Below, piece by piece: positions 1 through 64,000 of a stretch of DNA of 64,000 nt. A model generated the notes under the pieces. That model made no database searches. It was not told where the DNA came from and saw only the letters and a program-made list of their open reading frames with translations. The stretch comes from Escherichia phage Ec_Makalu_002. The stretch lies in sequence record MN709127.1; one strand, written 5' to 3'. Numbering within the stretch: the first letter of the stretch is position 1; each line of letters begins with the position of its first letter. Made by a program: the position numbers and the translations under genes.

Positions 1-2
1 AA

Positions 3-728
3 TTGCCAGAAGATATTGTGTTGAAACTTGCTGGTATATCAGAAGAGGCAAAGCGAAAACATGTATACACGGAAGAATCTAGACTGAAAATGTCGGAATC
101 ACAAAAACGTTTCATGGCTTCTCTTGATGAAGAAGAATTAAAACGTCGCCATAAGAAAAGAACTGATTCCGTTAAAGAACATTTTAGAAACTTGAGCGAT
201 GAAGAACGAGAAAGAAAGTATAAAGAACGTGGCAAGAAAATATCAAAGGCGTTAAGTAATAGATCAGAGGAAAAACTTAAATTACGAAGAGAAAGGCTTC
301 TACAAACTATAAACTCAAAGTCAGACGAAGAAAAACAAAGAATCGCCAAACTACTTTCAGATTCACAAAAACCGAAAGAAACATGGGGAAAATTTGATGA
401 GTTATATGCATTATGGATTGATCTGAATATGCCTGGTCAATATGTATTCAAGCGCGAGGCCATTAAACGTGGATACCCAGATAGGTCATATGATTACATC
501 GTTAAAGAAATGAAAAATAAGTACATAAAGGAGAATGGAAACGACATAATAAAATTAAATCCCAGAAAAAATTCTGGTGTCTGGGTATATTATGACGAAA
601 TATATAAGCTGTGGAAAGAAAATGGTATGCCTAGCGATAGAAAAACAAGAAAAATAGCGGTCGAGAATGGGTATCCCGACCAATGCTATCAAACTATAGT
701 AAAAGACTTTAAGAACTCACTTATTTAA
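3..728 (+). CDS. Homing-endonuclease-like protein, C-terminal part (5' end outside window)
   Basis: ORF open at window edge; basic NUMOD3-like repeats (TEESRLKMSESQK...) as in Seg-type endonucleases, plus two ~45-aa C-terminal repeats; catalytic N-terminus not in window. Confidence 0.45.
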   Translation: MPEDIVLKLAGISEEAKRKHVYTEESRLKMSESQKRFMASLDEEELKRRHKKRTDSVKEHFRNLSDEERERKYKERGKKISKALSNRSEEKLKLRRERLLQTINSKSDEEKQRIAKLLSDSQKPKETWGKFDELYALWIDLNMPGQYVFKREAIKRGYPDRSYDYIVKEMKNKYIKENGNDIIKLNPRKNSGVWVYYDEIYKLWKENGMPSDRKTRKIAVENGYPDQCYQTIVKDFKNSLI

Positions 729-1190
729 ACCTTTAAAACCGAACACTTTTTTTAATGTGTGTTCGGTTATGATTTTAAATTCCATATTATGTTTTTTACA
801 CAATGCTACTGCCGCTGCCCACTTTTCGGTATTTTTCGTCCACGTCCAAGCCTCCATCATATAACGCTGCTTTGTTTTAGTCGTTAATCGCTTTGGCTTT
901 TCTGGTGGTCTAGTCTCTTTGGCTGGCTTAATTTCCCATAAATGCTCTTTTCCATCATCAAACTTAACATAAACATCAACAAAATATCTGTGACGCTTAC
1001 CGTCTGTTGATGAATTGTAAGGAATTACAACGGTCTCAGATCCCCATTTAACCACATGAGGATTACGGTCACACCATTTAAAAACATGCAATTCCCAGCT
1101 TGAACGGTATGTGATTTTCCGTATATCCCCTTTATACTTTTCCTTATTCTCAGGAACATACTTGCCCTTATAAGTGTTAGATCCTCCCAT
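717..1190 (-). CDS. 4: Head completion protein gp4
   Basis: 157 aa, resembles T4 gp4 as recalled (YKGKY.PEN..KY.GD...I.YRSSWEL); ATG with GGAGG site; divergent from gene 53 as in T4. Confidence 0.7.
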   Translation of the reverse strand: MGGSNTYKGKYVPENKEKYKGDIRKITYRSSWELHVFKWCDRNPHVVKWGSETVVIPYNSSTDGKRHRYFVDVYVKFDDGKEHLWEIKPAKETRPPEKPKRLTTKTKQRYMMEAWTWTKNTEKWAAAVALCKKHNMEFKIITEHTLKKVFGFKGLNK

Positions 1191-1205
1191 TTTAGCACCC
1201 TTTAT

Positions 1206-1213
1206 TATAAATA
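1206..1213 (+). promoter_or_regulatory. T4-type late promoter TATAAATA upstream of gene 53
   Basis: Exact TATAAATA about 33 nt upstream of ATG 1246. Confidence 0.55.
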
Positions 1214-1245
1214 CATAATACTATTTATCAATTGAGGGTGCTAAA

Positions 1246-1800
1246 ATGCTCTTTTCTTTCTTCCCTGCCATAGAATACAACGGCAAGATGATTACTGACA
1301 TTGTGCGCAATTACCGCGCATATTTCAACGCAATAATTTCTGATTATAACATACAAACATATTACATTCAAGGTAGTCCACGACCGGAACAAGTTGCATA
1401 TGAAGTATACGGAAACCAGCAACTTTATTGGATCTTGCTGATGCTTAATGACGTATACGATCCGTTTCATGACTGGATCACCGATCAAGAGACAGCATAT
1501 GAATCAGCCGAACAACGATATGCAAATGTAGGAGGAAATCAAGTATTATATCACGTTGATATTGACGGAAACAAGTATTGGAATCTTACCGAATATCCGA
1601 AAGGGTCAAGCAATTGGTACGACAAAGGGGATATTCATCACCGTCATTTGCAGTTTCATGGTGCACTGTCGGCTGTAGACACACTGGAAGATGCGATCCT
1701 CCGCAATGAGGAACGACGCAAGATCAAGATCATAGATCCTACACAAATTAAACAATTTATTAACGCATTCATTCGAGAAATGGAAAAGGCTGATGTGTAA
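1246..1800 (+). CDS. 53: Baseplate wedge protein gp53
   Basis: 184 aa; position between gene 4 and gene 5 and size match T4 gp53. Confidence 0.8.
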   Translation: MLFSFFPAIEYNGKMITDIVRNYRAYFNAIISDYNIQTYYIQGSPRPEQVAYEVYGNQQLYWILLMLNDVYDPFHDWITDQETAYESAEQRYANVGGNQVLYHVDIDGNKYWNLTEYPKGSSNWYDKGDIHHRHLQFHGALSAVDTLEDAILRNEERRKIKIIDPTQIKQFINAFIREMEKADV

Positions 1801-1811
1801 GGTGATTAATT

Positions 1812-3611
1812 ATGCTAATGTTTAATAACTCCGTTAAATGGTTTACCGGAATTGTGGAAAATAGGGAAGACCCGTTAATGTTAGGCCGAGTTCAGGTCAG
1901 GATTCATGGTATACATCCTTCGCTATCCGCACACGGTGACATTCAAGGTCTTCCAACCGAAGATCTATTATGGATTACGCCAGTGCAGGATATTACTAGC
2001 GCGGCGATATCAGGTATCGGACAAAGCCCTACTGGTATTGTTGAAGGTTCAATGGTATTTGGTTTGGCCTTAGATGAACGTTATTTAAACTGCGTTATTC
2101 TGGGTACTATTGCCGGACAATATACAGAGAAACCACTCACTACAGAAGGTTTTTGCGACCCTTCTGGTGCATACCCGCGCTATATTGGTAATGATGTTAA
2201 TATTCTTGCCCGTGGCGGCATTAACCCAGAAACCGGACAAACAACAAAACCTGATAGTGTCTATATTCGAGATGAAAACACTGGAGTTGCAGTAAATCCA
2301 GACGACGAGCCATTAGATCAAATTCCGGTTGATGATAATCCTGATTTTACAATAGAAAAAATGCTGCGGGGCGATGAGGGATATCGCGAGAAATGGTATC
2401 TTGATTCAGAAGGATATCCGACAATAGGCATCGGGCATTTGATCATTTATAAGAAAACCAGTGATCTGGGTATTATCAATAATGAACTTTCTAAGCTGGT
2501 AGGGCGTGAAGTTACAAACGGAAGACTTACCGCCGAAGAAGTTAGCAAAGTATTTGCTGACGATATAGAAAAAACTCGTCGTGATATGCGCAAACATCCA
2601 CGAATTGCACCTGTCTATAATAAATGTAATGCTTCTCGTCGTATGGCATTAGAAAATATGGCGTTTCAAATGGGTGTTGGTGGATTGGGTAAATTTAAGA
2701 ATAGTCTTGCTGCAATGCTGGCGGAAGAATGGAAACAAGCCTATGATGGATTACGTCAATCAGTATGGGCTAATCAAACTCCGGGACGCTCCAGCCGTGT
2801 TTCTAAAATTATTCTTACTGGCAACTTAGAATCCTATGGCGTAATTGCTCCTAAGAAAGAGGAATCTGTTTCCGATGATCCGCGAGCACGTTTGAGAAAT
2901 GCCCGTATTGCTGCCTATAAGACGCAGAGAGCAGAAGAAGACCCAGAAGCACCGTTTACCCCACAAGACACACGAATCATGTTTAAAGAGCCTAAGAGTT
3001 CGTATTCTGCAAGATATCCATATAACCACGTATACGAATCAGAGAGCGGTCATATTATCGAGATTGATGATACTCCTTCTCATGAGCGGTATCATCGTAA
3101 ACATCCTTCTGGTACATTTGAAGAAACCAGACCGGACGGAACGAGGGTAGAAAAGATTGAAGGTGATGATTATTTGATCGTTAAGCAAGGCCGCAAAGTC
3201 AACGTTAAAGGCAATCTGCAAGTTGTTGTTGAAGGTGACGCGCAAGTTTATTATATGGGTAATGTGATGCAAACCGTTGATGGTAACGTCACTGAATTTA
3301 TTCGTGGTAATGTTAATCAGACAGTTGAAGGTACAGCTAATATGCATGTTGTCGGTGATGTTACCGCGCAACTTGACGCTAATTTGACGGCTAACGTCAA
3401 GGGCAATGCTGAATTAATGATCGAGGGTAACACTACCGAGACAATTAAAGGTAACTATGATTTAACCGTTGAAGGTAATTTTAATATGACCGTCAATGGT
3501 ACTAAATCAGATCAGGTTAATGGTGACTGGTCCCGTAATTGTGGTGCAAGCGTTAAAGATATTGCATCCGGTACAGTTAAAATTGATGGTAGCCGTATTG
3601 ATCTTGGGTGA
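1812..3611 (+). CDS. 5: Baseplate hub and tail lysozyme gp5
   Basis: 599 aa; lysozyme-like segment (YLDSEGYPTIGIGHL) and C-terminal beta-helix repeats (VEGN/VKGN/VNGT). Confidence 0.9.
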   Translation: MLMFNNSVKWFTGIVENREDPLMLGRVQVRIHGIHPSLSAHGDIQGLPTEDLLWITPVQDITSAAISGIGQSPTGIVEGSMVFGLALDERYLNCVILGTIAGQYTEKPLTTEGFCDPSGAYPRYIGNDVNILARGGINPETGQTTKPDSVYIRDENTGVAVNPDDEPLDQIPVDDNPDFTIEKMLRGDEGYREKWYLDSEGYPTIGIGHLIIYKKTSDLGIINNELSKLVGREVTNGRLTAEEVSKVFADDIEKTRRDMRKHPRIAPVYNKCNASRRMALENMAFQMGVGGLGKFKNSLAAMLAEEWKQAYDGLRQSVWANQTPGRSSRVSKIILTGNLESYGVIAPKKEESVSDDPRARLRNARIAAYKTQRAEEDPEAPFTPQDTRIMFKEPKSSYSARYPYNHVYESESGHIIEIDDTPSHERYHRKHPSGTFEETRPDGTRVEKIEGDDYLIVKQGRKVNVKGNLQVVVEGDAQVYYMGNVMQTVDGNVTEFIRGNVNQTVEGTANMHVVGDVTAQLDANLTANVKGNAELMIEGNTTETIKGNYDLTVEGNFNMTVNGTKSDQVNGDWSRNCGASVKDIASGTVKIDGSRIDLG

Positions 3612-3619
3612 GGTAATTG

Positions 3620-4186
3620 ATGGTTGAAATTCTTCCTATGAGTTCAAAATTGGAGGATATCAGCGAGCGAGAAATCTTTGAGGTGGTGTTCTCTTATAAA
3701 GCAACGCCACCGGATGCAAATACCACATACACGATTAAAGAGTTTAAGATCAGCGAGTATCGCCCTAATAAGGGCGTTACCGTTGAAGAAACTAAAATAT
3801 CTGGTGAGTATCGGGATAGTTTTTCGCTTGGCGCGGATTCTCTTAAATATATAACGAAAGATCGAATTAAAAAATCTGCCGGAAGTTTTGATGATTTACC
3901 AGATCCAACTACAGCAGATCTATATTATTTTAACGCTCCTACACGTCTACAGGAGGTTTATACTTATAAAGTAACCCTAACCTATATCCAATCTGTTTCA
4001 GAGTCTTCTGGCGGTTCCGGTGAAGGAAATAGTGGTGGTTCTAACAGTCGAGAGGGTGCTGGTGAAACTAATCCGCCTCCGGTAGTAACCGAGCACACAA
4101 TAGAGAAAGTTTATACTCAAACCGTTTTTGGAAATTGGGATGTGTGGAGTAAACAGTTAAGAGATTATGTACATAGGGGTGTTTAA
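3620..4186 (+). CDS. gp5.1-like hypothetical protein
   Basis: ORF track starts at TTG 3617; ATG 3620 has GAGG site; position after gene 5 as in T4. Confidence 0.5.
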
Positions 4187-4479
4187 TGGCTGGATTATCC
4201 TACGATAAAGCTAAAACTACAGGGCACGGAAACTACCCACCTACGGTAATTAATGCAACTCAATCTAAGGTATTTGTTGAGGGTATCCCTGTATTAGTCG
4301 AAGGAGACCCAATTACACCACATACAAAAACAACAAAACCTTATGATACACACGGGGGAACTACGGTCGCCAGTACCCCGAAAGTATTTGTTACCGGAAA
4401 GAAAGCAATTCAAATGGCAGATCGTATTAGCTGTGGCGATACCGTCGCTATGGCATCACCGAAGGTATTCATAAAATGA
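4186..4479 (+). CDS. 5.4: PAAR-repeat spike tip protein gp5.4
   Basis: 97 aa; repeated P..VFV.G motifs typical of PAAR proteins; same size and position as T4 gp5.4. Confidence 0.75.
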
Positions 4480-6380
4480 CAAAGCAAAAGATTACACAAA
4501 TTCCTGATATTTTTAATGCTGCTACATTCGATGAAATTAAAAGCGCATTAACCGACTGGATGAGAAACCAGGAAGAATTTAAAGATTTTGATTTTAATGG
4601 TGCTGGTATTAACGTATTGATGGACTTGCTCGCATATAACACTCTGTATATTCAGCAATTCGCCAACGCCGCGCTATATGAATCTTTTATCAGAACGGCA
4701 ATTAAGCGTAGTTCAGTTGTTCAAGCCGCGCAAGATTTAGGATATTTGCCAGCGAGTAAAACTAGTGCATCGACTACAATTATGTTGCATGTTTCCCATC
4801 CACGAAATCCGGCAAGTATTCGAATCCCACGAGGGACTAAATTTATTGCAAGTGTGGATCGCCAGACTTCTTACCCATTTGTTACTACAGAAGACGTTGT
4901 GAGCGTTTTAGGTTCAAATGGTTTATATACGCCTATGCTTAAAGTCGCACAAGGTCGTATTGTTCGTACAGAAATGTTATTTGATCCGAAGAAACAAATT
5001 CTGATCCGTGACCCTGATATTGACCGCGCTCAGGTTAAATTGTGGGTGGACGGTGCTGAATGGAAAGACTGGACACGAGAAAGTATTGTTAATGCAACTG
5101 GCGCAAGCAATATTTTCTATATGCGTGAAACCGTAGACGGACATACAGAAATTTTCTTTGGTGAAGGTGAATCAACCTTATCTGCGGCTGGCGGGGCGCT
5201 GGAAGCAAATTATATTGGTGGACTTAAGCCGTCAACTGGCGCTAATATTGTTATCGAATATATCAGCACTAAGGGCGCGGAAGCAAACGGTTCAGTTAAT
5301 TTCACATACGCGGATACCCTTGCATCTATCTCTATTGTTAAAATTATTGAGAATCCGACAAATGATCGTGATTATGTCGGTGCAGATGGTGGTGGTGATC
5401 CTGAATCAATCGAACGTATCCGTGAACTTGCTCCGGTAATGCGTGAATCTCAGCGTCGTTGTGTAACTGCTTCCGACTACGAGGCTTTTGTTTCTAGCCG
5501 TTTTGGTAGTATTGTTCAGGCTGTACAATGTTTCACCGACCGAGAAAAACCGGGTTATGCTTTTGTTGCTGTTAAGCCTAAATCTGGCTTGCGTTTGACA
5601 ACTGTTCAAAAAGAAGATATGCGGGATTATCTGGCAAAATATAACCTTGCCCCTATCACACCGAGCATCATTGACCCTAACTATCTGTATATTAAACAGA
5701 ATATTAAAGTTTCCTATTCAATCAATGACTTGTCAGAATCAGAGCAGTGGTTGCGCGGTGCGGTTATTGATCAGATTGATGCATATTATACCGACGAAGT
5801 GGAAATTTTTAACCAGACCTTTAGTAAGTCTAAAATGCTTGCGCGTATTGACAAAGCTGATGTATCTGTGATAGGTTCTAGTGCAGAAATCGAGATGGTG
5901 CGAGAGATCGACAACTTCTATAAAGCACCGATGGCTGGAATCAAGTTTTTAAACCAGTATAAGAGCGGAATCAAGTCTAGTTCATTCAACTTCGAAAAGG
6001 ACGACAAGCAATATCCGATCCATTATGTAAGTACAGAAATGAACAAAGAATCCGGTTTAGCTAAATTGCTGGTTGGACCTTTCCCTGTTGGTTCTGCAAT
6101 CGCTTTACCGCACTATTCCGGCACTGATTTTGATAAAGAGGTTATCGACGGTGCGGACCTATACTTTGAGGTTGGAGAGGTTCAGCATTATGACGACCTT
6201 ATTTCATGGGATCTGGGTAAACTGAATATCAATAGCGATCGCTTTACTGGTTCATATATTGAGTTGACAGCTAAACCGATTGCTGATAACATCTTTACTA
6301 AAGACGGTTCTTTGATCGTGTTTGAAAACGATCTCCGTCCTCAGTACACAACTATTAGTCTGGAGGCAATTGCTCAATGA
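4476..6380 (+). CDS. 6: Baseplate wedge protein gp6
   Basis: 634 aa; synteny and size (T4 gp6 ~660 aa). Confidence 0.8.
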
Positions 6381-9300
6381 TTAAAGCGCCTAGTGTAACT
6401 AGCTTGACAATAGAAAAATTGTCTGCTAATCAGGCGTATATCACATGGGATGACGTAGGCGAAAACTTCTTTTATTTTGTGGAGTTAGCCGAAACCAGAA
6501 CACGAGACGGGGAGATCATCCCCGTCGATGAGTTAAGCTGGGTAAACCTGGGATATACTGCCGAACAAAACTGGTTTGAGGATAAAAGCCTTTTTCCAGA
6601 ATATTATTACAAGTTTCGTGTAGCAGTAGCCGCAGAAGGATTTGAACAAAGTAAATGGGTTGAGACAGAAGAGTTTCAGACATTTAAAACAAACGCATAT
6701 AATTTTTCTATGATGCGAGAGTTCAACCTTGCAAACGAGTTTATAAAGGAAAAATTTACATACGATAATAGAGAGTATGTCAAGTTTAATACTGACCTGA
6801 TTCAAGCATCATTGATGAAGGAAGATTTTGTCTTTAGTCCTGAATATGCAAACATGACAAATATCTCAAACTACATTGTAGTTGATGAGAACTTTCATGA
6901 AATACAGGATCACATAGAAAAAGTTTGTATTGATATAAACCGCACTATGTTAGCGGAAATGAACGGTGTTTTGTACCTTTTCGAACGGTTCCAGCCGATC
7001 GTGAAAGTGTCAAATGATAAAGGTCAATCATGGAAAGCATACAAGGCTTTTAATGACCGTGTAGGCAATCCGGTTTCCCGTACATGCGTTTATCAGTCTA
7101 AAACCACTACTTACGTTTTAGGATATGATCGAATCTTTTACGGACGACAAGCGAGCGATACTCGATGGAGCGCGGACGATGTTCGATTTAGTGATGACAC
7201 GATCACTTTTGCAAAGGTTGGTGACGAGAACGATTTAGGCTTTGACGTTGAGGTCTTTGGTGTATTTTCCAGATTAACAGGGGACACCACAAAATACGCC
7301 GAAGCTATGGCGTGCAGTGATGACTATTTGTGGGTTGGTGCTAAAGATGTTATTCGCCGGATTCGTCTTAAGAATACTCCAGTTGATACCGTACAGGGTT
7401 CGCCTACGTTTGGCGAAAAAATATTCGATCCTGATGTTATCCGAGTAACAGGAAATGATAAAGCTGTCATTCAGAAAATGGATGTGATCGACGGTAAATT
7501 GCTTGTATTTGTTACTGGTGAAGTTAAACAGCGTTATCAAGATCCAACTAAACCAGAAAACGTTGTTCCGTCAGATGATGCGGGTGTATACTTAATAGGG
7601 AGTGATGGTCTGTCTTTTCAGAGAGTATTTGGCAACACTCCGCAGGAAAGGGAATATATTCAGCACGGGTTCAGTAATATGTCAACCAATGGTGATGAGG
7701 TGTTCATAAGCCATTATAATCATCACTTCGAAAGCATTTTACCTGATCCAGAAACTGCCGCAAAATATGAATTAGGCGAAGCTGTGAAATATTCTCAGGA
7801 GCCAACTTATCTAACTGATAAGAAAATACATCAAACTACTTTCAGAGCAAGTTATGATGATTTGCGTATTTGGGAGTTAGGACCGCAAGCGTATTATAAT
7901 GAGGCTGATTATACATGGATGCGTCGAAACGGTGTCCGTGTGTGGATCACAAATGATAATCGCCCGTTGGTTGTTTATCCAGAGGTTATCTATACTCAAG
8001 AAGTTGATACATCTGGCATTCTTGACCAAAACAGGGTTAACCGAGAGGTTTATGATAAGGGGACAGTGACCTGTTATCTTAACAATGTTAAATTTGAAGG
8101 GTTCAAACAATATGCATCCGGTGTAATGTTCCATAAAAACACGGGAGAGATCATTGGATTCTATCAATTTAATTATCGTGTTCGTGACCAAGTTGGTGTA
8201 TATTGGAAACCTACAAATGTAGCATTTGTTGCTGAATTACAAAATCAGGTTCGAGAGGTTCCCTGGGTTCCTGTTCATTATGACAGAGAGCAAGACCCAG
8301 ATTTACGGCCTTTACTGAATAAGATGACCCCGGATAGCTTTTTGCTTGAGAACGAAAATTTCAGAAAATTCTCTGAATATTATCTGCAATTCTTAAGTGA
8401 TGGTTCAGGAACATATTATAATAAACTAAAAAATCTGATTAAAAACAAATACCCACGCGAGCAAGATGCATATGAGTATCTTTGGCCAGAGATGAACAAA
8501 CGAAACATCTATGCAGATAAAAACAAGCGAGATGCGGTAGTAAGATTCTTCGAATCCCGCAAATCAGATTTTTATTCCACTAAGGGCGTGGAGGCTTCTT
8601 ATAAGTTCTTGTTTAAGTTACTTTATAATGAAGATGTGGAAATTGAGGTTGAATCGCAAGCCGGACTAGAGTATGATATTGTTGTTAGTTCAACGAACAT
8701 TGACGAGGATATCGTAGGTCGCACGATCTATACTCCAACCGGACGGGCTAACGTGACGTATCTTGAAAGGGAATATGAAGGTGGTCGCCTACGCTGGCGA
8801 GTAACCATTCATAACCTGATCGGGCGGTTCGAAGAAGGTCAAGTGATCAAATCAGAGAAAACAGCGTTTGAAGGGATGATCCTTGTTGGTGTACGTGGTA
8901 AAGAGTTGTTGAGTAGTTCAATCGACTATATCAACCGCTCACGAAGCCAATACACCATGAAGATTAAAAGTGCATTACCAGTTTCGCGCTATGCAAATGA
9001 TGTAATGCGATTCGTTCATCCTGTCGGCTTTGGGTTTATCGGTGTTACCCTGCTTACGATGTTCATTAACAGCGGGTTGAGCATGAAGCACACCGAGACT
9101 ATAATTCAATCTCTGAAAAATTATAAGTTTGACAGCGGATTGCCTAGCGTGTATCCTGATCGGGTGGCAGACCTTGACGTTGACGGAAACATTAAGAAAG
9201 ACCCGCTTACCGGAAAAGCATTATATTTGACTTCACCTTTAATCGGTGAAGAATTTCCGGTTCCTCCTGAATATGATCAGGAGAACAGCGAATTGTTCCA

Positions 9301-9463
9301 CGGACTTAAAGCAAGCGAACGAAGATTTGCAATGAGTCCACTGTTTGACCAGTCGGCGGTATCATTCTCTATGTTCCGTGAACTTGTAGATAAACGGTTG
9401 AAGGATAATATAGGGAATCCACGCGATCCGAAGAATCCGACACAGAGGAAAATTAATGGCTAA
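6377..9463 (+). CDS. 7: Baseplate wedge protein gp7
   Basis: 1028 aa; synteny and size (T4 gp7 ~1032 aa). Confidence 0.8.
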   Translation: MIKAPSVTSLTIEKLSANQAYITWDDVGENFFYFVELAETRTRDGEIIPVDELSWVNLGYTAEQNWFEDKSLFPEYYYKFRVAVAAEGFEQSKWVETEEFQTFKTNAYNFSMMREFNLANEFIKEKFTYDNREYVKFNTDLIQASLMKEDFVFSPEYANMTNISNYIVVDENFHEIQDHIEKVCIDINRTMLAEMNGVLYLFERFQPIVKVSNDKGQSWKAYKAFNDRVGNPVSRTCVYQSKTTTYVLGYDRIFYGRQASDTRWSADDVRFSDDTITFAKVGDENDLGFDVEVFGVFSRLTGDTTKYAEAMACSDDYLWVGAKDVIRRIRLKNTPVDTVQGSPTFGEKIFDPDVIRVTGNDKAVIQKMDVIDGKLLVFVTGEVKQRYQDPTKPENVVPSDDAGVYLIGSDGLSFQRVFGNTPQEREYIQHGFSNMSTNGDEVFISHYNHHFESILPDPETAAKYELGEAVKYSQEPTYLTDKKIHQTTFRASYDDLRIWELGPQAYYNEADYTWMRRNGVRVWITNDNRPLVVYPEVIYTQEVDTSGILDQNRVNREVYDKGTVTCYLNNVKFEGFKQYASGVMFHKNTGEIIGFYQFNYRVRDQVGVYWKPTNVAFVAELQNQVREVPWVPVHYDREQDPDLRPLLNKMTPDSFLLENENFRKFSEYYLQFLSDGSGTYYNKLKNLIKNKYPREQDAYEYLWPEMNKRNIYADKNKRDAVVRFFESRKSDFYSTKGVEASYKFLFKLLYNEDVEIEVESQAGLEYDIVVSSTNIDEDIVGRTIYTPTGRANVTYLEREYEGGRLRWRVTIHNLIGRFEEGQVIKSEKTAFEGMILVGVRGKELLSSSIDYINRSRSQYTMKIKSALPVSRYANDVMRFVHPVGFGFIGVTLLTMFINSGLSMKHTETIIQSLKNYKFDSGLPSVYPDRVADLDVDGNIKKDPLTGKALYLTSPLIGEEFPVPPEYDQENSELFHGLKASERRFAMSPLFDQSAVSFSMFRELVDKRLKDNIGNPRDPKNPTQRKING

Positions 9464-10451
9464 TGAAAATAGTGTGATCTATCGCTCAATCATTACTAGT
9501 AAATTCAGAACGGAAAAACTTCTGAATTTCTATAATTCTGTAGGCGATGGGGCAAATCAAATTACAATTTATGGAACGTTTGGACGTTCGGAGCCGTGGT
9601 CAGAAAACGAAAAAGAGGTGGGCTTTGCCCCACCTTATCCGACCGATTCAACGGCTGGTGTTGTTGACATGTGGACCCATATGATGGGGGCGGTTAAGAT
9701 TAATAAATCACTTCTTGATGCGGTTATCCCTCGTAAAGATTGGGGTGATACCGGACAGGATAACCCGCGCACATTCTTTATCAATGACATTGTTGTTGTC
9801 AACTCAGCACCATATAACCGAACTGATGTTGGTAGCGGCTGGATGGTGTATCGCGTAACCGATGTTCCTGATCGCGGTTACTGCTCGATTTCAAGCATTG
9901 ACGCTAAAGTCGAGTGTTTGAAGTTGGGCGGAAAGTGGACACCTACTCATGAATCAATCGCGCCACCTGTAGGAAAGGGCGATTCTATTGATATGGGTGA
10001 TGGGTATCGTTGGGAATATCTGTACACAATTCCACCTGATGCGGCGATCAACCGTTGCACCAATGAACATATTGTTGTACCGTTCCCCGATGAACTGCGA
10101 CAAGATCCGGCGCGCTGGGGCTACGACAATGTGATCACATGGTATAATGACTATAATCTGCTTTATCGGCTGAAAGTAGTAACTTTGCGTTTTCAGGCTT
10201 ATATGGACTCTGCGCAATTCCCAACTACCGCGTTAGTGGGTAACACTGGTTTCCGTCAGTTAAGCATTATCCTTAACCCATTGGAAAAGAAAGCACGCCC
10301 TAGCGATCCAGACGTTAAAGCGGTTCAAGATAAGTACCGTCCGCAAGACTTAGAGCCACACTCAGGAGAAATGATCTACATGGAAAACCGACAACCTATC
10401 GTTCGGTCATTAGATCAAACAGAACTTGTTTCTGTACTGTTTGAGTTCTAA
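9456..10451 (+). CDS. 8: Baseplate wedge protein gp8
   Basis: 331 aa; synteny and size (T4 gp8 334 aa). Confidence 0.8.
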   Translation: MANENSVIYRSIITSKFRTEKLLNFYNSVGDGANQITIYGTFGRSEPWSENEKEVGFAPPYPTDSTAGVVDMWTHMMGAVKINKSLLDAVIPRKDWGDTGQDNPRTFFINDIVVVNSAPYNRTDVGSGWMVYRVTDVPDRGYCSISSIDAKVECLKLGGKWTPTHESIAPPVGKGDSIDMGDGYRWEYLYTIPPDAAINRCTNEHIVVPFPDELRQDPARWGYDNVITWYNDYNLLYRLKVVTLRFQAYMDSAQFPTTALVGNTGFRQLSIILNPLEKKARPSDPDVKAVQDKYRPQDLEPHSGEMIYMENRQPIVRSLDQTELVSVLFEF

Positions 10452-10462
10452 GTGTATGATTT

Positions 10463-10496
10463 AAAAGCCAATTCGAGAGAGTTGGCTTTTTCTATT
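10463..10496 (+). terminator. Rho-independent terminator after gene 8
   Basis: Hairpin AAGCCAA/TTGGCTT followed by T-run. Confidence 0.6.
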
Positions 10497-10503
10497 TTGG
10501 GTG

Positions 10504-10531
10504 TTGACAATCTTGTCTGATAAGGTATAAT
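10504..10531 (+). promoter_or_regulatory. Sigma70-type promoter (TTGACA-16 bp-TATAAT)
   Basis: Consensus -35 and -10 hexamers; GGAGG site precedes ATG 10561. Confidence 0.6.
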
Positions 10532-10560
10532 GCTCACATCTAAACAACGGAGGATAAATT

Positions 10561-10818
10561 ATGGCACGTCGTAAATTTACAGATAATTGTGAAGCAATTC
10601 AGGTATCCCCTTGCGGTTGGGATGTGATCGCGAACGGTGAAAAGATCGGAGAGATCATCGATCATACTCATTCATCACTAGCCGATTACACCGATGAACT
10701 ATGGGAGGGTATCAACTTCATGAATGACACTAAACGATTCAAGACTATCGACGAAGCTATCTATTTTGTGTATAATCCAACTTTCGGTATGTGGACTGAT
10801 AGAAAATGGCACGCGTAA
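10561..10818 (+). CDS. Hypothetical protein (cassette gene 1)
   Basis: 85 aa; ATG with GGAGG site; first gene downstream of the sigma70-type promoter. Confidence 0.5.
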   Translation: MARRKFTDNCEAIQVSPCGWDVIANGEKIGEIIDHTHSSLADYTDELWEGINFMNDTKRFKTIDEAIYFVYNPTFGMWTDRKWHA

Positions 10819-11135
10819 ATATTAAACGGCATTATACAATGGGTAAACCAAAACATCCAATGCATAAAGTGTTTTGGGGCTTACATCTTCAAGAAAAATG
10901 GCATGATAACTATTGGTTTTGTGACCATGATAAGAAGTGGCATTCTCAAGATGAAGTTAATGCGATGATGGAACAGGGTATAAAGTTTAATTACTCTAAT
11001 TATGACCATAGCATTACTTGTATTCGAAAAATGAAACGGTTTATTCGAAAGAATCCACAATTTAAAAACTTTGTGTTCTTTATGTCTCATGTTTATTTGG
11101 GGCATAGCGTTACCGTAACAGCAAAGGTTAAATAA
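10806..11135 (+). CDS. Hypothetical Trp/His-rich protein (cassette gene 2)
   Basis: 109 aa; overlaps upstream ORF; stop overlaps next start (TAATG). Confidence 0.5.
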   Translation: MARVNIKRHYTMGKPKHPMHKVFWGLHLQEKWHDNYWFCDHDKKWHSQDEVNAMMEQGIKFNYSNYDHSITCIRKMKRFIRKNPQFKNFVFFMSHVYLGHSVTVTAKVK

Positions 11136-11974
11136 TGGCACGACTTTCCAAACAAGAACAAAAATTACACGATCGGGCAATGGAGCTAATCAATTCAGAC
11201 CGCCCATTGACATATGAAGAAAAGGAGTTTTGCTATAATAACTATCATGGAGATGGTCTAGGTGGTTCCGGTGCATTCTTTACCCCAGAGGGGCTTGCGT
11301 GGGATTTTACCATTGACGCACACTGCACCGGAAAAGTATTAGATTTGTGTGCTGGGATCGGTCGCTTATCTTTCTGTATGTTACATCGATGCAGACCAGA
11401 AAAGATCGTATGCGTCGAACTCAATCCAGAATTTTCGCGGATTGGCAAGCGACTATTACCGGAGGCAGAATGGATCACCAGCGATATATTCGAATTTGAG
11501 TCAAACGAAAAATTCGATGTGGTGATCAGCAATCCACCTTTCGGTAAAATCAATACAACCGACACAAAGGATGTATTTGAATACACAGGCGGCGAATTTG
11601 AATTTAAGGTTATGACGTTAGGCCAGAAGTTTTCCGATGTAGGTTATTTTATTGTTCCTTCTGGTTCCGCTGGGTTTGCGTATTCTGGTAGACCTTATTA
11701 TGATGGATCAGTGAAGTCTAATAAATATCTAAAGTGGAGCAAACAAACTGGTCTTGTGACTTATGCCGGATGTGGGATCGATACATCAATTTATCGCGAT
11801 GAATGGCACTGCACCAACGTTTTAACAGAAGTGGTTGAGGTTCGGTATTACGAGAAAGAAGCCGTAGAAGCGCCTAAATCGCGTCCTAACGAACAAATAG
11901 AAGAAAGTAAGGAGATTACCTTACCAGAACAGGAAAGCGAGTCTGGTACGCTCTCAGACTTGTTTGACATTTAA
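11135..11974 (+). CDS. SAM-dependent amino-methyltransferase, gamma-class-like (probable DNA N6-adenine MTase)
   Basis: Motifs FFTPEG (motif X-like), VLDLCAGIGRL (motif I), VVISNPPFG (motif IV NPPF) in that order. Confidence 0.6.
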   Translation: MARLSKQEQKLHDRAMELINSDRPLTYEEKEFCYNNYHGDGLGGSGAFFTPEGLAWDFTIDAHCTGKVLDLCAGIGRLSFCMLHRCRPEKIVCVELNPEFSRIGKRLLPEAEWITSDIFEFESNEKFDVVISNPPFGKINTTDTKDVFEYTGGEFEFKVMTLGQKFSDVGYFIVPSGSAGFAYSGRPYYDGSVKSNKYLKWSKQTGLVTYAGCGIDTSIYRDEWHCTNVLTEVVEVRYYEKEAVEAPKSRPNEQIEESKEITLPEQESESGTLSDLFDI

Positions 11975-11976
11975 TT

Positions 11977-12005
11977 AAAAGCCGTCCTTGTGGGCGGCTT
12001 TTTTG
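11977..12005 (+). terminator. Rho-independent terminator after methyltransferase gene
   Basis: Hairpin AAGCCG...CGGCTT followed by TTTTT. Confidence 0.6.
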
Positions 12006-12014
12006 TATGTATTT

Positions 12015-12022
12015 TATAAATA
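12015..12022 (+). promoter_or_regulatory. T4-type late promoter TATAAATA upstream of gene 9
   Basis: Exact TATAAATA about 28 nt upstream of ATG 12050. Confidence 0.6.
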
Positions 12023-12049
12023 ATACATCATAACATGAGGAATTAAACA

Positions 12050-12904
12050 ATGGCACAAGTTCCAAAGAAAAGAATAGACACAGGTACTGTCGGCAATCCA
12101 TCGACTGGCGATATCTTATATGATGGCGGTAATAAAATTAACGATAACTTTGATTCAATATATGACGCATTTGCTGATCAGCGGTTTAAAGACGTAGACC
12201 ACGGCGTGGGAAGAATGGTTATTCATGCAACCGGATACTATCAGAAACATCCACGTCAAAGCTACGCTGGTTCCGCTGTTGAGATTGGGAGTCTACACGA
12301 TATCGATACAACTCAAGGCGCACTTATTGCTATTCTACCTAAAGCAAAGGTCGGCGAGGGTGTTGTATTCATAAATAGTAACGGTAGCCTTTCAACGACT
12401 ACACCGCTCAATATTCGAACTCAAGCAGGTGATTCTATTAGCGGGTATTCCGGTGATGCTACAATAACACAACCATTTTCAAAAGTCACTGTTTGGTGTA
12501 CTGCCGTTGAAGGTAGTCGCGTAACGTGGCGATTGGGTATCGAAAGTATGTTTACCGATACAACAACGCCATTGGATAAAACAGTTAACGTAACTGGAGT
12601 AGCAACAAACGTTGCTATTGCCGCAAAAACAGAATACGTTTCCATCAAATTATTAACTACCGCTAGCAATACATCCGGTTCAAAAATGCGTTCAAGTGAA
12701 ACGCTACTGATGATTGATTCTAAAGCCGGAAAAGTTTATGCGACGGAATATGCAGTTTTGCAGAAGACAGAAGATGAACTATACACGGTTCGTTATTTCA
12801 TCGGTTCCGGCGATAAAGTATATGCAGAGTATAAGGCTACTGGCGAAAATATTCGTTTAGCAGTTAAAGCCGTAGACACTATTAAAATCGGGGTTGCTAC
12901 ATGA
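12050..12904 (+). CDS. 9: Baseplate wedge / long tail fiber socket protein gp9
   Basis: 284 aa; synteny and size (T4 gp9 288 aa). Confidence 0.8.
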   Translation: MAQVPKKRIDTGTVGNPSTGDILYDGGNKINDNFDSIYDAFADQRFKDVDHGVGRMVIHATGYYQKHPRQSYAGSAVEIGSLHDIDTTQGALIAILPKAKVGEGVVFINSNGSLSTTTPLNIRTQAGDSISGYSGDATITQPFSKVTVWCTAVEGSRVTWRLGIESMFTDTTTPLDKTVNVTGVATNVAIAAKTEYVSIKLLTTASNTSGSKMRSSETLLMIDSKAGKVYATEYAVLQKTEDELYTVRYFIGSGDKVYAEYKATGENIRLAVKAVDTIKIGVAT

Positions 12905-14703
12905 AACAATTAATTAATATCGGTAACGTTGTTGATGACGGTACAGGTGATTATCTAAGAAAAGGTGGTCAAAAGATTAATGACAACTTTTCTGAACTTT
13001 ATACTAAGCTGGGGGATGGTGATATCCCTCATGCATCCGGCGCGTGGAAAACTCACACACAACCAGTATTAAAACCAAATTTTGGTGATGCATGGGCGAT
13101 TAATACAACGAACAACGCTGTTTCTGTTGAATTGCCTAAAGGAAGCGCGAGTGATTATAATAAAACAATTAAACTTCGTGATGTTTGGCGCTCATGGGCT
13201 GCACATAACGTAACGTTGAAGCCAGCACAAGGTGATACCATTAAGGGATCTCCAATCGACCGTGAGTTGTATAAAGATTTCATGGATGTTGAATTGGTTT
13301 ATTGTGCGCCTGGACGTTGGGAATATGTCGAAAATAAACGAGTAGATACTATCACCACTTCCGATTTAAGCACAGTTGCCAAAGAAGTTTATATTGCAAC
13401 CGAAGGACAAACAGACTTCCCTAATGTTTTTGGTTCCAATACTTACAATATTCGAAATGTTGAAGTGTATTATCGCGGTAACTTGCTTTATTATGGCAAG
13501 GATTTAACCGATGATTCTAACTATGGTTCAATCGGTGAAAACGGTGATATTGTTCCGCTGGACGGTAAAAGCATTAAATTACGCTTCCCTTGTTCGGCTG
13601 GTGATACCATTCAAATCATAACTTATATGGACGGTATCGCATCCTTCCGGTCAAGCTATATTACTCATACAATCCGCGTTTATGAAACAGGAATGACCAC
13701 TTTGGAATCCATCCCCGGTGAAGTTTGGGTTGGTGAACTAGCTAATAAGAAAGAATTTACTAATGCTGAATTAGGTGTAAGTAAGCGAGATCTTATTAAT
13801 CCAAATTCATTTGAATTGCTGATCAACGGCACACAAATGATTAAAGCGGGTGATGCGGATTTACCTTCCTTTATTTGTGAAGGCGCTGACGGTGAAACGG
13901 AAGAAACCTGCGTACTTGCTGGCGGTCAATGGGTGGAATCTGGGGAAGATTATTCATTGATGTTCGACGAAAACAGCGTGGTGACTGGTATTAAATTATC
14001 TAAAGCACTAGATAACCGAGATACTATCACAATTCGCTGGTTTAATAATGATATCGGAACATTAATGGAATGGGACGGTGTAGGCGGTATTAAAGAAAAA
14101 GCAGATAAAATCTATCTTAATAACGAAGATGAAGTTACTCTGACAAATCGAATTGAATATACCGATTTCCAAAATCCAAGCCAAGCAACTAAACGCCCAA
14201 TGGAAGATTATACAGGTCGTGTGATGGATATCTATTCCATATTCGATATTTTCTATCCTATAGGCACAATTTATGAAAATGCGCATAACCCAGCTAACCC
14301 AGCGACCTATATGGGATTTGGTACATGGGTACGTTATGCAGAAAAAGAATTTTTAGTTGGTTGGTCTTCTGACGCAAGCGATCAAAACTTCGCACTAAAC
14401 AACAACGATCTTGATACACATGGTCAACCTACACACACCGCAGGTGGTAACGGTGGTGATGTTGCATACCAGATCAAGAAAAATATGATTCCTGAATTAC
14501 AGAGCGACGTTCGAGTTCTTGTAAAAGATGATAACGGAAATATTATCATTGGTGGTTGTCAGGTAGACCCTGATGCAGTAGGTCCAGCGTTTACCAAATA
14601 TCGAGAAGATAATGTTAAAGTTAATCAGGGAAATACCGACCCATCAATGATTGGTATTCTTCCTCCATACAGAACTGTCTATCGTTGGCTAAGGGTAGGT
14701 TAA
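12901..14703 (+). CDS. 10: Baseplate wedge protein gp10
   Basis: 600 aa; N-terminus shares GD.L.KGGQKINDNF motif with gp9; size matches T4 gp10. Confidence 0.8.
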   Translation: MKQLINIGNVVDDGTGDYLRKGGQKINDNFSELYTKLGDGDIPHASGAWKTHTQPVLKPNFGDAWAINTTNNAVSVELPKGSASDYNKTIKLRDVWRSWAAHNVTLKPAQGDTIKGSPIDRELYKDFMDVELVYCAPGRWEYVENKRVDTITTSDLSTVAKEVYIATEGQTDFPNVFGSNTYNIRNVEVYYRGNLLYYGKDLTDDSNYGSIGENGDIVPLDGKSIKLRFPCSAGDTIQIITYMDGIASFRSSYITHTIRVYETGMTTLESIPGEVWVGELANKKEFTNAELGVSKRDLINPNSFELLINGTQMIKAGDADLPSFICEGADGETEETCVLAGGQWVESGEDYSLMFDENSVVTGIKLSKALDNRDTITIRWFNNDIGTLMEWDGVGGIKEKADKIYLNNEDEVTLTNRIEYTDFQNPSQATKRPMEDYTGRVMDIYSIFDIFYPIGTIYENAHNPANPATYMGFGTWVRYAEKEFLVGWSSDASDQNFALNNNDLDTHGQPTHTAGGNGGDVAYQIKKNMIPELQSDVRVLVKDDNGNIIIGGCQVDPDAVGPAFTKYREDNVKVNQGNTDPSMIGILPPYRTVYRWLRVG

Positions 14704-14704
14704 T

Positions 14705-15349
14705 ATGATTTCGAAAACACGTTCAAAAGCTAGTGTATTTTCCAGCGATGCGGCGTTTATTTCATACGATCCAGGATCGAAAGATCCTGTTATCGGTGGT
14801 TCTCGTCCAATTGGTGGCGTTAATGTCGATCAATCAAGAAAAGGTTCCTATGTAAGCAACGTTCAATCTGCAATTGATGACCTTTATTCATTGTCAATGA
14901 TCCGAATTGGTGATGTGTTGGTTACAACCAACTCAACTCCACCACAAGCCGCAGGACAGATTGAAACTCTGTCATTTTCTGGTTCTGTTAACAATCAGCA
15001 TAATCCAGACGCAAACAAAGTATTAATTGATGTTTTGGGTTATCCATTTATTGTTGATGTTGGTTCTTCCGGCGTTTCTCTATGTGAGAAAGTAACGGAA
15101 AAATTTACCGAACTAATGAATAAAAACATTATGTTCAAAGAAGTAAAAAGAAAAGGAAGTAGCAACGACCAATTAGAAATTCATTATATCGATTCTCTTG
15201 AACACCCACCAACCGATATTAACAAGTACGGAATTACAATCACAGGAAATGTTGATTCCCCTTCCCGTGTTGGTTATGGTTCATGGTCTCGCATGGGTAC
15301 AGAAGAGAAATTTGGAACTACCCTATATTATTTCAAACGTATTGCATAA
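14705..15349 (+). CDS. 11: Baseplate wedge protein gp11
   Basis: 214 aa; synteny and size (T4 gp11 219 aa). Confidence 0.8.
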   Translation: MISKTRSKASVFSSDAAFISYDPGSKDPVIGGSRPIGGVNVDQSRKGSYVSNVQSAIDDLYSLSMIRIGDVLVTTNSTPPQAAGQIETLSFSGSVNNQHNPDANKVLIDVLGYPFIVDVGSSGVSLCEKVTEKFTELMNKNIMFKEVKRKGSSNDQLEIHYIDSLEHPPTDINKYGITITGNVDSPSRVGYGSWSRMGTEEKFGTTLYYFKRIA

Positions 15350-15360
15350 GGTGATGTATA

Positions 15361-16761
15361 ATGTCAAACAATACTATTAACCATGTAAAAGACGATGCTC
15401 AATACGTCAAGTTTAACCCTGTAAATGATTGGCCTCAAAGCATTACCAACGTACAAGCGGCTTTAGCCGCTATTAATGGCTTTGCCGTAAATGGATTACC
15501 GGACGCTACGGAAGATACAGCCGGGATCGCTGCAATCGCAACTCAGGAAGAAGTAAACGACGGGGTAGTAGACAATAAGATCGTGACTCCAAAAACACTG
15601 GCTGTTAAAATGTCACGTCCAGATGCTACAAAAGAAGTAAAAGGCATTACCCGATTTGCCACAATGGAAGAATCGCTGCAAGAGAGCAACGAGAACATGG
15701 CAATCGGTCCAGACACACTAAACCATTACTTCACCACTAAAAAGGCGTCAGAGAGCGTTCAGGGGACTATTAAGATATGTTCTCTTGAGGCGGCAAAGAT
15801 TGGCAGTGATGACACAATGGCAGTAACACCGAAAAAGATGCACACTGCCATTGCACAGATTGTACCGGGATTAATTCCAGATCAAAACACAGCAACCGAA
15901 AGCGCACAGGGTTTAGTTCAGTTAGCAACCAGTGCGCAGGTTTTACAAGGCCAGATTCGAGAAGGTTTTGCAATTAGTCCTTATGCATTTGCAAATGCTC
16001 GCGCCAATGAGAATCAGGCGGGTACTGTTAAGATCGCCAGTCAGTCACAGATGAATGCTGGTTCAGATGATACTGTAGTTGTTTCTGCTAAGAAGTTTGC
16101 AAGCACTAAGGCAACAACGTCTCAATACGGTATTGTTAAACTACGAGACACCGTAGGAAGTGAGGCTAATGCTGCACTATCAGCAAATGCTAAGGTTCTT
16201 CCTAGCACTGGCGGTACGGTAAGCGGAAACGTCTATAAAGGTTCAAACTCAGACGGCAACCAGTTTGTTACTAAAAATGAATTAGCGAATCACGCAATGC
16301 CAATTGGTGGTATTATCCTTTCTGGATTCAATGCCGACCGAGGTGACTTTCTGATCTGTAATGGTCGTTCACTGAATAAAAATCAATATCCGCAATTATT
16401 TTCTGCGATTGGTTATACCTTTGGTGGTTCAGGTGACAATTTTAACATTCCTGATATGCGCGGTTTAGTTGCTCGTGGTTGCGATCATGGAAGAAACCTT
16501 GATCCAGGTCGTCGATTTGGTTCTTATCAAGAAGACGCAATGCAGAGAATTACTGGTAAATTCCCTGTAGCTGACCGCTGGCGCGGTTGGTATGGTGGCG
16601 CATTTACTGCACAGCGCGGTCAATGGAGCACGAACTATAAAAATGGTGGGGGTGATGATTGGGGTTCTACTGTTAACTTTGACTCAGGAAGATCCGTAAG
16701 AACGGCTAACGAGACTCGCGTCAAGAGTCTGGCATTAAACTATATCATAAGGGTGCGCTAA
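15361..16761 (+). CDS. 12: Short tail fiber protein gp12
   Basis: 466 aa; N-terminus (MSNNTI.HV....YVKF) and C-terminal LNYIIRVR resemble T4 gp12 as recalled. Confidence 0.85.
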   Translation: MSNNTINHVKDDAQYVKFNPVNDWPQSITNVQAALAAINGFAVNGLPDATEDTAGIAAIATQEEVNDGVVDNKIVTPKTLAVKMSRPDATKEVKGITRFATMEESLQESNENMAIGPDTLNHYFTTKKASESVQGTIKICSLEAAKIGSDDTMAVTPKKMHTAIAQIVPGLIPDQNTATESAQGLVQLATSAQVLQGQIREGFAISPYAFANARANENQAGTVKIASQSQMNAGSDDTVVVSAKKFASTKATTSQYGIVKLRDTVGSEANAALSANAKVLPSTGGTVSGNVYKGSNSDGNQFVTKNELANHAMPIGGIILSGFNADRGDFLICNGRSLNKNQYPQLFSAIGYTFGGSGDNFNIPDMRGLVARGCDHGRNLDPGRRFGSYQEDAMQRITGKFPVADRWRGWYGGAFTAQRGQWSTNYKNGGGDDWGSTVNFDSGRSVRTANETRVKSLALNYIIRVR

Positions 16762-18530
16762 TGATTGAACAATTAAACATCCACGAGATCCCACACGTTG
16801 ACGGTGTACCAAGCGAAGGACAGCACCGTATTAATTGGATCAAGAATGGCGAATGTTTAAGCGCAGCAACGACACAGACTGGCAATGACGGGACGCTTAA
16901 CCGCGCCCCGGTTGCAATTCAAGAAAACGTTGCACGCGTAAACGAAAACGCAAAATCAACCGTCGCTAAAGTTAACGAGGTTGTAACGGCGGTTAACGAT
17001 ATTAAAACAACTTTAGGGGTAATTTCTGACGGAAGTATCATTGATGTGGTTAACCAGACTGTCGCAAAAGTTGAATCCGTCGAAGAGAACTTAGGAGAAA
17101 CAGCAAGAACTCTGCAAACAACGGTAGACGCTGTATCAGAACTTAACATCAAGATTGGTGATCGCCCCGCTGCCGATCCGAGCACAAGAACAATCTATGA
17201 TGACATTTCTTTCATCAAACAAGAAATGGGTTCTTATCCTAACTTTAATATCAATGGTTCCCCTGATGCTGGCAGTTCCGGTTCTGGCATCAAATACCGA
17301 GTTATTCAGAATACCGCAGCATTAAATGACCACGGTCGCCGAATCGTTCAGCTTGAAAACGACTGGCAAGATTCTGACGTAGGCGAGTTAACAAGACAAG
17401 TTAACAAAATGCGCAGTGAGATCGGCGACACGTCTCTTGCCACACAAGAAAATGTGTATGTTCGTCTCCGCACCAACGCAAGAAACATTGCTAACCTATC
17501 AAACGAAGTTCTAGAAGTCAAGAAAGCAATTTTGTTTGATTCAATCCCTGATATCGGGACTAAAGTCACTACGCTGGGCACTAATTATGAACTTCTAAAC
17601 AATGATGTTAATGGTGTAGATTCCGGTATTCGTCCTCGTCTTCTGGCTGTCGAGAATAAGATCGGAACGCCTCAATCGGCAGGAAGCATTGATTATCGAT
17701 TAACCAACACAGAGCGAGAATTTTTAGATCTTAAACAGGTTGTTGGTGTAAGCGGTGCTGACGGTTTGCGCGGTGAAGTTGTTCGACTTTCCAATGAGAT
17801 TGGCACTGACAGCGATCGACATACTCTAGCCGGACGTATTAAAGTTGTAGAAAACACTCAGGGTCGGTTAGAAGCAAGCGTACAGGACATGGAACAGCTT
17901 GTAGGTGATCGCGAATCAGGTTTGACCGCTGGCGTTATTAAACTATCAAGTGATATCTATGGCGATGATGGTTCAGAAGATCCATTTACTCAGAAAGGCG
18001 TGATTAAAATCGTCAAAGAGCTACAAACATCTAACGGAAACAAAGTAGATGATGTACCTGATGACGGTTTCCATTATCTTCGTAAACGCGGAGAATGGGT
18101 GCAAGTTGCATATGCTGCTGGAGCATTTAAAAATACCGCAGATATTACGGTTGAACTTGACGAACAGGATGTTTATAAACAGATTCCACTTAACGACATG
18201 GCGGCAGAAGTTAATGCTCGTCAAATGGTTAAGAGCGAATCTCTTGTTACGGTTAACGACAAAGGCTTATTCCGTTGTGATTTCCGTTGTTCTGTAAATG
18301 CGGCACATAACGCTACTTTCGTAGTCGGTATTGCTAAAAATGGTCTGATTGTACATGAGGTACGAAATGGTCATTATGGAGCTGATGATTTAATTAGCTA
18401 TTCTACCAGTGCTTTCCTAAATATTGAAAAGGGCGACCGGATCGATATTCGCATTAAGGGCGTATCCGAAGAAGCATTAGCGCAACAGCTACAAATTAAA
18501 GAGTTCCTCTTTGGAATTTCTCCGGTATAA
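16761..18530 (+). CDS. wac: Fibritin (whisker) with foldon-like segment and C-terminal extension
   Basis: 589 aa; N-terminus resembles T4 fibritin; foldon-like DDGFHYLRKRGEWVQV followed by ~140 extra residues. Confidence 0.8.
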   Translation: MIEQLNIHEIPHVDGVPSEGQHRINWIKNGECLSAATTQTGNDGTLNRAPVAIQENVARVNENAKSTVAKVNEVVTAVNDIKTTLGVISDGSIIDVVNQTVAKVESVEENLGETARTLQTTVDAVSELNIKIGDRPAADPSTRTIYDDISFIKQEMGSYPNFNINGSPDAGSSGSGIKYRVIQNTAALNDHGRRIVQLENDWQDSDVGELTRQVNKMRSEIGDTSLATQENVYVRLRTNARNIANLSNEVLEVKKAILFDSIPDIGTKVTTLGTNYELLNNDVNGVDSGIRPRLLAVENKIGTPQSAGSIDYRLTNTEREFLDLKQVVGVSGADGLRGEVVRLSNEIGTDSDRHTLAGRIKVVENTQGRLEASVQDMEQLVGDRESGLTAGVIKLSSDIYGDDGSEDPFTQKGVIKIVKELQTSNGNKVDDVPDDGFHYLRKRGEWVQVAYAAGAFKNTADITVELDEQDVYKQIPLNDMAAEVNARQMVKSESLVTVNDKGLFRCDFRCSVNAAHNATFVVGIAKNGLIVHEVRNGHYGADDLISYSTSAFLNIEKGDRIDIRIKGVSEEALAQQLQIKEFLFGISPV

Positions 18531-18536
18531 GAAATT

Positions 18537-18560
18537 AAAGGGGCGTTAAGCCCCTTTTCC
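18537..18560 (+). terminator. Rho-independent terminator after wac
   Basis: Hairpin AAAGGGGCGTTAAGCCCC followed by TTTT. Confidence 0.6.
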
Positions 18561-18576
18561 GTTTATAGGTGATATT

Positions 18577-19509
18577 ATGTCAGGATATGTAACCAATAAC
18601 CCAAGAGAATTAAAAGACGCTATTCTGCGTCGTTTAGGCGCACCAGTAATTAACGTAGAAGTCACAGAAGACCAGATTTACGATTGTATTCAGAGAGCAC
18701 TAGAACTCTATGGGGAATATCATTTCGATGGTGTGAATAAAGGATATAAAGTATTTCGTGTTAGTGCAGAGCAAGCGCAACATGGGGTATTTGATTTAAG
18801 CGATTCTGGAGTATTTGCAGTAACTAAAATAATTCGAACAAACGTAGGTAGCGCGGCTACGATGGATGGCACTGCCGTTTATCCGTGGTTTACCGACTTT
18901 CTGTTGGGTTTAGCTGGTGTAAATGGCGGTTTAGGATCTGGATGTAGTAAATTTTATGGTCCAAATGCAATGGGCGGTGATCTAGGATATTTCGAACAGC
19001 TTATGAGCTATCGAGCCACTATGCAAAATATGCTTAATCCACTGCCAGACTATTGGTATAATAGCGCAAACGGACAACTTAAGATTACAGGAAACTTCCG
19101 AGAAGGTGATCTCATTGTTGTTGAATTATATGTTAAAAGCTATGTAGACGTTCCTGATATGATCGGCGCGGTTGCTGGTTATGCTCATGCTGGAGGATGT
19201 TCTACCGCTGGCGGGATTAGCGCCGTTTATGATAATCCAACTGCTGGTTTAAGCGGGATTGTTGCTGGCATGGGACCGATCAGTGAGAACAAGCAGGGCG
19301 CATATAATAACCGTTGGGTTAAAGACATGGCAACCGCTTTCACTAAGGAGGTGTGGGGGTCCATCATGGCTAAACATCAAGGTCTGCAATTACCAGGTGG
19401 TGTCACTGTTGATGGTATCCGAATCATTGAAGAAGCACGCGCCGACATTGAGAAATTGCGACAAGAACTACTTGACTTAGATCCACCATTTGGTATACTA
19501 ATGATATAA
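18577..19509 (+). CDS. 13: Neck protein gp13
   Basis: 310 aa; synteny and size (T4 gp13 309 aa). Confidence 0.8.
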
Positions 19510-19518
19510 AATAAATAT

Positions 19519-19540
19519 GGGTATATGATAACATATACCC
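19519..19540 (+). other. Perfect 9-bp stem-loop after gene 13
   Basis: GGGTATATG-ATAA-CATATACCC; no T-run. Confidence 0.4.
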
Positions 19541-19562
19541 TATGTAATATCGGAGATACTAA

Positions 19563-20378
19563 ATGGAACATTATGTATACAAAATAACCAACAAAATAAA
19601 CGATAAGATTTATGTCGGTGTTCGGTCTTGTGATGGATTAGCCGAAGACGATACAAAATACATGGGAAGTGGAAAAATAATAAAACAAGCTATTAAACAT
19701 CATGGATTAGAAAATTTCACCAAAGAGATATTGTCAAAATTTGATAGCAGAGAAGATGCGGATAAAGAAGAGTCAAGGATTGTTACGGTTGATTTTGTCA
19801 AGAGAGAAGACACGTATAATATAGCAGAAGGCGGTGGAACTGTTTGTATGTGGAAGGTTTCTGATGAAGCAAAGATAGAAGAAATGAGAAAAAAGATCTC
19901 AGAGAAAAATACTGGAAGAAAACATACTAAAGATACAAGACAAAAGATGTCCGCATCTCAAAAGGGAAGGAAGCATACGGAAGAAACAAAAGAAAAGATG
20001 AGGCAAAATAACTTAGGAAAAGTTATTGCAGAAGAGACAAAAGAAAAGTTAAGGATGATTAATTTAGGAAAAAGACACACAGAAGAAACGCGAAGAAAAA
20101 TGTCTGATTCACATAAGGGTCTATCCTTATCCGATGAGGTGAAGGATAAGATAAGACAAAAACACACAGGACGTGTTTTTACTAAAGAATGGAGAGAAAG
20201 AATTAGCAAATCTAGAATCGGAATAACTAGCACTAGATCAAGAAGAATAAGCATCAACGGAGTGATATACAATAGCATAGGAGAAGCTGTTATAAAATTA
20301 AACGTTAAGAGAGGATTGATTGTCGGAAGACTTAAATCAAATACCGATAAAAACAAAAATTATTTCTTCGTAGATTAA
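19563..20378 (+). CDS. GIY-YIG homing endonuclease (Seg-like) with NUMOD3 repeats
   Basis: N-terminal YVYKITNKINDKIYVG...YMGSG (GIY-YIG-like); repeated HTEETKEKM/RRKMSDSHKG NUMOD3-like repeats. Confidence 0.7.
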   Translation: MEHYVYKITNKINDKIYVGVRSCDGLAEDDTKYMGSGKIIKQAIKHHGLENFTKEILSKFDSREDADKEESRIVTVDFVKREDTYNIAEGGGTVCMWKVSDEAKIEEMRKKISEKNTGRKHTKDTRQKMSASQKGRKHTEETKEKMRQNNLGKVIAEETKEKLRMINLGKRHTEETRRKMSDSHKGLSLSDEVKDKIRQKHTGRVFTKEWRERISKSRIGITSTRSRRISINGVIYNSIGEAVIKLNVKRGLIVGRLKSNTDKNKNYFFVD

Positions 20379-20384
20379 TAAATT

Positions 20385-20400
20385 GGGGGAGTATTCCCCC
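20385..20400 (+). other. Stem-loop between endonuclease gene and gene 14
   Basis: GGGGGAGTATTCCCCC. Confidence 0.35.
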
Positions 20401-20414
20401 ATTTGGAGTAACAT

Positions 20415-21155
20415 ATGTTTAACAACACTCTTTTTGCTCGCCTTGAATCGCAAAAGGATTATGAGAATACACGACAAACAGAGATTCTCAATCCTTATGT
20501 GAACTTTCACAAATATACAAATACTCAGACGTTAGCCGACGTTATGGTCGCCGAAGCTATTCAGATGCGAGGTGTAGAATTATATTACATCCCTCGTGAA
20601 TTTGTCAAACCAGATATGATCTTTGGTGAGGATGTTCAAAGCAAATTTACTAAAGCATGGAAATTTGCGGCTTATATTAACTCATTTGATGGGTATGAAG
20701 GAGCGGGTAATTTCTTCTCTAGTTTCGGGTATCAAGCTAATGATGAATTAACCATAACCATAAATCCAAATTTATTCAAACATCAAGTAGATAACCAAGA
20801 GCCTAAATCCGGTGATTTATTTTACATTCCTATGAGCAATGATTTATTTGAAATCTCATATGTAGAGCCATATCAGCCGTTTTTTCAGGCTGGCAAAAAT
20901 GCCATGCGTAAAATTATTGCAGAGAAATTCGTGTATAGCGGTGAGGAATTGCGACCAGAATTACAACGCAATGAGGGAATTAATGTTGATGAGTTTGCGG
21001 ATCTGGATCTTGCACCGATCACTAATCTGGACGGGTTAACAGATATCAACTTAGATCAGTACAAAGAAGATAAGCAATTCAGAAGCGAAGGACAAGATTT
21101 TATTGACCCATTTGACCCAATTAATGGCACTGGTTCACCTTTTGCTAATTTTTGA
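20415..21155 (+). CDS. 14: Neck protein gp14
   Basis: 246 aa; synteny and size (T4 gp14 256 aa). Confidence 0.8.
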
Positions 21156-21181
21156 TAAATACTCATAAACAAGGGGGTCAA

Positions 21182-22015
21182 ATGTTCGGTTGGCACTATA
21201 ATTCGTCAATTAGAAGGTATATTGTATTGCTGGGTAATTTATTTTCCGGCGTACAAATTAAAAGGGTGCGTAGTGACGGTGAGCGTTTTATTAAAGTTCC
21301 TATCACCTACGCAAAGAAAGAAAAATTCATGATGAGTCTGGACAAATATAACAATATCTTAAGCGAGGAAGACGTCGCAAAGGTAGAAACTATTTTACCT
21401 CGTATGTGTCTTTCTTTGATTGATATGACATACGCCCAGAACTTTAAAACCAATATTGCAAATAAGACAGTACCAAAATATACGGCTGATGGAATCAGGA
21501 GCGTAACACAATATAACCCCGTACCATATAAGTTTACTTTCGAGTTAGGGATTTATACGCGTAACGAAGATGATATGTTTCAGATAATTGAACAGATTCT
21601 TCCTTACTTCCAGCCTCATTTTAACTGTAAGATTAAAGAACTACACGGTAATGATGTATGGATTGATCGAGATATTCAGGTCACAATTAGTTCTATTACT
21701 CCAGATGAACAGGTAGGCGAAGATAAGTTTTCTCGTCGTCGTCTTGAGTGGACCATTATGTTTGAGTTCATCGGGTTTATCTATCCTCCAGCCACCGACG
21801 TTAAGGGGGAAATCAGAACGATTTATCTTGATTTTCATGCTAATTCTCGTGAATTAAATCCTAGCGGTAATTTTGAATCTGTGGATCATGAAGTTGTTAA
21901 ACGTGATGTTGAGCAAGAAGAATGGGACGGAACTATCAAAGAATCATATTCTAGTGATATTCCAATACCAGTTGCACCGACTCCACCGGGTCCACGTATT
22001 GTAAGAGAATTTTAA
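21182..22015 (+). CDS. 15: Tail sheath stabiliser / tail completion protein gp15
   Basis: ORF track starts at TTG 21152 inside gene 14; ATG 21182 has AGGGGG site and gives ~277 aa (T4 gp15 272 aa). Confidence 0.8.
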   Translation: MFGWHYNSSIRRYIVLLGNLFSGVQIKRVRSDGERFIKVPITYAKKEKFMMSLDKYNNILSEEDVAKVETILPRMCLSLIDMTYAQNFKTNIANKTVPKYTADGIRSVTQYNPVPYKFTFELGIYTRNEDDMFQIIEQILPYFQPHFNCKIKELHGNDVWIDRDIQVTISSITPDEQVGEDKFSRRRLEWTIMFEFIGFIYPPATDVKGEIRTIYLDFHANSRELNPSGNFESVDHEVVKRDVEQEEWDGTIKESYSSDIPIPVAPTPPGPRIVREF

Positions 22016-22028
22016 GAGGTAATTTATT

Positions 22029-25342
<3,314 letters not shown>

Positions 25343-25373
25343 CGATAATGCATAAAAAGATGAGGAAATTCTA

Positions 25374-27374
25374 ATGACTCTATTATCACCGGGTTTCGAA
25401 ACGAAAGAAACTACTCTCTCCACTACCATTGTGCAATCTGCGACTGGTCGCGCGGCACTGGTAGGTAAATTCCAATGGGGTCCAGCTTTCCAGATTATTC
25501 AAGTAACTAATGAAGTTGAATTAGTTAATAAATTTGGTCAGCCGGATAATAACACCGCAGACTATTTCATGAGCGGGGCTAACTTCCTCCAGTACGGTAA
25601 TGATCTGCGTGTTGTTCGTGTATTGAATAAAGAAAAAGCGAAAAACGCAACCGCACTGGCTGGTAACATCGAGTTTGAAATCACAAACGAAGGTTCAAAC
25701 TATGAAGTAGGCGATACCATCAAGATTAAACATAACCGTCAAGATATTGAAACGGCAGGTAAAGTAACTAAAGTTGATGGTGATGGTAAAGTTAAGGGCG
25801 TATTTATCCCAACTGGTAAAATTATCGCTCACGCTAAAGCAATCGGTGTATATCCAGAACTTGATGGCGGTTGGACGGCAGAGTTCACTTCTTCGTCAGG
25901 TAACGGTAGTGCGGCGCTGTCAGTAACTAAAATTGTTACTGATTCCGGTCTTCTGTTAACGGATCTGGAAACTTCCCGCGCCAATATCACAAATCAAACT
26001 TTCTTGACTAAACTCCAGAAGTATGATATGCCAGCGGTAAGCGCGATCTATGCTGGTGAGATTGGCAACTCGCTGGAAGTTGAAATTCTGGCACGTAGTG
26101 CGTTTAAGAACACTGCACCGGATCTGACCATGTATCCTTATGGTGGCGAGCGCACCGCAGCACGCAACCTGATTCCATATGCACCGCAGAATGATAATCA
26201 ATATGCATTTATTGTTCGTCGCGATGGTGTTGTGGTAGAATCCTATGTACTGTCTACTCTGAAAGGGGATAAAGACGTATACGGCAATTCTATCTACATG
26301 GACGACTTCTTTGCTCGTGGTTCTAGCCAGTACATCTATGCAACCGCTCAAGGGTGGGTAGATGGTTTCAGTGGTATTATCTCTCTTGCTGGTGGTGTTT
26401 CTGCTAACGAGGCAACGACTGGTGGAGTTGGTGCTGATCCGTTCATCGGTGCGATGATGCAAGGTTGGGATCTGTTTGCTGAACGTGAATCTATTCACGT
26501 AAACCTTCTGATCGCTGGTGCATGTGCTGGCGAAGGCGATGCGTTCTCTACCGTACAGAAACATGCTGTTTCCATCGGTGATGAGCGTCAGGATTGCTTA
26601 GTAATGGTTTCTCCGCCGCGTAGCACTGTTGTTAATATTCCGGTGACTACTGCAATTGATAATCTGATTGCATGGCGCGAAGGTTCAGGAAACTATAATG
26701 AAAACAACATGAACATTAATACCACTTACGCGGTTATTGATGGTAACTACAAATATCAGTATGACAAATACAACGACGTAAACCGTTGGGTTCCGTTGGC
26801 TGCTGATATTGCTGGTTTGTGCGCTCGTACTGATGCTGTATCCCAGCCGTGGATGAGTCCGGCAGGTTATAACCGTGGTCAGATCATGAACGTGGTTAAA
26901 CTGGCAATTGAGCCTCGCAAGGCGCACCGCGATCGTCTGTATCAGGCCGCAATTAACCCGGTGATCGGTGCTGGTGGTGAAGGGTTTATCCTGATGGGTG
27001 ATAAAACCGCTACGACTGTTCCCAGCCCGTTTGACCGCATTAACGTTCGTCGTCTGTTTAACATGCTGAAAAAGAATATCGGCGATTCAAGCAAATACAA
27101 ACTGTTTGAAAACAACGATAACTTTACTCGCGCTTCTTTCCGTATGGAGGTTTCGCAATATCTCAGCACGATTCGCTCTCTGGGCGGCATTTATGACTTC
27201 CGAGTACAATGCGACACCACGAATAACACGCCGGATGTAATTGATCGTAACGAATTTGTTGCTAGTATGTTCATCAAACCAGCAAAATCGATCAACTATA
27301 TCATGCTCAATTTCACTGCTGTTGCAACGGGTTCTGATTTTGACGAAATTATCGGTCCAGCTAACCAGGCATAA
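25374..27374 (+). CDS. 18: Tail sheath protein gp18
   Basis: 666 aa; synteny and size (T4 gp18 659 aa). Confidence 0.9.
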   Translation: MTLLSPGFETKETTLSTTIVQSATGRAALVGKFQWGPAFQIIQVTNEVELVNKFGQPDNNTADYFMSGANFLQYGNDLRVVRVLNKEKAKNATALAGNIEFEITNEGSNYEVGDTIKIKHNRQDIETAGKVTKVDGDGKVKGVFIPTGKIIAHAKAIGVYPELDGGWTAEFTSSSGNGSAALSVTKIVTDSGLLLTDLETSRANITNQTFLTKLQKYDMPAVSAIYAGEIGNSLEVEILARSAFKNTAPDLTMYPYGGERTAARNLIPYAPQNDNQYAFIVRRDGVVVESYVLSTLKGDKDVYGNSIYMDDFFARGSSQYIYATAQGWVDGFSGIISLAGGVSANEATTGGVGADPFIGAMMQGWDLFAERESIHVNLLIAGACAGEGDAFSTVQKHAVSIGDERQDCLVMVSPPRSTVVNIPVTTAIDNLIAWREGSGNYNENNMNINTTYAVIDGNYKYQYDKYNDVNRWVPLAADIAGLCARTDAVSQPWMSPAGYNRGQIMNVVKLAIEPRKAHRDRLYQAAINPVIGAGGEGFILMGDKTATTVPSPFDRINVRRLFNMLKKNIGDSSKYKLFENNDNFTRASFRMEVSQYLSTIRSLGGIYDFRVQCDTTNNTPDVIDRNEFVASMFIKPAKSINYIMLNFTAVATGSDFDEIIGPANQA

Positions 27375-27407
27375 TCAGTAAATTAGCATAGATTAAAAGT
27401 TAAGTCA

Positions 27408-27428
27408 AGCGGGGAGAAAATCCCCGCT
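27408..27428 (+). terminator. Stem-loop after gene 18 (weak terminator)
   Basis: GCGGGGAGAAAATCCCCGC; weak T-tract. Confidence 0.5.
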
Positions 27429-27447
27429 CTATTAAGGAATATCAATT

Positions 27448-27942
27448 ATGGCACTCGATTTGAATGATATTACACGCGGTTTCGAGTCTGGCGATTTTGC
27501 TCGTCCTAACCTGTTTGAAGTTGAGATCCCGTATCTGGGGCAAAACTTTAAGCTGATGTGTAAGGCTGCTACTGTCCCGGCTGCTACCGTAGAAAAAATT
27601 GCTGTAGGCTATCAAAACCGTAAAATTAACATCGCTGGCGACCGTGTATACGACGACTGGACCATCACTGTATTCAACGATGACGCACACAAGATCCGTG
27701 ATGCTATCGTTGCATGGAGCGATCAGACACATGGCACTGGTTCGGCGATCACGGGTGCAACTCCTGCACAATATAAGAAACAAGCTATTGTTCGTCAACT
27801 TAACCGTAACACCGAATCAACTAGCGAAAAAACATTGTACGGTATTTTCCCTACCAACGTTGGTGAAGTAACCCTCGATTGGGAACAAAACAACGAAGTT
27901 GAAACGTTTGAAGTTACTTTTGCTATCGATTGGGTAGAATAA
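27448..27942 (+). CDS. 19: Tail tube protein gp19
   Basis: 164 aa; synteny and size (T4 gp19 163 aa). Confidence 0.9.
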   Translation: MALDLNDITRGFESGDFARPNLFEVEIPYLGQNFKLMCKAATVPAATVEKIAVGYQNRKINIAGDRVYDDWTITVFNDDAHKIRDAIVAWSDQTHGTGSAITGATPAQYKKQAIVRQLNRNTESTSEKTLYGIFPTNVGEVTLDWEQNNEVETFEVTFAIDWVE

Positions 27943-27954
27943 ATATATTATCAT

Positions 27955-27973
27955 GCGGGGAGAAGTTCCCCGC
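27955..27973 (+). terminator. Stem-loop after gene 19, near-identical to the one after gene 18
   Basis: GCGGGGAGAAGTTCCCCGC. Confidence 0.5.
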
Positions 27974-28000
27974 CTAATTTCTCCCAATTCGAGGTGAATA

Positions 28001-29566
28001 ATGTTTAGTAGATTAAAAATGCTTGCGCGTTGGGCTGATTTTGACAACGACAAATACGAAGAACAAATTAAAGATAAAGCAGAGTCTATCGCCGCACCTA
28101 AAAACAATGATGGTGCTACGGAAGTAGAAATTAACGATAATTCACCTGCTAGCTCGTGGAACTCTCTTACCCAGCAATTTTACAGCACCGACCAGAAAAT
28201 CAGCACAACTAAGCAATTAGTTAACACATATCGCGGTTTGATGAATAACCATGAAGTCGAAAACGCTGTACAAAATATCGTTAACGATGCGATTGTATTT
28301 GAAGAAGGTCATGAAGTTGTTTCATTAAATCTTGAGGCGACTGGCTTTAGTGAATCTGTAAAAGAGCGCATTCATGAAGAATTTAAAGATCTTTTAAACA
28401 CTATCCAGTTTGATAGGCGCGGTCAGGATATGTTCCGTCGCTGGTATGTCGATTCGCGTATTTTCTTCCATAAAATCATCGGCAAAAATCCAAAAGATGG
28501 TATCATAGAATTACGCCAGCTTGATCCACGAAATCTTGAATATGTTCGCGAGATCATTACAGAAGACACACCGGAAGGTAAAATTTATAAAGCAACGAAA
28601 GAATATTTCATTTACACTGTAGGTAATAGCTCTTATTGCGCAGGTGGTCAAGTATTCTCTCCTAACAGTCGCGTTAAAATCCCGCGTAGTGCTATTACAT
28701 ACGCTCACAGCGGCTTGATGGATTGCGATGATAAATATATCATTGGTTATTTGCATCGGGCTGTTAAGCCAGCAAACCAGCTTAAATTGTTGGAAGACGC
28801 AATGGTCGTTTATCGTATCACGCGTGCACCGGAACGCCGAGTGTTCTTTATTGATACCGGAAACATGAACAACCGCAAGGCTGCACAGCACATGAACTCA
28901 GTGGCACAGTCTTTTAAAAACCGCGTTGTTTATGATGCATCGACTGGTAAACTTAAAAACCAGCAAGCAAATCTATCAATGACAGAGGACTACTGGTTAC
29001 AGCGTCGAGATGGTAAAGCAATAACCGACGTTACTACTTTACCTGGTGCATCCGGTATGAGTGATATCGATGATATTCGCTACTTTAACCGTAAATTGTA
29101 TGAAGCGTTGCGTGTACCATTGTCACGCAGTAATCTCTCCGATGCTAATATGGTGATCGGTGGTGACGGTTCAGAAATTACTCGCGATGAGTTGGAATTT
29201 TCGAAATTCATTAGAACTCTGCAATCACAGTTTTCGGAAGTATTGCGCGATCCTCTGAAATATAATCTGATTCTCAAAAATGTAATTACGGAAGATGATT
29301 GGGATCGTGAAATAAATAATATCAAGGTGGTTTTCCATCGGGACTCTTATTATACAGAAGTTAAAGACGCGGAAATTTTAGAACGTCGAATCGGTCTAAT
29401 CGAACGTATTACACCTTACATTGGTAAATATTTCTCTAACCAGACAGTGATGCGTGACATTCTGAAATATACCGATGACCAGATGGACACCGAGAAGAAA
29501 CAGATCGAAGAAGAAGCGAACGATCCGCGCTTTAAACAAACTCCCGATGAAATAGAGGATTTTTAA
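28001..29566 (+). CDS. 20: Portal vertex protein gp20
   Basis: 521 aa; synteny and size (T4 gp20 524 aa). Confidence 0.9.
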   Translation: MFSRLKMLARWADFDNDKYEEQIKDKAESIAAPKNNDGATEVEINDNSPASSWNSLTQQFYSTDQKISTTKQLVNTYRGLMNNHEVENAVQNIVNDAIVFEEGHEVVSLNLEATGFSESVKERIHEEFKDLLNTIQFDRRGQDMFRRWYVDSRIFFHKIIGKNPKDGIIELRQLDPRNLEYVREIITEDTPEGKIYKATKEYFIYTVGNSSYCAGGQVFSPNSRVKIPRSAITYAHSGLMDCDDKYIIGYLHRAVKPANQLKLLEDAMVVYRITRAPERRVFFIDTGNMNNRKAAQHMNSVAQSFKNRVVYDASTGKLKNQQANLSMTEDYWLQRRDGKAITDVTTLPGASGMSDIDDIRYFNRKLYEALRVPLSRSNLSDANMVIGGDGSEITRDELEFSKFIRTLQSQFSEVLRDPLKYNLILKNVITEDDWDREINNIKVVFHRDSYYTEVKDAEILERRIGLIERITPYIGKYFSNQTVMRDILKYTDDQMDTEKKQIEEEANDPRFKQTPDEIEDF

Positions 29567-29806
29567 ATGAAACAATTTATCGAAGCAATTAAAACTCGCG
29601 ATCTAACGCTGATCGAAAAAGAATTTGATAAGATCATGGAGGCTAAAAAAGCCCAGATCATCGAATCCCAGCGTGTCGAAATCGCATCCAGTATCATGAT
29701 CGAAGGTGAAGAAGAAAAAGACCGCGATGATGAGGAAGATATGGAAGATGAGGACGACGAAGACGAAGATCGCAAAGACGATAAAAAAGACAAAGAAGAC
29801 GAATAA
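29567..29806 (+). CDS. 67: Prohead core protein gp67 (acidic)
   Basis: 79 aa with Asp/Glu-rich C-terminus; position between 20 and 68. Confidence 0.7.
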   Translation: MKQFIEAIKTRDLTLIEKEFDKIMEAKKAQIIESQRVEIASSIMIEGEEEKDRDDEEDMEDEDDEDEDRKDDKKDKEDE

Positions 29807-29818
29807 TAGGAAGCCAAC

Positions 29819-30226
29819 ATGATTAAAGATTTTACTCCTAAAGCTGACTTAGAAACTTTTCTGCCGGAAGCACAGGAAAAATTGGACATGTTGGCTATGT
29901 TTGAGTCAGAAGAACTATTGAAAATCGTTGAAGGTATCGCCGAAGATGAGCCAGAATTGGCTGTAGCAATGTTGTCTATTATCGACGGAATTACTGTAAA
30001 CGAAGCAATGGTTAAACATGTAAACGCACGCGGGGAAGTTGCACGCAAGAAAGATCGCAAAACCCGTGAGCGTAATGCTTACATGACTACTGGCCTAAGC
30101 AAAGCTAAACGCCGTCAAATTGCCCGTCGTGCTGCAAAAACCAAACGCGCAAATCCATCTATCGAACGTCATGCGGAACGTAAGCGCAAAAAAGCAATGC
30201 GTAAACGTAAGGCGTTAGGATTATAA
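29819..30226 (+). CDS. 68: Prohead core protein gp68
   Basis: 135 aa, basic C-terminus; position upstream of protease gene. Confidence 0.7.
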   Translation: MIKDFTPKADLETFLPEAQEKLDMLAMFESEELLKIVEGIAEDEPELAVAMLSIIDGITVNEAMVKHVNARGEVARKKDRKTRERNAYMTTGLSKAKRRQIARRAAKTKRANPSIERHAERKRKKAMRKRKALGL

Positions 30227-30237
30227 CAGGAAACAAC

Positions 30238-30933
30238 ATGGAAAAGAACGAATTACTGATCGAACAATGGGGCGTTCCTTGTGCTCGCGGTAGTTCGTCA
30301 TTGCTTGAATCATTTGATGATAAGGCTACAGGAAATCTCTATATTCAAGGGATTTTCCTGCAAGCCGAAACGGTAAACCGCAATAAACGCTGGTATCCTC
30401 GCAGTGTTCTAGAAAATGCGGTTACTAAATACATACATGAACAAGTTGAGACACATCAAGCTCTAGGCGAACTTAATCACCCAGCAAGAGCAATGCCAGA
30501 TCCATCTAATGCTTGCATCATAATTGAAAAATTATGGTGGGAAGGTAATAACGTGATGGGTAAAGCCCGTGTTATTGAAGGGGATAAAGGCGCAGGTGAT
30601 AAACTTGCTGCACTGATTCGCGCTGGCTGGATTCCTGGCGTTTCCTCCCGTGGGTTGGGTCGGTTGAAAGACTCTGGTCGCGGATACAATATTGTACAGG
30701 AAGGTTTTGTGTTGACGGTTGGTGTTGATGTTGTTTGGGGTCCAAGCGCACCAGATGCGTGGGTAACTCCTGTGGTTGAGTCAACGGATATCGATTCTAG
30801 CGCGTCAGACGCACCAGAAAGTGATAAAACCGAAAAAGTGACTAACCCTACAGCCCCACAACAAAACATCGTAGAATTGAATAATAGCGCGTTTATGGCG
30901 CTCGCAGAAGCGTTATCTAAACGTTATAAATAA
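30238..30933 (+). CDS. 21: Prohead core protease gp21
   Basis: 231 aa; synteny (67-68-21-22-23) and size. Confidence 0.8.
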   Translation: MEKNELLIEQWGVPCARGSSSLLESFDDKATGNLYIQGIFLQAETVNRNKRWYPRSVLENAVTKYIHEQVETHQALGELNHPARAMPDPSNACIIIEKLWWEGNNVMGKARVIEGDKGAGDKLAALIRAGWIPGVSSRGLGRLKDSGRGYNIVQEGFVLTVGVDVVWGPSAPDAWVTPVVESTDIDSSASDAPESDKTEKVTNPTAPQQNIVELNNSAFMALAEALSKRYK

Positions 30934-30964
30934 TAACGTCGTTATCAACAAGAAGGTTATAACC

Positions 30965-31759
30965 ATGCTTAAAGAAATGCTGCTCGAAGAAGCAAAACAG
31001 ATCACCGTAGACGTTGCTCTCGATGACCTGTTTGAATCCGTCGAACTGTCGCCGGAAGTAAAAGAAAATTTTGGTACTATCTACGCTCAGGCGGTAAAAG
31101 CTAATGCTGTTGCTCTGGCAGAAAGCCACATTGAAAAAATCGCCGCTAAAGCCGATGAACTGGTAGAATCAAAGGTCGAAGAAGCACGTACCGAGATTGA
31201 AACCAAACTATACGAAGATGCAGATAAATTCCTGAATCACTTAGGCGCTAAATGGCTGGCAGAAAATAAAGAAGCCGTCACCCGTAATATTAAAGCGGAT
31301 CTGTGCGAATCCCTGATTGGTTCTCTGAAAGATGTTTTCGTTACTCACAATGTTGTAGTACCGGAAGAATCTGTAGACGTTGTTGCGGAACTTGACGAAG
31401 CACTCAAAGAAGAAAAAGAAAAAACCTCTGAACTCTTTGATGCCAAACTGCAACTTGAAAGCGAAATTCGTGGCATGAAGCGCGAACAAGCGATCAATGA
31501 AAGCACTCGTGATCTTTCCGATACTCAGAAAGAAAAAGTAACCGCGCTGATTGAAGGTCTGGAATATAGCGAAACTTTCGATAAGAAATTAACTGCAATT
31601 GTCGAAATGGTTGCTAAGAAAGAAGACAAACCAGCGAAGATTGAAGAATCACTAAATACTGATGCCGACAAGCTGAATGTTATTGCAGAAGCTGTCGAAG
31701 AATCAGAGAAAAAGGCAACTGTAGATTCCGGCGTATCCCGCTACCTGAATTTCATCTAA
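30965..31759 (+). CDS. 22: Prohead core scaffold protein gp22
   Basis: 264 aa; Glu/Lys/Ala-rich, predicted helical; upstream of major capsid gene. Confidence 0.8.
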   Translation: MLKEMLLEEAKQITVDVALDDLFESVELSPEVKENFGTIYAQAVKANAVALAESHIEKIAAKADELVESKVEEARTEIETKLYEDADKFLNHLGAKWLAENKEAVTRNIKADLCESLIGSLKDVFVTHNVVVPEESVDVVAELDEALKEEKEKTSELFDAKLQLESEIRGMKREQAINESTRDLSDTQKEKVTALIEGLEYSETFDKKLTAIVEMVAKKEDKPAKIEESLNTDADKLNVIAEAVEESEKKATVDSGVSRYLNFI

Positions 31760-31777
31760 TGTAATTCAAATCTACTT

Positions 31778-31785
31778 TATAAATA
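31778..31785 (+). promoter_or_regulatory. T4-type late promoter TATAAATA upstream of gene 23
   Basis: Exact TATAAATA about 34 nt upstream of ATG 31819. Confidence 0.65.
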
Positions 31786-31818
31786 CTTTAGGTTAACAAC
31801 AAACAAGGTTTAAAGAAC

Positions 31819-33405
31819 ATGAAAACTACCAAAGAACTGATGGAAAAATGGTCCCCGCTGCTGGAGAACGAAAAACTGCCGGAAATCGCAACTGCGTCTA
31901 AGCAGAAACTGGTTGCTAAAATTCTGGAATCTCAGGAAGCGGATTTTGCTGTAGACCCGATCTATAAGGATGAAAAAGTTGTTGAAGCATTCGGTGGCTT
32001 TATCGCAGAAGCCGAAGTTGCTGGCGACCACGGTTATGACGCATCTCAGATCGCGGCTGGTCAGACTACTGGTGCAATCACTAACGTAGGTCCGGCTGTT
32101 ATCGGTATGGTTCGCCGTGCTATTCCTAACCTGATCGCATTTGATATTTGTGGCGTTCAGCCGATGAGCACCCCGACTAGCCAGATCTTTGCAATCCGTT
32201 CTGTATACGGTCCTAACCCGCTGGCGGCTCAGGCTAAAGAAGCATTCCATCCGATGTATGCGCCTGATGCGTTCCATAGCTCTCTTGCTGCTAAAGGTGC
32301 AATTGTCGGTTCTCCGACCGGGACTCCGTTTGCTAAACTGGCAATCGGTACTCAGATTGAAGCAGGTGATATTGTACACCACACCTTCGCAGAAACTGGC
32401 ATTGCATATCTGCAAAACGTTACCGCAGAACAAGTAACCCCGACCAAAGCTGGCAGCGAGTCCGAAGATGAAGTTGTCATGAAGCTGATGGAAGAAGGTA
32501 AACTGGCTGAAATCGCTTTCGGTATGGCGACTTCCATTGCCGAAATTCAGGAAGGCTTTAACGGTTCCAGCAATAACCCGTGGGCTGAAATGTCAATGCG
32601 TATTGACAAACAGGTTGTTGAAGCGAAATCTCGCCAACTGAAAGCCCGTTACTCTATCGAAGTTGCGCAGGATCTGCGTGCTGTACACGGTATGGATGCT
32701 GACGCTGAACTGAATGCTATCCTGGCTAACGAAGTTCTGCTGGAAATCAACCGTGAAATCGTTGACGTCATCAACTTTACCGCTCAGGTTGGTAAGACTG
32801 GTATGACTCAGACCGTTGGTTCTAAAGCTGGTGTATTTGACCTGCAAGACCCGATCGATACTCGCGGTGCTCGTTGGGCTGGTGAATCCTTCAAATCTCT
32901 GATCTACCAGATCGACAAAGAAGCTGCTGAAATCGCTCGTCAGACTGGTCGCGGTGCGGGTAACTTTGTTATCGCTTCCCGTAACGTTGTAAACATTCTG
33001 GCTTCTGCTGATCAGGGTATCAGTCTTGCTATGCAGGGTGCTGCAAAAGGTCTGAATACCGACACCACTAAAGCTGTTTTCGCTGGTGTTCTGGCTGGTA
33101 AGTACAAAGTGTTCATCGACCAGTATGCTCGTCAAGACTACTTCACCGTAGGTTACAAAGGCGACAACGAAATGGATGCTGGTATCTACTATGCTCCGTA
33201 TGTTGCTCTGACTCCGCTGCGTGCAACTGACCCGCAGTCTTTCCACCCGGTTCTGGGCTTCAAGACTCGCTATGGCATCGGTATTAACCCGTTTGCAGAC
33301 AGCAAATCCCAGGCACCGTCCGCTCGCATCACCTCCGGTATGTTGAGCAAAGACAGCGTAGGTAAAAACGCATACTTCCGCCGTGTATGGGTTAAAGGTT
33401 GCTAA
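31819..33405 (+). CDS. 23: Major capsid protein gp23
   Basis: 528 aa; long identical stretches to T4 gp23 as recalled (GDHGY, MVRRAIPNLIAFDICGVQPM, SRQLKA.YSIE.AQDLRAVHGMDADAEL, YFRRV.VKG). Confidence 0.95.
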   Translation: MKTTKELMEKWSPLLENEKLPEIATASKQKLVAKILESQEADFAVDPIYKDEKVVEAFGGFIAEAEVAGDHGYDASQIAAGQTTGAITNVGPAVIGMVRRAIPNLIAFDICGVQPMSTPTSQIFAIRSVYGPNPLAAQAKEAFHPMYAPDAFHSSLAAKGAIVGSPTGTPFAKLAIGTQIEAGDIVHHTFAETGIAYLQNVTAEQVTPTKAGSESEDEVVMKLMEEGKLAEIAFGMATSIAEIQEGFNGSSNNPWAEMSMRIDKQVVEAKSRQLKARYSIEVAQDLRAVHGMDADAELNAILANEVLLEINREIVDVINFTAQVGKTGMTQTVGSKAGVFDLQDPIDTRGARWAGESFKSLIYQIDKEAAEIARQTGRGAGNFVIASRNVVNILASADQGISLAMQGAAKGLNTDTTKAVFAGVLAGKYKVFIDQYARQDYFTVGYKGDNEMDAGIYYAPYVALTPLRATDPQSFHPVLGFKTRYGIGINPFADSKSQAPSARITSGMLSKDSVGKNAYFRRVWVKGC

Positions 33406-33487
33406 TATAAGCCATTCCTGAAAAACTCCGGTCGGGTGCAATACCCGACTTATCATAAACCTTATGACAGTGTAAAGTGTTAATTCC

Positions 33488-33519
33488 AAAGGGAAGACTC
33501 GAAAGGGTCTTCCCTTTTT
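33488..33519 (+). terminator. Strong rho-independent terminator after gene 23
   Basis: 11-bp stem AAAGGGAAGAC/GTCTTCCCTTT followed by TTTTT. Confidence 0.7.
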
Positions 33520-33535
33520 GCGTATTATATCCCAT

Positions 33536-33543
33536 TATAAATA
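33536..33543 (+). promoter_or_regulatory. T4-type late promoter TATAAATA in the 23-24 intergenic region
   Basis: Exact TATAAATA; downstream target unclear. Confidence 0.5.
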
Positions 33544-33891
33544 AGGTTGCAAGCCTATATTCTATTTGGAGCGAAAATAGATACACACAACAAAGACAGG
33601 AAGATGCAGAACATCGGCGGGTTGCGATCCTAAATCCGGTGGCTATGATATGTGATTTCTTTTGATGCTGGATTTATTAAATTCCACCAATTTTCGTAGT
33701 AACTGCATGGCAAAGGGACCAATGAATGAAATGAGCGTTCATGTTGATATTGTGTTGGATAGATTTGGTAGATATACAGTTCTGGTGTATGCCGACCTTG
33801 TTATGACATTCCAGCGTGACGCTAGCGGTAATTTTTGGTTTTGGTACGCTGTTCCCTGAATTAACCCAAAATTCTCCATAAGGAGGAATGC

Positions 33892-34044
33892 ATGAGTAAG
33901 AAAGAAAACAGCTATGTTATGACTCGTAAGGAATACAACGAATTGATGTTAGCATTAGCTTATGCAATTATTCGTTCTGATCATGCAATTAATCTGGTAA
34001 ACAAAGTTAACCGTAGCGTTGATAATGTTTCTAGGAAGAAGTAA
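33892..34044 (+). CDS. Small hypothetical protein (50 aa)
   Basis: ATG preceded by AGGAGG at optimal spacing; followed by terminator hairpin; below ORF-track size cut-off. Confidence 0.4.
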   Translation: MSKKENSYVMTRKEYNELMLALAYAIIRSDHAINLVNKVNRSVDNVSRKK

Positions 34045-34053
34045 GTTTATTTT

Positions 34054-34078
34054 GGAATCCTTCGGATTCCTTTTTCTT
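34054..34078 (+). terminator. Rho-independent terminator
   Basis: GGAATCC-TTC-GGATTCC followed by TTTTT. Confidence 0.55.
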
Positions 34079-34082
34079 TTTG

Positions 34083-34090
34083 TATAAATA
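34083..34090 (+). promoter_or_regulatory. T4-type late promoter TATAAATA upstream of gene 24
   Basis: Exact TATAAATA about 38 nt upstream of ATG 34128. Confidence 0.6.
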
Positions 34091-34127
34091 TGATATATCC
34101 ATTAAGGCAAATACAGGATTCATAAAC

Positions 34128-35369
34128 ATGACTCATATTTTTACTGAACTGTTGCGGGAATCTACTTCCTCAGTAGCTAACCAGACAGCGCGACCGCAAC
34201 TATTATCATTAACTCGCGCGGTAAACAACCTGATTTTCTCTGATCTGGTAGCAATCCAGCCAACGGATCAACCAGTATCTGCATTGTACGGCCTACGTTA
34301 TCTTAATCGTGATGGTCAGATGACTTTCCGAACTGCTGCAACCTACGGTGGTGCGGTTGGTGATCGCACAGAGATTGAAGAGTTTTCAAAAGAAAAATCT
34401 TATGACGAAGGCGCACTATTCAAATCAGGCGATGTTGTATACGAAGTTGTGACCGCTGGTACAGTCGGTGAAGATGCCGCAACTCCAGAAGCTGCGATCT
34501 TTAAAGGCGTAATGACAAACAAAATTCGTTTCTATAGCGATTGTGCATCGGTAGAATACTTTGAAGATAAAAACACCGAAATTGCGTCTACCTCTATGCA
34601 GTTTGACAAGTGGCAAGTTAATGTAGGTTCTCGTAAACTGAAAACCTCGTTCACCACTGAATTAATGCAGGATCTTGAGGCAAGCCAAATCAACTCTGAA
34701 AACTCTGTAATTGATCTTCTGGCTACTGTTGCTTCCGAAGAGATCAACAAAGATATTATTCAGAAGTTGATCACTGTATCATCTCGCTATAAAATTAAAG
34801 GGATCACCCCTGATGGCGTACTTTCTCTCGTTAGCGTTCAGGATGCACCAACACAAGCGCGTGAACTTTACCGCTATGCTTGCGAGATGAGCAATCAAAT
34901 GTTGCGGACTTCCTCCTTTGCTGGTACATACGTTTTGGCGTCTTCTCGCGTGGTTGGCCTCCTGCAATCTTCCGGTTGGATGGAAGAAACCGACAATGCT
35001 CTAAGCGAAGGTCGTCTACGTTGCGGTCTGGAAGTTTACGCAGACACGACAACACCTTTCGATTATATGCTCGTTGGTTGCAAGCACATGATCGGTGATA
35101 TGGAGAGTGTCGGTTCTCTGTTCTACTCCCCATATACAGAAGCTGACGGCGCTGGCGCGTATAAGAGCGTAATTGACCCTAATAGCTTCCAGCATCATGT
35201 AGCTATTATGAATCGTTATTCACTCTCTGTCAACCCATACACATCAAAAGTTGATCAGGAAGAACACCAGGTCATCAAGGGTGACGATTGGGGTAAAATG
35301 GCTGGACGTTCAGAAATGTCCTACATTTTAGGAATCGAACTGCCACCACTTGAGATTGACAACGCTTAA
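34128..35369 (+). CDS. 24: Capsid vertex protein gp24
   Basis: ORF track starts at TTG 34080 (overlapping the late promoter); ATG 34128 gives MTHIFTELLRES..., aligning with T4 gp24 N-terminus as recalled. Confidence 0.85.
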   Translation: MTHIFTELLRESTSSVANQTARPQLLSLTRAVNNLIFSDLVAIQPTDQPVSALYGLRYLNRDGQMTFRTAATYGGAVGDRTEIEEFSKEKSYDEGALFKSGDVVYEVVTAGTVGEDAATPEAAIFKGVMTNKIRFYSDCASVEYFEDKNTEIASTSMQFDKWQVNVGSRKLKTSFTTELMQDLEASQINSENSVIDLLATVASEEINKDIIQKLITVSSRYKIKGITPDGVLSLVSVQDAPTQARELYRYACEMSNQMLRTSSFAGTYVLASSRVVGLLQSSGWMEETDNALSEGRLRCGLEVYADTTTPFDYMLVGCKHMIGDMESVGSLFYSPYTEADGAGAYKSVIDPNSFQHHVAIMNRYSLSVNPYTSKVDQEEHQVIKGDDWGKMAGRSEMSYILGIELPPLEIDNA

Positions 35370-35957
35370 CTAAATATCTAACCAAGACAAGTCAGATCCG
35401 CCCAAGATTTTTTCGACGGCGGATCTATTTTCTTGATGATATAAGTTAAAACATGGTATCCCATGTCTACGGGCAACATAAACAGCAATTCGAGTTCCTC
35501 CCGAAACGATTCCATTAACTTCTTTCGCCCAGAATATCACACAATCTACAGGATCATCAAGTGTCTCACCTAAGACTTGAGCAACATTTCTAGAAAACAG
35601 ATTTTGCATGTATAACGGTATAGAACGAGGATTATCATAAACGTGTTCTAATTCATCCATCGCCAGATTTTTTTGTTCTAAGGTTTGCCATGCAATCACA
35701 TCATGACCGTTATGCTTGTGATCATAAAACTTCCAATTTGGAATGAAAATTTTTCTATAATCTGGATCGTAATACTTCATGAAAGCATTGTCCATACCGT
35801 AAGCCCCTCCAGAATGCGCTACAACGCGATTTTCTGACAATACCCTCCCAATGGTACTAGCCATTATCAAAATGTCGCTAGGCGCTTTTCTAGAGCCTAT
35901 TAAAGCACATCTACGAAGTGGTTTTACTCCAAATAGATCTTGTAACTGGTCAAACAT
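35370..35957 (-). CDS. SLOG/DprA-like Rossmann-fold protein
   Basis: Motifs ALIGSRKAPSD and VVAHSGGAYGMD resemble the DprA/Smf-LOG nucleotide-binding core; ATG with GGAGG site. Confidence 0.5.
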   Translation of the reverse strand: MFDQLQDLFGVKPLRRCALIGSRKAPSDILIMASTIGRVLSENRVVAHSGGAYGMDNAFMKYYDPDYRKIFIPNWKFYDHKHNGHDVIAWQTLEQKNLAMDELEHVYDNPRSIPLYMQNLFSRNVAQVLGETLDDPVDCVIFWAKEVNGIVSGGTRIAVYVARRHGIPCFNLYHQENRSAVEKILGGSDLSWLDI

Positions 35958-36110
35958 AATATTTCCTCCATAGAAAGCAATATCATACTACAAGTTAATA
36001 ACAAATACAAGTATCCGCGTAGCGGAAGCGAGCACAGCGAGCAATAAAACACTTCCAGTAATTGATTAATAAATGTTCGAAACAAATTTTTATTATTCTA
36101 TAAGATAAGT

Positions 36111-36135
36111 CTTCGTTTTGATCATAATTTAATCA
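36111..36135. repeat. Direct repeat copy 1 (CTTCGTTTTGATCATAATTTAATCA)
   Basis: Identical 25-mer repeated 149 bp downstream in a region without ORFs. Confidence 0.5.
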
Positions 36136-36259
36136 TACATGTAAAAACGACACAAAAGGATATCGCTTCGCGAACTCCTACGGAGTATAACATTTGTGTT
36201 ACATTATGTGGTGATTAATAATTAATCAAAGATACATTTTCTATGTTCTAAAGATCTTT

Positions 36260-36284
36260 CTTCGTTTTGATCATAATTTAATCA
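36260..36284. repeat. Direct repeat copy 2
   Basis: Identical to 36111-36135. Confidence 0.5.
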
Positions 36285-36336
36285 AACAGTATTAATATTG
36301 TCCATATGTAAACTAAAATTATGTCAGTAATAGATA

Positions 36337-36362
36337 CAAAAAAGCCGCCCCGAAGGACGGCT
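36337..36362 (-). terminator. Minus-strand terminator after 36371..36808 gene
   Basis: Hairpin AGCCGTCCTTCGGGGCGGCT followed by T-run on minus strand. Confidence 0.5.
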
Positions 36363-36370
36363 AATGTTAA

Positions 36371-36808
36371 TTATTTGTTGATAACGATCTGATTTCGGCG
36401 AATGGTAACATTACTCTTAGAGATGATCAGATCATCCGGCACTACGTTAGTTTTGTATGGTTGGAAGCGAACAAGCATCTGATTGCGTTTAGACCCTTCC
36501 TTAATCTTGATTTCCATCTGGATATTGTTGCCTACGTGAGCAACCGCAATTTCACCTTTATTCTCATAGACCCACTTGCTGGTAACGTCTCCCGCAAAAG
36601 CCTTAATAACTTGCAATGCTTCGTCGTATGCGGTAGAGCTGTGAACTTTCAGAAGGCCAGCCGTAGCAAGACGGGAGCAGGTGATCGCCGGAGATTGCCA
36701 AACATCAACATTAATTTGCTCAATCAGAGTAACACCGCCCTGATCAACTGCTTTGAATGCTTCGAACATTGCCTTTTTCATTGCTACGTGGTTTTTACGG
36801 AATTTCAT
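36371..36808 (-). CDS. Hypothetical protein
   Basis: 145 aa ORF with ATG start; followed by terminator. Confidence 0.5.
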   Translation of the reverse strand: MKFRKNHVAMKKAMFEAFKAVDQGGVTLIEQINVDVWQSPAITCSRLATAGLLKVHSSTAYDEALQVIKAFAGDVTSKWVYENKGEIAVAHVGNNIQMEIKIKEGSKRNQMLVRFQPYKTNVVPDDLIISKSNVTIRRNQIVINK

Positions 36809-36854
36809 AATTAGTCACCTCTATTGATTAGTTATTCAGAATATTAATTACAAA

Positions 36855-37130
36855 TCAGGACATTGCCCGTTTGAATGCGTCCATTATAACAGTGTTATTT
36901 GGCTTGTCAACACGTTTTTGAACTTTATTTTTAAATTTTTTGTTTATGTGGTGTTTACGATAAACAACCTTTTCACGGCTGGCGTAAGCCTCGCGTGCAT
37001 CTTTTACCATCAACCATGCCTTAGCCGCATCTTGTCCGCTGATCCCGCCAATCTTCTTAGCAATATCAACAAAATTAAGACCGTGATCTTCGCGTAGCAT
37101 GTAAACCATTAACGCTGTTTTCTTGTCCAT
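36855..37130 (-). CDS. Hypothetical protein (possible helix-turn-helix)
   Basis: 91 aa ORF; start overlaps stop of upstream ORF. Confidence 0.45.
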   Translation of the reverse strand: MDKKTALMVYMLREDHGLNFVDIAKKIGGISGQDAAKAWLMVKDAREAYASREKVVYRKHHINKKFKNKVQKRVDKPNNTVIMDAFKRAMS

Positions 37131-37327
37131 TACTTCGCCTCATTGACGATTAACAGGATAGTGATCAGTACCGGAAACTGGATCATGACAGTACCAATAA
37201 ACCGGATAAACGCATTTTCTGACTTCCACACATGACATGCGACTAGCTGATAGACCATTGTTGCAACCAAAGCCAGAAAATACATCTCGATTGGCGTTTC
37301 TTTGATCAATCGTACAATCTCATTCAT
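37130..37327 (-). CDS. Small hydrophobic (membrane) protein
   Basis: 65 aa with two hydrophobic stretches. Confidence 0.45.
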   Translation of the reverse strand: MNEIVRLIKETPIEMYFLALVATMVYQLVACHVWKSENAFIRFIGTVMIQFPVLITILLIVNEAK

Positions 37328-37496
37328 ACTTCACCTCATACATTCATAAACACAACAACGAATAGGACAGTAACAGTTATTAAAGCCATTTTCAACCCCA
37401 TATTCATAATATTTTCTTCGCCTCACGATGACAGTAGCATGTCGATGCGTGCCATTATAGGCATCTAAATCGCTCTGTCAAGCACAAAAACAAAAA

Positions 37497-37516
37497 AGCC
37501 ACCCCGAAGGATGGCT
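37497..37516 (-). terminator. Minus-strand terminator after hoc-like gene
   Basis: Hairpin AGCCATCCTTCGGGGTGGCT followed by T-run on minus strand; sister of the 36337 hairpin. Confidence 0.5.
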
Positions 37517-37527
37517 GATAGATTTCA

Positions 37528-38730
37528 TTAATCACGAATGCGTAGAACTCGCTCTAACGTCTCTCGGTCCAGTTTATGTAACTCTTTGGAATGATACATG
37601 AAACCATTGCGAGATTCCATGCAAGTGCAATCACTATATTTTTCTTCCGCTGCCGCGATTGTCTCCAGATCTTTGGCGTACTTGCTGGTTGAATAAACTT
37701 CTCGGTTACGCCACTCTAACCCAGCCTCATTGAATTTAACAATCTCGTCAAATACCCACCATCCAATGTAGATAAATGAAGTTTTGCGCCACGGGATCGG
37801 GTGTACGTAACGAAACATTTTAACAACTTCCATTGAACATTTTCTACTTGTACTTGTTGCAACTTCTACTGTTTCATCTTCGATCTGTTGATATAGTTTA
37901 GCAACACACCAGAATTTGGCTGTGTCATCGTAAGTAGCACTCTCTTTGAACAGATGACCGTCTGGCATGATAGAAAATCCTTCCAGTGCTTCGCCGACCT
38001 CACTACCGATTAGAGTCGGTGACAGTTGTCCTTCGCGCTGCAAATACCAGTTATGTTTGATCGTCAATGTAGGCATACCGCTAGAATCGCCTACAATGTC
38101 CTCTGACACAACATAATTAAGTGAGATCTCATTACCTAGTGCCACGGTCTTTGATTCCACCACATCCTGTTCTACGTTCATTGTTGCCAGCATGATTTTA
38201 GTCGATGCGCTATCGGCTGAATCTTCCGACTCACCCCACACTTTTACAGTATACACGCCGTTTTTATCTGCTGTAAATTTTTGGATCGTAATATCCTGTG
38301 TTGTGTCTATAACTTCTTCGCCCTTACTCCAACTATAATGTAGTTCATAGTTGTCTGCTGGAGTCTTCCCACCCGAAAATTTTACTGTTGCATGTAATTC
38401 TACGTTTGTTTGTGATGATACGTAGAATTGCTGCGGTTCGGTGATATTTACGATTAATTCAGCTTCTTCCATGAGGAAAACTTCAGATTCTACTGATTCC
38501 ATCGTATCGGTATCTTGTACCGTTACTTTATAGCTACCCGCATTTTCACTTGTTGCGTCTGCTACAGTTAGCGTAGCTGTGCTATTTTCATGCGGTTGGT
38601 CGTCTTTTGTCCATGTATATGTCAAATTGCTGGGTAATGGTTCGTCACCCGCTACAGTCGCCGTTAAGGTGAAACCATCTCCAGCAAGAAAACATCTTTT
38701 GTTGGATTGTATTGATACTGTGAAAGCCAT
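37528..38730 (-). CDS. hoc: Hoc-like outer capsid protein with Ig-like domains
   Basis: 400 aa; repeated Ig-like segments (TYTWTKDD...ENAGSYKVTV, YSWSKGEE...KNGVYTVKV); position relative to gene 24 as in T4. Confidence 0.6.
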   Translation of the reverse strand: MAFTVSIQSNKRCFLAGDGFTLTATVAGDEPLPSNLTYTWTKDDQPHENSTATLTVADATSENAGSYKVTVQDTDTMESVESEVFLMEEAELIVNITEPQQFYVSSQTNVELHATVKFSGGKTPADNYELHYSWSKGEEVIDTTQDITIQKFTADKNGVYTVKVWGESEDSADSASTKIMLATMNVEQDVVESKTVALGNEISLNYVVSEDIVGDSSGMPTLTIKHNWYLQREGQLSPTLIGSEVGEALEGFSIMPDGHLFKESATYDDTAKFWCVAKLYQQIEDETVEVATSTSRKCSMEVVKMFRYVHPIPWRKTSFIYIGWWVFDEIVKFNEAGLEWRNREVYSTSKYAKDLETIAAAEEKYSDCTCMESRNGFMYHSKELHKLDRETLERVLRIRD

Positions 38731-38825
38731 ATAAAGCCACTCCCATAGAAAATCCGAATTTAATTAATTGAAATAGTTGATTGCCATCAACCAGATAACC
38801 ATTGCGAGATTCCAATACATGAGTA

Positions 38826-38990
38826 TTAGAATAGTGATGTAACGAGGCCGAAATAGTATCGATCTCGTCTTGGTATTTGTTCTGTTATAAAGTCTGCTGT
38901 ACTAACAACAATCTTTAACAGAAGTGGATGACCAACGGAGCCATAAACCGGACCTTCTGTTTGATGTAATACATTGATTTTGTTAGACAT
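38826..38990 (-). CDS. Small hypothetical protein (54 aa)
   Basis: ATG with AAGAGGA site; below ORF-track cut-off. Confidence 0.3.
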   Translation of the reverse strand: MSNKINVLHQTEGPVYGSVGHPLLLKIVVSTADFITEQIPRRDRYYFGLVTSLF

Positions 38991-39068
38991 GTAGTATCCT
39001 CTTTTAATTGCATAACGGAACTACAATTAAAATTATAACAAATATTTCACAACTTTTATCACCCAAAA

Positions 39069-39794
39069 TTACTTGAGTGTGTGGAATTGGCTATGTTTAG
39101 TCTCTCGCACCTTGACAGACCCATCGCGTTTGATATAATAGATCAGTGACTTGAGGGTGTCGTGTACATACGCGTGCGGGAAACGCTCTGGATACTTCTT
39201 CCAATCTGGAGTATTAACGATCCAGTCGAAAATCCACCACGGGCAGGAGTAGTAACCACGACCGCCACCGATCAAGCAAATGGTCGGACGGAAACCAGTA
39301 AGATCACAAAATGAATCAGTGTCATGTGCAGGAGAACGATGCTCTGCTTCGTCAGAGAAAATGTTTGCTACCGGAGATTCCACTTTAACTTCCGGTGCTT
39401 CTTCAACATCTGACTTAACTTCTTCGACCACTGGTTCAACTGCTGGAGATTCTTCTTTTGTTTCTTCAATGACGATCTCAGGTTCTTTCATTGCTTCAAC
39501 CAGAGACGGATCAACTTCGTCGAATACCACTTTATCATCTGCGGTATCTGCTGCCAGAATAAGGTCGTTAATACTGGTTCCTTCTGCCGGAGTTTCTTCT
39601 TCCATTTCGGAAGCCAGTTTAGTTAATTCGGTTTCTACGAACTCGATCATGTTCTCTAGTGATAAAGTCTTTTTGACCTTGATATCAAATTGTTTTGCAT
39701 AGTCTGCTAATTCTGTTTTAGCTGTTTTCTGTGCTTCTTTGTCGTCGGACGCCGCAATAGCGCGGAGTTCTTCGAAATATTCTTTATCAAACAT
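39069..39794 (-). CDS. Acidic hypothetical protein, possibly Inh-like
   Basis: 241 aa, acidic central region; placed next to hoc as inh is in T4; sequence identity not verified. Confidence 0.4.
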   Translation of the reverse strand: MFDKEYFEELRAIAASDDKEAQKTAKTELADYAKQFDIKVKKTLSLENMIEFVETELTKLASEMEEETPAEGTSINDLILAADTADDKVVFDEVDPSLVEAMKEPEIVIEETKEESPAVEPVVEEVKSDVEEAPEVKVESPVANIFSDEAEHRSPAHDTDSFCDLTGFRPTICLIGGGRGYYSCPWWIFDWIVNTPDWKKYPERFPHAYVHDTLKSLIYYIKRDGSVKVRETKHSQFHTLK

Positions 39795-39820
39795 GCTATT
39801 CTCCTGATTGGGGGTGTTTG

Positions 39821-39828
39821 TATAAATA
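39821..39828 (+). promoter_or_regulatory. T4-type late promoter TATAAATA upstream of uvsW
   Basis: Exact TATAAATA about 37 nt upstream of ATG 39865. Confidence 0.6.
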
Positions 39829-39864
39829 TTTGTATACTGTATTTATTGAGTGAGGCTATTCGCT

Positions 39865-41367
39865 ATGCAAGATATTAAAATTCACTTTCTGAACTACTCC
39901 CACGTTCAAATTGAATGTAGCGATTCAATTTTATTAGAAATGCGAGATTATTTTAGTTTTGAAGTCGAGGGAGCGCGGTTTCAAAAAAGATTTAAGTATG
40001 GCGGATGGGATGGGCGTATTCGTCTTTTAGATTACAATGGAAAGTTGCCAATCGGACTAACTAAAACCGTTGGTATCTTCGCTAAAAATATGGGTTATTC
40101 TGTTTGGGTAGACCCTCGCTTATTCGAGAAAGAACAGGTTACAGAAGAAGAGATCACAAAATGGTGTAACGACTTAGAATTATATTCCGGTGCTAACAGG
40201 ATCACCCCGCATTGGTATCAATCAAAGGCTGTCTTTGAAGGTATTCATCATAAACGCCGTATGTTAGTTTTGCCTACGTCCGCTGGTAAATCTGCGATTG
40301 CTTGTATGTTGTCTCGCTGGTACTTAGAGAACTACGAAGGGAAAGTGCTGATCATCGTTCCTACCACGTCTCTAGTGCTGCAAATGCGAGATGACTTTGT
40401 TGATTATCGCCAGTTTCCTTATGAAGCAATTCATACTATCATGAGCGGTACTAGTAAACACGTAGGTGATCGCCTGATCGTTGTTAGTACGTGGCAATCT
40501 GCATGTAAACAACCTCGTGAGTGGTTCCAACAATTCGGGATGGTTATTGTTGACGAATGTCACAAGGCCACGGCTAAAAACCTGCTAAACATCGTTACTG
40601 ATATGGATCATTGCCAATTTAAGATCGGTATGACTGGTTCCCCTCGTGACGGGAAAGCTAACATGATGCAGTATGTCGGGCTTTTCGGTGATATTTCTAA
40701 GATCGTGAGTATTGACCGCCTGATGGAAGAAGGTCAAGTGACAAAACTGAAAATTAACTGTCTTTTTCTTCGTTATACCGATGAGGAATGTAGCGCGGTT
40801 AAGGGGAGAGAATATGCGGAAGAGATCAAGTATATTACATCTAACCCACGACGTAATAAGTTTGCTTGCAATTTGGCGCTAAAACTCGCTAAGAAGGGCG
40901 AAAACGTATTCCTGATGTTCCGCAACACTAAGCACGGAAAACTTATGTATGATGCGTTACAGAAGGTACATGACAAGGTTTATTATATTGACGGTGGAGT
41001 TAAGACAGAAGAACGTGATGAATTTAAGAAAATGGCGGAAGGTGACACCGGGATCATTTGTGTTGCGTCTTATGGTGTGTTCTCTACTGGTGTTTCCATC
41101 AAGAACTTGCATCATGTTATTTTCGGTCATCCAGTGAAGGAATCAACCATCGTTCGTCAGAGTATCGGTCGTGCATTGCGTAAACATGGTTCTAAGGATA
41201 TTGCTACCGTTTGGGATCTTATCGATCATTTGGCGGTGAAGACAAAGAGCAAGAATGCTAAGAAACAGTTTAGTCACCTTAATTATGCTCTTAAACACGC
41301 GCTTTTGAGGATACAGCTTTACAATACCGATAAATTTGAGTATGCCACGAAAACCATCGAGATTTAA
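39865..41367 (+). CDS. uvsW: UvsW DNA helicase
   Basis: ORF track starts at GTG 39850; ATG 39865 gives MQDIKIHF...; helicase motifs LPTSAGKS (Walker A), VDECH (Walker B); strong resemblance to T4 UvsW. Confidence 0.9.
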   Translation: MQDIKIHFLNYSHVQIECSDSILLEMRDYFSFEVEGARFQKRFKYGGWDGRIRLLDYNGKLPIGLTKTVGIFAKNMGYSVWVDPRLFEKEQVTEEEITKWCNDLELYSGANRITPHWYQSKAVFEGIHHKRRMLVLPTSAGKSAIACMLSRWYLENYEGKVLIIVPTTSLVLQMRDDFVDYRQFPYEAIHTIMSGTSKHVGDRLIVVSTWQSACKQPREWFQQFGMVIVDECHKATAKNLLNIVTDMDHCQFKIGMTGSPRDGKANMMQYVGLFGDISKIVSIDRLMEEGQVTKLKINCLFLRYTDEECSAVKGREYAEEIKYITSNPRRNKFACNLALKLAKKGENVFLMFRNTKHGKLMYDALQKVHDKVYYIDGGVKTEERDEFKKMAEGDTGIICVASYGVFSTGVSIKNLHHVIFGHPVKESTIVRQSIGRALRKHGSKDIATVWDLIDHLAVKTKSKNAKKQFSHLNYALKHALLRIQLYNTDKFEYATKTIEI

Positions 41368-41372
41368 TAAAT

Positions 41373-41396
41373 AGGGGCTTTAATGCCCCTTTATTC
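41373..41396 (+). terminator. Terminator hairpin after uvsW
   Basis: AGGGGC-TTTAAT-GCCCCT followed by TT-rich tract. Confidence 0.5.
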
Positions 41397-41410
41397 TACG
41401 GAGATTAAAA

Positions 41411-41647
41411 ATGATTAGCTTTAAACGTTTTTTGGTTGAGGCCGCTATTGACGGTTTCATGAGTAAGATTTATTCTTGTAATACTATCGAGGGATTGAAT
41501 GAACTTGAGGCATATTATGAGAAGCGCAAGAAAGAAACAGAATTGAAACCTGCTGATGATATTTCGATCCGTGATGCCATCGCCGGACGCCGTAAGCAAC
41601 TGGAGGCCGACAACGAGCCAGAAGAGGAGCCGGAAGAGGATTTTTAA
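41411..41647 (+). CDS. uvsW.1: UvsW.1
   Basis: 78 aa with acidic C-terminus directly after uvsW, as in T4. Confidence 0.7.
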   Translation: MISFKRFLVEAAIDGFMSKIYSCNTIEGLNELEAYYEKRKKETELKPADDISIRDAIAGRRKQLEADNEPEEEPEEDF

Positions 41648-41650
41648 GAT

Positions 41651-41677
41651 ATAAAAAAGCCCCATCAATGATGGGGC
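41651..41677 (-). terminator. Minus-strand terminator between convergent uvsW.1 and uvsY-side genes
   Basis: Hairpin GCCCCAT...ATGGGGC with T-run on minus strand. Confidence 0.5.
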
Positions 41678-41710
41678 AAAATAAACCAATTAAAATCGGT
41701 TATCAACAAA

Positions 41711-41887
41711 TTACATTAACAGCATTGTTTGCTCTACGAGTTGTTCTTGTTCTTCGCCGTTCGCATCTTCACTAATCGAACGTTCTGTTACTAGCTGTAA
41801 GCAGTAGCCAGTGTGAACAACGCCGTTTTCTGTCTGGACGGCTAACGCATCCTCGACAGGTTGTTTACAACAAATACAGATTTTCAT
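41711..41887 (-). CDS. Small Cys-rich protein (58 aa), uvsY.-1-like position
   Basis: ATG with AGGAGG site; CICC...C pattern; below ORF-track cut-off. Confidence 0.45.
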   Translation of the reverse strand: MKICICCKQPVEDALAVQTENGVVHTGYCLQLVTERSISEDANGEEQEQLVEQTMLLM

Positions 41888-41907
41888 AAAATTCCTCCTG
41901 CATGTAT

Positions 41908-42315
41908 TTAGCGACCAGATTCCAGCATACGCAATTCTATTGCATTCTTGATCGCAAAGCCACGAGATTTAACGATATCAAGTGCGCGACCAGCGAAATC
42001 CATTACCATCTGGTAATATGCAATTTTCGTATCAAGTGGTAAGATCTCGTCATCTGCTGCCATGACAACTTTCAATTCTGATTTCTCATACTCAGCGCGA
42101 CACCAGTCATCACTACGGTTAGTGTAAAAGTCAAGACGATTTTTCATAGCCTTTTTCTTTTTAGCCTCAAGAGCAATCGTCTCTCGCTTCGCCTCGCTGT
42201 AAATCCTTAACCACTTTGAGTATACTACCGGATTATTCAGCGCCTCCCATTGCAACTTAGTCGCATCGATCTTCATGTCAGCTTCTAATTGTTCTTTCAA
42301 ATCGTTTAGGTCCAT
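41908..42315 (-). CDS. uvsY: UvsY recombination mediator
   Basis: 135 aa; matches T4 UvsY pattern as recalled (KLQ.EA.NN...YSKWL, KSRGFAIK). Confidence 0.85.
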   Translation of the reverse strand: MDLNDLKEQLEADMKIDATKLQWEALNNPVVYSKWLRIYSEAKRETIALEAKKKKAMKNRLDFYTNRSDDWCRAEYEKSELKVVMAADDEILPLDTKIAYYQMVMDFAGRALDIVKSRGFAIKNAIELRMLESGR

Positions 42316-42362
42316 AATATCCCCTTATTCACACTAAGACCTATATCATATCACACGCAAAA

Positions 42363-42761
42363 TCATTTTGCAAGTCTTATGCGTAGTTGTTCAAGATCAT
42401 CTGGGTTATCTATTACTGAAAAGTAGATTGATACTATGATTGAATTATCGTCGTACTGCGGAGTTACTTCTACTGTCAGGTTTCGGACCCGTGGTTCATA
42501 GTTTCGGATTGCCTCATTAATGTTTTTTGATAAGGTATCCACTGTCAGTGGGTTCATGTTCTCAAACAGTGATTTATTGAGGTCACATCCAAACAGTGGA
42601 TCAAATGGACGAGATCCCTTGCGAGTAGTCACGATCAGTAGAATAGAATCCTTAACCGCTTTAATTCCTATGTTCTTTTTAACGTCGTTATTCCACGATC
42701 TGGATATATTGAGATCCAAATCAGTATACATCTGATTAATTGTTGCCATGTTATACCTCAA
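42363..42761 (-). CDS. 25: Baseplate wedge protein gp25
   Basis: 132 aa (T4 gp25 132 aa); synteny. Confidence 0.8.
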   Translation of the reverse strand: MRYNMATINQMYTDLDLNISRSWNNDVKKNIGIKAVKDSILLIVTTRKGSRPFDPLFGCDLNKSLFENMNPLTVDTLSKNINEAIRNYEPRVRNLTVEVTPQYDDNSIIVSIYFSVIDNPDDLEQLRIRLAK

Positions 42762-43387
42762 AGAATTTTAAGGAAACTGGATAGACCTGATAATGAATAT
42801 ACACCAGATTCCCCGCATTCGCATTTGATCGGTACTGCCAGCGTGATTTGATTTCTTGTTAGCTCGTCGATCACTTCTTCCACTTTATCCGTGGTAAGCA
42901 TATCCAACACGCGGTCAAAGTCCTGCGCGTTCAGGTCGTCTATATTGAATTGCTGATCGCCGATCACGATATATTCGATACATGCAATTACCATCTGCAT
43001 AATATCAACATCTTCTGTAAACTTAGGTTGACGAAACTTGATTTTTACTTGTCCTAAGTCTAGAATATACGGTTCGACTTCTGGTATCTGTGTGCGTGAA
43101 ACATCAAGAGAATATACTTTCTCTTTATTGCATACACCACACACCCAAGTAGCATCAATTTTCATCTTATTGAGGCTGTGACACCATAAGAGAAGAAAAA
43201 TATATTCTGCTTCGCATTTCTCTAGCTCTAATGCATTGATCCCCGTACATTCGTATATAATCTCTATAACAACATCTGACAGCTTGCCAGTCTCTTTTGC
43301 TGCTACCAGTTTTTGAAATTCGCCGAAGGTGAAAGCACGGGCGTGTATCAACTTTTCGCCTATTTGGATCTTGAAAAAGTATTGCAT
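42758..43387 (-). CDS. 26: Baseplate hub protein gp26
   Basis: 209 aa; synteny and size. Confidence 0.75.
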   Translation of the reverse strand: MQYFFKIQIGEKLIHARAFTFGEFQKLVAAKETGKLSDVVIEIIYECTGINALELEKCEAEYIFLLLWCHSLNKMKIDATWVCGVCNKEKVYSLDVSRTQIPEVEPYILDLGQVKIKFRQPKFTEDVDIMQMVIACIEYIVIGDQQFNIDDLNAQDFDRVLDMLTTDKVEEVIDELTRNQITLAVPIKCECGESGVYSLSGLSSFLKIL

Positions 43388-43429
43388 AATAAAACACCCT
43401 TTATAAACACATAGAATTATTTAGTATTT

Positions 43430-43437
43430 TATAAATA
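43430..43437 (+). promoter_or_regulatory. T4-type late promoter TATAAATA upstream of gene 51
   Basis: Exact TATAAATA about 21 nt upstream of ATG 43458. Confidence 0.6.
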
Positions 43438-43457
43438 CCCGAAAGGGGGATTATACC

Positions 43458-44228
43458 ATGAATATTATCCGAATAAAACTACCGGAAGGTGTACAGCGAT
43501 TTAAACCATTCACGGTAAAAGATTATAGAGATTTCCTTCTGGTGTCAACTGAAATTAAGATGAATCCAGAAGAAGAACAAACTATACTGGATGAGCTACT
43601 AGAAGAAATATATCCAGACGTAGACCCTGCATTTCGTGAATATATTTTCCTGAACGTTTTTACTAGCTCAATAGGTAAAACAAAGATACCGCTTTGCTTT
43701 ACTTGCCCGACTTGCAACAAAGAAAGAAAAATGTTGCTCAACTTACAGGTCGAAGCACTAAAACCAATCGTTCTGGAGGCCGCAGGGCTTAAAATAACTT
43801 TCCGGTATGTGAAACCATCAACCGACTATGCAAAAACGTTTCTAGATGCGATAGAGCGTGTCTCTGATGGTGTTAATGATTATCTATGGACTGAATTACC
43901 GGAAGAAGTTAGAGATCAGGTTATCGATTCAATCTCATTTGCTGAATTTGAAGAAGTTGTTAAGCAGATGCACACGATCAAGATCGAACAAAAGATATCT
44001 TGCTGTGAAAGTCATGACCTGAAATACATAGGTCTTCTTCCATTATTCAAATTGTTGTTGAATCCAGATGAGTTATTCATCTTTTATCGAATAAACCATC
44101 TATTGGCAAAATCAAATTATTCTATCAGTGATCTTATGGACATGTTACCCGTCGAGAGAAACATTGCACTGACACTGGTCGAGAAAGACGTAAAAGAGGC
44201 AAACAATGCAAAGAACGGGGTTTCCTAA
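43458..44228 (+). CDS. 51: Baseplate hub assembly protein gp51
   Basis: 256 aa; divergent from gene 26 as in T4. Confidence 0.7.
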   Translation: MNIIRIKLPEGVQRFKPFTVKDYRDFLLVSTEIKMNPEEEQTILDELLEEIYPDVDPAFREYIFLNVFTSSIGKTKIPLCFTCPTCNKERKMLLNLQVEALKPIVLEAAGLKITFRYVKPSTDYAKTFLDAIERVSDGVNDYLWTELPEEVRDQVIDSISFAEFEEVVKQMHTIKIEQKISCCESHDLKYIGLLPLFKLLLNPDELFIFYRINHLLAKSNYSISDLMDMLPVERNIALTLVEKDVKEANNAKNGVS

Positions 44229-45315
44229 TGTCTCAATAAAACTTTATCAGGATTATGAGGCATTTCTAAATCATCGCTTTATAGAATTGGGTGCTACCTT
44301 TGTTACAATGACTCTGCGTGATTCGATTCGTGGGGTGAACGAAGGATTGTTGCAATTCTATGATAATAAAGCGATGCATACAAAATTAAACGGGCGGGAG
44401 ATCATTCAGATTTCGTTATCTACTGCCAACACAGATGAAGTGTTCAACCGAATCTATGGGATCTCTCATAGTAATGTAACGATTGACCAAAAATCCGACA
44501 ACATTTTAACATTCCAGTTAAAGAGCTATCACGAAACACTAAACCTTAAATTTTCTCGCGCATTGACAAATAACGCTGTTAATAACGTAACCAGTATGAT
44601 TGATGCCATCTATAAGGAAGTCCCTTTATGGAAACCAGCTATAAAAGGTGATAACGTTGTTATTCCTCGTTGTCCGTGGGTTAGTACCATAAATGACTAT
44701 ATGGATTTTGTGAGGGCATACGGGCAAAGCGTAGAAACCGAGTCTTTCGTGTATTGTTGGGAAGATTTTGATGGTATAACTATAGCCGGACACGATACAA
44801 TATTAAAAAATGAGCCAATACCAGCTATAATCTGTGAGCCTAGACTCATGGGGCAATTTATTGATATGTCACCTAATCTGATGGTTTTTAATTTCGAGTG
44901 GCAGACTAAGAGCAATGCTAAAGTTAAAAATTCATTTAACAATGTGACATACACGACTATTGATTTTGTTACTAAGCAGTATAATAAAATTGTTGTTGGT
45001 AACGGGGATAACATTGCTCATTTTGCACATGGTGGCGCTTATGGGGAGTTGACTTATAAGAATGCATTTTTGGAAGGTTCTAAACTTGCCACAATAGAAC
45101 AGTATGATTCATATGCTACCGCCGTGTGTCATGGTAATTTTTCATTGCGTCCTGGTATGGTAATTCGATTCTTTGACGAGAAGCAACAAGCACGCAATGA
45201 TTTTATTGTTGACGAAGTGGTGCATGAAATTAGCCGAGAACAATCATTAACTCACCTGTATATGATCGGTAACAGCGAAGAATTACAGGAAGTCAAATTT
45301 GAAGGTAAGATATAA
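44206..45315 (+). CDS. 27: Baseplate hub protein gp27
   Basis: 369 aa; synteny and size. Confidence 0.8.
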   Translation: MQRTGFPNVSIKLYQDYEAFLNHRFIELGATFVTMTLRDSIRGVNEGLLQFYDNKAMHTKLNGREIIQISLSTANTDEVFNRIYGISHSNVTIDQKSDNILTFQLKSYHETLNLKFSRALTNNAVNNVTSMIDAIYKEVPLWKPAIKGDNVVIPRCPWVSTINDYMDFVRAYGQSVETESFVYCWEDFDGITIAGHDTILKNEPIPAIICEPRLMGQFIDMSPNLMVFNFEWQTKSNAKVKNSFNNVTYTTIDFVTKQYNKIVVGNGDNIAHFAHGGAYGELTYKNAFLEGSKLATIEQYDSYATAVCHGNFSLRPGMVIRFFDEKQQARNDFIVDEVVHEISREQSLTHLYMIGNSEELQEVKFEGKI

Positions 45316-45833
45316 TGACAGAAACTAAACCTATGTTAAAATTTGTTGTTCCTGTAAAAACTTTAGAGATAAACGGGAAACATATCAAGATCCCAAAAAT
45401 GGGTATTAAGCAACATCGATTATTAAAAGATGTTCGTAGCTGCGATGAAACATTAAAGATTCTTCTTGATTCAATCTGCCCTGGGTTAAACGCTGCTGAG
45501 TCTGAATTGGTTATGCTTAATCTTTGTGCGTTTAATGGTAAATGTCTGGAAGAAAAAGACGGTCTTAAACTATCTGATGTGTATATTTGTACAGAAACTG
45601 AATTTGATTTAAATGGCAAAACATTTAAATTTAAAAATCCGATGTATACTTCTGACCCCATTATCGATGACGCTGATTTCTTGAGTCATCATTATCACGA
45701 TCCTAGTGTAGACTTCCATGACTTCCCAGCTTTTATTATGGATTGGGCTACAGGATTAAGAAAAACTATTGCACTGGATACGCCGGAAGGTACTATCTAT
45801 GGTGGAATTAACATATTGGATCGCCTATCATGA
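45315..45833 (+). CDS. 28: Baseplate hub protein gp28
   Basis: 172 aa; synteny and size. Confidence 0.75.
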   Translation: MTETKPMLKFVVPVKTLEINGKHIKIPKMGIKQHRLLKDVRSCDETLKILLDSICPGLNAAESELVMLNLCAFNGKCLEEKDGLKLSDVYICTETEFDLNGKTFKFKNPMYTSDPIIDDADFLSHHYHDPSVDFHDFPAFIMDWATGLRKTIALDTPEGTIYGGINILDRLS

Positions 45834-47563
45834 ATGACGCATTAACATCATTTCGCGGGATGCGCAAGGAAGCGGAAGAAAATCCGATTGATAAACTTAA
45901 CAAATTAGATAAACTTGATTCTATTGATAATTTGCAAGCCGCTACCGAATTGGTGGCGGAGACAGTAGAACAAAAATCTAATGAAGTTGTTGGTGCGGTA
46001 GAGGATAACACCGCAGCCAATGAATTAACGGCAGAGAATACACAATCTACCGCTGGCAATACCCAAAAAACTTATGAAGAATTGCAAAAACTCAATAATT
46101 TCTCTTCTCAGATGAATGAGAAATTACGTGGTTTTGGCGTTATGATGGAACGTAGATTTGGTGTTGTCAGTAAAATGGCGAGCGGTATTGGTGCGATTGA
46201 AGAAGCACTGAAAAAACCGGAACAACCGCAAACAATGCCATCACCTCAGCCAGTTTTGCCTACTGTACCGGAACAGCCTAATAATGACAACTATCAAGGT
46301 CTTCCAAAGAAAAAACCAGATGTTGATGACCGAAAGAAAAAGAACGCCACAGATAAGCGTAATGCGGATTCTATGGAGAATCTTATTAAAGTTGTTCGTG
46401 GTGGATTTAAAGAAACCATAGGAATCTCTAATAAGGTCTTAGGGATGTTATTTAAGATCACCTTAACCGCAATGGCAGAAGCCGCAAAATGGGGTGCTAT
46501 TTTGATGGGTATTGTTTTCGTCATTGATACCCTGATGGTTCATTTCAGATATTGGAGCGATTTATTCGAAACAAAATTCGATGATTTTATGGATAAGGCC
46601 GGAGAATGGGCTGGACCAATTAGTGATATTCTAACAACTATTCGTCAAGTTCGAGATTATTGGTCTAAAGGCGAATATGGAGAATTAATTAAATCTCTTG
46701 TTATGGGTATTGGTGATGCATTCTATAAAACCTTTATCCAACTTGATCGAATTATCACTACTGGTATTGCTAAAATTCTTCGCATGATTCCTGGTATGGG
46801 TGATTATGCCGATAAGTTAGAATATGGTGCTTTAAAATCTGCTGTCGCTCAAGGATATACGCCAAATGAAAGAGAACTCGAATTAATGGATAAGGTCGAG
46901 TCTGAACACGAAAAAGACAAGTATGGAGAGCGCACAGGGTGGACCGGAAAAGCCCGTGATATTGGCGAAGCTATCGGGGATTCTATTAAGGATAAAGTTA
47001 ACGAAGGTCTTGTTAGTCTGGGTTGGCGAGATCAAAAGGATGTTGACGCAGAGAAGCGACAAGAAGAATTAAAGCGCGGAGAATATGAGTCTGTTTCTGC
47101 TGAACAACGATCTGCTAGTCGTAAACTTAGAATTAAAAGTGAGGGCGCGATCAACAATATTAATGAAGTTATGGAGAATTTGAGCGGTGACTATGACAAA
47201 GAAAGAATGGGAGAGTTGAAAAAGGATATTGATGTTTACCGTGAGAAAGTTCAAGATCCTACATTAGTTGAAAGTGATCGTTCTCAGTTAGAGCGTCTTA
47301 TTGAAAAATTTGATGAGATGTATGCTGATAAAACTAAGGGTGTTGTGCAAACACAGCCAGTTCCTGCAACTGAAACGGAAACAGCAAAACAAGCGGAACG
47401 TACTGAACAAATGCAGAAACAAGCTGCAATCCAGCAACAAACGACAAATCAGACCTCAAACGTAAATAATACACAAATTGTAACAAACAATAGAACTATT
47501 AAACAGGGTGCACCAACAACTAGAATTGATGCCCCAGGTACAATTAATATGGGGAACTTTTAA
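45830..47563 (+). CDS. 29: Tail tape measure / baseplate hub protein gp29
   Basis: 577 aa; synteny and size (T4 gp29 590 aa). Confidence 0.8.
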   Translation: MNDALTSFRGMRKEAEENPIDKLNKLDKLDSIDNLQAATELVAETVEQKSNEVVGAVEDNTAANELTAENTQSTAGNTQKTYEELQKLNNFSSQMNEKLRGFGVMMERRFGVVSKMASGIGAIEEALKKPEQPQTMPSPQPVLPTVPEQPNNDNYQGLPKKKPDVDDRKKKNATDKRNADSMENLIKVVRGGFKETIGISNKVLGMLFKITLTAMAEAAKWGAILMGIVFVIDTLMVHFRYWSDLFETKFDDFMDKAGEWAGPISDILTTIRQVRDYWSKGEYGELIKSLVMGIGDAFYKTFIQLDRIITTGIAKILRMIPGMGDYADKLEYGALKSAVAQGYTPNERELELMDKVESEHEKDKYGERTGWTGKARDIGEAIGDSIKDKVNEGLVSLGWRDQKDVDAEKRQEELKRGEYESVSAEQRSASRKLRIKSEGAINNINEVMENLSGDYDKERMGELKKDIDVYREKVQDPTLVESDRSQLERLIEKFDEMYADKTKGVVQTQPVPATETETAKQAERTEQMQKQAAIQQQTTNQTSNVNNTQIVTNNRTIKQGAPTTRIDAPGTINMGNF

Positions 47564-48621
47564 TGAAAATTAGTGTTATCAATGATGCCGTTGATAGCTT
47601 TAAAGCGGGGGTTAAAACCTCCGCTGGTTTTACCTCAAAAAATAAAGGGAAAACATTAACCGCTCAATTCCCCGCTGAACGTGCTAGCGGTAATGATGCT
47701 AGCGGTTATTATATCAACGACTTATATAATAATGGTCTGTTATTCACTGCATACGATTATACATCTCGTACTACCGGATCGTTGCGTGATTTCAGGAAAA
47801 AGAAAAATGTTGCTAGTGGTTTTGGTGGTAGCGTTAATATCGCTGGTTTTGATTTAAATTTGGGTGGGAGAAATGCTGCATTTGACCGAGAGGCAATTGC
47901 TAATATTCTTCTTCCTCGTAGTCAATCTGACGTTGACGCTGCTAGCCATAAGTTTAATGATGTTGGTGAATCTGTTATTTCTCGCGGTGGTGGTACTTTA
48001 GGAGGTGCTCTTTCTAATATGGCATCTACTGCCGTTTTTGGTGGTATCGAAAGTATTACTGGTGGATATCTTGCCGATCACGGTGAACAGATTTATAATA
48101 CTGCTCGAAGCATGTATGCTGGTGCTGACGCACGAACTAAAAACTACGTATGGCATCTAACCCCACGTAGTATTGAAGACCTTCGCAATATTCTAATCAT
48201 ATACGAAACGTTTTTAGAATTGTCTTATGGTTCTAGTGGTATTTCCAGCACCGCAAAAGAATTAAAAGCGGAAGTTGATGCGTGGTATAAAAATACACTA
48301 TTGAGAAAATCCACCCCAGAGGAAGCGAAGAGAAACGATACTCTGTTTGAAGGGATCACCGATTTTCTATCAAACGTAATTACTGTATCTAACCCGACAA
48401 TATGGATGATCTCTAACTTCGGCAAGCGTACATCGTTTGAAGGGCGTAGCGATGCATTTGGTCCCGCTCAGATCTCAAGTGTACGTCTGGACAAGTCGCC
48501 TGATGGTAAGTTTAATGGCCTTGCTATTTCTCCTAACTTGCCGAGTACCTTTGTTCTGGAAGTATCATTTAGAGAGATCTTGACACTTTCCCGTGGTACT
48601 ATATTTGGGAGTGCGGCATAA
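47563..48621 (+). CDS. 48: Baseplate tail-tube cap protein gp48
   Basis: 352 aa; synteny and size. Confidence 0.8.
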   Translation: MKISVINDAVDSFKAGVKTSAGFTSKNKGKTLTAQFPAERASGNDASGYYINDLYNNGLLFTAYDYTSRTTGSLRDFRKKKNVASGFGGSVNIAGFDLNLGGRNAAFDREAIANILLPRSQSDVDAASHKFNDVGESVISRGGGTLGGALSNMASTAVFGGIESITGGYLADHGEQIYNTARSMYAGADARTKNYVWHLTPRSIEDLRNILIIYETFLELSYGSSGISSTAKELKAEVDAWYKNTLLRKSTPEEAKRNDTLFEGITDFLSNVITVSNPTIWMISNFGKRTSFEGRSDAFGPAQISSVRLDKSPDGKFNGLAISPNLPSTFVLEVSFREILTLSRGTIFGSAA

Positions 48622-49553
48622 TGTTTGATTTAAATGACTTTAACGAACAAGCCGCTAACCTTGACTTTCAGCGATCTAACTTATTCAGCGTGGCATTTGC
48701 CACCACTCCAAGTAATAAGACACAAGCGATCCTAGAAAGTATGGGCGGTGCGGTATATGATATTATACCAAATGCATTAAATGACTATTTCGGGATTACT
48801 CGTGGTGATTATACTGACGCATTAACAAATCTTGCTGTACAGGGTGTTAGGCGTGCTGTTGATTCATCCGGTGTCAAAAAGTATCTTTTAGGTGCAATGT
48901 CATCCCGCGTAGTTCAATCTCTTCTGGGGCAATTTGATGTTGGTACATATGCGCTTGACTGGTTCAATATGGCATATAAGACAAGCGGTCTTCTGGTGTA
49001 TGCTGTTAAGGTTCCAGAAAACAGATTGAATTATGAAATAGACCGCAACCACAATGCGCCAAACATTCGAATTACGGGACGTGATTTTGATCCGCTTGTA
49101 TTGAGCTTTAGAATGGACTCTAGCGCATCAAACTATAGAGCAATGCAGGATTGGGTTAACTCAGTAGAAGACCCCGTTACAGGGCTTCGTGCGCTTCCTG
49201 TTGACGTTGAAGCAGATATTCAGGTTAACTTACATAACCGAATGGGAGTTCCTCACACGATCATGATGTTTAATGGTTGTGTTCCTGTTGGTGTGAGTGC
49301 ACCGGAATTAACCTATGAAAATAACAACGAAATTACAACATTCGATGTTACTTTTGCGTATAGGACTATGCAAACTGGTGCTGTAGGAGAGCAAGCCGCG
49401 CGAGAATGGATTGAGGATAAGGCAATAAACGCAATAACAAACACTTTCGGCAACAATTTACTTGATAGTGGGTTATCTGCTGCTGGTAATGCTTTATCGC
49501 GTCTAAATGGCGTCGGTGGGCGTGTGGTGAATACTGTCACTAACTGGTTCTGA
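48621..49553 (+). CDS. 54: Baseplate tail-tube initiator gp54
   Basis: 310 aa; synteny and size. Confidence 0.8.
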   Translation: MFDLNDFNEQAANLDFQRSNLFSVAFATTPSNKTQAILESMGGAVYDIIPNALNDYFGITRGDYTDALTNLAVQGVRRAVDSSGVKKYLLGAMSSRVVQSLLGQFDVGTYALDWFNMAYKTSGLLVYAVKVPENRLNYEIDRNHNAPNIRITGRDFDPLVLSFRMDSSASNYRAMQDWVNSVEDPVTGLRALPVDVEADIQVNLHNRMGVPHTIMMFNGCVPVGVSAPELTYENNNEITTFDVTFAYRTMQTGAVGEQAAREWIEDKAINAITNTFGNNLLDSGLSAAGNALSRLNGVGGRVVNTVTNWF

Positions 49554-49560
49554 TAAGCGA

Positions 49561-49588
49561 AAGGCGGGGGACAATCCCCCGCCTTTTT
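49561..49588. terminator. Bidirectional terminator between gene 54 and the convergent minus-strand operon
   Basis: GGCGGGGG-ACAAT-CCCCCGCC followed by TTTTT; A-rich on the other side. Confidence 0.65.
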
Positions 49589-50072
49589 ATTTTGCTAAAT
49601 CATTGCAATATTTTAGTGCCTTAGTTTGAAACTCTGCGCTGTTAAGTTCTTCATAACGGTCATAATCACCGTTTAATGCTGCCTTTCTTGCTTCTTGTTC
49701 TATCTGCATGTCAGACATGATAATACAACGATCCCGCGCTTTCATCTTCTCAAGTTGTATAGACTCTTCTTGTTGCTTGCGCAATTCTTCTTGATGCTTC
49801 TTTTCTTCTCGTGCTTTCTCTTCCCGCGCTTCTTTGATTGCATCTTTGAACATCTGCGTTTGTGGTGCTAAACCAACTTTAACGCGATCCACGTCTCGAC
49901 GTTCCATTTTAGAAATAAAACATGATTCGATCTGGTCATCGCTTGCATATGCTGCTTTACATTCACGAAGCAAGAAAACCGGATCTGATTTAGCATTCAT
50001 CATAGCTTCCATGTTAGTACAACCAGTAAGCATGAATGCAGCCGCAAGACCAATCAGTTTAATCATTTTCAT
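49587..50072 (-). CDS. Predicted lipoprotein with coiled-coil region
   Basis: N-terminus MKMIKLIGLAAAFMLTGC (signal peptide with lipobox LTGC); start overlaps stop of upstream gene by 4 nt. Confidence 0.55.
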   Translation of the reverse strand: MKMIKLIGLAAAFMLTGCTNMEAMMNAKSDPVFLLRECKAAYASDDQIESCFISKMERRDVDRVKVGLAPQTQMFKDAIKEAREEKAREEKKHQEELRKQQEESIQLEKMKARDRCIIMSDMQIEQEARKAALNGDYDRYEELNSAEFQTKALKYCNDLAK

Positions 50073-50893
50073 TTAGTCACCTCACCGAAAATTGTAAATT
50101 GTCTACGATTCTCATCGCCGAAAGATTCTACTACGTCGTTTACCTTGATGCAAGTCCCGCGCGGTAAAATTACTTCACATTCGCAAGGATTCCATGCAAT
50201 AGACCCAACAACAAAACCTTTATGATCTTTTACGTCAATTACCCATGATACATTACAAGAATGTTGCATCTTTCCGGTCATTGATTCATATCGATTCTCA
50301 CAATAAAGGCTAGTGCTGTTTGAAAGCCATCCTCCAAAGATGATCGGTGTCATGCTGGTCGATACAAAGTTTTTAAAGGTAAATTCCTTATCTTCAATAA
50401 TACGCTCTATTGTCTGAATGTCAAGATGTTGACCGCGATAAAGAGTACCGTTTAACTTTTCGGTTTTATCCATGACACAATCCATCAAATCGACAATCTC
50501 TGATATCTCATCGGTCATGTCTTCTTCCCCTAAGAGAGCACCATTTACCCATTCGTATTGTTCAGACACATAATCGCAGATTGCATTATATTCTGCTGGG
50601 GTTATGTTGTTATGTTTGTAATGTTTGAATACATTATCTCCAAAATCTTCGGAATGTACTTCATACATCACATTAATGATTTTCTTGACAAATCCATAAT
50701 CTTGCGTTTCTTGCTCAAGGAAACGGATAACTTTCACGTAATCATCAAAGTTAATATGATCGCTGATCATTTCAGTGATCATGTAACCATTAATCCCCTC
50801 AATGCCATATGTTTCGATGTAATTATCCATACGTTCCATCATTGATTCGCGTGATTCTTCGGAAAGGCGAAAATCCTGTAATTTCTTGAACAT
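50069..50893 (-). CDS. ADP-ribosyltransferase, short Alt/Mod-like paralogue
   Basis: R-S-E motif triad: LYRGQ, FVSTS, ECEVILPRG; ATG with GGAGG site. Confidence 0.65.
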   Translation of the reverse strand: MFKKLQDFRLSEESRESMMERMDNYIETYGIEGINGYMITEMISDHINFDDYVKVIRFLEQETQDYGFVKKIINVMYEVHSEDFGDNVFKHYKHNNITPAEYNAICDYVSEQYEWVNGALLGEEDMTDEISEIVDLMDCVMDKTEKLNGTLYRGQHLDIQTIERIIEDKEFTFKNFVSTSMTPIIFGGWLSNSTSLYCENRYESMTGKMQHSCNVSWVIDVKDHKGFVVGSIAWNPCECEVILPRGTCIKVNDVVESFGDENRRQFTIFGEVTK

Positions 50894-50972
50894 TTTAAAC
50901 CTCCCATATAACAGAAAACGGGGCTAGTATAAAACTAGTCCCCGTTTGAGTCAACCATTATTTCTTAAAAAA

Positions 50973-53024
50973 TTACATTTTAAATTTATCCGGCATAGCG
51001 TCTACAGACACAAGATCAGCGATAAGCTGACGTAGAGTTGCCTTATCTGCTTTCTTACGTTCGGTTTTAGCTTCGGTAATGAAGCTGGAGAAAGACAGGT
51101 CAGAAGCAGGTTTAACAACACCTTCACGGATGAATGCATCACCGTCCGCGATCATCTCACCAGATTCTTGTAATGCTGCCAGTTCATTTTTGTTCATAAT
51201 ATGTGCCTCGATGTAATAAGTTTCTTGTGAATCCGTCGATGCCGTAGCACGAGTTACCGTATCAAAGGATAACACAACACCGCGAGGAAGTAAAATCTCG
51301 CATTCTTTGTAAGCAAATGCTTTGTTACCTACTGGCAATACAGGGATGTTTTCCGCGCCAGCAATGGAGAAAGCAACATTAGCGCCACCTTCACCGCGAG
51401 ATCCCGCCATAGAATCAACACCAGCAACGGCACTAGCCACGTTTGCATTCCAGCCACCAAAAATATTAGGTGCAAGGGAAGTGCTCACATAGTTTTTAAA
51501 GTAAAACGCTTTTTGCTTACGTGCAGTTTCCCACATTTGCGACCGGAAGTCCATACCACGATACAAGATAGTACCTGGATCAAGTTTAACACCATAGTTA
51601 GCAAATGCGTTATCCAGTGCATCACACATCTTGACCAATTCTTCTGGGTCTGCGATGCCTTCAAACTCTTCCAGCTTACGGTCGGTTAGGAAGTTGTTCA
51701 TATTGATGTATGCTGCATCCGCATATTCGCTCAACACAAAACCTTCCGCGCCAGGCAGATCAAGATCAATATCTGCCATCATTTCACCCATGTTGCTAGC
51801 AATTGCTTCAAACATACCGGAAGCAACATTACGCAGGGCATCGGTTTTAATCTGCGTGATGTGACTACGCAGCATTTCAGCTTTTACATCTGCTGGCATA
51901 GACTGGTCGACGCGATCCATTGCCAGGGCGGTGATCTTGTTTTCGAATACTTCCTCGCTCATGATTTCTTTTAAGCGTTTGATTGATGCTGCGATGACTT
52001 CCGCAGACAACGGATCATATTGATCCTGAACTTTTACCAGTTCGCTTACTGCATATTTTGCATCGGCTTCGCTTTCAAAAATAGTACGCATGAAACCATA
52101 GCGAGTGATAATATCACTTGTCCAGTCATTCAGAGAACGGGCGGTTGAACGTTCTAAGGCTTGACGGTCAATCAGAGTATTAAACTGTTTCTTAGGTTCT
52201 GCTTCGGTGATATCTTCTTCCGGTTTAAGATTAATTTTTTCTGGATGATTCACATAGTCGCTGTTATAGGTCGCTTGAGTTTTCAGCATTTCTTCTTTAG
52301 TCAAACGAGATTTAGCCGCTACGCGTTGTTCTGCTTCCGCGTTTCGTTCTTCTTCCGACACAAGACTAGCCGCATACGCCTCATCTTTAGTCAGAGATTC
52401 ACCAGTAGCCTTAGATACCCAGCGATCACCTAAATCACTTTCTACTTTAGTGAACAGGGATTCATCGAGTTTAATCCCTTTAATCTTATCAATCGCCATC
52501 CCGCGACGTTTGACAACAACTAAAGCGATCTTTTTGCTGGTCATTACTTCCTGCTGGAATACTTCAAACTTCGGTGTACGACGCACCAAACGCTCTATAA
52601 CGCGCTTAACCAGTTCGGTCTTACCTTTCATGCGGGATACGTTAAAACGGAACATAACAGCGTCTAATTGCGCTTTACGGGCTGTTTCCATGACCACATC
52701 AAAAGCACTTGACATAACTGCAATCGGGTTATCTCCTAGACCATTTTTAAGCTGTACAATACGACCGCTTTTGTTCATTTCGCACAGTACAACATGTGCG
52801 GTCTTGTCACCCATACGAATGATTTTAGGTGTTTTGTTGGTGAAGTTACAAAGACGGACAATCACATCTTTATCGCGTGTCTGTACTGCAAAAAGCTGTT
52901 TAGGATTCTGCTTAGGCTTTAAGCACTGTACCGGAGCAATACTGCCAAAGTTTTCTTCCTCTTCCGTCAACAGCCATTTCTCGAAAGATTCAATCATTAG
53001 ATCGTCGATTTCTAAGTTAAACAT
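50973..53024 (-). CDS. alt: ADP-ribosyltransferase Alt
   Basis: 683 aa (T4 Alt 682 aa); C-terminal R-S-E motifs LYRGMD, YVSTS, ECEILLPRG; position next to gene 54. Confidence 0.8.
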   Translation of the reverse strand: MFNLEIDDLMIESFEKWLLTEEEENFGSIAPVQCLKPKQNPKQLFAVQTRDKDVIVRLCNFTNKTPKIIRMGDKTAHVVLCEMNKSGRIVQLKNGLGDNPIAVMSSAFDVVMETARKAQLDAVMFRFNVSRMKGKTELVKRVIERLVRRTPKFEVFQQEVMTSKKIALVVVKRRGMAIDKIKGIKLDESLFTKVESDLGDRWVSKATGESLTKDEAYAASLVSEEERNAEAEQRVAAKSRLTKEEMLKTQATYNSDYVNHPEKINLKPEEDITEAEPKKQFNTLIDRQALERSTARSLNDWTSDIITRYGFMRTIFESEADAKYAVSELVKVQDQYDPLSAEVIAASIKRLKEIMSEEVFENKITALAMDRVDQSMPADVKAEMLRSHITQIKTDALRNVASGMFEAIASNMGEMMADIDLDLPGAEGFVLSEYADAAYINMNNFLTDRKLEEFEGIADPEELVKMCDALDNAFANYGVKLDPGTILYRGMDFRSQMWETARKQKAFYFKNYVSTSLAPNIFGGWNANVASAVAGVDSMAGSRGEGGANVAFSIAGAENIPVLPVGNKAFAYKECEILLPRGVVLSFDTVTRATASTDSQETYYIEAHIMNKNELAALQESGEMIADGDAFIREGVVKPASDLSFSSFITEAKTERKKADKATLRQLIADLVSVDAMPDKFKM

Positions 53025-53065
53025 TTTATATCCTCTAGTTGATAACCTATAAACCTATATTTATG

Positions 53066-53088
53066 AAAAAGGGGCTTAACACCCCCAT
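53066..53088 (-). terminator. Minus-strand terminator upstream of alt
   Basis: GGGGGTGTTAAGCCCC followed by T-run on minus strand. Confidence 0.5.
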
Positions 53089-53091
53089 TTA

Positions 53092-53304
53092 TTATAATGC
53101 ACCATCGAGCAATTGCTCTAAGGTGTATCCTGAATAGTCTTTTTCAATCAGGATATATTTTCCTACTCGTTTAATACAACCGCGCATTTCAACGTATTCT
53201 GCGTAGTTGATGGTGCGAGTTGTTCCATCTTCTAGTAAAGCAGTACCGATTTCGTTAATGCGGTCATAAGTTACGTCGGTAATGATGATTTCGATGTTAG
53301 CCAT
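53092..53304 (-). CDS. Hypothetical early protein
   Basis: 70 aa; ATG preceded by conserved AGGAG leader. Confidence 0.5.
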   Translation of the reverse strand: MANIEIIITDVTYDRINEIGTALLEDGTTRTINYAEYVEMRGCIKRVGKYILIEKDYSGYTLEQLLDGAL

Positions 53305-53340
53305 TTGATACTCCTTAGTAGTTCGTTTCGGTATGGGTGT

Positions 53341-53369
53341 ATTATGATATACACCCTCTGTTATGTCAA
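53341..53369 (-). promoter_or_regulatory. Early sigma70-type promoter (TTGACA-17-CATAAT)
   Basis: Member of the repeated promoter/leader module family. Confidence 0.5.
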
Positions 53370-53375
53370 CAACTT

Positions 53376-53555
53376 TTAGAACATTTTTGAAATTAATTCT
53401 GCTTTGATTTCGCAGAGAACATCTAAAGATTTCTCGTCACCCGCTTTTGCTGCTTCTGCTTGCATTTTTGAAATGGCTTCAATGTCAGTGCAATTATAAG
53501 CCGCTTGAACTTTAGCGATTGCGATGATTGCCGATTCGATGGTTAAGTGTTTCAT
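53376..53555 (-). CDS. Small hypothetical early protein (59 aa)
   Basis: ATG preceded by conserved leader ...AAAGGAGAATCAAAC; below ORF-track cut-off. Confidence 0.45.
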   Translation of the reverse strand: MKHLTIESAIIAIAKVQAAYNCTDIEAISKMQAEAAKAGDEKSLDVLCEIKAELISKMF

Positions 53556-53587
53556 GTTTGATTCTCCTTTCGTTTCGGTATGTGTGC

Positions 53588-53616
53588 AGTATAGGGGATC
53601 GCCGATCCCCTGTCAA
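53588..53616 (-). promoter_or_regulatory. Early promoter with palindromic spacer (TTGACA-GGGGATCGGCGATCCCC-TATACT)
   Basis: Hexamers at 17-bp spacing; the spacer is a GATC-containing hairpin. Confidence 0.6.
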
Positions 53617-53623
53617 CAACTTT

Positions 53624-54142
53624 TTAGTTATTTTTTAATTGCTCATCTTGCAATAATGCAATCACATGCTGGCGATGTTCTTCCGATTGAGGAACACCGA
53701 AAAAGTTTGTTTTGTAGAAATACTCTAATCGGTCTTCTCGTGTGCTCTCTTCCATCATGATCGCGGGTAGTCCAAGATTTCGGAAACGTCGCTTTTCTGC
53801 TGGCGTAAAATCACTGTAATACAACATAGAATCATCATTACCAGCAATGCTAAACTCATCCTTCATAAAGGAGAATATTGCGTTTAAACGCTGTTTACCG
53901 TCCACGATTTCGATCTCATAGCGAGAGCCATCATCAATCTTAGCCATTGCGATAGCACCAACCGGAAAATCATTAATCAGGTTTTCGATAAACATACGTT
54001 TGTTTTCGGTGTCCCATACCAAAGGACGCTGATAATCTGGGTTCATGTTGATATAGCCATCTTCTAACCACGCCTCATAAACAGAGATGACAAAGTTTTT
54101 AGTATTGGTATAGTAACGGCGTTTAGGCGTTAAACGGTTCAT
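53624..54142 (-). CDS. DUF262 (ParB/Srx-like, GmrSD N-terminal-type) domain protein
   Basis: YQRPLVWD ... IVDGKQRLNAI resembles the DUF262 DGQQR motif; ORF track starts at TTG 54178, ATG 54142 has AGGAGA site. Confidence 0.55.
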   Translation of the reverse strand: MNRLTPKRRYYTNTKNFVISVYEAWLEDGYINMNPDYQRPLVWDTENKRMFIENLINDFPVGAIAMAKIDDGSRYEIEIVDGKQRLNAIFSFMKDEFSIAGNDDSMLYYSDFTPAEKRRFRNLGLPAIMMEESTREDRLEYFYKTNFFGVPQSEEHRQHVIALLQDEQLKNN

Positions 54143-54143
54143 G

Positions 54144-54476
54144 TTATAGTCTCCTGAATGGATCATCACGTAAATCAATATCTTTTAAGAACTCATCCCA
54201 TGAATGGCGGATAATGTTCTTAATTCTCCAGATAAGCGCAGGGATTGAACGCTCTCCCATCTGGAAGTAAGGATCATATGATCCATATGCCCAATATGCT
54301 ACTACAATTCCACAATCGGCGCAATAATATTCTATTTCACTTGCTGGCGACCAAAGTCCATCAATATGATCACGGATCTTGCTTTCGATGTTATGGCTAT
54401 GGCAATCAGGGCAACGGATGCAATGACCTTGTTTATCGTAATTTGACGTTAGCGAATACTTAAACAATCTCATCAT
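54144..54476 (-). CDS. Zinc-ribbon protein
   Basis: CIRCPDCHSH ... YCADCG (paired CxxC); start overlaps stop of upstream gene (ATGA). Confidence 0.5.
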   Translation of the reverse strand: MMRLFKYSLTSNYDKQGHCIRCPDCHSHNIESKIRDHIDGLWSPASEIEYYCADCGIVVAYWAYGSYDPYFQMGERSIPALIWRIKNIIRHSWDEFLKDIDLRDDPFRRL

Positions 54477-55189
54477 AGATCCTTATTGGCTTCAAATACT
54501 GCCTTTGCGAATCCTCGCGGGGTAAGTGACCTGATAGTCTTTGTTCTGGTTCCTTTCCCGCCTAGCTTAGAATGCTGTTTACTGTACCCTTTATTAATCT
54601 GCAACGGTTTCTTTTCTGGCATTATAAAGCCTTGTCCGGTCCATAAGCAAGTCTTTTTCGGGTACATATCACGGGCGGCAATATACTCAGGAAACGTAGG
54701 ATGCTTATCATCTTCCGGCAAATAACCGCCATATTCCCACGGATGGAACATGTAATCAGGCTTACGCCACATGCTAGAGATAACGCTTACAGGATTCTCT
54801 ATCATGTAGGGAACTCCTAGCCATTCACCCAAATAAGCGGTTATTTTAGCTGCCCTTACATCATGAACTTGAATTAATGGTCCTTGTTCTCGTTTCTTTC
54901 GTTCAAAGTGCGCAGCGCCACTAACAGCTAAATTGGTGCATGGTGGGAATGCAAAGATAATATCCGGTTTCCCCCATTCAAGGTCCATTGCTCTTTCCAG
55001 CCAATTTAAATCAATCCATGTGTTTACATATGTAATGTTTGGATGTTCAAATCGGGTATTATATTTTTTGTATGTACCGTGGTCGCCATCGTCAGCATTA
55101 AAGCAGATCACCTTATGACCTGCTTTAGCCCATTCTAACCCCATTATCCCCGATCCGTCAAAGTTGCAGAATATTAATTTTTGTTTCAT
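54473..55189 (-). CDS. Compact C5-cytosine methyltransferase-like protein
   Basis: FDGSGIMG (motif I-like), FPPCTNLAVSG (PC motif IV), MIENPV (ENV motif VI), RSLTPRGFAKAV (RxLTPRE-like); 238 aa. Confidence 0.55.
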   Translation of the reverse strand: MKQKLIFCNFDGSGIMGLEWAKAGHKVICFNADDGDHGTYKKYNTRFEHPNITYVNTWIDLNWLERAMDLEWGKPDIIFAFPPCTNLAVSGAAHFERKKREQGPLIQVHDVRAAKITAYLGEWLGVPYMIENPVSVISSMWRKPDYMFHPWEYGGYLPEDDKHPTFPEYIAARDMYPKKTCLWTGQGFIMPEKKPLQINKGYSKQHSKLGGKGTRTKTIRSLTPRGFAKAVFEANKDL

Positions 55190-55431
55190 ATACGCCCCTT
55201 TAACCCAACACAGATTTTAGAAGGTTCTTTGCCGTGCCACATTAAGTAAATTCCGTTAATGCGTCCTTGTTTTGTATATGATTCTTTTCTGATCTTCTTA
55301 TAGTGTCGTGCTTCCTCAGCCGATTGTTTAGAATGTCGATCATAAAGGAAGAGGAACAAAGGCCAACCATTAGCGGCCTTAATGCAGTTATTCAAAAATT
55401 CCTTATTTCGTTTAATTAATTTTCTTTTCAC
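55186..55431 (-). CDS. Hypothetical basic protein
   Basis: 81 aa; apparent GTG start overlapping upstream stop (GTGA); no in-frame ATG nearby. Confidence 0.45.
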   Translation of the reverse strand: MKRKLIKRNKEFLNNCIKAANGWPLFLFLYDRHSKQSAEEARHYKKIRKESYTKQGRINGIYLMWHGKEPSKICVGLKGRI

Positions 55432-55679
55432 GCTGCCCCCATTGGTTTGATAGTAACAGAATCTAAAAGACCTTTGTTAGCCAGTTCGCGGCAAGTTTTC
55501 AGATCCGCAACTTCCCAGCCAGCCGCAATAAGGTTATCAATGAGGCTGTTAGCAACTTCTTCGCTCATGAAAGAGCACTGTTTGCCGATGGTGTAGCGTA
55601 CACGCTGTAATTTCAGTTTACGGAAGCCTTTAACGTTCAGGTCTTTAGCGATTTTCTTTGCGGTTTCGATGTTAGCCAT
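55428..55679 (-). CDS. Hypothetical early protein (first gene of five-gene operon)
   Basis: 83 aa; ATG preceded by TTAGGAGAATCAAAC leader and promoter module. Confidence 0.5.
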   Translation of the reverse strand: MANIETAKKIAKDLNVKGFRKLKLQRVRYTIGKQCSFMSEEVANSLIDNLIAAGWEVADLKTCRELANKGLLDSVTIKPMGAA

Positions 55680-55719
55680 TGTTTGATTCTCCTAAGTGGT
55701 ATCTCGTCTTGATGGTTGT

Positions 55720-55748
55720 ATTGTAGGGGAGTTATCCTCCCCTGTCAA
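55720..55748 (-). promoter_or_regulatory. Early promoter with palindromic spacer (TTGACA-GGGGAGGATAACTCCCC-TACAAT)
   Basis: Hexamers at 17-bp spacing; spacer forms a hairpin. Confidence 0.55.
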
Positions 55749-55762
55749 CACTTTTTATAAAA

Positions 55763-55930
55763 TTATTTGTTAATTTCTGGTGCGTTGCTAGGATAGTAAC
55801 CTTCTTTAACTCCGAGGTATTTCGCAACCATCCCTACAATCTTCTGTGCTACTACAATGTCAAATTTCAGATAATCTTCGCCGTGGGTTTCAATGATATA
55901 TGCTTCACATGCTGCTTTAGTCTCGAACAT
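55763..55930 (-). CDS. Small protein (55 aa), duplicated gene copy A
   Basis: MFETKAACEAYIIETHGEDYLKFDIVVAQKIVGMVAKYLGVKEGYYPSNAPEINK; near-identical to 59046..59213. Confidence 0.5.
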   Translation of the reverse strand: MFETKAACEAYIIETHGEDYLKFDIVVAQKIVGMVAKYLGVKEGYYPSNAPEINK

Positions 55931-55963
55931 TTTGATTCTCCTATTTCGTTTCGGTATGTGTGT

Positions 55964-55992
55964 ATTATAGGGGATCTCCCGATCCCCGTCAA
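55964..55992 (-). promoter_or_regulatory. Early promoter with palindromic spacer (TTGACG-GGGATCGGGAGATCCCC-TATAAT)
   Basis: Hexamers plus GATC-containing hairpin spacer. Confidence 0.55.
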
Positions 55993-56006
55993 CAACTTTT
56001 TTAAAA

Positions 56007-56288
56007 TTATTCGTGATTAGTTTCGATATTGTGCATTTTGCACCAGTTCAGCCAATCGCCAAGATCTTGATAGTTGATGCTTTTATCTGCTGCCATCGTT
56101 TTTGTCTTGATACCCATATGTGCGTTATGAGTAAGCATTTTTACAGTGAACTCAATTTTATCGCCTTTAGCTTTAACATCAACCAGTTTGGTCCACTGGC
56201 TACCAGCACCGCGAATGTTCATACCAACGATGTTTCCGATGTATGCTTCTTTGTTGTTCAGGATTTCGGTTGCTTTGATGAATTTCAT
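56007..56288 (-). CDS. Hypothetical early protein
   Basis: 93 aa; ATG behind conserved leader. Confidence 0.5.
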   Translation of the reverse strand: MKFIKATEILNNKEAYIGNIVGMNIRGAGSQWTKLVDVKAKGDKIEFTVKMLTHNAHMGIKTKTMAADKSINYQDLGDWLNWCKMHNIETNHE

Positions 56289-56321
56289 TTTTGATTCTCC
56301 AGTTCGTTTCGGTATGGGTGT

Positions 56322-56350
56322 ATTATGCTATGTTCTTACTTTGGTGTCAA
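56322..56350 (-). promoter_or_regulatory. Early promoter (TTGACA-17-CATAAT)
   Basis: Repeated module; non-palindromic spacer. Confidence 0.55.
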
Positions 56351-56358
56351 CAACTTTT

Positions 56359-56628
56359 TTAGATATTTTCAGAAATAAATTTTAAAACTTGACGTAAATG
56401 TTTCTCATCTTTGATAGTCGCCGGAAGTTCTTCTTTTACTTCCTGTGCAAGATAGATATTTCCGTTCCAAGTGAAAGACCCGTCTTCGTTTACGCGATAG
56501 CTGAACATCCATTCGCAATCATTTTCGATTTCATATACACACAGAAGGGTGTAATCTTCAAAGCTATTGATTTCAAGGTCGAAGCCGTGGCGTTTTGCAA
56601 AGTTGGTAGTGGTTTTAGTCAGTGCCAT
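56359..56628 (-). CDS. Hypothetical early protein
   Basis: 89 aa; ATG behind conserved leader. Confidence 0.5.
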   Translation of the reverse strand: MALTKTTTNFAKRHGFDLEINSFEDYTLLCVYEIENDCEWMFSYRVNEDGSFTWNGNIYLAQEVKEELPATIKDEKHLRQVLKFISENI

Positions 56629-56668
56629 TGTTTGATTCTCCTAAGTGGTATCTCGTTTCGATGGGTGT

Positions 56669-56698
56669 ATTATGCTATAGGCGTGATCAGGTGTCAAT
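56669..56698 (-). promoter_or_regulatory. Early promoter (TTGACA-18-CATAAT)
   Basis: Repeated module. Confidence 0.5.
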
Positions 56699-56722
56699 GC
56701 CTTTTTTAAAATTTTATGCAAT

Positions 56723-56747
56723 AAAAAAGCCGACACTAAGGTCGGCT
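56723..56747 (-). terminator. Minus-strand terminator after paralogue P1
   Basis: AGCCGACCTTAGTGTCGGCT followed by TTTTTT on minus strand. Confidence 0.55.
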
Positions 56748-56754
56748 AATAAAA

Positions 56755-57063
56755 TCATTTAGACAAATAATCATTCAGTGCAATCCGGTCGGCATGTTCC
56801 GGCGTTACATCAATCGCAATCACTTTAACGCGTGCTTTCTTGCGACCTGGGTTTTCTCGTAACCAGTGCTCATGACCGTGAACATTTTTATACTGCGATG
56901 CTTCTTCGAAGGTACGGATCGGACCAGGGTAATCAGCGTAAAGGATCTCTAGGTCATCGGTGATGTAAAAATATACGTTGTAATTACTGTTCTCTAGCTT
57001 AAGCAGAGACTTTCGGAACATTGGGAGATTTTCGCGGGTAAATTCAAAAGTAATATCTTTCAT
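56755..57063 (-). CDS. HxHW-family paralogue P1
   Basis: ATG 57063 with GAGGA site (ORF-track start 57210 overlaps upstream gene); motifs YFYITDDLEI, HGHEHW, VIAIDV. Confidence 0.5.
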   Translation of the reverse strand: MKDITFEFTRENLPMFRKSLLKLENSNYNVYFYITDDLEILYADYPGPIRTFEEASQYKNVHGHEHWLRENPGRKKARVKVIAIDVTPEHADRIALNDYLSK

Positions 57064-57085
57064 AGTATTATCCTCAATAGTTGGA

Positions 57086-57107
57086 TGAAAAGGGGGCTTA
57101 ACGCCCC
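57086..57107 (-). terminator. Minus-strand terminator
   Basis: GGGGCGTTAAGCCCCC followed by TTTT on minus strand; same hairpin core as the wac terminator. Confidence 0.5.
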
Positions 57108-57112
57108 ATATA

Positions 57113-57400
57113 TTAAAACAGTCCTTCCTGTACACCGTAGTAGAGTTCGTCGCTGATAATTTCATTAATGCGACGGTGTGCATATTCCTGATTTGCGAAG
57201 TTGTCAGCAAGTTCTACTTTAGTTTCACCGTCATGAGTCCATTTAGTGATAACTTTACCATCTGCAAATTTGAAGTTGAACTCTTTAGCTACTGCATCGC
57301 GTACCAGACGTGCGAACTTGTTGTTACGGATTGCATTATCGGTTTCGTGTGCAGCGTGAGCAAATTTGTTAACTTTCAGAGTGATAGTGATGTATGCCAT
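57113..57400 (-). CDS. Hypothetical early protein
   Basis: 95 aa; ATG behind conserved leader. Confidence 0.5.
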   Translation of the reverse strand: MAYITITLKVNKFAHAAHETDNAIRNNKFARLVRDAVAKEFNFKFADGKVITKWTHDGETKVELADNFANQEYAHRRINEIISDELYYGVQEGLF

Positions 57401-57446
57401 AATTTGATTCTCCTAGTTAGAAAGTGTATCTCGTTTCGATGGGTGT

Positions 57447-57475
57447 ATTATGCTATACACCCGATCTTATGTCAA
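57447..57475 (-). promoter_or_regulatory. Early promoter (TTGACA-17-CATAAT)
   Basis: Repeated module. Confidence 0.55.
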
Positions 57476-57483
57476 CACTTTTT

Positions 57484-57762
57484 TTATAAAATAATTTTTT
57501 GATATTTTTCTATGATGTTTGTGTAATCCACATCAACCGCTATCACCGTTGCTTCGAATCCACCGTTTAGCCAATGGCTATGGTCATGATCGTGAAAGAA
57601 ACCAAGACCAGTACGAAGACCTTCTTTATATTCGGCGCGTACATTTAGATCATCATCGATAAACAGATAAAACCATGAATTTTTACTAGGATTGATGATA
57701 CAACCTTTCAGATTAGGGAGAATATCACGACTAAGAATAAACTTATCACCTACTTTGAACAT
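57484..57762 (-). CDS. HxHW-family paralogue P2
   Basis: ORF track starts at GTG 57777; ATG 57762 with GAGGA site; motifs FYLFIDDDLNV, HDHDHSHW, VIAVDV. Confidence 0.5.
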   Translation of the reverse strand: MFKVGDKFILSRDILPNLKGCIINPSKNSWFYLFIDDDLNVRAEYKEGLRTGLGFFHDHDHSHWLNGGFEATVIAVDVDYTNIIEKYQKIIL

Positions 57763-57766
57763 AATA

Positions 57767-58087
57767 TTAGTCCTCACTTATAAGGTCAAACCAATTGTTT
57801 TTCGCATAATGCTTAATGCGTGCTTGATCTGCTTCCGCTGGTGATAGATTCCATGCAACCACTACAACTTCTGACGCGTCGTCATCCGTTTCTGATACCC
57901 AATGATTGTGATTCATACAGTTATTTGCGATCGAGTGAGCAAATGATTTCATCACTGGAGACGTATAATCATAGTAACGGATTTTCAGATTTTCATCAAC
58001 ATACAAGTAGATCGTATAAGGTTTATATTCAGTAACCAGTAACAGACAGTTACGCAATTCTGGGAAAATCTTTTTAGTTAATTTCAT
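57767..58087 (-). CDS. HxHW-family paralogue P3
   Basis: ATG 58087 one nt after upstream stop, GAGGA site; motifs YLYVDENLKI, NHNHW. Confidence 0.5.
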   Translation of the reverse strand: MKLTKKIFPELRNCLLLVTEYKPYTIYLYVDENLKIRYYDYTSPVMKSFAHSIANNCMNHNHWVSETDDDASEVVVVAWNLSPAEADQARIKHYAKNNWFDLISED

Positions 58088-58088
58088 T

Positions 58089-58307
58089 TTATAATCCTCG
58101 GTCGCGGCTATAGTACACGGTACGCCATACAATTTCATGTTTCGTGTCGCTCCAGCACACGATCTCATTTACTCTTAAATCTTTGTTATCAACAAAAGAT
58201 GAACATTGTGACGCTTCTTTCATCATTTTATCTGCTGTTTTCTCATCAAATACAGCACAGATTTCTTTATACACTCGATAATCTTTGAATTGACTCTGGA
58301 TACCCAT
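58089..58307 (-). CDS. Hypothetical protein, tandem paralogue of 58267..58524
   Basis: Shares SQFKDYRVYKEI...MMKEASQC with upstream neighbour; start uncertain (58307 or 58319). Confidence 0.4.
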   Translation of the reverse strand: MGIQSQFKDYRVYKEICAVFDEKTADKMMKEASQCSSFVDNKDLRVNEIVCWSDTKHEIVWRTVYYSRDRGL

Positions 58308-58524
58308 AATTAACACCATTCCAACCAATTGTTTTTGAGAAAACGTTTATCCACTGTTGAGTGTAGCATGTTTCTTTCCATGATACAATACGAGTAGAAT
58401 AATGGTTTTTGTTTCCAGAAAAGGACGGGCATTTTGATGCATCTTCCATCATCTTTTCGGCGAACTCCGCGTCATATACCCGCAGGATCTGTTGATATGC
58501 TTTATAATCTTTAAATTTGCTCAT
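58267..58524 (-). CDS. Hypothetical protein, tandem paralogue of 58089..58307
   Basis: SKFKDYKAYQQI...MMEDASKC; ATG start. Confidence 0.45.
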   Translation of the reverse strand: MSKFKDYKAYQQILRVYDAEFAEKMMEDASKCPSFSGNKNHYSTRIVSWKETCYTQQWINVFSKTIGWNGVNYGYPESIQRLSSV

Positions 58525-58789
58525 AATTGTTAACTACCTTATCAGCTTCTTTTATTGTTTTTACATCAACTGCGATAATCCGTAAAGGTTCGTCGAAGGT
58601 CCACCAGTGGTCATGAATATCAGCTTGTGATTTATCACCAAAGGAATCACGAATATCATTTTTACATTTATAGCTAATATGGCCTTCATAGTCAACATAA
58701 AGGTAATTATCGAAAATCGGCGTTTTTAAGATCATACCGAAAAATCTTTCTTTGTGTGTCTTATCAAGTGTTGCAGTAATTCGCATCAT
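58511..58789 (-). CDS. HxHW-family paralogue P4
   Basis: Motifs YLYVDYEGHI, HDHWW, IIAVDV. Confidence 0.5.
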   Translation of the reverse strand: MMRITATLDKTHKERFFGMILKTPIFDNYLYVDYEGHISYKCKNDIRDSFGDKSQADIHDHWWTFDEPLRIIAVDVKTIKEADKVVNNYEQI

Positions 58790-58801
58790 AATATATTCCT
58801 C

Positions 58802-58981
58802 TTAGAAAGGGATGGTCATTTCTTGAGCTTGTACATTCTCGTTAGGATTAAACTTCATCCAACCGATATTGTCTACCAGCATATGTACATTTTTATCATA
58901 TCCTACGTGAGTAGTCAACACTAAATGTGCTTTACCTTCAACGATGATTTCCATGTACTTCTGAACTTCGATAGCTTTCAT
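58802..58981 (-). CDS. Small hypothetical early protein (59 aa)
   Basis: ATG behind conserved leader and promoter; below ORF-track cut-off. Confidence 0.4.
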   Translation of the reverse strand: MKAIEVQKYMEIIVEGKAHLVLTTHVGYDKNVHMLVDNIGWMKFNPNENVQAQEMTIPF

Positions 58982-59013
58982 TTTGATTCTCCGTTTGTTG
59001 TCTTGATGGGAGT

Positions 59014-59042
59014 ATCTTACTACTCCCTTTAATCATTGTCAA
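59014..59042 (-). promoter_or_regulatory. Early promoter (TTGACA-17-TAAGAT) with hairpin overlapping -10
   Basis: GGGAGTA...TACTCCC inverted repeat spans the -10 region. Confidence 0.5.
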
Positions 59043-59045
59043 CTA

Positions 59046-59213
59046 TTATTTGTTAATTTCCGGTGCGTTGCTCGGATAGTAACCTTCTTTAACACCCAGA
59101 TATTTTGCAACCATTCCGGTGATCTTCTGTGCTACTACGATATCGAATTTCAGGTAGTCTTCACCGTGGTTTGCTACAATGTATGCTTCGCATTCTGCTT
59201 TAGTCTGGAACAT
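59046..59213 (-). CDS. Small protein (55 aa), duplicated gene copy B
   Basis: MFQTKAECEAYIVANHGEDYLKFDIVVAQKITGMVAKYLGVKEGYYPSNAPEINK; ORF-track N-terminal extension runs through the promoter leader. Confidence 0.5.
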   Translation of the reverse strand: MFQTKAECEAYIVANHGEDYLKFDIVVAQKITGMVAKYLGVKEGYYPSNAPEINK

Positions 59214-59247
59214 TTTTGATTCTCCTATATCTCGTTGGTATGTGTGC

Positions 59248-59276
59248 ATTATAGGGGATCGGTGATCCCCTGTCAA
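59248..59276 (-). promoter_or_regulatory. Early promoter with palindromic spacer (TTGACA-GGGGATCACCGATCCCC-TATAAT)
   Basis: Consensus hexamers, 17-bp GATC-hairpin spacer. Confidence 0.6.
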
Positions 59277-59283
59277 CAACTTT

Positions 59284-59580
59284 TTATGATTTTTCTTTAT
59301 ATGCGTATTGAATAAATTGGTCCGCCACTTCGTCGGCTTTTTCGGGTTTGACTTCTGACGCCAGGACAATAGCTAGATCGGTTTCGTCGTTCCCGTCATA
59401 CCAATGATTATGAGTGTCTTTTTCTTTGATATAGAATGAGTCATTTGGAGTTGGACGACAATATACGTCTAAATTCTCGTCGATGTAAAAGATCCAATCT
59501 TCATAAAGAATAACCGTATTAGCAAGGTTCTTATTACCTTCAACGAAAGGTTCGGTTACAAACAAATCAGTACGTTCCAT
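59284..59580 (-). CDS. HxHW-family paralogue P5
   Basis: Motifs IFYIDENLDV, HNHW. Confidence 0.5.
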   Translation of the reverse strand: MERTDLFVTEPFVEGNKNLANTVILYEDWIFYIDENLDVYCRPTPNDSFYIKEKDTHNHWYDGNDETDLAIVLASEVKPEKADEVADQFIQYAYKEKS

Positions 59581-59595
59581 AGTATTTTCCTCAAA

Positions 59596-59757
59596 TTAAG
59601 AAAAAGCGTTGAAAACAACCGCCAACACAACTACGTTAGCGATAAGGCTTAAAAAGCATTTCTTGAAACTTTCAGTGCAGATACCAATACTGGCAGGAAT
59701 TACACCGATCACGATAGCATAAAGAATAACTGCGATTTCTTGAAATACACCGTTCAT
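59596..59757 (-). CDS. Small hydrophobic protein (53 aa)
   Basis: Largely hydrophobic sequence; ATG with GAGGA site; below ORF-track cut-off. Confidence 0.4.
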   Translation of the reverse strand: MNGVFQEIAVILYAIVIGVIPASIGICTESFKKCFLSLIANVVVLAVVFNAFS

Positions 59758-59814
59758 AATATTATCCTCAAAGTATGGGAGAGTGTTACCCCTCCCGATG
59801 ATTGTTATATTGCA

Positions 59815-60147
59815 TCACACAAAATGGCGTGTCAATGCTTCTTTTGCGGTTCCGCTAAGATTCTCGATCTCTCCTGGCATAACATCAACCGCCAGAACTT
59901 CTACAACATCCTCTGTTCCTAACCAGTGAGTATGACCTTTGTAGAACTTGATGCCCATATTGCCTTCTTCGTCCCATTTAACGCCCCATTTAACGTTATC
60001 ACTAGCCCACCACACATCACCGTCGATAAAGTTGATGTAAAGCACACTACGCCACATTGAATTAGTTACTTTCAATACCGCGCCTTTCATCTCTTCCACG
60101 GTGTGGTCTTCCATTTTGAAGACCTCGCCTACCTGAACTTTTGCCAT
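59815..60147 (-). CDS. HxHW-family paralogue P6
   Basis: Motifs LYINFIDGDV, GHTHW, VLAVDV. Confidence 0.5.
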   Translation of the reverse strand: MAKVQVGEVFKMEDHTVEEMKGAVLKVTNSMWRSVLYINFIDGDVWWASDNVKWGVKWDEEGNMGIKFYKGHTHWLGTEDVVEVLAVDVMPGEIENLSGTAKEALTRHFV

Positions 60148-60164
60148 TTAGTCACCTCTCTTTA

Positions 60165-60344
60165 TTACATAACAATCACGCCAGCCGTTGAAAGTTGATG
60201 TTTCAACTGAGCATTTTCTGCTACTGTCAAATCAATGATTTCTTGTGACGCTGCAATCATATAGCCATTGGTGATATTGTTTTGCATCAGTTCAATGGTT
60301 TCTTCGTTGTAGCGGATTTTAGCGATGATTTCGTTGAAGTTCAT
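60165..60344 (-). CDS. Hypothetical early protein (59 aa)
   Basis: ATG 60344 behind conserved leader; ORF-track start 60380 lies inside the -10 element. Confidence 0.45.
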   Translation of the reverse strand: MNFNEIIAKIRYNEETIELMQNNITNGYMIAASQEIIDLTVAENAQLKHQLSTAGVIVM

Positions 60345-60378
60345 GTTTGATTCTCCTAGTTCGTTTCGGTATGTGTGC

Positions 60379-60408
60379 ATTATAGGGGATCTCCCGACCC
60401 CCTGTCAA
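60379..60408 (-). promoter_or_regulatory. Early promoter with palindromic spacer (TTGACA-GGGGGTCGGGAGATCCCC-TATAAT)
   Basis: Consensus hexamers, 18-bp hairpin spacer. Confidence 0.6.
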
Positions 60409-60421
60409 CAACTTTTTTGAA

Positions 60422-60898
60422 TTATTTTTCTTGATGCTCGCGCTCGTACTTTTCGAAATAAAATTCTACTGGCTGATCGTGGATTGAAAGCAAGCCAAAG
60501 CGTTTAGCCGCACGTAATCCCATGTTACGTTGAATGTACTTCTGGAAGTTCTCGCGTATACACTTACGCCAGTATTCTAAGCCCATACAGCTTTTGTAAA
60601 GATTGCATTGCACACAAGCCGGATTCATGTTGTCAAGTATATCGTGCTCCGGTTTATGCATTCCTACAACCTTATACTTCCACGACCCATCATCATTACG
60701 GGCAATTCGTCCATTTTCATCATAGACTACTTTTGAGCGTCGCAATACTGGTTTGATGTGGTCTGCGTGCCAGCGATCCCCTAGTTCCTCGCCACAATAG
60801 GCACAACGTCCACCGTATTTCATTTTCAGGATCTGGCGTTGCTCTTTCTTTGACAATTTTTTAGGTTTAGGGGCTTTCGCCCCTTCATTATCACACAT
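60422..60898 (-). CDS. HNH endonuclease
   Basis: CAYCG ... WHADHIKP ... N ... CVQCN (HNH zinc-finger nuclease signature); start overlaps 3' end of ligase gene. Confidence 0.7.
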   Translation of the reverse strand: MCDNEGAKAPKPKKLSKKEQRQILKMKYGGRCAYCGEELGDRWHADHIKPVLRRSKVVYDENGRIARNDDGSWKYKVVGMHKPEHDILDNMNPACVQCNLYKSCMGLEYWRKCIRENFQKYIQRNMGLRAAKRFGLLSIHDQPVEFYFEKYEREHQEK

Positions 60899-62393
60899 CG
60901 AATACCTCTTTTACTGTATTTGCAGTGGTCTTGTCGTAGCGAATACGTTTGATGATTGGGAGAAATAAAGAGAACTCCGGTTCATCTTCTTTACGTGATT
61001 TGCTGCGGATATATCCGTTGCATGTCATCTCAATGACTTTTCCAATCAGGTTATGACGGTCAGCCCATAACATTTCTCGGTCAAGTTCATTTCGACGATC
61101 GAACGGAATTACACGTTCAATACCATCATCACCTTTTTCGGTTGTGGTGTCTGTCAATCCCGATCCGGTGTTAGTCATCATTCGTCCGCACGCACTACGG
61201 ACAGTAAAACCGCCTACCTTGTTAGGTTCTTTACTGTGCGGATATACATCAACAATTTCCGCGTCGAAGTCAATCACTTCTTTAAATTTAACCTGGTCTT
61301 TACTGCGACGATCTTCAAATACACCATGTAAATTTTTAAGGATAATACCTTCTAATCCCATGTTGACATAACGATGATATACTTCGCGAGCTTCATCGAT
61401 ATTGTTAACTACAGTATTTTCGATTATCTGAACACGAGGATCGTTAAGTTCTTCAACAATCTGTTTTAGTTCTTCGAATCGATCTTTATATTGCTTCGTT
61501 GCTTTCTCGTTTCCGTAATACACATCACGGTCGATAACATCCCAGACAGTGTAAACAATACATTGGGCTTCTTCTTTTGGAATAGTTCCTTTCAGTGATT
61601 TGTTGAGGATACCATTTCCGGTCTGACGGTCTGCAACAACGGATTCTTTCACTGCTTCCGCTACTGGCGTTAATGGCATTTCCTCTTCTTCAAATATCCA
61701 TGATAGAGTACCATCATAAACGCTCTCAACGAAGTTCTGCGCTGGTGTTTGAGAAAGGGTAGGCATATATACCAACTCACCATCTAAAACAATTCCACGG
61801 CCTCGTAGACGCTCTAAAACAGCAAACAAATCATCCAGCCCCTGATAGGTATTACCTGAACGGGTATAGATTGCTAATGTTTCTCCGTCAATATCAGCCA
61901 TACCACGAGCGCCATCGCTTTTAAGTTGTGCATACGCCGGATATTTGATATTGGCAATAGTCTTATCAGAACATGACGATGCAAGGTGGCACGGCTGCTG
62001 AGGAATCAGCTTCTTCCATACCTTGTTTGCGGTGGTAGCGGAACAACCGCATTCCAGATCACGATTCAGGACCATCATTGCAACTTTAGCATCATCTTCT
62101 GACAAGCAAGTCAGAGTATCGGTAACTAGCTGTAATGCAGCATTACCAGTTACTTGACGCGTGGCAAGTTTATTTTTAAAGACCTGTAATGCACCGGATA
62201 AAGACAATACAGACGAATAGCGAGACGGTTTATCGTATTTCTTTACGCCAAACGTAACCTGCTTGCAATATGCCAGATAAAAGCATTCTTTCAGCGTTTC
62301 ATTGCTTGCAGATTCTTTCAGGATCTTTTCTTTCAGCGATGTTTTGTCAGTAGCTGCAAGCTGATTAATGATATTAAGAATTGACATTTTCAC
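60891..62393 (-). CDS. 30: ATP-dependent DNA ligase gp30
   Basis: 500 aa; adenylation motif I YAQLKSDGAR (KxDG); size close to T4 gp30. Confidence 0.85.
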   Translation of the reverse strand: MKMSILNIINQLAATDKTSLKEKILKESASNETLKECFYLAYCKQVTFGVKKYDKPSRYSSVLSLSGALQVFKNKLATRQVTGNAALQLVTDTLTCLSEDDAKVAMMVLNRDLECGCSATTANKVWKKLIPQQPCHLASSCSDKTIANIKYPAYAQLKSDGARGMADIDGETLAIYTRSGNTYQGLDDLFAVLERLRGRGIVLDGELVYMPTLSQTPAQNFVESVYDGTLSWIFEEEEMPLTPVAEAVKESVVADRQTGNGILNKSLKGTIPKEEAQCIVYTVWDVIDRDVYYGNEKATKQYKDRFEELKQIVEELNDPRVQIIENTVVNNIDEAREVYHRYVNMGLEGIILKNLHGVFEDRRSKDQVKFKEVIDFDAEIVDVYPHSKEPNKVGGFTVRSACGRMMTNTGSGLTDTTTEKGDDGIERVIPFDRRNELDREMLWADRHNLIGKVIEMTCNGYIRSKSRKEDEPEFSLFLPIIKRIRYDKTTANTVKEVFDV

Positions 62394-62853
62394 CTCGTTT
62401 TGTTAAACGTTCACGAATATCGTTTAGGATACTACAAAATTCCGATTCGGTCAATATGGTCTTTAACGGATCAGTTCCACCTATGCTATGACGCAATTTC
62501 TTATTTCCGGTAGCGAGCAATGCTTTACAAAAATCTGGGTTATTTCGTGCCATCGTAACAAATGCCAGATGTACCAGTCTGTAATAATGCTCACTCATTC
62601 GATGAATCGGGCGACCCTGAAAATATAGCATGTGATTCTCTATCTTTTCAGTCCTTCCGGTTCTTTTTGCTTTGCAGCCGTGCATCAAAAAGATTTCTCT
62701 TTGTCTCTGAGGGTTCTTAAATCTTAGCCCCTGTAAAAATCCTTCTGTGCTGTTAATATCGCAACCAAATAGACGGAATGGCCTTTTATTGAAATTACTC
62801 AACTCGCCAGATGGATAAGGTCCACCCGCATAGATATCAATTTCAGAAGTCAT
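62374..62853 (-). CDS. NADAR (YbiA-like, DUF1768) domain protein
   Basis: GELSNF...STEGFLQGLRF and ALLATGNKKLRH parallel E. coli YbiA FSNF...TSEHYFQAQKF and ALLLAT..KLVEH as recalled. Confidence 0.6.
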   Translation of the reverse strand: MTSEIDIYAGGPYPSGELSNFNKRPFRLFGCDINSTEGFLQGLRFKNPQRQREIFLMHGCKAKRTGRTEKIENHMLYFQGRPIHRMSEHYYRLVHLAFVTMARNNPDFCKALLATGNKKLRHSIGGTDPLKTILTESEFCSILNDIRERLTKRGENVNS

Positions 62854-63007
62854 TGAAACTAATCTCGCTAATCAGAGAGAACGGATCATAATCGTCATGA
62901 GGAATATCGATAGTAATCGAGTGAGGATTTACCCATACACCAAACTGGTCTTCTTCGGTGAATACTTCGGTATGGATTTCGTGGATGTTTACATTCATAG
63001 TTTTCAT
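62843..63007 (-). CDS. Small hypothetical protein (54 aa)
   Basis: ATG-initiated ORF overlapping the NADAR gene start; weak ribosome site. Confidence 0.3.
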   Translation of the reverse strand: MKTMNVNIHEIHTEVFTEEDQFGVWVNPHSITIDIPHDDYDPFSLISEISFNDF

Positions 63008-63051
63008 AATAAAAATTCCTTAATAATCAATAACTTACAAAATCATATAGC

Positions 63052-63079
63052 CAAAATATAGGCGGGATTATTTCCCGCC
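63052..63079 (-). terminator. Minus-strand terminator after gene 31
   Basis: GGCGGGAAATAATCCCGCC followed by T-rich tract on minus strand. Confidence 0.5.
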
Positions 63080-63090
63080 GTTTAAACTCA

Positions 63091-63414
63091 TTAACCGTAA
63101 ACTACCACAATATTCTGTTTGTGTGTTACAGTCCATTTCAGGTCGATCTCTTCTTCCTTCTTAACGCCGTTAATAACGTCTGGATGAGGAACTTTATTCA
63201 TCTTGCCGTGTGGCAGTAGAACAGTTTTACCCAGCAATTCTTTATCTACAGTTTCACCAATATCAATAATCTTACCTACCAGCGGAATCTCGCCCATAGT
63301 GCGCTTTTGCTCAATAATGATCCCCATAGAGCTTTTTACTTCGGTTCCTGCGCTTTCTGCTTTAGCTTCGATAATTACATAATCACCAAGTGCTTTAGGA
63401 GTTTTAACGGTCAT
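63091..63414 (-). CDS. 31: Head assembly co-chaperonin gp31 (GroES-like)
   Basis: 107 aa; resembles T4 gp31 as recalled (GDYVI...; VPHP); GAGG site. Confidence 0.8.
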   Translation of the reverse strand: MTVKTPKALGDYVIIEAKAESAGTEVKSSMGIIIEQKRTMGEIPLVGKIIDIGETVDKELLGKTVLLPHGKMNKVPHPDVINGVKKEEEIDLKWTVTHKQNIVVVYG

Positions 63415-63454
63415 AATTTCTTACCTCTTCAAATCAATACAGTTTAATGATGAA

Positions 63455-63775
63455 TTATTTATAAATTTCGACGATCTGCGCTGGAGTCAGCCCGTCTACA
63501 TTAATCAGACTATCAAGCCCAAAACTACGGAAACCTTCAACTGCAATTTCATATACTGGCAAAGATGTTTCTGATTCTTTACGCGGTTTTTCTACATTAG
63601 GAACTAACCACTTTTCGTATGTTTCAAAAGGCATCAGTGCCGGATCTCGCGTGGCGATCATCTCGCGGACAGTACCATCTTTCTTAGTAAACTGCAAAGA
63701 GTGAGTACCGACCGAAAACATTTTCTTTAGTGCTTCACGAAGTGCGATAATATCAATTTGTTCAGTCATTATCAA
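63455..63775 (-). CDS. Hypothetical protein (31.1 position)
   Basis: 106 aa between cd and gene 31. Confidence 0.5.
   Translation of the reverse strand: MIMTEQIDIIALREALKKMFSVGTHSLQFTKKDGTVREMIATRDPALMPFETYEKWLVPNVEKPRKESETSLPVYEIAVEGFRSFGLDSLINVDGLTPAQIVEIYK
63456..63463 (-). promoter_or_regulatory. T4-type late promoter (TATAAATA on minus strand) upstream of gene 31
   Basis: Plus-strand TATTTATA about 42 nt upstream of the gene 31 ATG. Confidence 0.5.
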
Positions 63776-64000
63776 TACCCTTCAAATCAGTCAGTAATGC
63801 TTTTGGAATACGCGTAACCGTAATGTCGGCTTTATCCAAAATATCAGCCCAATCACGCCCACCATTTCGATCATATGTGTCGCAATAGTATAGATGTTTA
63901 ATTCCACTGTTTGCAATTGCTTTAGCGCAATCTGGACACGGTGAAGCCGTACACCACATACTAGCTCCTTCAATCGATACACCGCTACGGGCAGCAAACA
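63762..64000 (-). CDS. cd: dCMP deaminase, C-terminal part (5' end outside window)
   Basis: SPCPDCAKAIANSGIK zinc-binding PCxxC motif of cytidine/dCMP deaminases; reading frame continues to window edge. Confidence 0.75.
   Translation of the reverse strand, partial: FAARSGVSIEGASMWCTASPCPDCAKAIANSGIKHLYYCDTYDRNGGRDWADILDKADITVTRIPKALLTDLKGIDND

What the first reader, a model, noticed from the sequence alone, without database searches (positions are those of the whole stretch)
55763..59213. Recent segmental duplication of a 55-aa gene within the early array
ORFs 55763-55930 and 59046-59213 encode nearly identical proteins (MFETKAACEAYIIETHGEDYLKFDIVVAQKIVGMVAKYLGVKEGYYPSNAPEINK versus MFQTKAECEAYIVANHGEDYLKFDIVVAQKITGMVAKYLGVKEGYYPSNAPEINK), with roughly 85% nucleotide identity by eye, 3.3 kb apart. 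Each sits directly behind a promoter/leader module. This fits module-mediated duplication and suggests selection for dosage or divergence of this small protein.
Basis: seen in the sequence. Interest (0 to 1): 0.5.

Follow-up and report, generated by a model that had tools for sequence, protein, structure and literature searches.

The report
Old duplicated small early-gene cassette
Two copies of a 55-codon gene of unknown function lie 3.3 kb apart in the early region of an RB49-like (Krischvirus) coliphage; the duplication is real but old, shared by almost the whole genus, bounded by the already described mobile promoter cassettes (PeSLs), and ordinary for this kind of phage.

Summary
The two ORFs, both on the minus strand, are 84.5% identical in DNA and 89% in protein, 3,283 bp apart, and each follows a near-consensus sigma-70 promoter with a stem-loop and a leader. 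The window is a Krischvirus (RB49-like T4-type phage). The copies are RB49 ORF191 and ORF205, and the modules are the published PeSL cassettes.

The duplication is not recent. Synonymous sites are near saturation (dS about 1, dN/dS 0.05). Orthologues in RB49, JSE and Phi1 are 97-100% identical, yet A and B differ by about 15% in every genome checked. Both copies occur in 51 of 58 Krischvirus records.

It is not segmental either: only the 168-nt ORF is specifically homologous, between PeSL borders.

Single-copy genomes look like secondary losses. Cognac and FL04 lost the whole interval by recombination between the two cassettes, at different crossover points. JK32, Brandy and UPWr_E1 lack only the copy-A cassette and carry a chimeric PeSL. 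MIZ4 has a larger deletion.

The protein family is tiny (phrog_8009) and has no detectable fold relatives, so its function is unknown. Verdict: a new, well-behaved example of known PeSL cassette shuffling; low to moderate interest.

The parts
55763..55930 (-). Copy A: 55-aa ORF (orthologue of RB49 ORF191 / RB49p191, phi1p191, EpJSE_00198)
   Evidence: phrog_8009 E=7e-38
55931..56006 (-). PeSL upstream of copy A (PeSL193/191): AT-rich tract, -35 TTGACG 55992-55987, stem-loop GGGGATC..GATCCCC in the 17-nt spacer, -10 TATAAT 55969-55964, leader with SD AGGAG near 55942, ATG 55930
   Evidence: anatomy as defined in PMC2839356
55680..55762 (-). PeSL downstream of copy A (PeSL191/190), promoter TTGACA-17-TACAAT with stem-loop GGGGAG..CTCCCC; drives the ORF190 homologue (55428-55679)
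59046..59213 (-). Copy B: 55-aa ORF (orthologue of RB49 ORF205 / RB49p205, phi1p205, EpJSE_00210)
   Evidence: phrog_8009 E=1e-38
59214..59283 (-). PeSL upstream of copy B (PeSL206/205): -35 TTGACA 59276-59271, stem-loop GGGGATC..GATCCCC, -10 TATAAT 59253-59248, SD near 59226, ATG 59213. The RB49/phi1 counterpart was cloned and gave ~13,000 Miller units
   Evidence: PMC2839356
58982..59045 (-). PeSL downstream of copy B (PeSL205/204): TTGACA-17-TAAGAT with stem-loop GGGAGTA..TACTCCC overlapping the -10; drives the ORF204 homologue (58802-58981)
56007..58981 (-). Interval between the two cassettes: about 10 small early ORFs of unknown function (homologues of RB49 ORFs 193, 194, 197-204). The whole block is missing from phages Cognac and FL04, where a single chimeric A/B cassette joins ORF206 to ORF190

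Best explanation
The two ORFs are old paralogues of one small early gene (RB49 ORF191 and ORF205). Each is a single-gene cassette flanked on both sides by PeSL promoter/stem-loop/leader modules, in a hyperplastic early region of a Krischvirus genome.

Inferred origin: in an ancestor of the sampled genus, one cassette was copied to a second PeSL site by recombination within the conserved PeSL sequences. The likely route is excision as a PeSL mini-circle from one replicating genome copy and reinsertion at another PeSL. Copy A, linked to ORF194, is probably the parental locus.

Shown: since then both copies have been kept by strong purifying selection, and each is transcribed from its own very strong sigma-70 early promoter. 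The repeated cassettes (about 240 bp at 85-87% identity) also act as substrates for homologous recombination. This gives occasional gene-conversion patches and, at least twice, deletion of the whole 3-4 kb block between them. Recombination between the two PeSLs that flank copy A removes that cassette alone.

Inferred only: the product is a 6.2-kDa, mildly acidic, probably alpha/beta cytoplasmic protein made immediately after infection. I take it to be an accessory host-interaction factor (host take-over or counter-defence). The two versions differ mainly on one face of the N-terminal helix (residues 3, 7, 14).
For: Identity of the locus:
- 92-99.8% nt identity to 58 Krischvirus records.
- Copies are RB49p191 and RB49p205.

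Age:
- dS 1.05, dN 0.055, dN/dS 0.053.
- Orthologues are 97-100% identical across the window, RB49, JSE, Phi1 and MIZ4, while A vs B is 84-87% in each.
- Two copies in 51/58 records.

Cassette borders:
- PeSLs lie on both sides of each copy.
- A-B PeSL similarity (83%) is not above that of unrelated cassettes (A's PeSL vs the one at 60342: 90%).
- No neighbouring genes are homologous.

Mechanism, from PMC2839356:
- A mini-circle carrying ORFs 191-194, formed by a PeSL x PeSL crossover, was sequenced from RB49 infections.
- Crossovers lay between the -10 box and the SD/ATG.
- PeSL206/205 is a very strong promoter.

Natural recombinants:
- FL04 has a crossover inside the PeSL stem-loop.
- Cognac has a B-type leader, A-type nt 7-108, a B-type patch at nt 114-141 and an A-type downstream flank.
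- Both lack the interval.
- JK32, Brandy and UPWr_E1 carry a chimeric PeSL193/190 with the junction ...ACACACAT|CAAGACGAG..., between -10 and SD.
- MIZ4 lacks ORFs 191-186.

Gene conversion:
- Paralogue-type states appear sporadically in the other copy.
- Only 2 of 26 differences fall in the last 48 nt (hypergeometric p = 0.006, post hoc), although that stretch tolerates synonymous change in the outgroup (6/42).

A and B as sisters:
- nt identity is A-B 84% against A-L003 76% and B-L003 72%.
- Quartet sites are 6 vs 3 vs 2, with four-point bootstrap 82%.

A as parental locus:
- In L003 the homologue directly follows an ORF194 homologue.

Coding status:
- The ORF is conserved in unrelated siphoviruses such as swi2 and SeSz-2.
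Against: - The sister relation of A and B has only moderate support (82%), and gene conversion would inflate it.
- The JK32-type 193|190 junction fits an empty, never-occupied site as well as an excision scar. I built no genome phylogeny to polarise it.
- The mini-circle route to duplication is inferred. The paper shows excision, not reinsertion, and neither PeSL paper's text mentions duplication or paralogues.
- Only one of the five AlphaFold models is confident (pLDDT 83; the others 49-66).
Confidence: 0.72

Rival explanations
1. The two copies are xenologues, not an in-genome duplication. Two related cassettes would have been acquired separately from different donor phages, for example as encapsidated PeSL mini-circles, and inserted at two PeSL sites.
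For: The family also occurs in unrelated phages (Swiduovirus-like siphoviruses of E. coli and Salmonella, two Aeromonas phage records) and in an unclassified Logan contig. PeSL mini-circles are reported inside virions (PMC2839356). The A+B grouping has only 82% four-point support. Three genomes have an intact-looking PeSL at the copy-A site.
Against: A and B are closer to each other (84% nt, 89% aa) than either is to any other sequence found. This held among 50,697 phage records, 5.8 billion clustered proteins and 1.84 billion representatives; the next best are 83%/78% aa and then 72% or less. They share the C-terminal extension PEINK, which the siphovirus homologues lack.
Confidence: 0.15
2. 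A recent duplication, private to this genome or strain and possibly still polymorphic, or an assembly artefact.
For: None beyond the high protein identity (89%).
Against: pS = 0.56 and dS about 1. The A/B split is the same in RB49, JSE, Phi1 and the window, and orthologues are 97-100% identical. Two copies are present in 51/58 independent records. Copies that differ by 15% cannot be collapsed or duplicated by an assembler.
Confidence: 0.02
3. The conserved repeat is not primarily a protein-coding gene. It would be a DNA or RNA element, for example a recombination handle or a regulatory RNA, whose ORF is incidental.
For: The cassettes do act as recombination substrates (Cognac and FL04). The 3' 48 nt are unusually similar between the copies.
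Against: Differences are overwhelmingly synonymous (19 synonymous vs 7 non-synonymous; dN/dS 0.05; p = 8e-11). The ORF keeps its SD and ATG. The reading frame and the GYYPSN motif are kept in homologues at 57-72% aa identity in unrelated phages. The outgroup shows synonymous change in the 3' stretch.
Confidence: 0.03

Closest known systems
PeSL (promoter-early stem-loop) cassettes of RB49/phi1 hyperplastic regions (Arbiol et al. 2010, PMC2839356; Comeau et al. 2014, PMC4122927)
   Same: Same genus, same locus and same module anatomy: an AT-rich tract, a near-consensus sigma-70 promoter, a G/C stem-loop, then SD and ATG. ORF191 was part of a sequenced mini-circle, and PeSL206/205 was the promoter assayed. 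The natural indels seen here have crossovers where the paper mapped them, between the -10 box and the SD/ATG or inside the PeSL.
   Different: The papers describe insertion, deletion and replacement between genomes. Their text does not mention intragenomic duplication or the 191/205 paralogy. Here the shuffled cassette exists twice in one genome, and the ORF itself, not only the PeSL, serves as recombination homology (Cognac mosaic).
phrog_8009 (PHROGs v4, unknown function)
   Same: Both copies match full length (1-55 of 55) at E about 1e-38.
   Different: The family carries no functional annotation, so membership says nothing about function.
Other paralogous early-gene sets of T4-type phages (e.g. 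Alt and Alt-like ADP-ribosyltransferase paralogues, present in this window at 50069-53024)
   Same: Early-region genes that were duplicated and then diverged. The window holds several such sets.
   Different: Those pairs are 27-43% identical in protein. The A/B pair (89%) is by far the youngest in the window and is the only one still able to recombine.

Membership tests
PeSL cassette (Arbiol et al. 2010) | Near-consensus sigma-70 promoter (TTGACA-N17-TATAAT) | tested here: met
   Upstream of B 12/12 and upstream of A 11/12; downstream modules 11/12 and 10/12.
PeSL cassette (Arbiol et al. 2010) | Stable G-run/C-run stem-loop within or overlapping the promoter | tested here: met
   GGGGATC-loop-GATCCCC between -35 and -10, at -12.8 to -13.9 kcal/mol. 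In the 205/204 module the stem overlaps the -10 box.
PeSL cassette (Arbiol et al. 2010) | AT-rich tract with the upstream gene's stop codon 5' of the -35; Shine-Dalgarno and start codon at the 3' end | tested here: met
   TAA...AAAAAGTTG TTGAC ... TAGGAGAATCAAA ATG read directly.
PeSL cassette (Arbiol et al. 2010) | Located in a hyperplastic region, immediately upstream of an ORFan, associated with indels between close relatives | tested here: met
   The array lies between DNA ligase/HNH and alt. Cassette presence varies among RB49, JSE, Phi1, MIZ4, Cognac, FL04, JK32, Brandy and UPWr_E1.
PeSL cassette (Arbiol et al. 2010) | Promoter and terminator activity; mini-circle formation | not testable with these tools
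   Reported for the orthologous modules in RB49/phi1: PeSL206/205 gave ~13,000 Miller units, and a mini-circle carried ORFs 191-194 (PMC2839356).
Recent segmental duplication | Low synonymous divergence between the copies | tested here: not met
   pS 0.56, dS about 1.05.
Recent segmental duplication | Lineage-specific: absent from close relatives | tested here: not met
   Both copies are in 51/58 Krischvirus records, at the same positions.
Recent segmental duplication | The duplicated unit spans several genes or a segment beyond one ORF | tested here: not met
   Specific homology is limited to the 168-nt ORF. The flanks are generic PeSLs, and the neighbouring genes are unrelated.
phrog_8009 | Full-length profile match | tested here: met
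   E = 7e-38 and 1e-38, residues 1-55 of 55.

The most novel reading that the evidence does not exclude
The pair may be more than a passive relic. The two versions would be functionally diverged: charge swaps at residues 3, 7 and 14 lie on one face of the N-terminal helix and are stably different across the genus. They might act on different host or defence targets. The repeated cassettes would also make the block of about 10 early ORFans between them a recurrently deletable, population-level switchable module, which has been lost independently at least twice.
Probability: 0.12. Interest if true: 0.5.

Novelty: new member of a known kind. Interest (0 to 1): 0.25.

Why it matters
It gives a clean natural example of what the PeSL model predicts but the original papers did not document: a cassette present twice in one genome. 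It also supplies a set of sequenced field isolates that record the expected recombination products, namely a chimeric PeSL left at the copy-A site and deletion of the whole interval between the two copies at two different crossover points. That helps explain how the arrays of small early ORFans in T4-type phages grow and shrink. It does not reveal a new mechanism, and the protein's function remains unknown.

Tried and rejected
- Function by sequence: Pfam, NCBIfam and a PDB sequence-profile search all gave nothing. PHROGs gave only families of unknown function.
- Homologue searches: the word-indexed search of 5.8 billion clusters gave 4 hits. The exhaustive phmmer search of 1.84 billion representatives gave 3. 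The family is tiny.
- Literature: searching for the locus tags and accessions found no paper. A Krischvirus/paralogue search returned nothing relevant.
- I suspected that the 158-aa HNH ORF at 60422-60898 was a relocated RB49 ORF192. It is not: only 29 of 159 aligned positions are identical, which I read as unrelated, and ORF192 has a signal-peptide-like N-terminus.
- I looked for co-duplicated neighbours or a co-duplicated promoter. None were found.
- L003 (the closest outgroup) could not be placed. It has only short matches in phages and none in complete E. coli genomes.
- The Biopython NJ bootstrap labels were unusable after rooting. I replaced them with a quartet and four-point bootstrap.
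Full report
**1. Observation**

Both ORFs are real and lie on the minus strand. The plus-strand translation of the stated coordinates gives no ORF.

- DNA identity is 142/168 (84.5%) and protein identity 49/55 (89%). The six differences are at residues 3, 7, 13, 14, 15 and 32.
- The repeat finder reports a gapless 172-nt direct repeat, 55762-55933 vs 59045-59216, at 85% with a spacing of 3,283 bp. A further 47 nt at 87% runs into the upstream module.
- tblastn of either protein against the window gives E about 1e-31 for the other copy and finds no third copy.

**2. Source of the window**

The region is 92-99.8% identical to 58 Krischvirus records (RB49-like T4-type coliphages). The closest are Ec_Makalu_001 and Ec_Makalu_003. 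In RB49, copy A is RB49p191 (ORF191) and copy B is RB49p205 (ORF205). The array lies between DNA ligase/HNH and the alt ADP-ribosyltransferase genes.

**3. The modules**

Upstream of each copy is an AT-rich tract, then TTGAC(A/G), a 17-nt spacer holding the stem-loop GGGGATC-loop-GATCCCC, then TATAAT. After that comes the leader ACACATACC...TAGGAGAATCAAA and the ATG.

- Consensus matches are 12/12 for B and 11/12 for A.
- The stems fold at -12.8 and -13.9 kcal/mol.
- Each copy is also followed directly by another such module, which drives the next gene.

This is the anatomy of the PeSL (promoter-early stem-loop) cassettes that Arbiol et al. 2010 described for RB49 and phi1 (PMC2839356). That paper worked on this very locus:

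- PeSL206/205, the module in front of copy B, was cloned and gave about 13,000 Miller units.
- A sequenced mini-circle from RB49 infections carried ORFs 191-194. It arose by a crossover between the PeSLs of the 190-191 and 194-195 spacers, at a site between the -10 box and the ATG.

Searches of the text of that paper and of Comeau et al. 2014 found no mention of duplication or paralogues.

**4. Age of the duplication**

- Nei-Gojobori counts give 19 synonymous differences on 33.7 sites (pS 0.56, dS about 1.05) and 7 non-synonymous differences on 131.3 sites (dN 0.055). That is dN/dS 0.053 (Fisher p = 8e-11).
- Orthologues of A, and of B, are 97-100% identical across the window, RB49, JSE, Phi1 and MIZ4. 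A versus B is 84-87% in every genome.
- tblastn finds two copies in 51 of the 58 Krischvirus records (121 places = 51x2 + 7 + 12 outside the genus).

The split between A and B therefore predates the sampled diversity of the genus. It is not recent, and it cannot be an assembly artefact.

**5. Extent of the duplication**

Only the ORF is specifically homologous.

- The upstream PeSLs of A and B are 83% alike. A's PeSL is 90% alike to that of an unrelated cassette at 60342, and other pairs reach similar values.
- The downstream modules belong to different PeSL subclasses.
- An all-against-all BLASTP of window ORFs shows no homology between the neighbours of A and those of B.

The unit is one PeSL-bounded cassette, not a segment.

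**6. Duplication or double acquisition?**

The family is very small. It matches phrog_8009. The 5.8-billion-cluster search gave 4 hits and the exhaustive search of 1.84 billion representatives gave 3. Outside Krischvirus it occurs in these places:

- Swiduovirus-like siphoviruses (swi2, SeSz-2, D10, Pu29, Bas81), at 68-72% amino-acid identity.
- A few more distant phage records.
- One Logan contig, L003, at 83% to A and 78% to B.

At the DNA level A-B is 84% identical, against 76% for A-L003 and 72% for B-L003. Quartet-informative sites are 6 for AB|outgroups against 3 and 2 for the alternatives, and the four-point bootstrap is 82%.

An in-lineage duplication is therefore favoured but not proven, and gene conversion would bias this test towards it. 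In L003 the homologue directly follows a homologue of ORF194 (41% aa identity). This suggests that copy A, which is linked to ORF194, sits at the older locus.

**7. Natural recombinants**

Seven records have one copy.

- **Cognac and FL04.** Both carry a single cassette with ORF206 upstream (copy-B context) and ORF190 downstream (copy-A context). They lack the whole interval: only 6% of it matches, through PeSL repeats elsewhere.
  - In FL04 the switch from B-type to A-type sequence lies inside the PeSL stem-loop.
  - In Cognac the leader is B-type, CDS nt 7-108 are A-type, nt 114-141 are B-type, and the downstream flank is A-type.
  - The two also carry different ORF206 3' ends. They are therefore independent deletions by recombination between the two cassettes, and Cognac shows a mosaic that I interpret as a heteroduplex-repair product.
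- **JK32, Brandy and UPWr_E1.** These lack only the copy-A cassette. ORF193 is joined to ORF190 by a chimeric PeSL...TATA(A/C)TACACACAT|CAAGACGAGATAC.... The junction lies between the -10 box and the SD, as in the published mini-circle crossovers.
- **MIZ4 (and MIZ5, inferred).** MIZ4 lacks ORFs 191-186. MIZ5 was not fetched. It is grouped with MIZ4 because the two records give identical hit coordinates and the same single B-type copy.

Scattered paralogue-type bases in the other copy suggest continuing gene conversion: RB49_A nt 37, Phi1_B nt 44, JSE_A nt 114, MIZ4 nt 141 and 153. So does the deficit of differences in the last 48 nt (2 of 26; p = 0.006, post hoc), because the outgroup shows that this stretch tolerates synonymous change.

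**8. The protein**

It is 6.2 kDa with pI 5.2 (A) and 5.6 (B). Pfam, NCBIfam and PDB sequence searches found nothing.

Function therefore rests on inference. The protein is made at once from a very strong early promoter. It sits in an accessory region where each copy can be lost singly. It is shared with unrelated coliphages. All of this fits an accessory host-interaction or counter-defence factor. Four of the six A/B differences lie in the predicted N-terminal helix, and residues 3, 7 and 14 fall on one face with charge swaps.

No sampled genome lacks both copies. With 2 and 5 single losses in 58 records, however, the expected number of double losses is only about 0.2, so this carries no weight.

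**9. Verdict**

It is wrong on 'recent' and 'segmental'. Selection is purifying, and the data do not separate dosage from divergence. This is a new, tidy example of a known process (PeSL cassette shuffling in RB49-like phages), with natural isolates that document the predicted recombination products. Interest is low to moderate.

Noticed in passing
window 56755-57210, 57484-57777, 57767-58168, 58511-58789, 59284-59580, 59815-60147 (all minus strand): Six divergent paralogues (23-29% aa identity) are interspersed in the same early array. They share an invariant H-x-H-W motif followed by (V/I)(I/L)A(V/I)DV. No Pfam family matches. This suggests much older rounds of cassette duplication in the array.
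   Followed up: partly
window 58267-58524 and 58089-58319 (minus strand): Two adjacent, slightly overlapping small ORFs (homologues of RB49 ORF202 and ORF201) are 43% identical over 61 aa. They form a tandem paralogue pair.
   Followed up: no
window 55679 and 53304 (starts of the ORF190 and ORF185 homologues, minus strand): The two otherwise unrelated genes share their first 16 nt (ATGGCTAACATCGAAA, MANIE) as well as the PeSL leader. Module homology, and so possible crossover sites, therefore extends into the first codons. The MIZ4 deletion joins the ORF193 spacer to this ORF185 start.
   Followed up: partly
window 59248-59253 and near 60380 (minus strand): The -10 box TATAATG of PeSL206/205, and of the PeSL at 60408, contains an ATG in frame with the downstream ORF. 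ORF finders and some public gene calls therefore add a spurious N-terminal extension (MHTYQRDIGESK...). Examples are the 107-aa and 71-aa ORFs and P0004. P0004 is also a copy-B sequence fused after residue 40 to unrelated sequence on a 1.7-kb Logan contig.
   Followed up: no
L003 5001-5165 (Logan contig SRR5584643_240): The closest non-Krischvirus homologue (83% to A) directly follows an ORF194 homologue, with overlapping stop and start and no PeSL. It lies next to genes that look like E. coli ycdX (PHP) and ghrA. The element has only short matches in the phage collection and none in 5,426 complete E. coli genomes.
   Followed up: partly
window 55931-56006; L001 4449-4925; L004 6621-6932: The PeSL in front of copy A is an insertion hot spot. 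RB49 carries ORF192 there (158 aa, signal-peptide-like N-terminus) and JSE carries an unrelated 312-nt ORF. The window and Phi1 have nothing there. PeSL stem-loop variants are also exchanged between sites: JSE's copy-A PeSL has the stem-loop that the window uses at copy B.
   Followed up: partly

What the first reader, a model, noticed from the sequence alone, without database searches (positions are those of the whole stretch)
60422..60898. HNH endonuclease overlapping the 3' end of the ligase gene
A 158-aa protein with a complete HNH zinc-finger nuclease signature (CAYCG...WHADHIKP...CVQCN) is encoded immediately downstream of gene 30, with an 8-nt overlap, and directly upstream of an early promoter module. 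It may be a homing endonuclease targeting ligase alleles or a nicking enzyme with a role in replication or packaging; the tight coupling to ligase is notable.
Basis: partly seen in the sequence, partly recalled or inferred. Interest (0 to 1): 0.4.

Follow-up and report, generated by a model that had tools for sequence, protein, structure and literature searches.

The report
Conserved HNH nuclease gene after ligase
The gene is a real, intact small HNH DNA-cutting enzyme at the end of the DNA ligase gene of an RB49-type (Krischvirus) T4-like coliphage, but it was annotated years ago, sits in every sequenced relative, and evolves like a fixed working gene, not a mobile homing endonuclease.

Summary
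A 158-aa ORF on the minus strand (60422-60898) overlaps the ligase stop by 8 nt (ATGTGTGA). It has a GAGG ribosome-binding site and all HNH residues (C32/C35/C95/C98 zinc site; D46-H47, N90, N99). A perfect sigma-70 promoter with an internal stem-loop (PeSL) follows it.

The window is a Krischvirus and the ORF is RB49ORF212c. A 2006 paper listed it as a putative mobile HNH element, and RefSeq calls it "HNH endonuclease".

- All 58 complete Krischvirus records carry it at this site.
- dN/dS is 0-0.04, the same as ligase.
- A divergent metagenomic relative keeps the ligase-HNH order, with both proteins about 70% identical to the window's.
- No other T4-like genus examined has it.
- It has no late promoter of its own and no extra DNA-binding domain detected.

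Distant homologues (about 40-50% identity) are single-domain proteins. They lie in replication/recombination (nin-like) regions of prophages and siphoviruses and on IncHI2 plasmids, rarely beside terminase.

Most likely it is a domesticated accessory nuclease or nickase, co-expressed with ligase. Its substrate and role are untested.

Interest is low. The gene is already known.

The parts
60422..60898 (-). HNH nuclease gene, 158 aa, orthologue of RB49ORF212c. Zinc ligands C32, C35, C95, C98. Active-site residues D46-H47, N90, N99. Family-specific C-terminal FYFE motif (F146, F148, E149).
   Evidence: invariant columns; AlphaFold2 mean pLDDT 92.8.
60891..62393 (-). Gene 30, ATP-dependent DNA ligase. 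The annotated start in relatives is the ATG at 62387. Its last 8 nt overlap the HNH start.
   Evidence: (PF01068 E=2.8e-22).
60891..60898 (-). ATGTGTGA overlap between the ligase stop and the HNH start. The arrangement suggests translational coupling.
   Evidence: The relative L006 has a TAATG overlap at the same junction.
60905..60908 (-). Shine-Dalgarno GAGG, 6 nt upstream of the HNH ATG, inside the ligase coding sequence.
   Evidence: Read.
60870..60883 (-). GGGGC-GAAA-GCCCC hairpin in HNH codons 6-10. It lies within an 8-codon stretch (DNEGAKAP) that is absent from the L006 orthologue. It may attenuate expression.
   Evidence: fold; N-terminal comparison.
60379..60408 (-). PeSL-type early promoter: TTGACA, an 18-nt spacer holding the stem-loop, then TATAAT. 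It marks the start of the hyperplastic region downstream of HNH.
   Evidence: Annotated as a promoter in GEC-3S. PeSLs are described in PMC2839356.
60165..60344 (-). First cassette ORF after the promoter (59 aa, PHROG 14803, unknown function). This part varies among Krischvirus genomes.
   Evidence: match to residues 13-71 of the listed ORF; alignments break or insert here.

Best explanation
This is a fixed, vertically inherited accessory gene for a small stand-alone HNH (beta-beta-alpha-metal) DNA nuclease.

The common ancestor of Krischvirus and its nearest uncultured relatives acquired it once, from the pool of mobile-element genes (prophages, siphoviruses, plasmids). It was inserted at the very 3' end of gene 30.

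It is the last cistron of the conserved cd-31-30.3-30 gene run. It is probably transcribed with ligase and translated by coupling (8-nt overlap plus its own GAGG). Transcription is then re-set by a PeSL promoter.

Inferred mechanism: the four cysteines hold a structural zinc, D46 and N99 hold Mg2+/Mn2+, and H47 activates water. The enzyme would nick or cut DNA leaving 5'-phosphate and 3'-OH ends, which are the substrate of the ligase it is co-expressed with.

The most likely role is in phage DNA metabolism during infection: recombination or replication-promoting nicks, or cleavage of non-self DNA. Ongoing homing and DNA packaging are less likely.

Shown here: gene reality, intact catalytic residues, fixation, purifying selection, co-divergence with ligase, lineage-specific acquisition, and the genomic context of relatives.

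Inferred only: nuclease activity, nick chemistry, timing of expression, and biological role.
For: - Identity and motifs. Confident model with an HNH core.
- Nearest solved relatives are the Gme HNH nicking endonuclease 4h9d (profile E=3.8e-5; Foldseek rank 1) and Cas9 HNH domains, which share the D-H...N...N arrangement.
- Fixation: 58 of 58 complete Krischvirus records.
- Selection: omega 0.00-0.04 for HNH against 0.017-0.035 for ligase.
- Old linkage: L006 and L007 keep ligase then HNH, at 71% and 70% identity to the window's proteins, dN 0.21 and 0.23.
- Lineage-specific: 1471 other ligase-bearing phage records have ligase below 60% identity. The low-identity HNH hits that were sampled are all in genomes of 80 kb or less. 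T4, KP15 and ZZ1 have other genes after gene 30.
- Context of relatives: mid-operon, often with 4-nt overlaps, next to NinG/Rap, NinB/Orf, replication protein P, Q, YqaJ, ParB, methyltransferases, polymerase and helicase.
- No TATAAATA late promoter within 2.5 kb upstream on the coding strand.
Against: - No biochemical or genetic data exist for this protein or for any close family member. No paper other than the 2006 genome comparison names it.
- Genomic context gives only a weak functional hint.
- One relative (Bas77) has the gene two small ORFs upstream of the large terminase.
- One metagenomic Krischvirus contig (L101) carries TGG to TAG at the nearly invariant W110. If that is real, the gene can be lost without killing the phage.
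- All 58 genomes are at least 95% identical at the nucleotide level. 'Present in all' therefore samples a shallow clade, plus one deeper relative.
Confidence: 0.7

Rival explanations
1. It is a free-standing homing endonuclease, as first proposed. It would cut the 3' end of gene 30, or the junction downstream of it, in phages that lack it, and be copied in by repair. It may now be fixed but still active against HNH-less relatives.
For: - It is inserted at a gene boundary next to a conserved essential gene, as T4 seg and mob genes are.
- Nolan et al. 2006 listed it under 'putative mobile DNA elements'.
- It is absent from other T4-like genera, so it did arrive by lateral transfer.
- A hairpin just after its start codon could limit its translation, as in T4 homing endonuclease genes (the T4 comparison is from my own knowledge).
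Against: - Present in 58 of 58 genomes with no empty site.
- Omega of about 0.02, equal to ligase.
- Divergence matches that of ligase in L006.
- No late promoter.
- No NUMOD, AP2, HTH or other DNA-binding module detected.
- Relatives are ordinary mid-operon genes of prophages and plasmids.
Confidence: 0.12
2. It is a terminase-associated HNH, like HK97 gp74, that assists DNA cleavage during packaging.
For: Similar size and a CxxC...HNH...CxxC layout. In Bas77 a homologue lies two small ORFs upstream of the large terminase.
Against: - hhalign of HK97 gp74 against the family profile finds nothing (probability 0.8%).
- No terminase lies within two genes on either side in 20 homologue clusters.
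- In the window the neighbours are ligase and early cassette ORFs.
- T4-type phages package by the headful mechanism using the gp17 nuclease (established knowledge, not tested here).
Confidence: 0.04
3. It is a structure-selective nuclease of the endonuclease VII or Rap type. It would cut branched or cruciform DNA, possibly the GGGG...CCCC stem-loops of PeSL cassettes, and so drive cassette shuffling and mini-circle formation.
For: - Weak matches to PHROGs labelled 'endonuclease VII' (E=1e-9 and 6e-7).
- BFVD structural neighbours auto-named 'recombination endonuclease VII'.
- Relatives lie in nin-like recombination regions.
- The gene sits exactly at the border of the PeSL-rich plastic region.
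- Arbiol et al. asked whether a helper protein recognises the PeSL stem-loop.
Against: - No Pfam Endonuclease_7 hit.
- Foldseek against T4 endonuclease VII (1en7) gives TM 0.25, E=0.19.
- PeSL-like elements are reported in T4-like phages that lack this gene, such as 44RR, Aeh1, RB43 and JS98.
- Homologues often sit beside a NinG/Rap gene, so they do not replace it.
Confidence: 0.1

Closest known systems
RB49ORF212c (AAQ15441.1) and its Krischvirus orthologues, e.g. GEC-3S YP_009118897.1, RefSeq 'HNH endonuclease'
   Same: Same gene: 98.7-100% amino-acid identity, same position and same 8-nt overlap with gene 30.
   Different: Nothing of substance. Only the C-terminal 3-4 residues vary (EHQEK here, ENKE in RB49).
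PHROG 2118, a family of stand-alone HNH proteins of 120-200 aa in prophages, siphoviruses (eiAU, Sasha, Bas77) and IncHI2 or phage-plasmids
   Same: Full-length homology at 35-50% identity. It covers the zinc site, D-H...N...N and the C-terminal FYFE motif.
   Different: Those genes lie in nin-like or replication modules, or on plasmids, and are never next to a ligase in the cases examined. The window protein has a lysine-rich N-terminal extension and a longer beta-hairpin insert at residues 53-80.
Gme HNH nicking endonuclease of Geobacter metallireducens (PDB 4h9d)
   Same: Closest solved structure: small, zinc-containing HNH core.
   Different: Only about 30 residues align by sequence, TM-score (query) 0.31. 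The C-terminal helical part and the hairpin insert have no counterpart.
T4-type free-standing homing endonuclease genes (seg, mob, I-TevIII)
   Same: Nuclease gene inserted between conserved genes of a T4-like phage. Listed as a putative mobile element in 2006.
   Different: Not sporadic, under strong purifying selection, no promoter of its own, no separate DNA-binding domain detected.
HK97 gp74 terminase-associated HNH
   Same: Small phage HNH protein with paired CxxC motifs.
   Different: No detectable homology beyond the motif. Different genomic neighbourhood and a different packaging strategy in the host phage.

Membership tests
HNH / beta-beta-alpha-metal nuclease superfamily (Pfam PF01844) | Profile match above the curated threshold | tested here: met
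   27 bits against a cut-off of 21.4, E=5e-6.
HNH / beta-beta-alpha-metal nuclease superfamily (Pfam PF01844) | Catalytic His preceded by Asp, a structural Asn, a metal-binding Asn or His, and two CxxC pairs for zinc | tested here: met
   D46, H47, N90, N99, C32, C35, C95 and C98 are invariant in 46 family members. The model has the expected strands and helix.
HNH / beta-beta-alpha-metal nuclease superfamily (Pfam PF01844) | Metal-dependent DNA cleavage | not testable with these tools
   Needs an enzyme assay.
PHROG 2118 stand-alone HNH family | Full-length similarity, including the C-terminal FYFE region | tested here: met
   E=8e-55 over residues 4-157. F146, F148 and E149 are invariant.
Free-standing homing endonuclease gene | Sporadic presence or absence among close relatives | tested here: not met
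   58 of 58 complete Krischvirus records carry it at the same site.
Free-standing homing endonuclease gene | Evolution independent of, or more relaxed than, the flanking host gene | tested here: not met
   Omega 0-0.04 against 0.017-0.035 for ligase. 70% against 71% identity in L006.
Free-standing homing endonuclease gene | Extra sequence-specific DNA-binding module | tested here: not met
   No Pfam domain other than HNH at E<=0.01. The model is a single compact HNH domain plus helices. This is an absence of detection, not proof.
Free-standing homing endonuclease gene | Cleaves the cognate allele that lacks the gene | not testable with these tools
   No close HNH-less allele exists in the databases. 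Needs cleavage and co-infection assays.
Terminase-associated HNH (HK97 gp74 type) | Homology to gp74 | tested here: not met
   hhalign probability 0.8%. This was a single sequence against a profile, so sensitivity is limited.
Terminase-associated HNH (HK97 gp74 type) | Gene adjacent to the terminase or portal genes | tested here: not met
   Neighbours are ligase and early cassette ORFs. No terminase among 80 neighbours of 20 homologue clusters. One exception, Bas77.
T4 endonuclease VII family (Pfam PF02945) | Profile or fold match to endonuclease VII | tested here: not met
   No Pfam hit at E<=0.01. Foldseek against 1en7: E=0.19, TM 0.25. Only weak hits to PHROGs carrying that label.
P1 Ref (RecA-dependent HNH nuclease) | Homology to Ref | tested here: not met
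   hhalign probability 1.0%, 12 aligned columns.
McrA-type modification-dependent restriction enzyme | N-terminal modified-cytosine reader domain plus a C-terminal HNH | tested here: not met
   The protein is 158 aa with only the HNH domain. Foldseek against 6ghc: E=0.33. The 'McrA' names on homologues are generic JGI labels.
Anti-phage defence HNH effectors (PtuB, retron) | Significant match to PADLOC or NCBIfam models | tested here: not met
   Best PADLOC hit PtuB E=4.8e-4, 18 bits, motif only. TIGR02646: 16 bits against a cut-off of 52.

The most novel reading that the evidence does not exclude
The HNH enzyme could be the 'helper' that Arbiol et al. asked about: a nuclease that nicks the GGGG...CCCC stem-loops of PeSL cassettes. 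It would then trigger the recombination that shuffles ORFan cassettes and releases PeSL mini-circles, with the co-expressed ligase sealing the products.

The gene's place exactly at the border of the PeSL-rich plastic region would then not be accidental. Nor would the GGGGC-GAAA-GCCCC hairpin inside its own 5' end.
Probability: 0.05. Interest if true: 0.6.

Novelty: already known. Interest (0 to 1): 0.15.

Why it matters
As it stands it matters little. The gene is a long-annotated accessory HNH nuclease of RB49-type phages, and the mobile-element reading that made it attractive is not supported.

Its modest value is as an example of a laterally acquired nuclease that became a fixed, strongly constrained partner of an essential gene. 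It is also a handle on a very large, biochemically uncharacterised HNH family: about 1,500 clusters at 50% identity, more than 2,600 plasmid records, and many prophages.

If the enzyme turned out to act on PeSL stem-loops, it would explain how cassette shuffling is driven in these phages.

Tried and rejected
- HK97 gp74 (packaging HNH): hhalign found no relation.
- P1 Ref: no relation.
- T4 endonuclease VII: no Pfam hit and a poor fold match.
- McrA, Cas9 and PtuB: only the generic HNH motif matches.
- A late promoter of the kind T4 homing endonuclease genes have: no TATAAATA near the gene.
- A Krischvirus genome lacking the gene: the one 'extra' ligase record is a 1.5-kb RB49 fragment.
- Intermediate relatives: only L006 and L007 were found.
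- P0004, a 167-aa variant that diverges after residue 75: it lies at the end of a metagenome scaffold and is most simply an assembly chimera.
- Neighbour-gene statistics on 20 homologue clusters gave a replication/recombination flavour but no single conserved partner.
- Literature: no functional study was found.

Full report
**Observation**

The minus strand of the window carries a 158-aa ORF at 60422-60898. Its ATG (60898-60896) lies 8 nt upstream of the end of the ligase ORF, whose TGA is at 60893-60891. The two genes therefore share ATGTGTGA. A GAGG Shine-Dalgarno sequence sits 6 nt before the ATG, inside the ligase coding sequence.

The protein reaches the Pfam HNH gathering score (E=5e-6). 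It matches PHROG 2118 'HNH endonuclease' over its whole length (E=8e-55).

Fourteen nucleotides after its stop codon comes a perfect TTGACA-18-TATAAT promoter whose spacer forms a GGGG...CCCC stem-loop (60379-60408). A second copy lies at 59248-59276. None is expected by chance. All three factual parts of the finding are therefore confirmed.

**What phage and what gene**

The region is 95-98.5% identical to 58 complete Krischvirus genomes, including RB49, phi1, JSE and GEC-3S. The closest is Ec_Makalu_003.

In RB49 the ORF is RB49ORF212c, annotated 'similar to Salmonella HCM1.27c'. RefSeq names the orthologues 'HNH endonuclease'. Nolan et al. 2006 (PMC1524935) listed RB49ORF212c under 'putative mobile DNA elements' on the strength of its Pfam hit. 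No other paper in the library names it.

The promoter module is a PeSL (promoter-early stem-loop). PeSLs are the regulatory and recombination cassettes described for RB49 and phi1 by Arbiol et al. 2010 (PMC2839356).

**Distribution**

Every one of the 58 complete Krischvirus records aligns continuously from the ligase 3' end through the HNH gene to the PeSL. All encode a protein 97.5-100% identical to the window's. The single extra ligase record is a 1.5-kb RB49 fragment.

The alignments break, or acquire a 350-390-bp insert (RB49 ORF211), only downstream of the HNH stop. The gene is thus the last conserved gene before the hyperplastic region.

Among 1471 other phage records with a gene-30 homologue (ligase below 60% identical), the sampled low-identity HNH hits all lie in genomes of 80 kb or less. 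T4, KP15 and ZZ1 have unrelated small ORFs, alt genes or a terminator after gene 30. The gene is therefore a lineage-specific acquisition.

**Age and selection**

Against RB49 the HNH gene has 21 synonymous and 2 non-synonymous differences (omega 0.019). Against GEC-3S it has 14 and 0. Ligase gives omega 0.017-0.035.

Two short metagenomic contigs, L006 and L007, encode a ligase C-terminal half 71% identical to the window's. It is followed directly by an HNH protein 70% identical, with a TAATG overlap, and then by a terminator hairpin and a promoter. dN is 0.21 for ligase and 0.23 for HNH.

The pair has therefore been inherited together, under similar constraint, for much longer than the age of the sequenced genus.

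**The protein**

In an alignment of 46 homologues the following residues are invariant: C32, C35, C95, C98, D46, H47, N90, N99, R21, R53, K102, R111 and a C-terminal F146-x-F148-E149.

AlphaFold2 gives a confident single-domain model with mean pLDDT 92.8. It has the HNH strands and helix, a beta-hairpin insert at residues 53-80, and three C-terminal helices.

No solved structure is close. The best matches are:
- the Gme HNH nicking endonuclease 4h9d (Foldseek E=0.04; profile E=3.8e-5 over about 30 residues);
- Cas9 HNH domains, which share the D-H...N...N arrangement.

T4 endonuclease VII, EcoKMcrA, P1 Ref, HK97 gp74 and PtuB match only through the motif or not at all.

From established HNH chemistry, the expected reaction is one-metal hydrolysis leaving 5'-phosphate and 3'-OH ends. 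This is inferred, not shown.

**Relatives elsewhere**

The family is large: 1556 clusters at 50% identity with E<=1e-10, and nearly all members are 120-220 aa. Members were found in the following places.
- Siphoviruses and prophages:
  - in eiAU, between the polymerase and helicase genes;
  - in Sasha, after the primase and methyltransferase genes;
  - in two prophage contigs, after a methyltransferase and before the excisionase and integrase genes.
- In 20 non-redundant IMG/VR clusters, the two genes on each side include NinG/Rap, NinB/Orf, NinF, NinH, replication protein P, antiterminator Q, YqaJ, ParB and nucleotide phosphatases. They often have 4-nt overlaps on both sides. No terminase is among them.
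- Bas77 is an exception, with the gene two small ORFs upstream of TerL.
- 2683 plasmid records carry a homologue, mostly conjugative (2434); the two examined were an IncHI2 plasmid and an IncY plasmid.

This places the family among accessory DNA-metabolism genes of mobile elements. It gives no precise function.

**Interpretation**

The homing-endonuclease reading fails the tests that can be run.
- There is no presence/absence polymorphism.
- Purifying selection equals that on ligase.
- Divergence runs parallel with ligase.
- No late promoter lies within 2.5 kb upstream on the coding strand.
- No DNA-binding module was detected.

A fixed but still active homing enzyme cannot be excluded without experiments (about 0.12).

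A packaging role is unlikely (about 0.04).

The best-supported view is a domesticated stand-alone HNH nuclease or nickase, co-expressed with ligase and acting in phage DNA metabolism. I have high confidence that it is a functional, non-mobile gene. I have much lower confidence about its substrate.

A structure-selective role, possibly on PeSL stem-loops, is an attractive minority reading. The gene borders the PeSL region, and Arbiol et al. raised the possibility of a helper protein. However, PeSL-like elements occur in T4-like phages that lack this gene, and the fold match to endonuclease VII is poor.

**Verdict**

The gene is already known and annotated, and its function remains untested. Interest is low.

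Noticed in passing
window 56755-60147, minus strand (ORFs 59815-60147, 59284-59580, 58511-58789, 57484-57777, 57767-58168, 56755-57210): Six tandem small ORFs of about 90-150 aa downstream of the HNH gene are paralogues, 19-25% identical to the first, with an invariant H-x-H-W motif followed by a V-I-A-V-D-V-like strand. They match PHROGs 16486, 15965 and 9345, all of unknown function. This is an expanded ORFan family inside the hyperplastic region.
   Followed up: partly
window 60379-60408 and 59248-59276, minus strand: [quoted passage not shown] Each is followed by the same leader and Shine-Dalgarno sequence. The ORF listing therefore reports spurious 'MHTY...GES.M' N-terminal extensions for the ORFs at 60165-60380 and 59046-59369.
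   Followed up: partly
window 60870-60883, minus strand: A GGGGC-GAAA-GCCCC hairpin lies in codons 6-10 of the HNH gene, within an 8-codon stretch (DNEGAKAP) that the 70%-identical orthologue in L006 lacks. It resembles the GGGG...CCCC stems of PeSLs. It could attenuate HNH expression or be a remnant of a cassette junction.
   Followed up: partly
L101:4001-4330 (Logan ERR14656784 contig, 26.6 kb): A metagenomic Krischvirus contig carries TGG to TAG at the nearly invariant W110 of the HNH gene. The rest of the gene stays in frame with only synonymous-type differences. It is either a natural amber (loss-of-function) allele or a sequencing error.
   Followed up: partly
L100:5001-5504 (ENA ERZ16268176 scaffold_8678): An HNH ORF is identical to the window's up to residue 75 and then continues into unrelated sequence near the scaffold end. 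This is probably an assembly chimera, but a real recombinant was not excluded.
   Followed up: no
window 60381 downstream, compared across Krischvirus genomes: Many relatives (RB49, JSE, phi1, GEC-3S and others) have an extra 350-390 bp (RB49 ORF211, or a 103-aa ORF in GEC-3S) directly after the HNH gene. There the window has only the PeSL followed by a 59-aa ORF. The plastic region therefore starts at the HNH stop codon.
   Followed up: partly
L006:1216-1320: In the divergent relative, the HNH gene is followed by a classical intrinsic terminator (AAGCCGATCC-TTTTT-GGGGGTCGGCTT plus a T-run) and then TTGACA-17-TAATAT. This is a PeSL-like terminator-plus-promoter unit at the equivalent position.
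   Followed up: no
window 62387-62393, minus strand: the ORF listing starts the ligase at the GTG at 62393 (500 aa). RB49 and GEC-3S annotate the ATG two codons downstream, giving 498 aa.
   Followed up: yes

Follow-up and report, generated by a model that had tools for sequence, protein, structure and literature searches.

What is the function of the short ORF whose 3' end runs into the DNA ligase gene of Escherichia phage Ec_Makalu_002? In the 64,000-nucleotide stretch of this genome analysed here (the window), the initial annotation had picked out this 159-aa ORF as a NADAR (YbiA-like) domain protein that might act in counter-defence or DNA repair against ADP-ribosylation of phage DNA. The ORF listing places it, with an ATG start, exactly where that annotation had it, and its translation contains the three motifs then quoted, GELSNF (residues 16-21), STEGFLQGLRF (35-45) and ALLATGNKKLRH (111-122). 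Escherichia phage Ec_Makalu_003 (Krischvirus) encodes the same product (100% identity), deposited as a "hypothetical protein", and copies with 95-100% identity occur in 59 Krischvirus-type records.

Homology searches identified the family to which this protein belongs. It matched PF08010 (Bacteriophage protein GP30.3) across profile positions 2-138 of 138 with 133.6 bits (E = 5e-39; curated cut-off 36 bits) and phrog_652 with E = 2e-45. BLASTP aligned its residues 3-150 with residues 2-152 of T4 gp30.3 at 38% identity (E = 4e-31), and the ORF was the sole match when T4 30.3 was searched against the window by tblastn. Homologues were found by tblastn in 1509 phage records and by profile search in 1680 clusters (50% identity, E <= 1e-3); a word-indexed search gave only 14 proteins, and the size of the family became apparent from the exhaustive profile search. 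Together, the PF08010 and phrog_652 matches and these two homologue counts exclude a chance ORF. No NCBIfam model matched the product or either of the two ADP-ribosyltransferases (ARTs) described below. The source phage is a GEC-3S/RB49-type T4-like coliphage, and the ORF is the counterpart of T4 gene 30.3 (AdfN).

We used profile and structure comparisons to examine whether this family belongs to the NADAR superfamily. The HMM check suggested in the initial annotation gave a sub-threshold result, as the Pfam NADAR model PF08719 (formerly DUF1768) scored the product at only 14.9 bits (E = 0.032) against a gathering cut-off of 35.1 bits. Weak PF08719 matches were obtained for 11 of 14 family members (best E = 1e-6), and Pfam models the gp30.3 branch apart, as PF08010. 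Because PF08719 stays below its cut-off, placement in the superfamily rests on PF08010, the fold and profile-profile comparison. In hhalign, the alignment to E. coli YbiA covered residues 5-150 (probability 89.8%, E = 1.8e-6). An HMM built from 14 aligned family sequences and searched against the PDB retrieved YbiA alone, at an E of 0.054 that points in the right direction and is insignificant by itself. The AF2 model (pLDDT 94.1, pTM 0.89) shows the YbiA/NADAR fold, a helical core with small beta-sheets on its flanks. Foldseek returned significant PDB matches to YbiA (2b3w), the best single match, and to PnNADAR-ADPr (8bau) only, and a BFVD structure search ranked gp30.3-type phage proteins (TM 0.92) ahead of numerous entries with the name NADAR. 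Within the NADAR superfamily, the adfN product belongs to the phage (gp30.3) branch, of which it is a minimal representative with a single domain. PF08010, the fold and hhalign uphold the NADAR part of the earlier description, but "YbiA-like" does not hold in the strict sense, since the last strand carries His and not Glu.

The function of the T4 counterpart has already been described. T4 gp30.3, renamed AdfN (anti-DarT factor NADAR), is a DNA ADP-ribosylglycohydrolase specific for guanine, and it is both necessary and sufficient to make T-even phages resistant to DarTG1; the purified protein takes ADP-ribose (ADPr) off DNA, T4 and T2 deleted for adfN do not plate on DarTG1 hosts, and RB69, whose inactive allele lacks the C-terminal helix through truncation, is rescued by ectopic adfN (PMC11825919). 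In vitro, AdfN hydrolyses G-ADPr but neither T-ADPr (PMC11125620) nor C-ADPr (PMC12945103). Transposon insertions in T4 30.3 are lost on DarTG1 hosts only, the gene being dispensable on E. coli K-12 and essential in the presence of DarTG1 (bioRxiv 10.1101/2025.11.20.689424). Full activity of T4 AdfN depends on a further T-even factor, and in uninfected cells T4 AdfN gives no rescue from DarT1. The enzymatic and anti-DarTG1 evidence for this function in the literature comes from T4/T2 AdfN only; the phages tested in PMC11825919 did not include Krischvirus, and our literature search found no study pairing Krischvirus with DarTG. The anti-DarT NADAR function of gp30.3 is thus published biology, with which the earlier reading agrees.

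We consider it highly probable that the ORF is a Krischvirus adfN orthologue that removes guanine ADP-ribose from phage DNA against DarTG1. The analysis shows its orthology, its fold, the conservation of its residues and its gene context, and we infer that the Arg44-bearing orthologue does the same as T4 AdfN. The gene would be expressed from the early/middle gene string between gene 31 and gene 30. In a DarTG1-type host, DarT1 would ADP-ribosylate guanine N2 in phage DNA and block replication; the NADAR would cut the N-glycosidic bond between ribose and guanine, releasing ADP-ribose and leaving the DNA unmodified again, whereupon phage replication could proceed. Glu37 and His122 are predicted to lie at the distal-ribose site, Arg44 would stand in for the Lys that coordinates the ADP-ribose phosphates, and the C-terminal helix would complete the NADAR fold.

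The genomic location is that expected of gene 30.3, with adfN lying between gene 31 and gene 30 in the window as it does in T4, MX01, Ac42 and phiAS5. Its 3' end overlaps the ligase start, as had been noted before, by 14 nt when counted from the ATG at window position 62387 that is annotated in the near-identical Ec_Makalu_003; taken from its GTG start, the ligase ORF spans 60891..62393. The ligase matched PF01068 (E = 2.8e-22) and phrog_114 (E = 4.5e-141) and is 41% identical to T4 gp30. On the other side, a 54-aa ORF ends 11 nt inside adfN, and a terminator-like hairpin forms the upstream edge of the gene string made up of the 54-aa ORF, adfN, the ligase and an HNH gene. A scan for sigma-70-type promoters found none in the interval from the gene-31 terminator to the 54-aa ORF, and the overall number of sites was that expected from shuffled sequence. 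Of the T4 30.1-30.9 block, a homologue could be detected in the window for 30.3 only, and none was found for T4 rIII or for the other 30.x genes. The abutment of adfN and ligase can therefore be traced to the loss of 30.1 and 30.2 within conserved T4 synteny (31 ... 30.3 ... 30 ... alt), and the survival of a single 30.x homologue suggests selective retention of adfN. The positions of all features are given in Table 1.

Table 1. Position of adfN, its key codons and the genes considered with it (window coordinates)
Feature	Position	Strand	Remarks
adfN / gene 30.3 orthologue	62374..62853	-	predicted guanine-ADP-ribose DNA glycohydrolase; 159-aa single-domain phage-type NADAR
Glu37 codon (GAA)	62743..62745	-	equivalent of catalytic E36 of T4 AdfN and E48 of E. 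coli YbiA, from alignments
Arg44 codon (AGA)	62722..62724	-	site of the phosphate-coordinating Lys (T4 AdfN K43, YbiA K55, E. coli C7 NADAR K95)
His122 codon (CAT)	62488..62490	-	last-strand His of phage (gp30.3-type) NADARs; aligns with T4 H123
C-terminal alpha-helix codons	62377..62448	-	residues 136-157, extended to last residue 159
gene 30, ATP-dependent DNA ligase	60891..62387	-	PF01068, phrog_114; genomic context of adfN
54-aa ORF	62843..63007	-	phrog_15277; first gene past the terminator; CDS Makalu003_213
Intrinsic-terminator-like hairpin	63061..63079	-	GGCGGGA...TCCCGCC then T-run, after gene 31; terminator annotation in Ec_Makalu_003
ART 1, 683 aa	50973..53024	-	PF03496 (E = 5.6e-9); phrog_802 "Alt-like RNA polymerase ADP-ribosyltransferase" (E = 1e-179)
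ART 2, 274 aa	50069..50893	-	PF03496 (E = 1e-15); phrog_15144

At the residue level, Glu occupies the column of Glu37 in 163 of the 168 aligned domains of the family, and both hhalign and HMM alignment set "sMEgllQslKf" against "TSEHYFQAQKF" of YbiA; with Gln41, Glu37 makes up the E-x3-Q motif. His122 is invariant in the family alignment (A1), and His occupies this column in 159 of 163 aligned domains; the hhalign offset between His122 and the Glu of the YbiA LVEH motif is within one residue. The last strand carries His in phage NADARs, Glu in YbiA and Asp in DarG1 (PMC11125620, PMC11543638, PMC12945103). DSSP assigned a C-terminal helix (H136-157) to the AF2 model at high pLDDT, and the alignment with T4 AdfN reaches the last residue of the T4 protein. 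The LSNF motif, E37, Q41, H122 and the C-terminal helix are thus all conserved.

The exception is Arg44. This column, counted over 168 domains (171 alignment rows, 3 of them gapped), holds Lys in 160, Arg in six (the window protein, P0001, P0002 and three others) and another residue in two. The gp30.3 of Acinetobacter phage Ac42 likewise has Arg at the Lys43-equivalent position, and the Arg44 sub-clade consists of Krischvirus, Ac42-type Acinetobacter phages and a few metagenomic proteins. Judged from the alignments, this natural replacement of Lys by Arg, at a position of the active site that is sensitive to mutation, is the sole new detail in this gene. In T4 AdfN, E36A and K43A both weaken rescue, which is partial for K43A (PMC11825919), and the K95R variant of the E. 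coli C7 NADAR keeps hydrolysis in vitro but no longer rescues cells from DarT1 (PMC11543638). Because this clade has Arg in place of the phosphate-binding Lys, full activity of the adfN product is an extrapolation, and its potency could be lower or its specificity shifted.

Compared with T4 AdfN, the window protein is of similar length (159 vs 152 aa) and shares with it a core-only NADAR fold, sequence identity along the full length, the LSNF and E-x3-Q motifs, the last-strand His, the C-terminal helix and a place within the 31-to-30 gene string of a T4-type genome. The two differ in Arg44 versus Lys43, in the ligase overlap and absence of 30.2 and 30.1 in the window, and in the phage itself, which the record taxonomy places in Krischvirus, within Straboviridae but outside subfamily Tevenvirinae. 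Outside phages, the NADARs of DarG1 (BC4488 family; E. coli C7 and Geobacter/Trichlorobacter lovleyi, PDB 8bat) have been described as the nearest relatives of the AdfN-T4 cluster and would share its reaction, removal of ADP-ribose from guanine N2. Unlike these, adfN is an orphan, as it lies beside the 54-aa ORF and the DNA ligase and not beside a DarT1 gene, and its product has no N-terminal extension (137 residues aligned of 219 in 8bat) and has His122 in place of the catalytic last-strand Asp. YbiA (2b3w) has the (S)NF and E-x3-Q-x2-(K/R) motifs in common with the window protein (90% hhalign probability), but differs in its last-strand Glu, in overall sequence (~20% identity), in its chromosomal gene, which forms an operon with dinG and rhlE under LexA control, and in its annotation as a riboflavin-intermediate N-glycosidase. 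The ADP-ribose-bound NADAR of Phytophthora nicotianae (8bau) is eukaryotic and longer (189 aa), with E125 at the His122 position. AdfN-Bas32 and AdfN-Bas60 (T5-like, Vequintavirinae) are also phage orphan NADARs that counter DarTG1; they are, however, independent acquisitions from other NADAR branches that BLAST from AdfN-T4 misses, and they are active without T-even infection.

If Arg44 matters, the proteins of its sub-clade might be poorer against DarT1 or tuned to another substrate, such as RNA guanine-ADPr, the product of another DarT- or pierisin-like toxin, or a different sequence or structure context. The rarity of Arg in this column, its presence in Ac42, the partial rescue by T4 K43A and the failure of C7 K95R in vivo would all fit such a change, and RNA G-ADPr is removed in vitro by all NADAR families (PMC12945103). 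Nevertheless, Arg keeps the positive charge, all other conserved positions are intact, and the near-identity of the 59 Krischvirus-type copies together with retention of this gene alone from the 30.x block argues for a selected, working function; nor does anything point to a specific other substrate. We therefore regard attenuation or re-specification as unlikely. It is just as doubtful that the sub-clade is a functionally distinct AdfN, in which an altered contact with the ADP-ribose phosphates would shift the substrate range or in which the enzyme would be independent of the T-even cofactor.

Before the biochemistry, Iyer et al. had put forward on contextual grounds that the substrates of phage NADARs are soluble derivatives of ADP-ribose (immune signals made from NAD, or RNA-repair by-products) and not DNA adducts. 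In this phage, RNA ligase A and polynucleotide kinase are indeed encoded a few kb upstream of adfN. However, the T4 orthologue hydrolyses DNA G-ADPr and its phenotype is specific to DarTG1 (PMC11825919, PMC11125620, bioRxiv 10.1101/2025.11.20.689424), and the gp30.3 branch has no demonstrated soluble substrate, which makes this substrate class very unlikely.

The gene might instead serve other phage enzymes, either by erasing or tuning the marks of Alt-type ARTs or as a repair partner of the ligase. The initial annotation had pointed to two ADP-ribosyltransferases about 10 kb away, and both are real, PF03496-matching proteins encoded 9.3-12.3 kb from adfN; no further ART was found within ~49.5-64 kb of the window. 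Linkage of alt, 30 and 30.3 is also seen in T4 and Ac42, and the overlap with the ligase start would suit a repair pair. Alt-type enzymes, however, are arginine-specific protein ARTs that modify host proteins rather than DNA, whereas NADARs cleave N-glycosidic bonds between base and ribose. Removal of G-ADPr leaves an intact base, so there would be no nick for the ligase to seal. Other genes intervene between 30.3 and 30 in T4, MX01, Ac42 and phiAS5, and the linkage is lost in Klebsiella phage KP1, where the gp30.3 homologue sits in the tRNA region away from the ligase, and in Rhizobium phage RL38J1, where it adjoins a helicase; adjacency to the ligase thus says little for a partnership in repair. 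Given the specificity of Alt, this variable linkage and a T4 30.3 phenotype confined to DarTG1, we set aside both ligase coupling and erasure of the phage's own ART marks as extremely improbable. The counter-defence function originally proposed is thus supported through orthology with T4 AdfN.

Finally, a role in metabolite damage control, as a YbiA-type N-glycosidase acting on riboflavin-pathway intermediates, is hardly credible, for although YbiA is the best single PDB fold match and bears the RefSeq name "N-glycosidase", its defining last-strand Glu is His in the adfN product, identity between the two is low, the T4 orthologue has a DarTG1-specific phenotype and the neighbourhood contains no riboflavin genes.

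The reading as a Krischvirus AdfN gives a functional name, predicted AdfN-type anti-DarTG1 DNA ADP-ribosylglycohydrolase, to a "hypothetical protein" in ~59 near-identical Krischvirus-type records. As the lone survivor of the T4 30.x accessory block here, adfN fits long-standing pressure from DNA-ADP-ribosylating defences. The Lys-to-Arg change, which leaves the identity of the gene unaltered, offers a cheap natural experiment on phosphate recognition by NADARs. Among related phages, at least the MX01 homologue is mis-annotated as "DNA ligase".

The adfN ORF, the Krischvirus counterpart of T4 gene 30.3, has exactly the coordinates given in the initial annotation, and all three peptide stretches quoted there are present in its translation. 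As had also been noted, it shares its last codons with the beginning of the gene for an ATP-dependent DNA ligase (PF01068 and phrog_114 matches, 41% identity to T4 gp30). This overlap is 14 nt with the ligase ATG at window position 62387, the start annotated in Ec_Makalu_003, and 20 nt if an upstream GTG is taken as the start. A 54-aa ORF, adfN, the ligase gene and an HNH endonuclease gene follow one another tightly packed on a single strand. The HNH ORF shares 8 nt with the ligase gene end, has no counterpart next to gene 30 in T4 and probably represents the insertion of a free-standing homing-type endonuclease at this site.

Coordinates of features in and around the adfN region
Feature	Coordinates	Strand	Remarks
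ADP-ribosyltransferase 2, 274 aa	50069..50893	-	corresponds to Alt catalytic region; PF03496; phrog_15144
ADP-ribosyltransferase 1, 683 aa	50973..53024	-	full-length Alt-like; PF03496; phrog_802
DUF262/GmrSD_N-like ORF, 184 aa	53624..54178	-	stand-alone; PF03235, E 5e-20
ORFs listed with the DUF262 ORF	54144..54476 and 54473..55189	-	
Small paralogous ORF block	56755..60147	-	
Sigma-70 consensus, perfect	60379..60408	-	TTGACA-N18-TATAAT; just downstream of HNH gene
HNH endonuclease ORF, 158 aa	60422..60898	-	PF01844; phrog_2118, E 8e-55
adfN ORF, 159 aa	62374..62853	-	ATG start
Arg44 codon (AGA)	62722..62724	-	position of lysine coordinating ADP-ribose phosphates
54-aa ORF	62843..63007	-	phrog_15277; overlaps adfN 5' end by 11 nt
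Terminator-like hairpin	63079..63061		just after gene 31, preceding 54-aa ORF

The adfN protein matches PF08010 ("Bacteriophage protein GP30.3") over the whole profile (133.6 bits, cut-off 36) as well as PHROG 652, and aligns end to end with T4 gp30.3 (38% identity, E 4e-31). In reciprocal tblastn of the T4 proteins alt.1 to cd.4 against the 64-kb window, 30.3 matched the adfN ORF alone, and 30.1, 30.2, 30.4-30.9, rIII, alt.1 and 31.2 matched nowhere, leaving 30.3 as the sole detectable homologue from that T4 block. T4 31 and cd.1-cd.4 also gave no tblastn match in the window, although gene 31 was detected there by its PHROG profile. Homologues occur in 1509 phage records, and a profile search returned 1680 clusters (50% identity, E<=1e-3), many fused with other domains. 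Among the family matches, P0015, P0019, P0026, P0052 and P0079 included, some carry two or three NADAR domains in tandem, and many others of 200-560 aa carry extra fused domains.

The NADAR/DUF1768 HMM check proposed in the initial annotation fell short: for PF08719 the cut-off is 35.1 bits, and the protein reached 14.9 (E 0.032); 11 of 14 relatives also matched it weakly (best E 1e-6), and plain sequence searches of the PDB gave no match or marginal ones. When the family alignment was compared with E. coli YbiA profile to profile, the match over residues 5-150 had 89.8% probability (E 1.8e-6), and the predicted model matched gp30.3-type phage proteins in a viral structure library (TM 0.92), followed by dozens named NADAR. 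The structure matches are the same trio that Johannesman et al. report for T4 AdfN. On these stronger lines of evidence we consider the NADAR identity settled.

In the family alignment the protein has the LSNF motif and a Glu37-x3-Gln41 motif, with Glu37 aligned to T4 E36 and YbiA E48. A C-terminal helix is predicted at residues 136-157; in RB69, loss of this helix correlates with sensitivity to DarTG1 (PMC11825919). Arg44 replaces a lysine (T4 K43, YbiA K55, E. coli C7 NADAR K95). Of 171 aligned domains (the window protein, T4 gp30.3 and retrieved family proteins, some giving more than one domain), 160 have K in this column, 6 have R, 2 have some other residue and 3 are gapped; R occurs in the window protein, in the two clusters closest to it and in three further rows, and Acinetobacter phage Ac42 carries it as well. 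T4 K43A rescues only partially (PMC11825919), and C7 K95R kept guanine-ADPr hydrolysis in vitro and lost in vivo rescue from DarT1 (PMC11543638), so the change matters slightly. An attenuated or re-specified Arg44 variant of AdfN is unlikely. A YbiA-like metabolite glycosidase, to which the YbiA match might point, retains a small residual probability: the position separating NADAR families is His122 here, as in phage (gp30.3) NADARs, with Glu in the YbiA family and Asp in DarG1/BC4488 (PMC11125620, PMC11543638, PMC12945103).

T4 30.3 has been renamed adfN: T4 or T2 phages that lack it no longer plate on DarTG1 hosts, its expression rescues RB69, and purified AdfN strips ADP-ribose from DarT1-modified DNA, E36A being inactive in the same assay (PMC11825919). 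Independent in vitro work found guanine-ADPr hydrolysed and thymine-ADPr (PMC11125620) and cytosine-ADPr (PMC12945103) spared, and in a transposon screen 30.3 was dispensable on K-12 and essential with DarTG1 present (bioRxiv 10.1101/2025.11.20.689424). T4 AdfN leaves uninfected cells unprotected and protects non-T-even phages only partly, which suggests a T-even cofactor. Together with the orthology, fold, conserved motifs and synteny observed here, this activity and phenotype, extended to the window protein from its T4 orthologue, support the proposed counter-defence against DNA ADP-ribosylation, and the window orthologue is likely to remove guanine-ADPr left by DarT1. During infection adfN would be expressed; DarT1 of a defended host would ADP-ribosylate guanine N2 in phage DNA; and the NADAR, its Glu37 and His122 placed at the distal ribose and its Arg44 at the diphosphate, would cut the bond between ribose and base, releasing ADP-ribose and restoring replication. 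Processing of soluble ADPr derivatives instead has a similarly slight probability.

The two ADP-ribosyltransferases mentioned in the initial annotation exist, in tandem (50069..53024, minus strand), and their PHROGs are named Alt-like RNA polymerase ADP-ribosyltransferase or ADP-ribosyltransferase. From what is established for the T4 Alt/Mod enzymes, such transferases modify proteins of the host rather than DNA. An earlier paper already remarks that T4-like phages carry NADAR and ADP-ribosyltransferase genes together among their early genes (PMC9503650). The order 31 ... 30.3 ... 30 ... alt, common to T4, MX01, Ac42 and phiAS5, is ancestral synteny; all four have at least one gene between 30.3 and the ligase, and the homologue lies among tRNA genes in Klebsiella phage KP1 and beside a helicase in Rhizobium phage RL38J1. 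Loss of 30.2 and 30.1, rather than functional pairing, best accounts for the direct overlap with ligase in the window. A partnership with the phage's own transferases or ligase is improbable; removing ADP-ribose from guanine N2 would also leave no nick to seal.

The 4 kb around adfN are 99.3% identical to Ec_Makalu_003 (Straboviridae; Krischvirus gec3s according to its record) and 95-99% identical to 58 more coliphage and Shigella phage records. The exact protein is in GenBank (Makalu003_212, QHJ73160.1, "hypothetical protein"). The MX01 homologue (NC_031934, 2498..2956, YP_009324098.1) is annotated 'DNA ligase', evidently an error from the neighbouring gene. Earlier papers cover the family, its place among the NADARs (assigned bioinformatically by authors including those of PMC11125620 and PMC11543638), its enzymology and its counter-defence role. 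The initial reading drew a sound conclusion from sequence alone, and what it found was already known. A literature search found no paper linking Krischvirus with DarTG. The window orthologue is an ordinary family member, and the remaining interest lies in its natural Lys-to-Arg variant.

Elsewhere, the DUF262 ORF aligns only with the N-terminal half of phrog_1583 and adjoins a zinc-ribbon ORF (phrog_2993) and a DNA-methyltransferase-like ORF (phrog_757); this phage-borne type IV restriction-like domain fragment beside a methyltransferase may deserve separate study. The paralogue block occupies the site where T4 alt.1 directly adjoins gene 30. Within it, 58089..58328 and 58267..58524 have 43% identity (E 1e-16); a weaker resemblance, which includes an H-x-H-W motif, links 56755..57210, 57484..57777, 57767..58168, 58511..58789, 59284..59580 and 59815..60147. 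The peptide RSPI(L/M)HTY(R/Q), common to spurious ORFs at three sites (53512..53619, 59046..59369 and 60165..60380), together with the sigma-70 consensus, indicates a repeated promoter/leader DNA element ahead of several small early genes.
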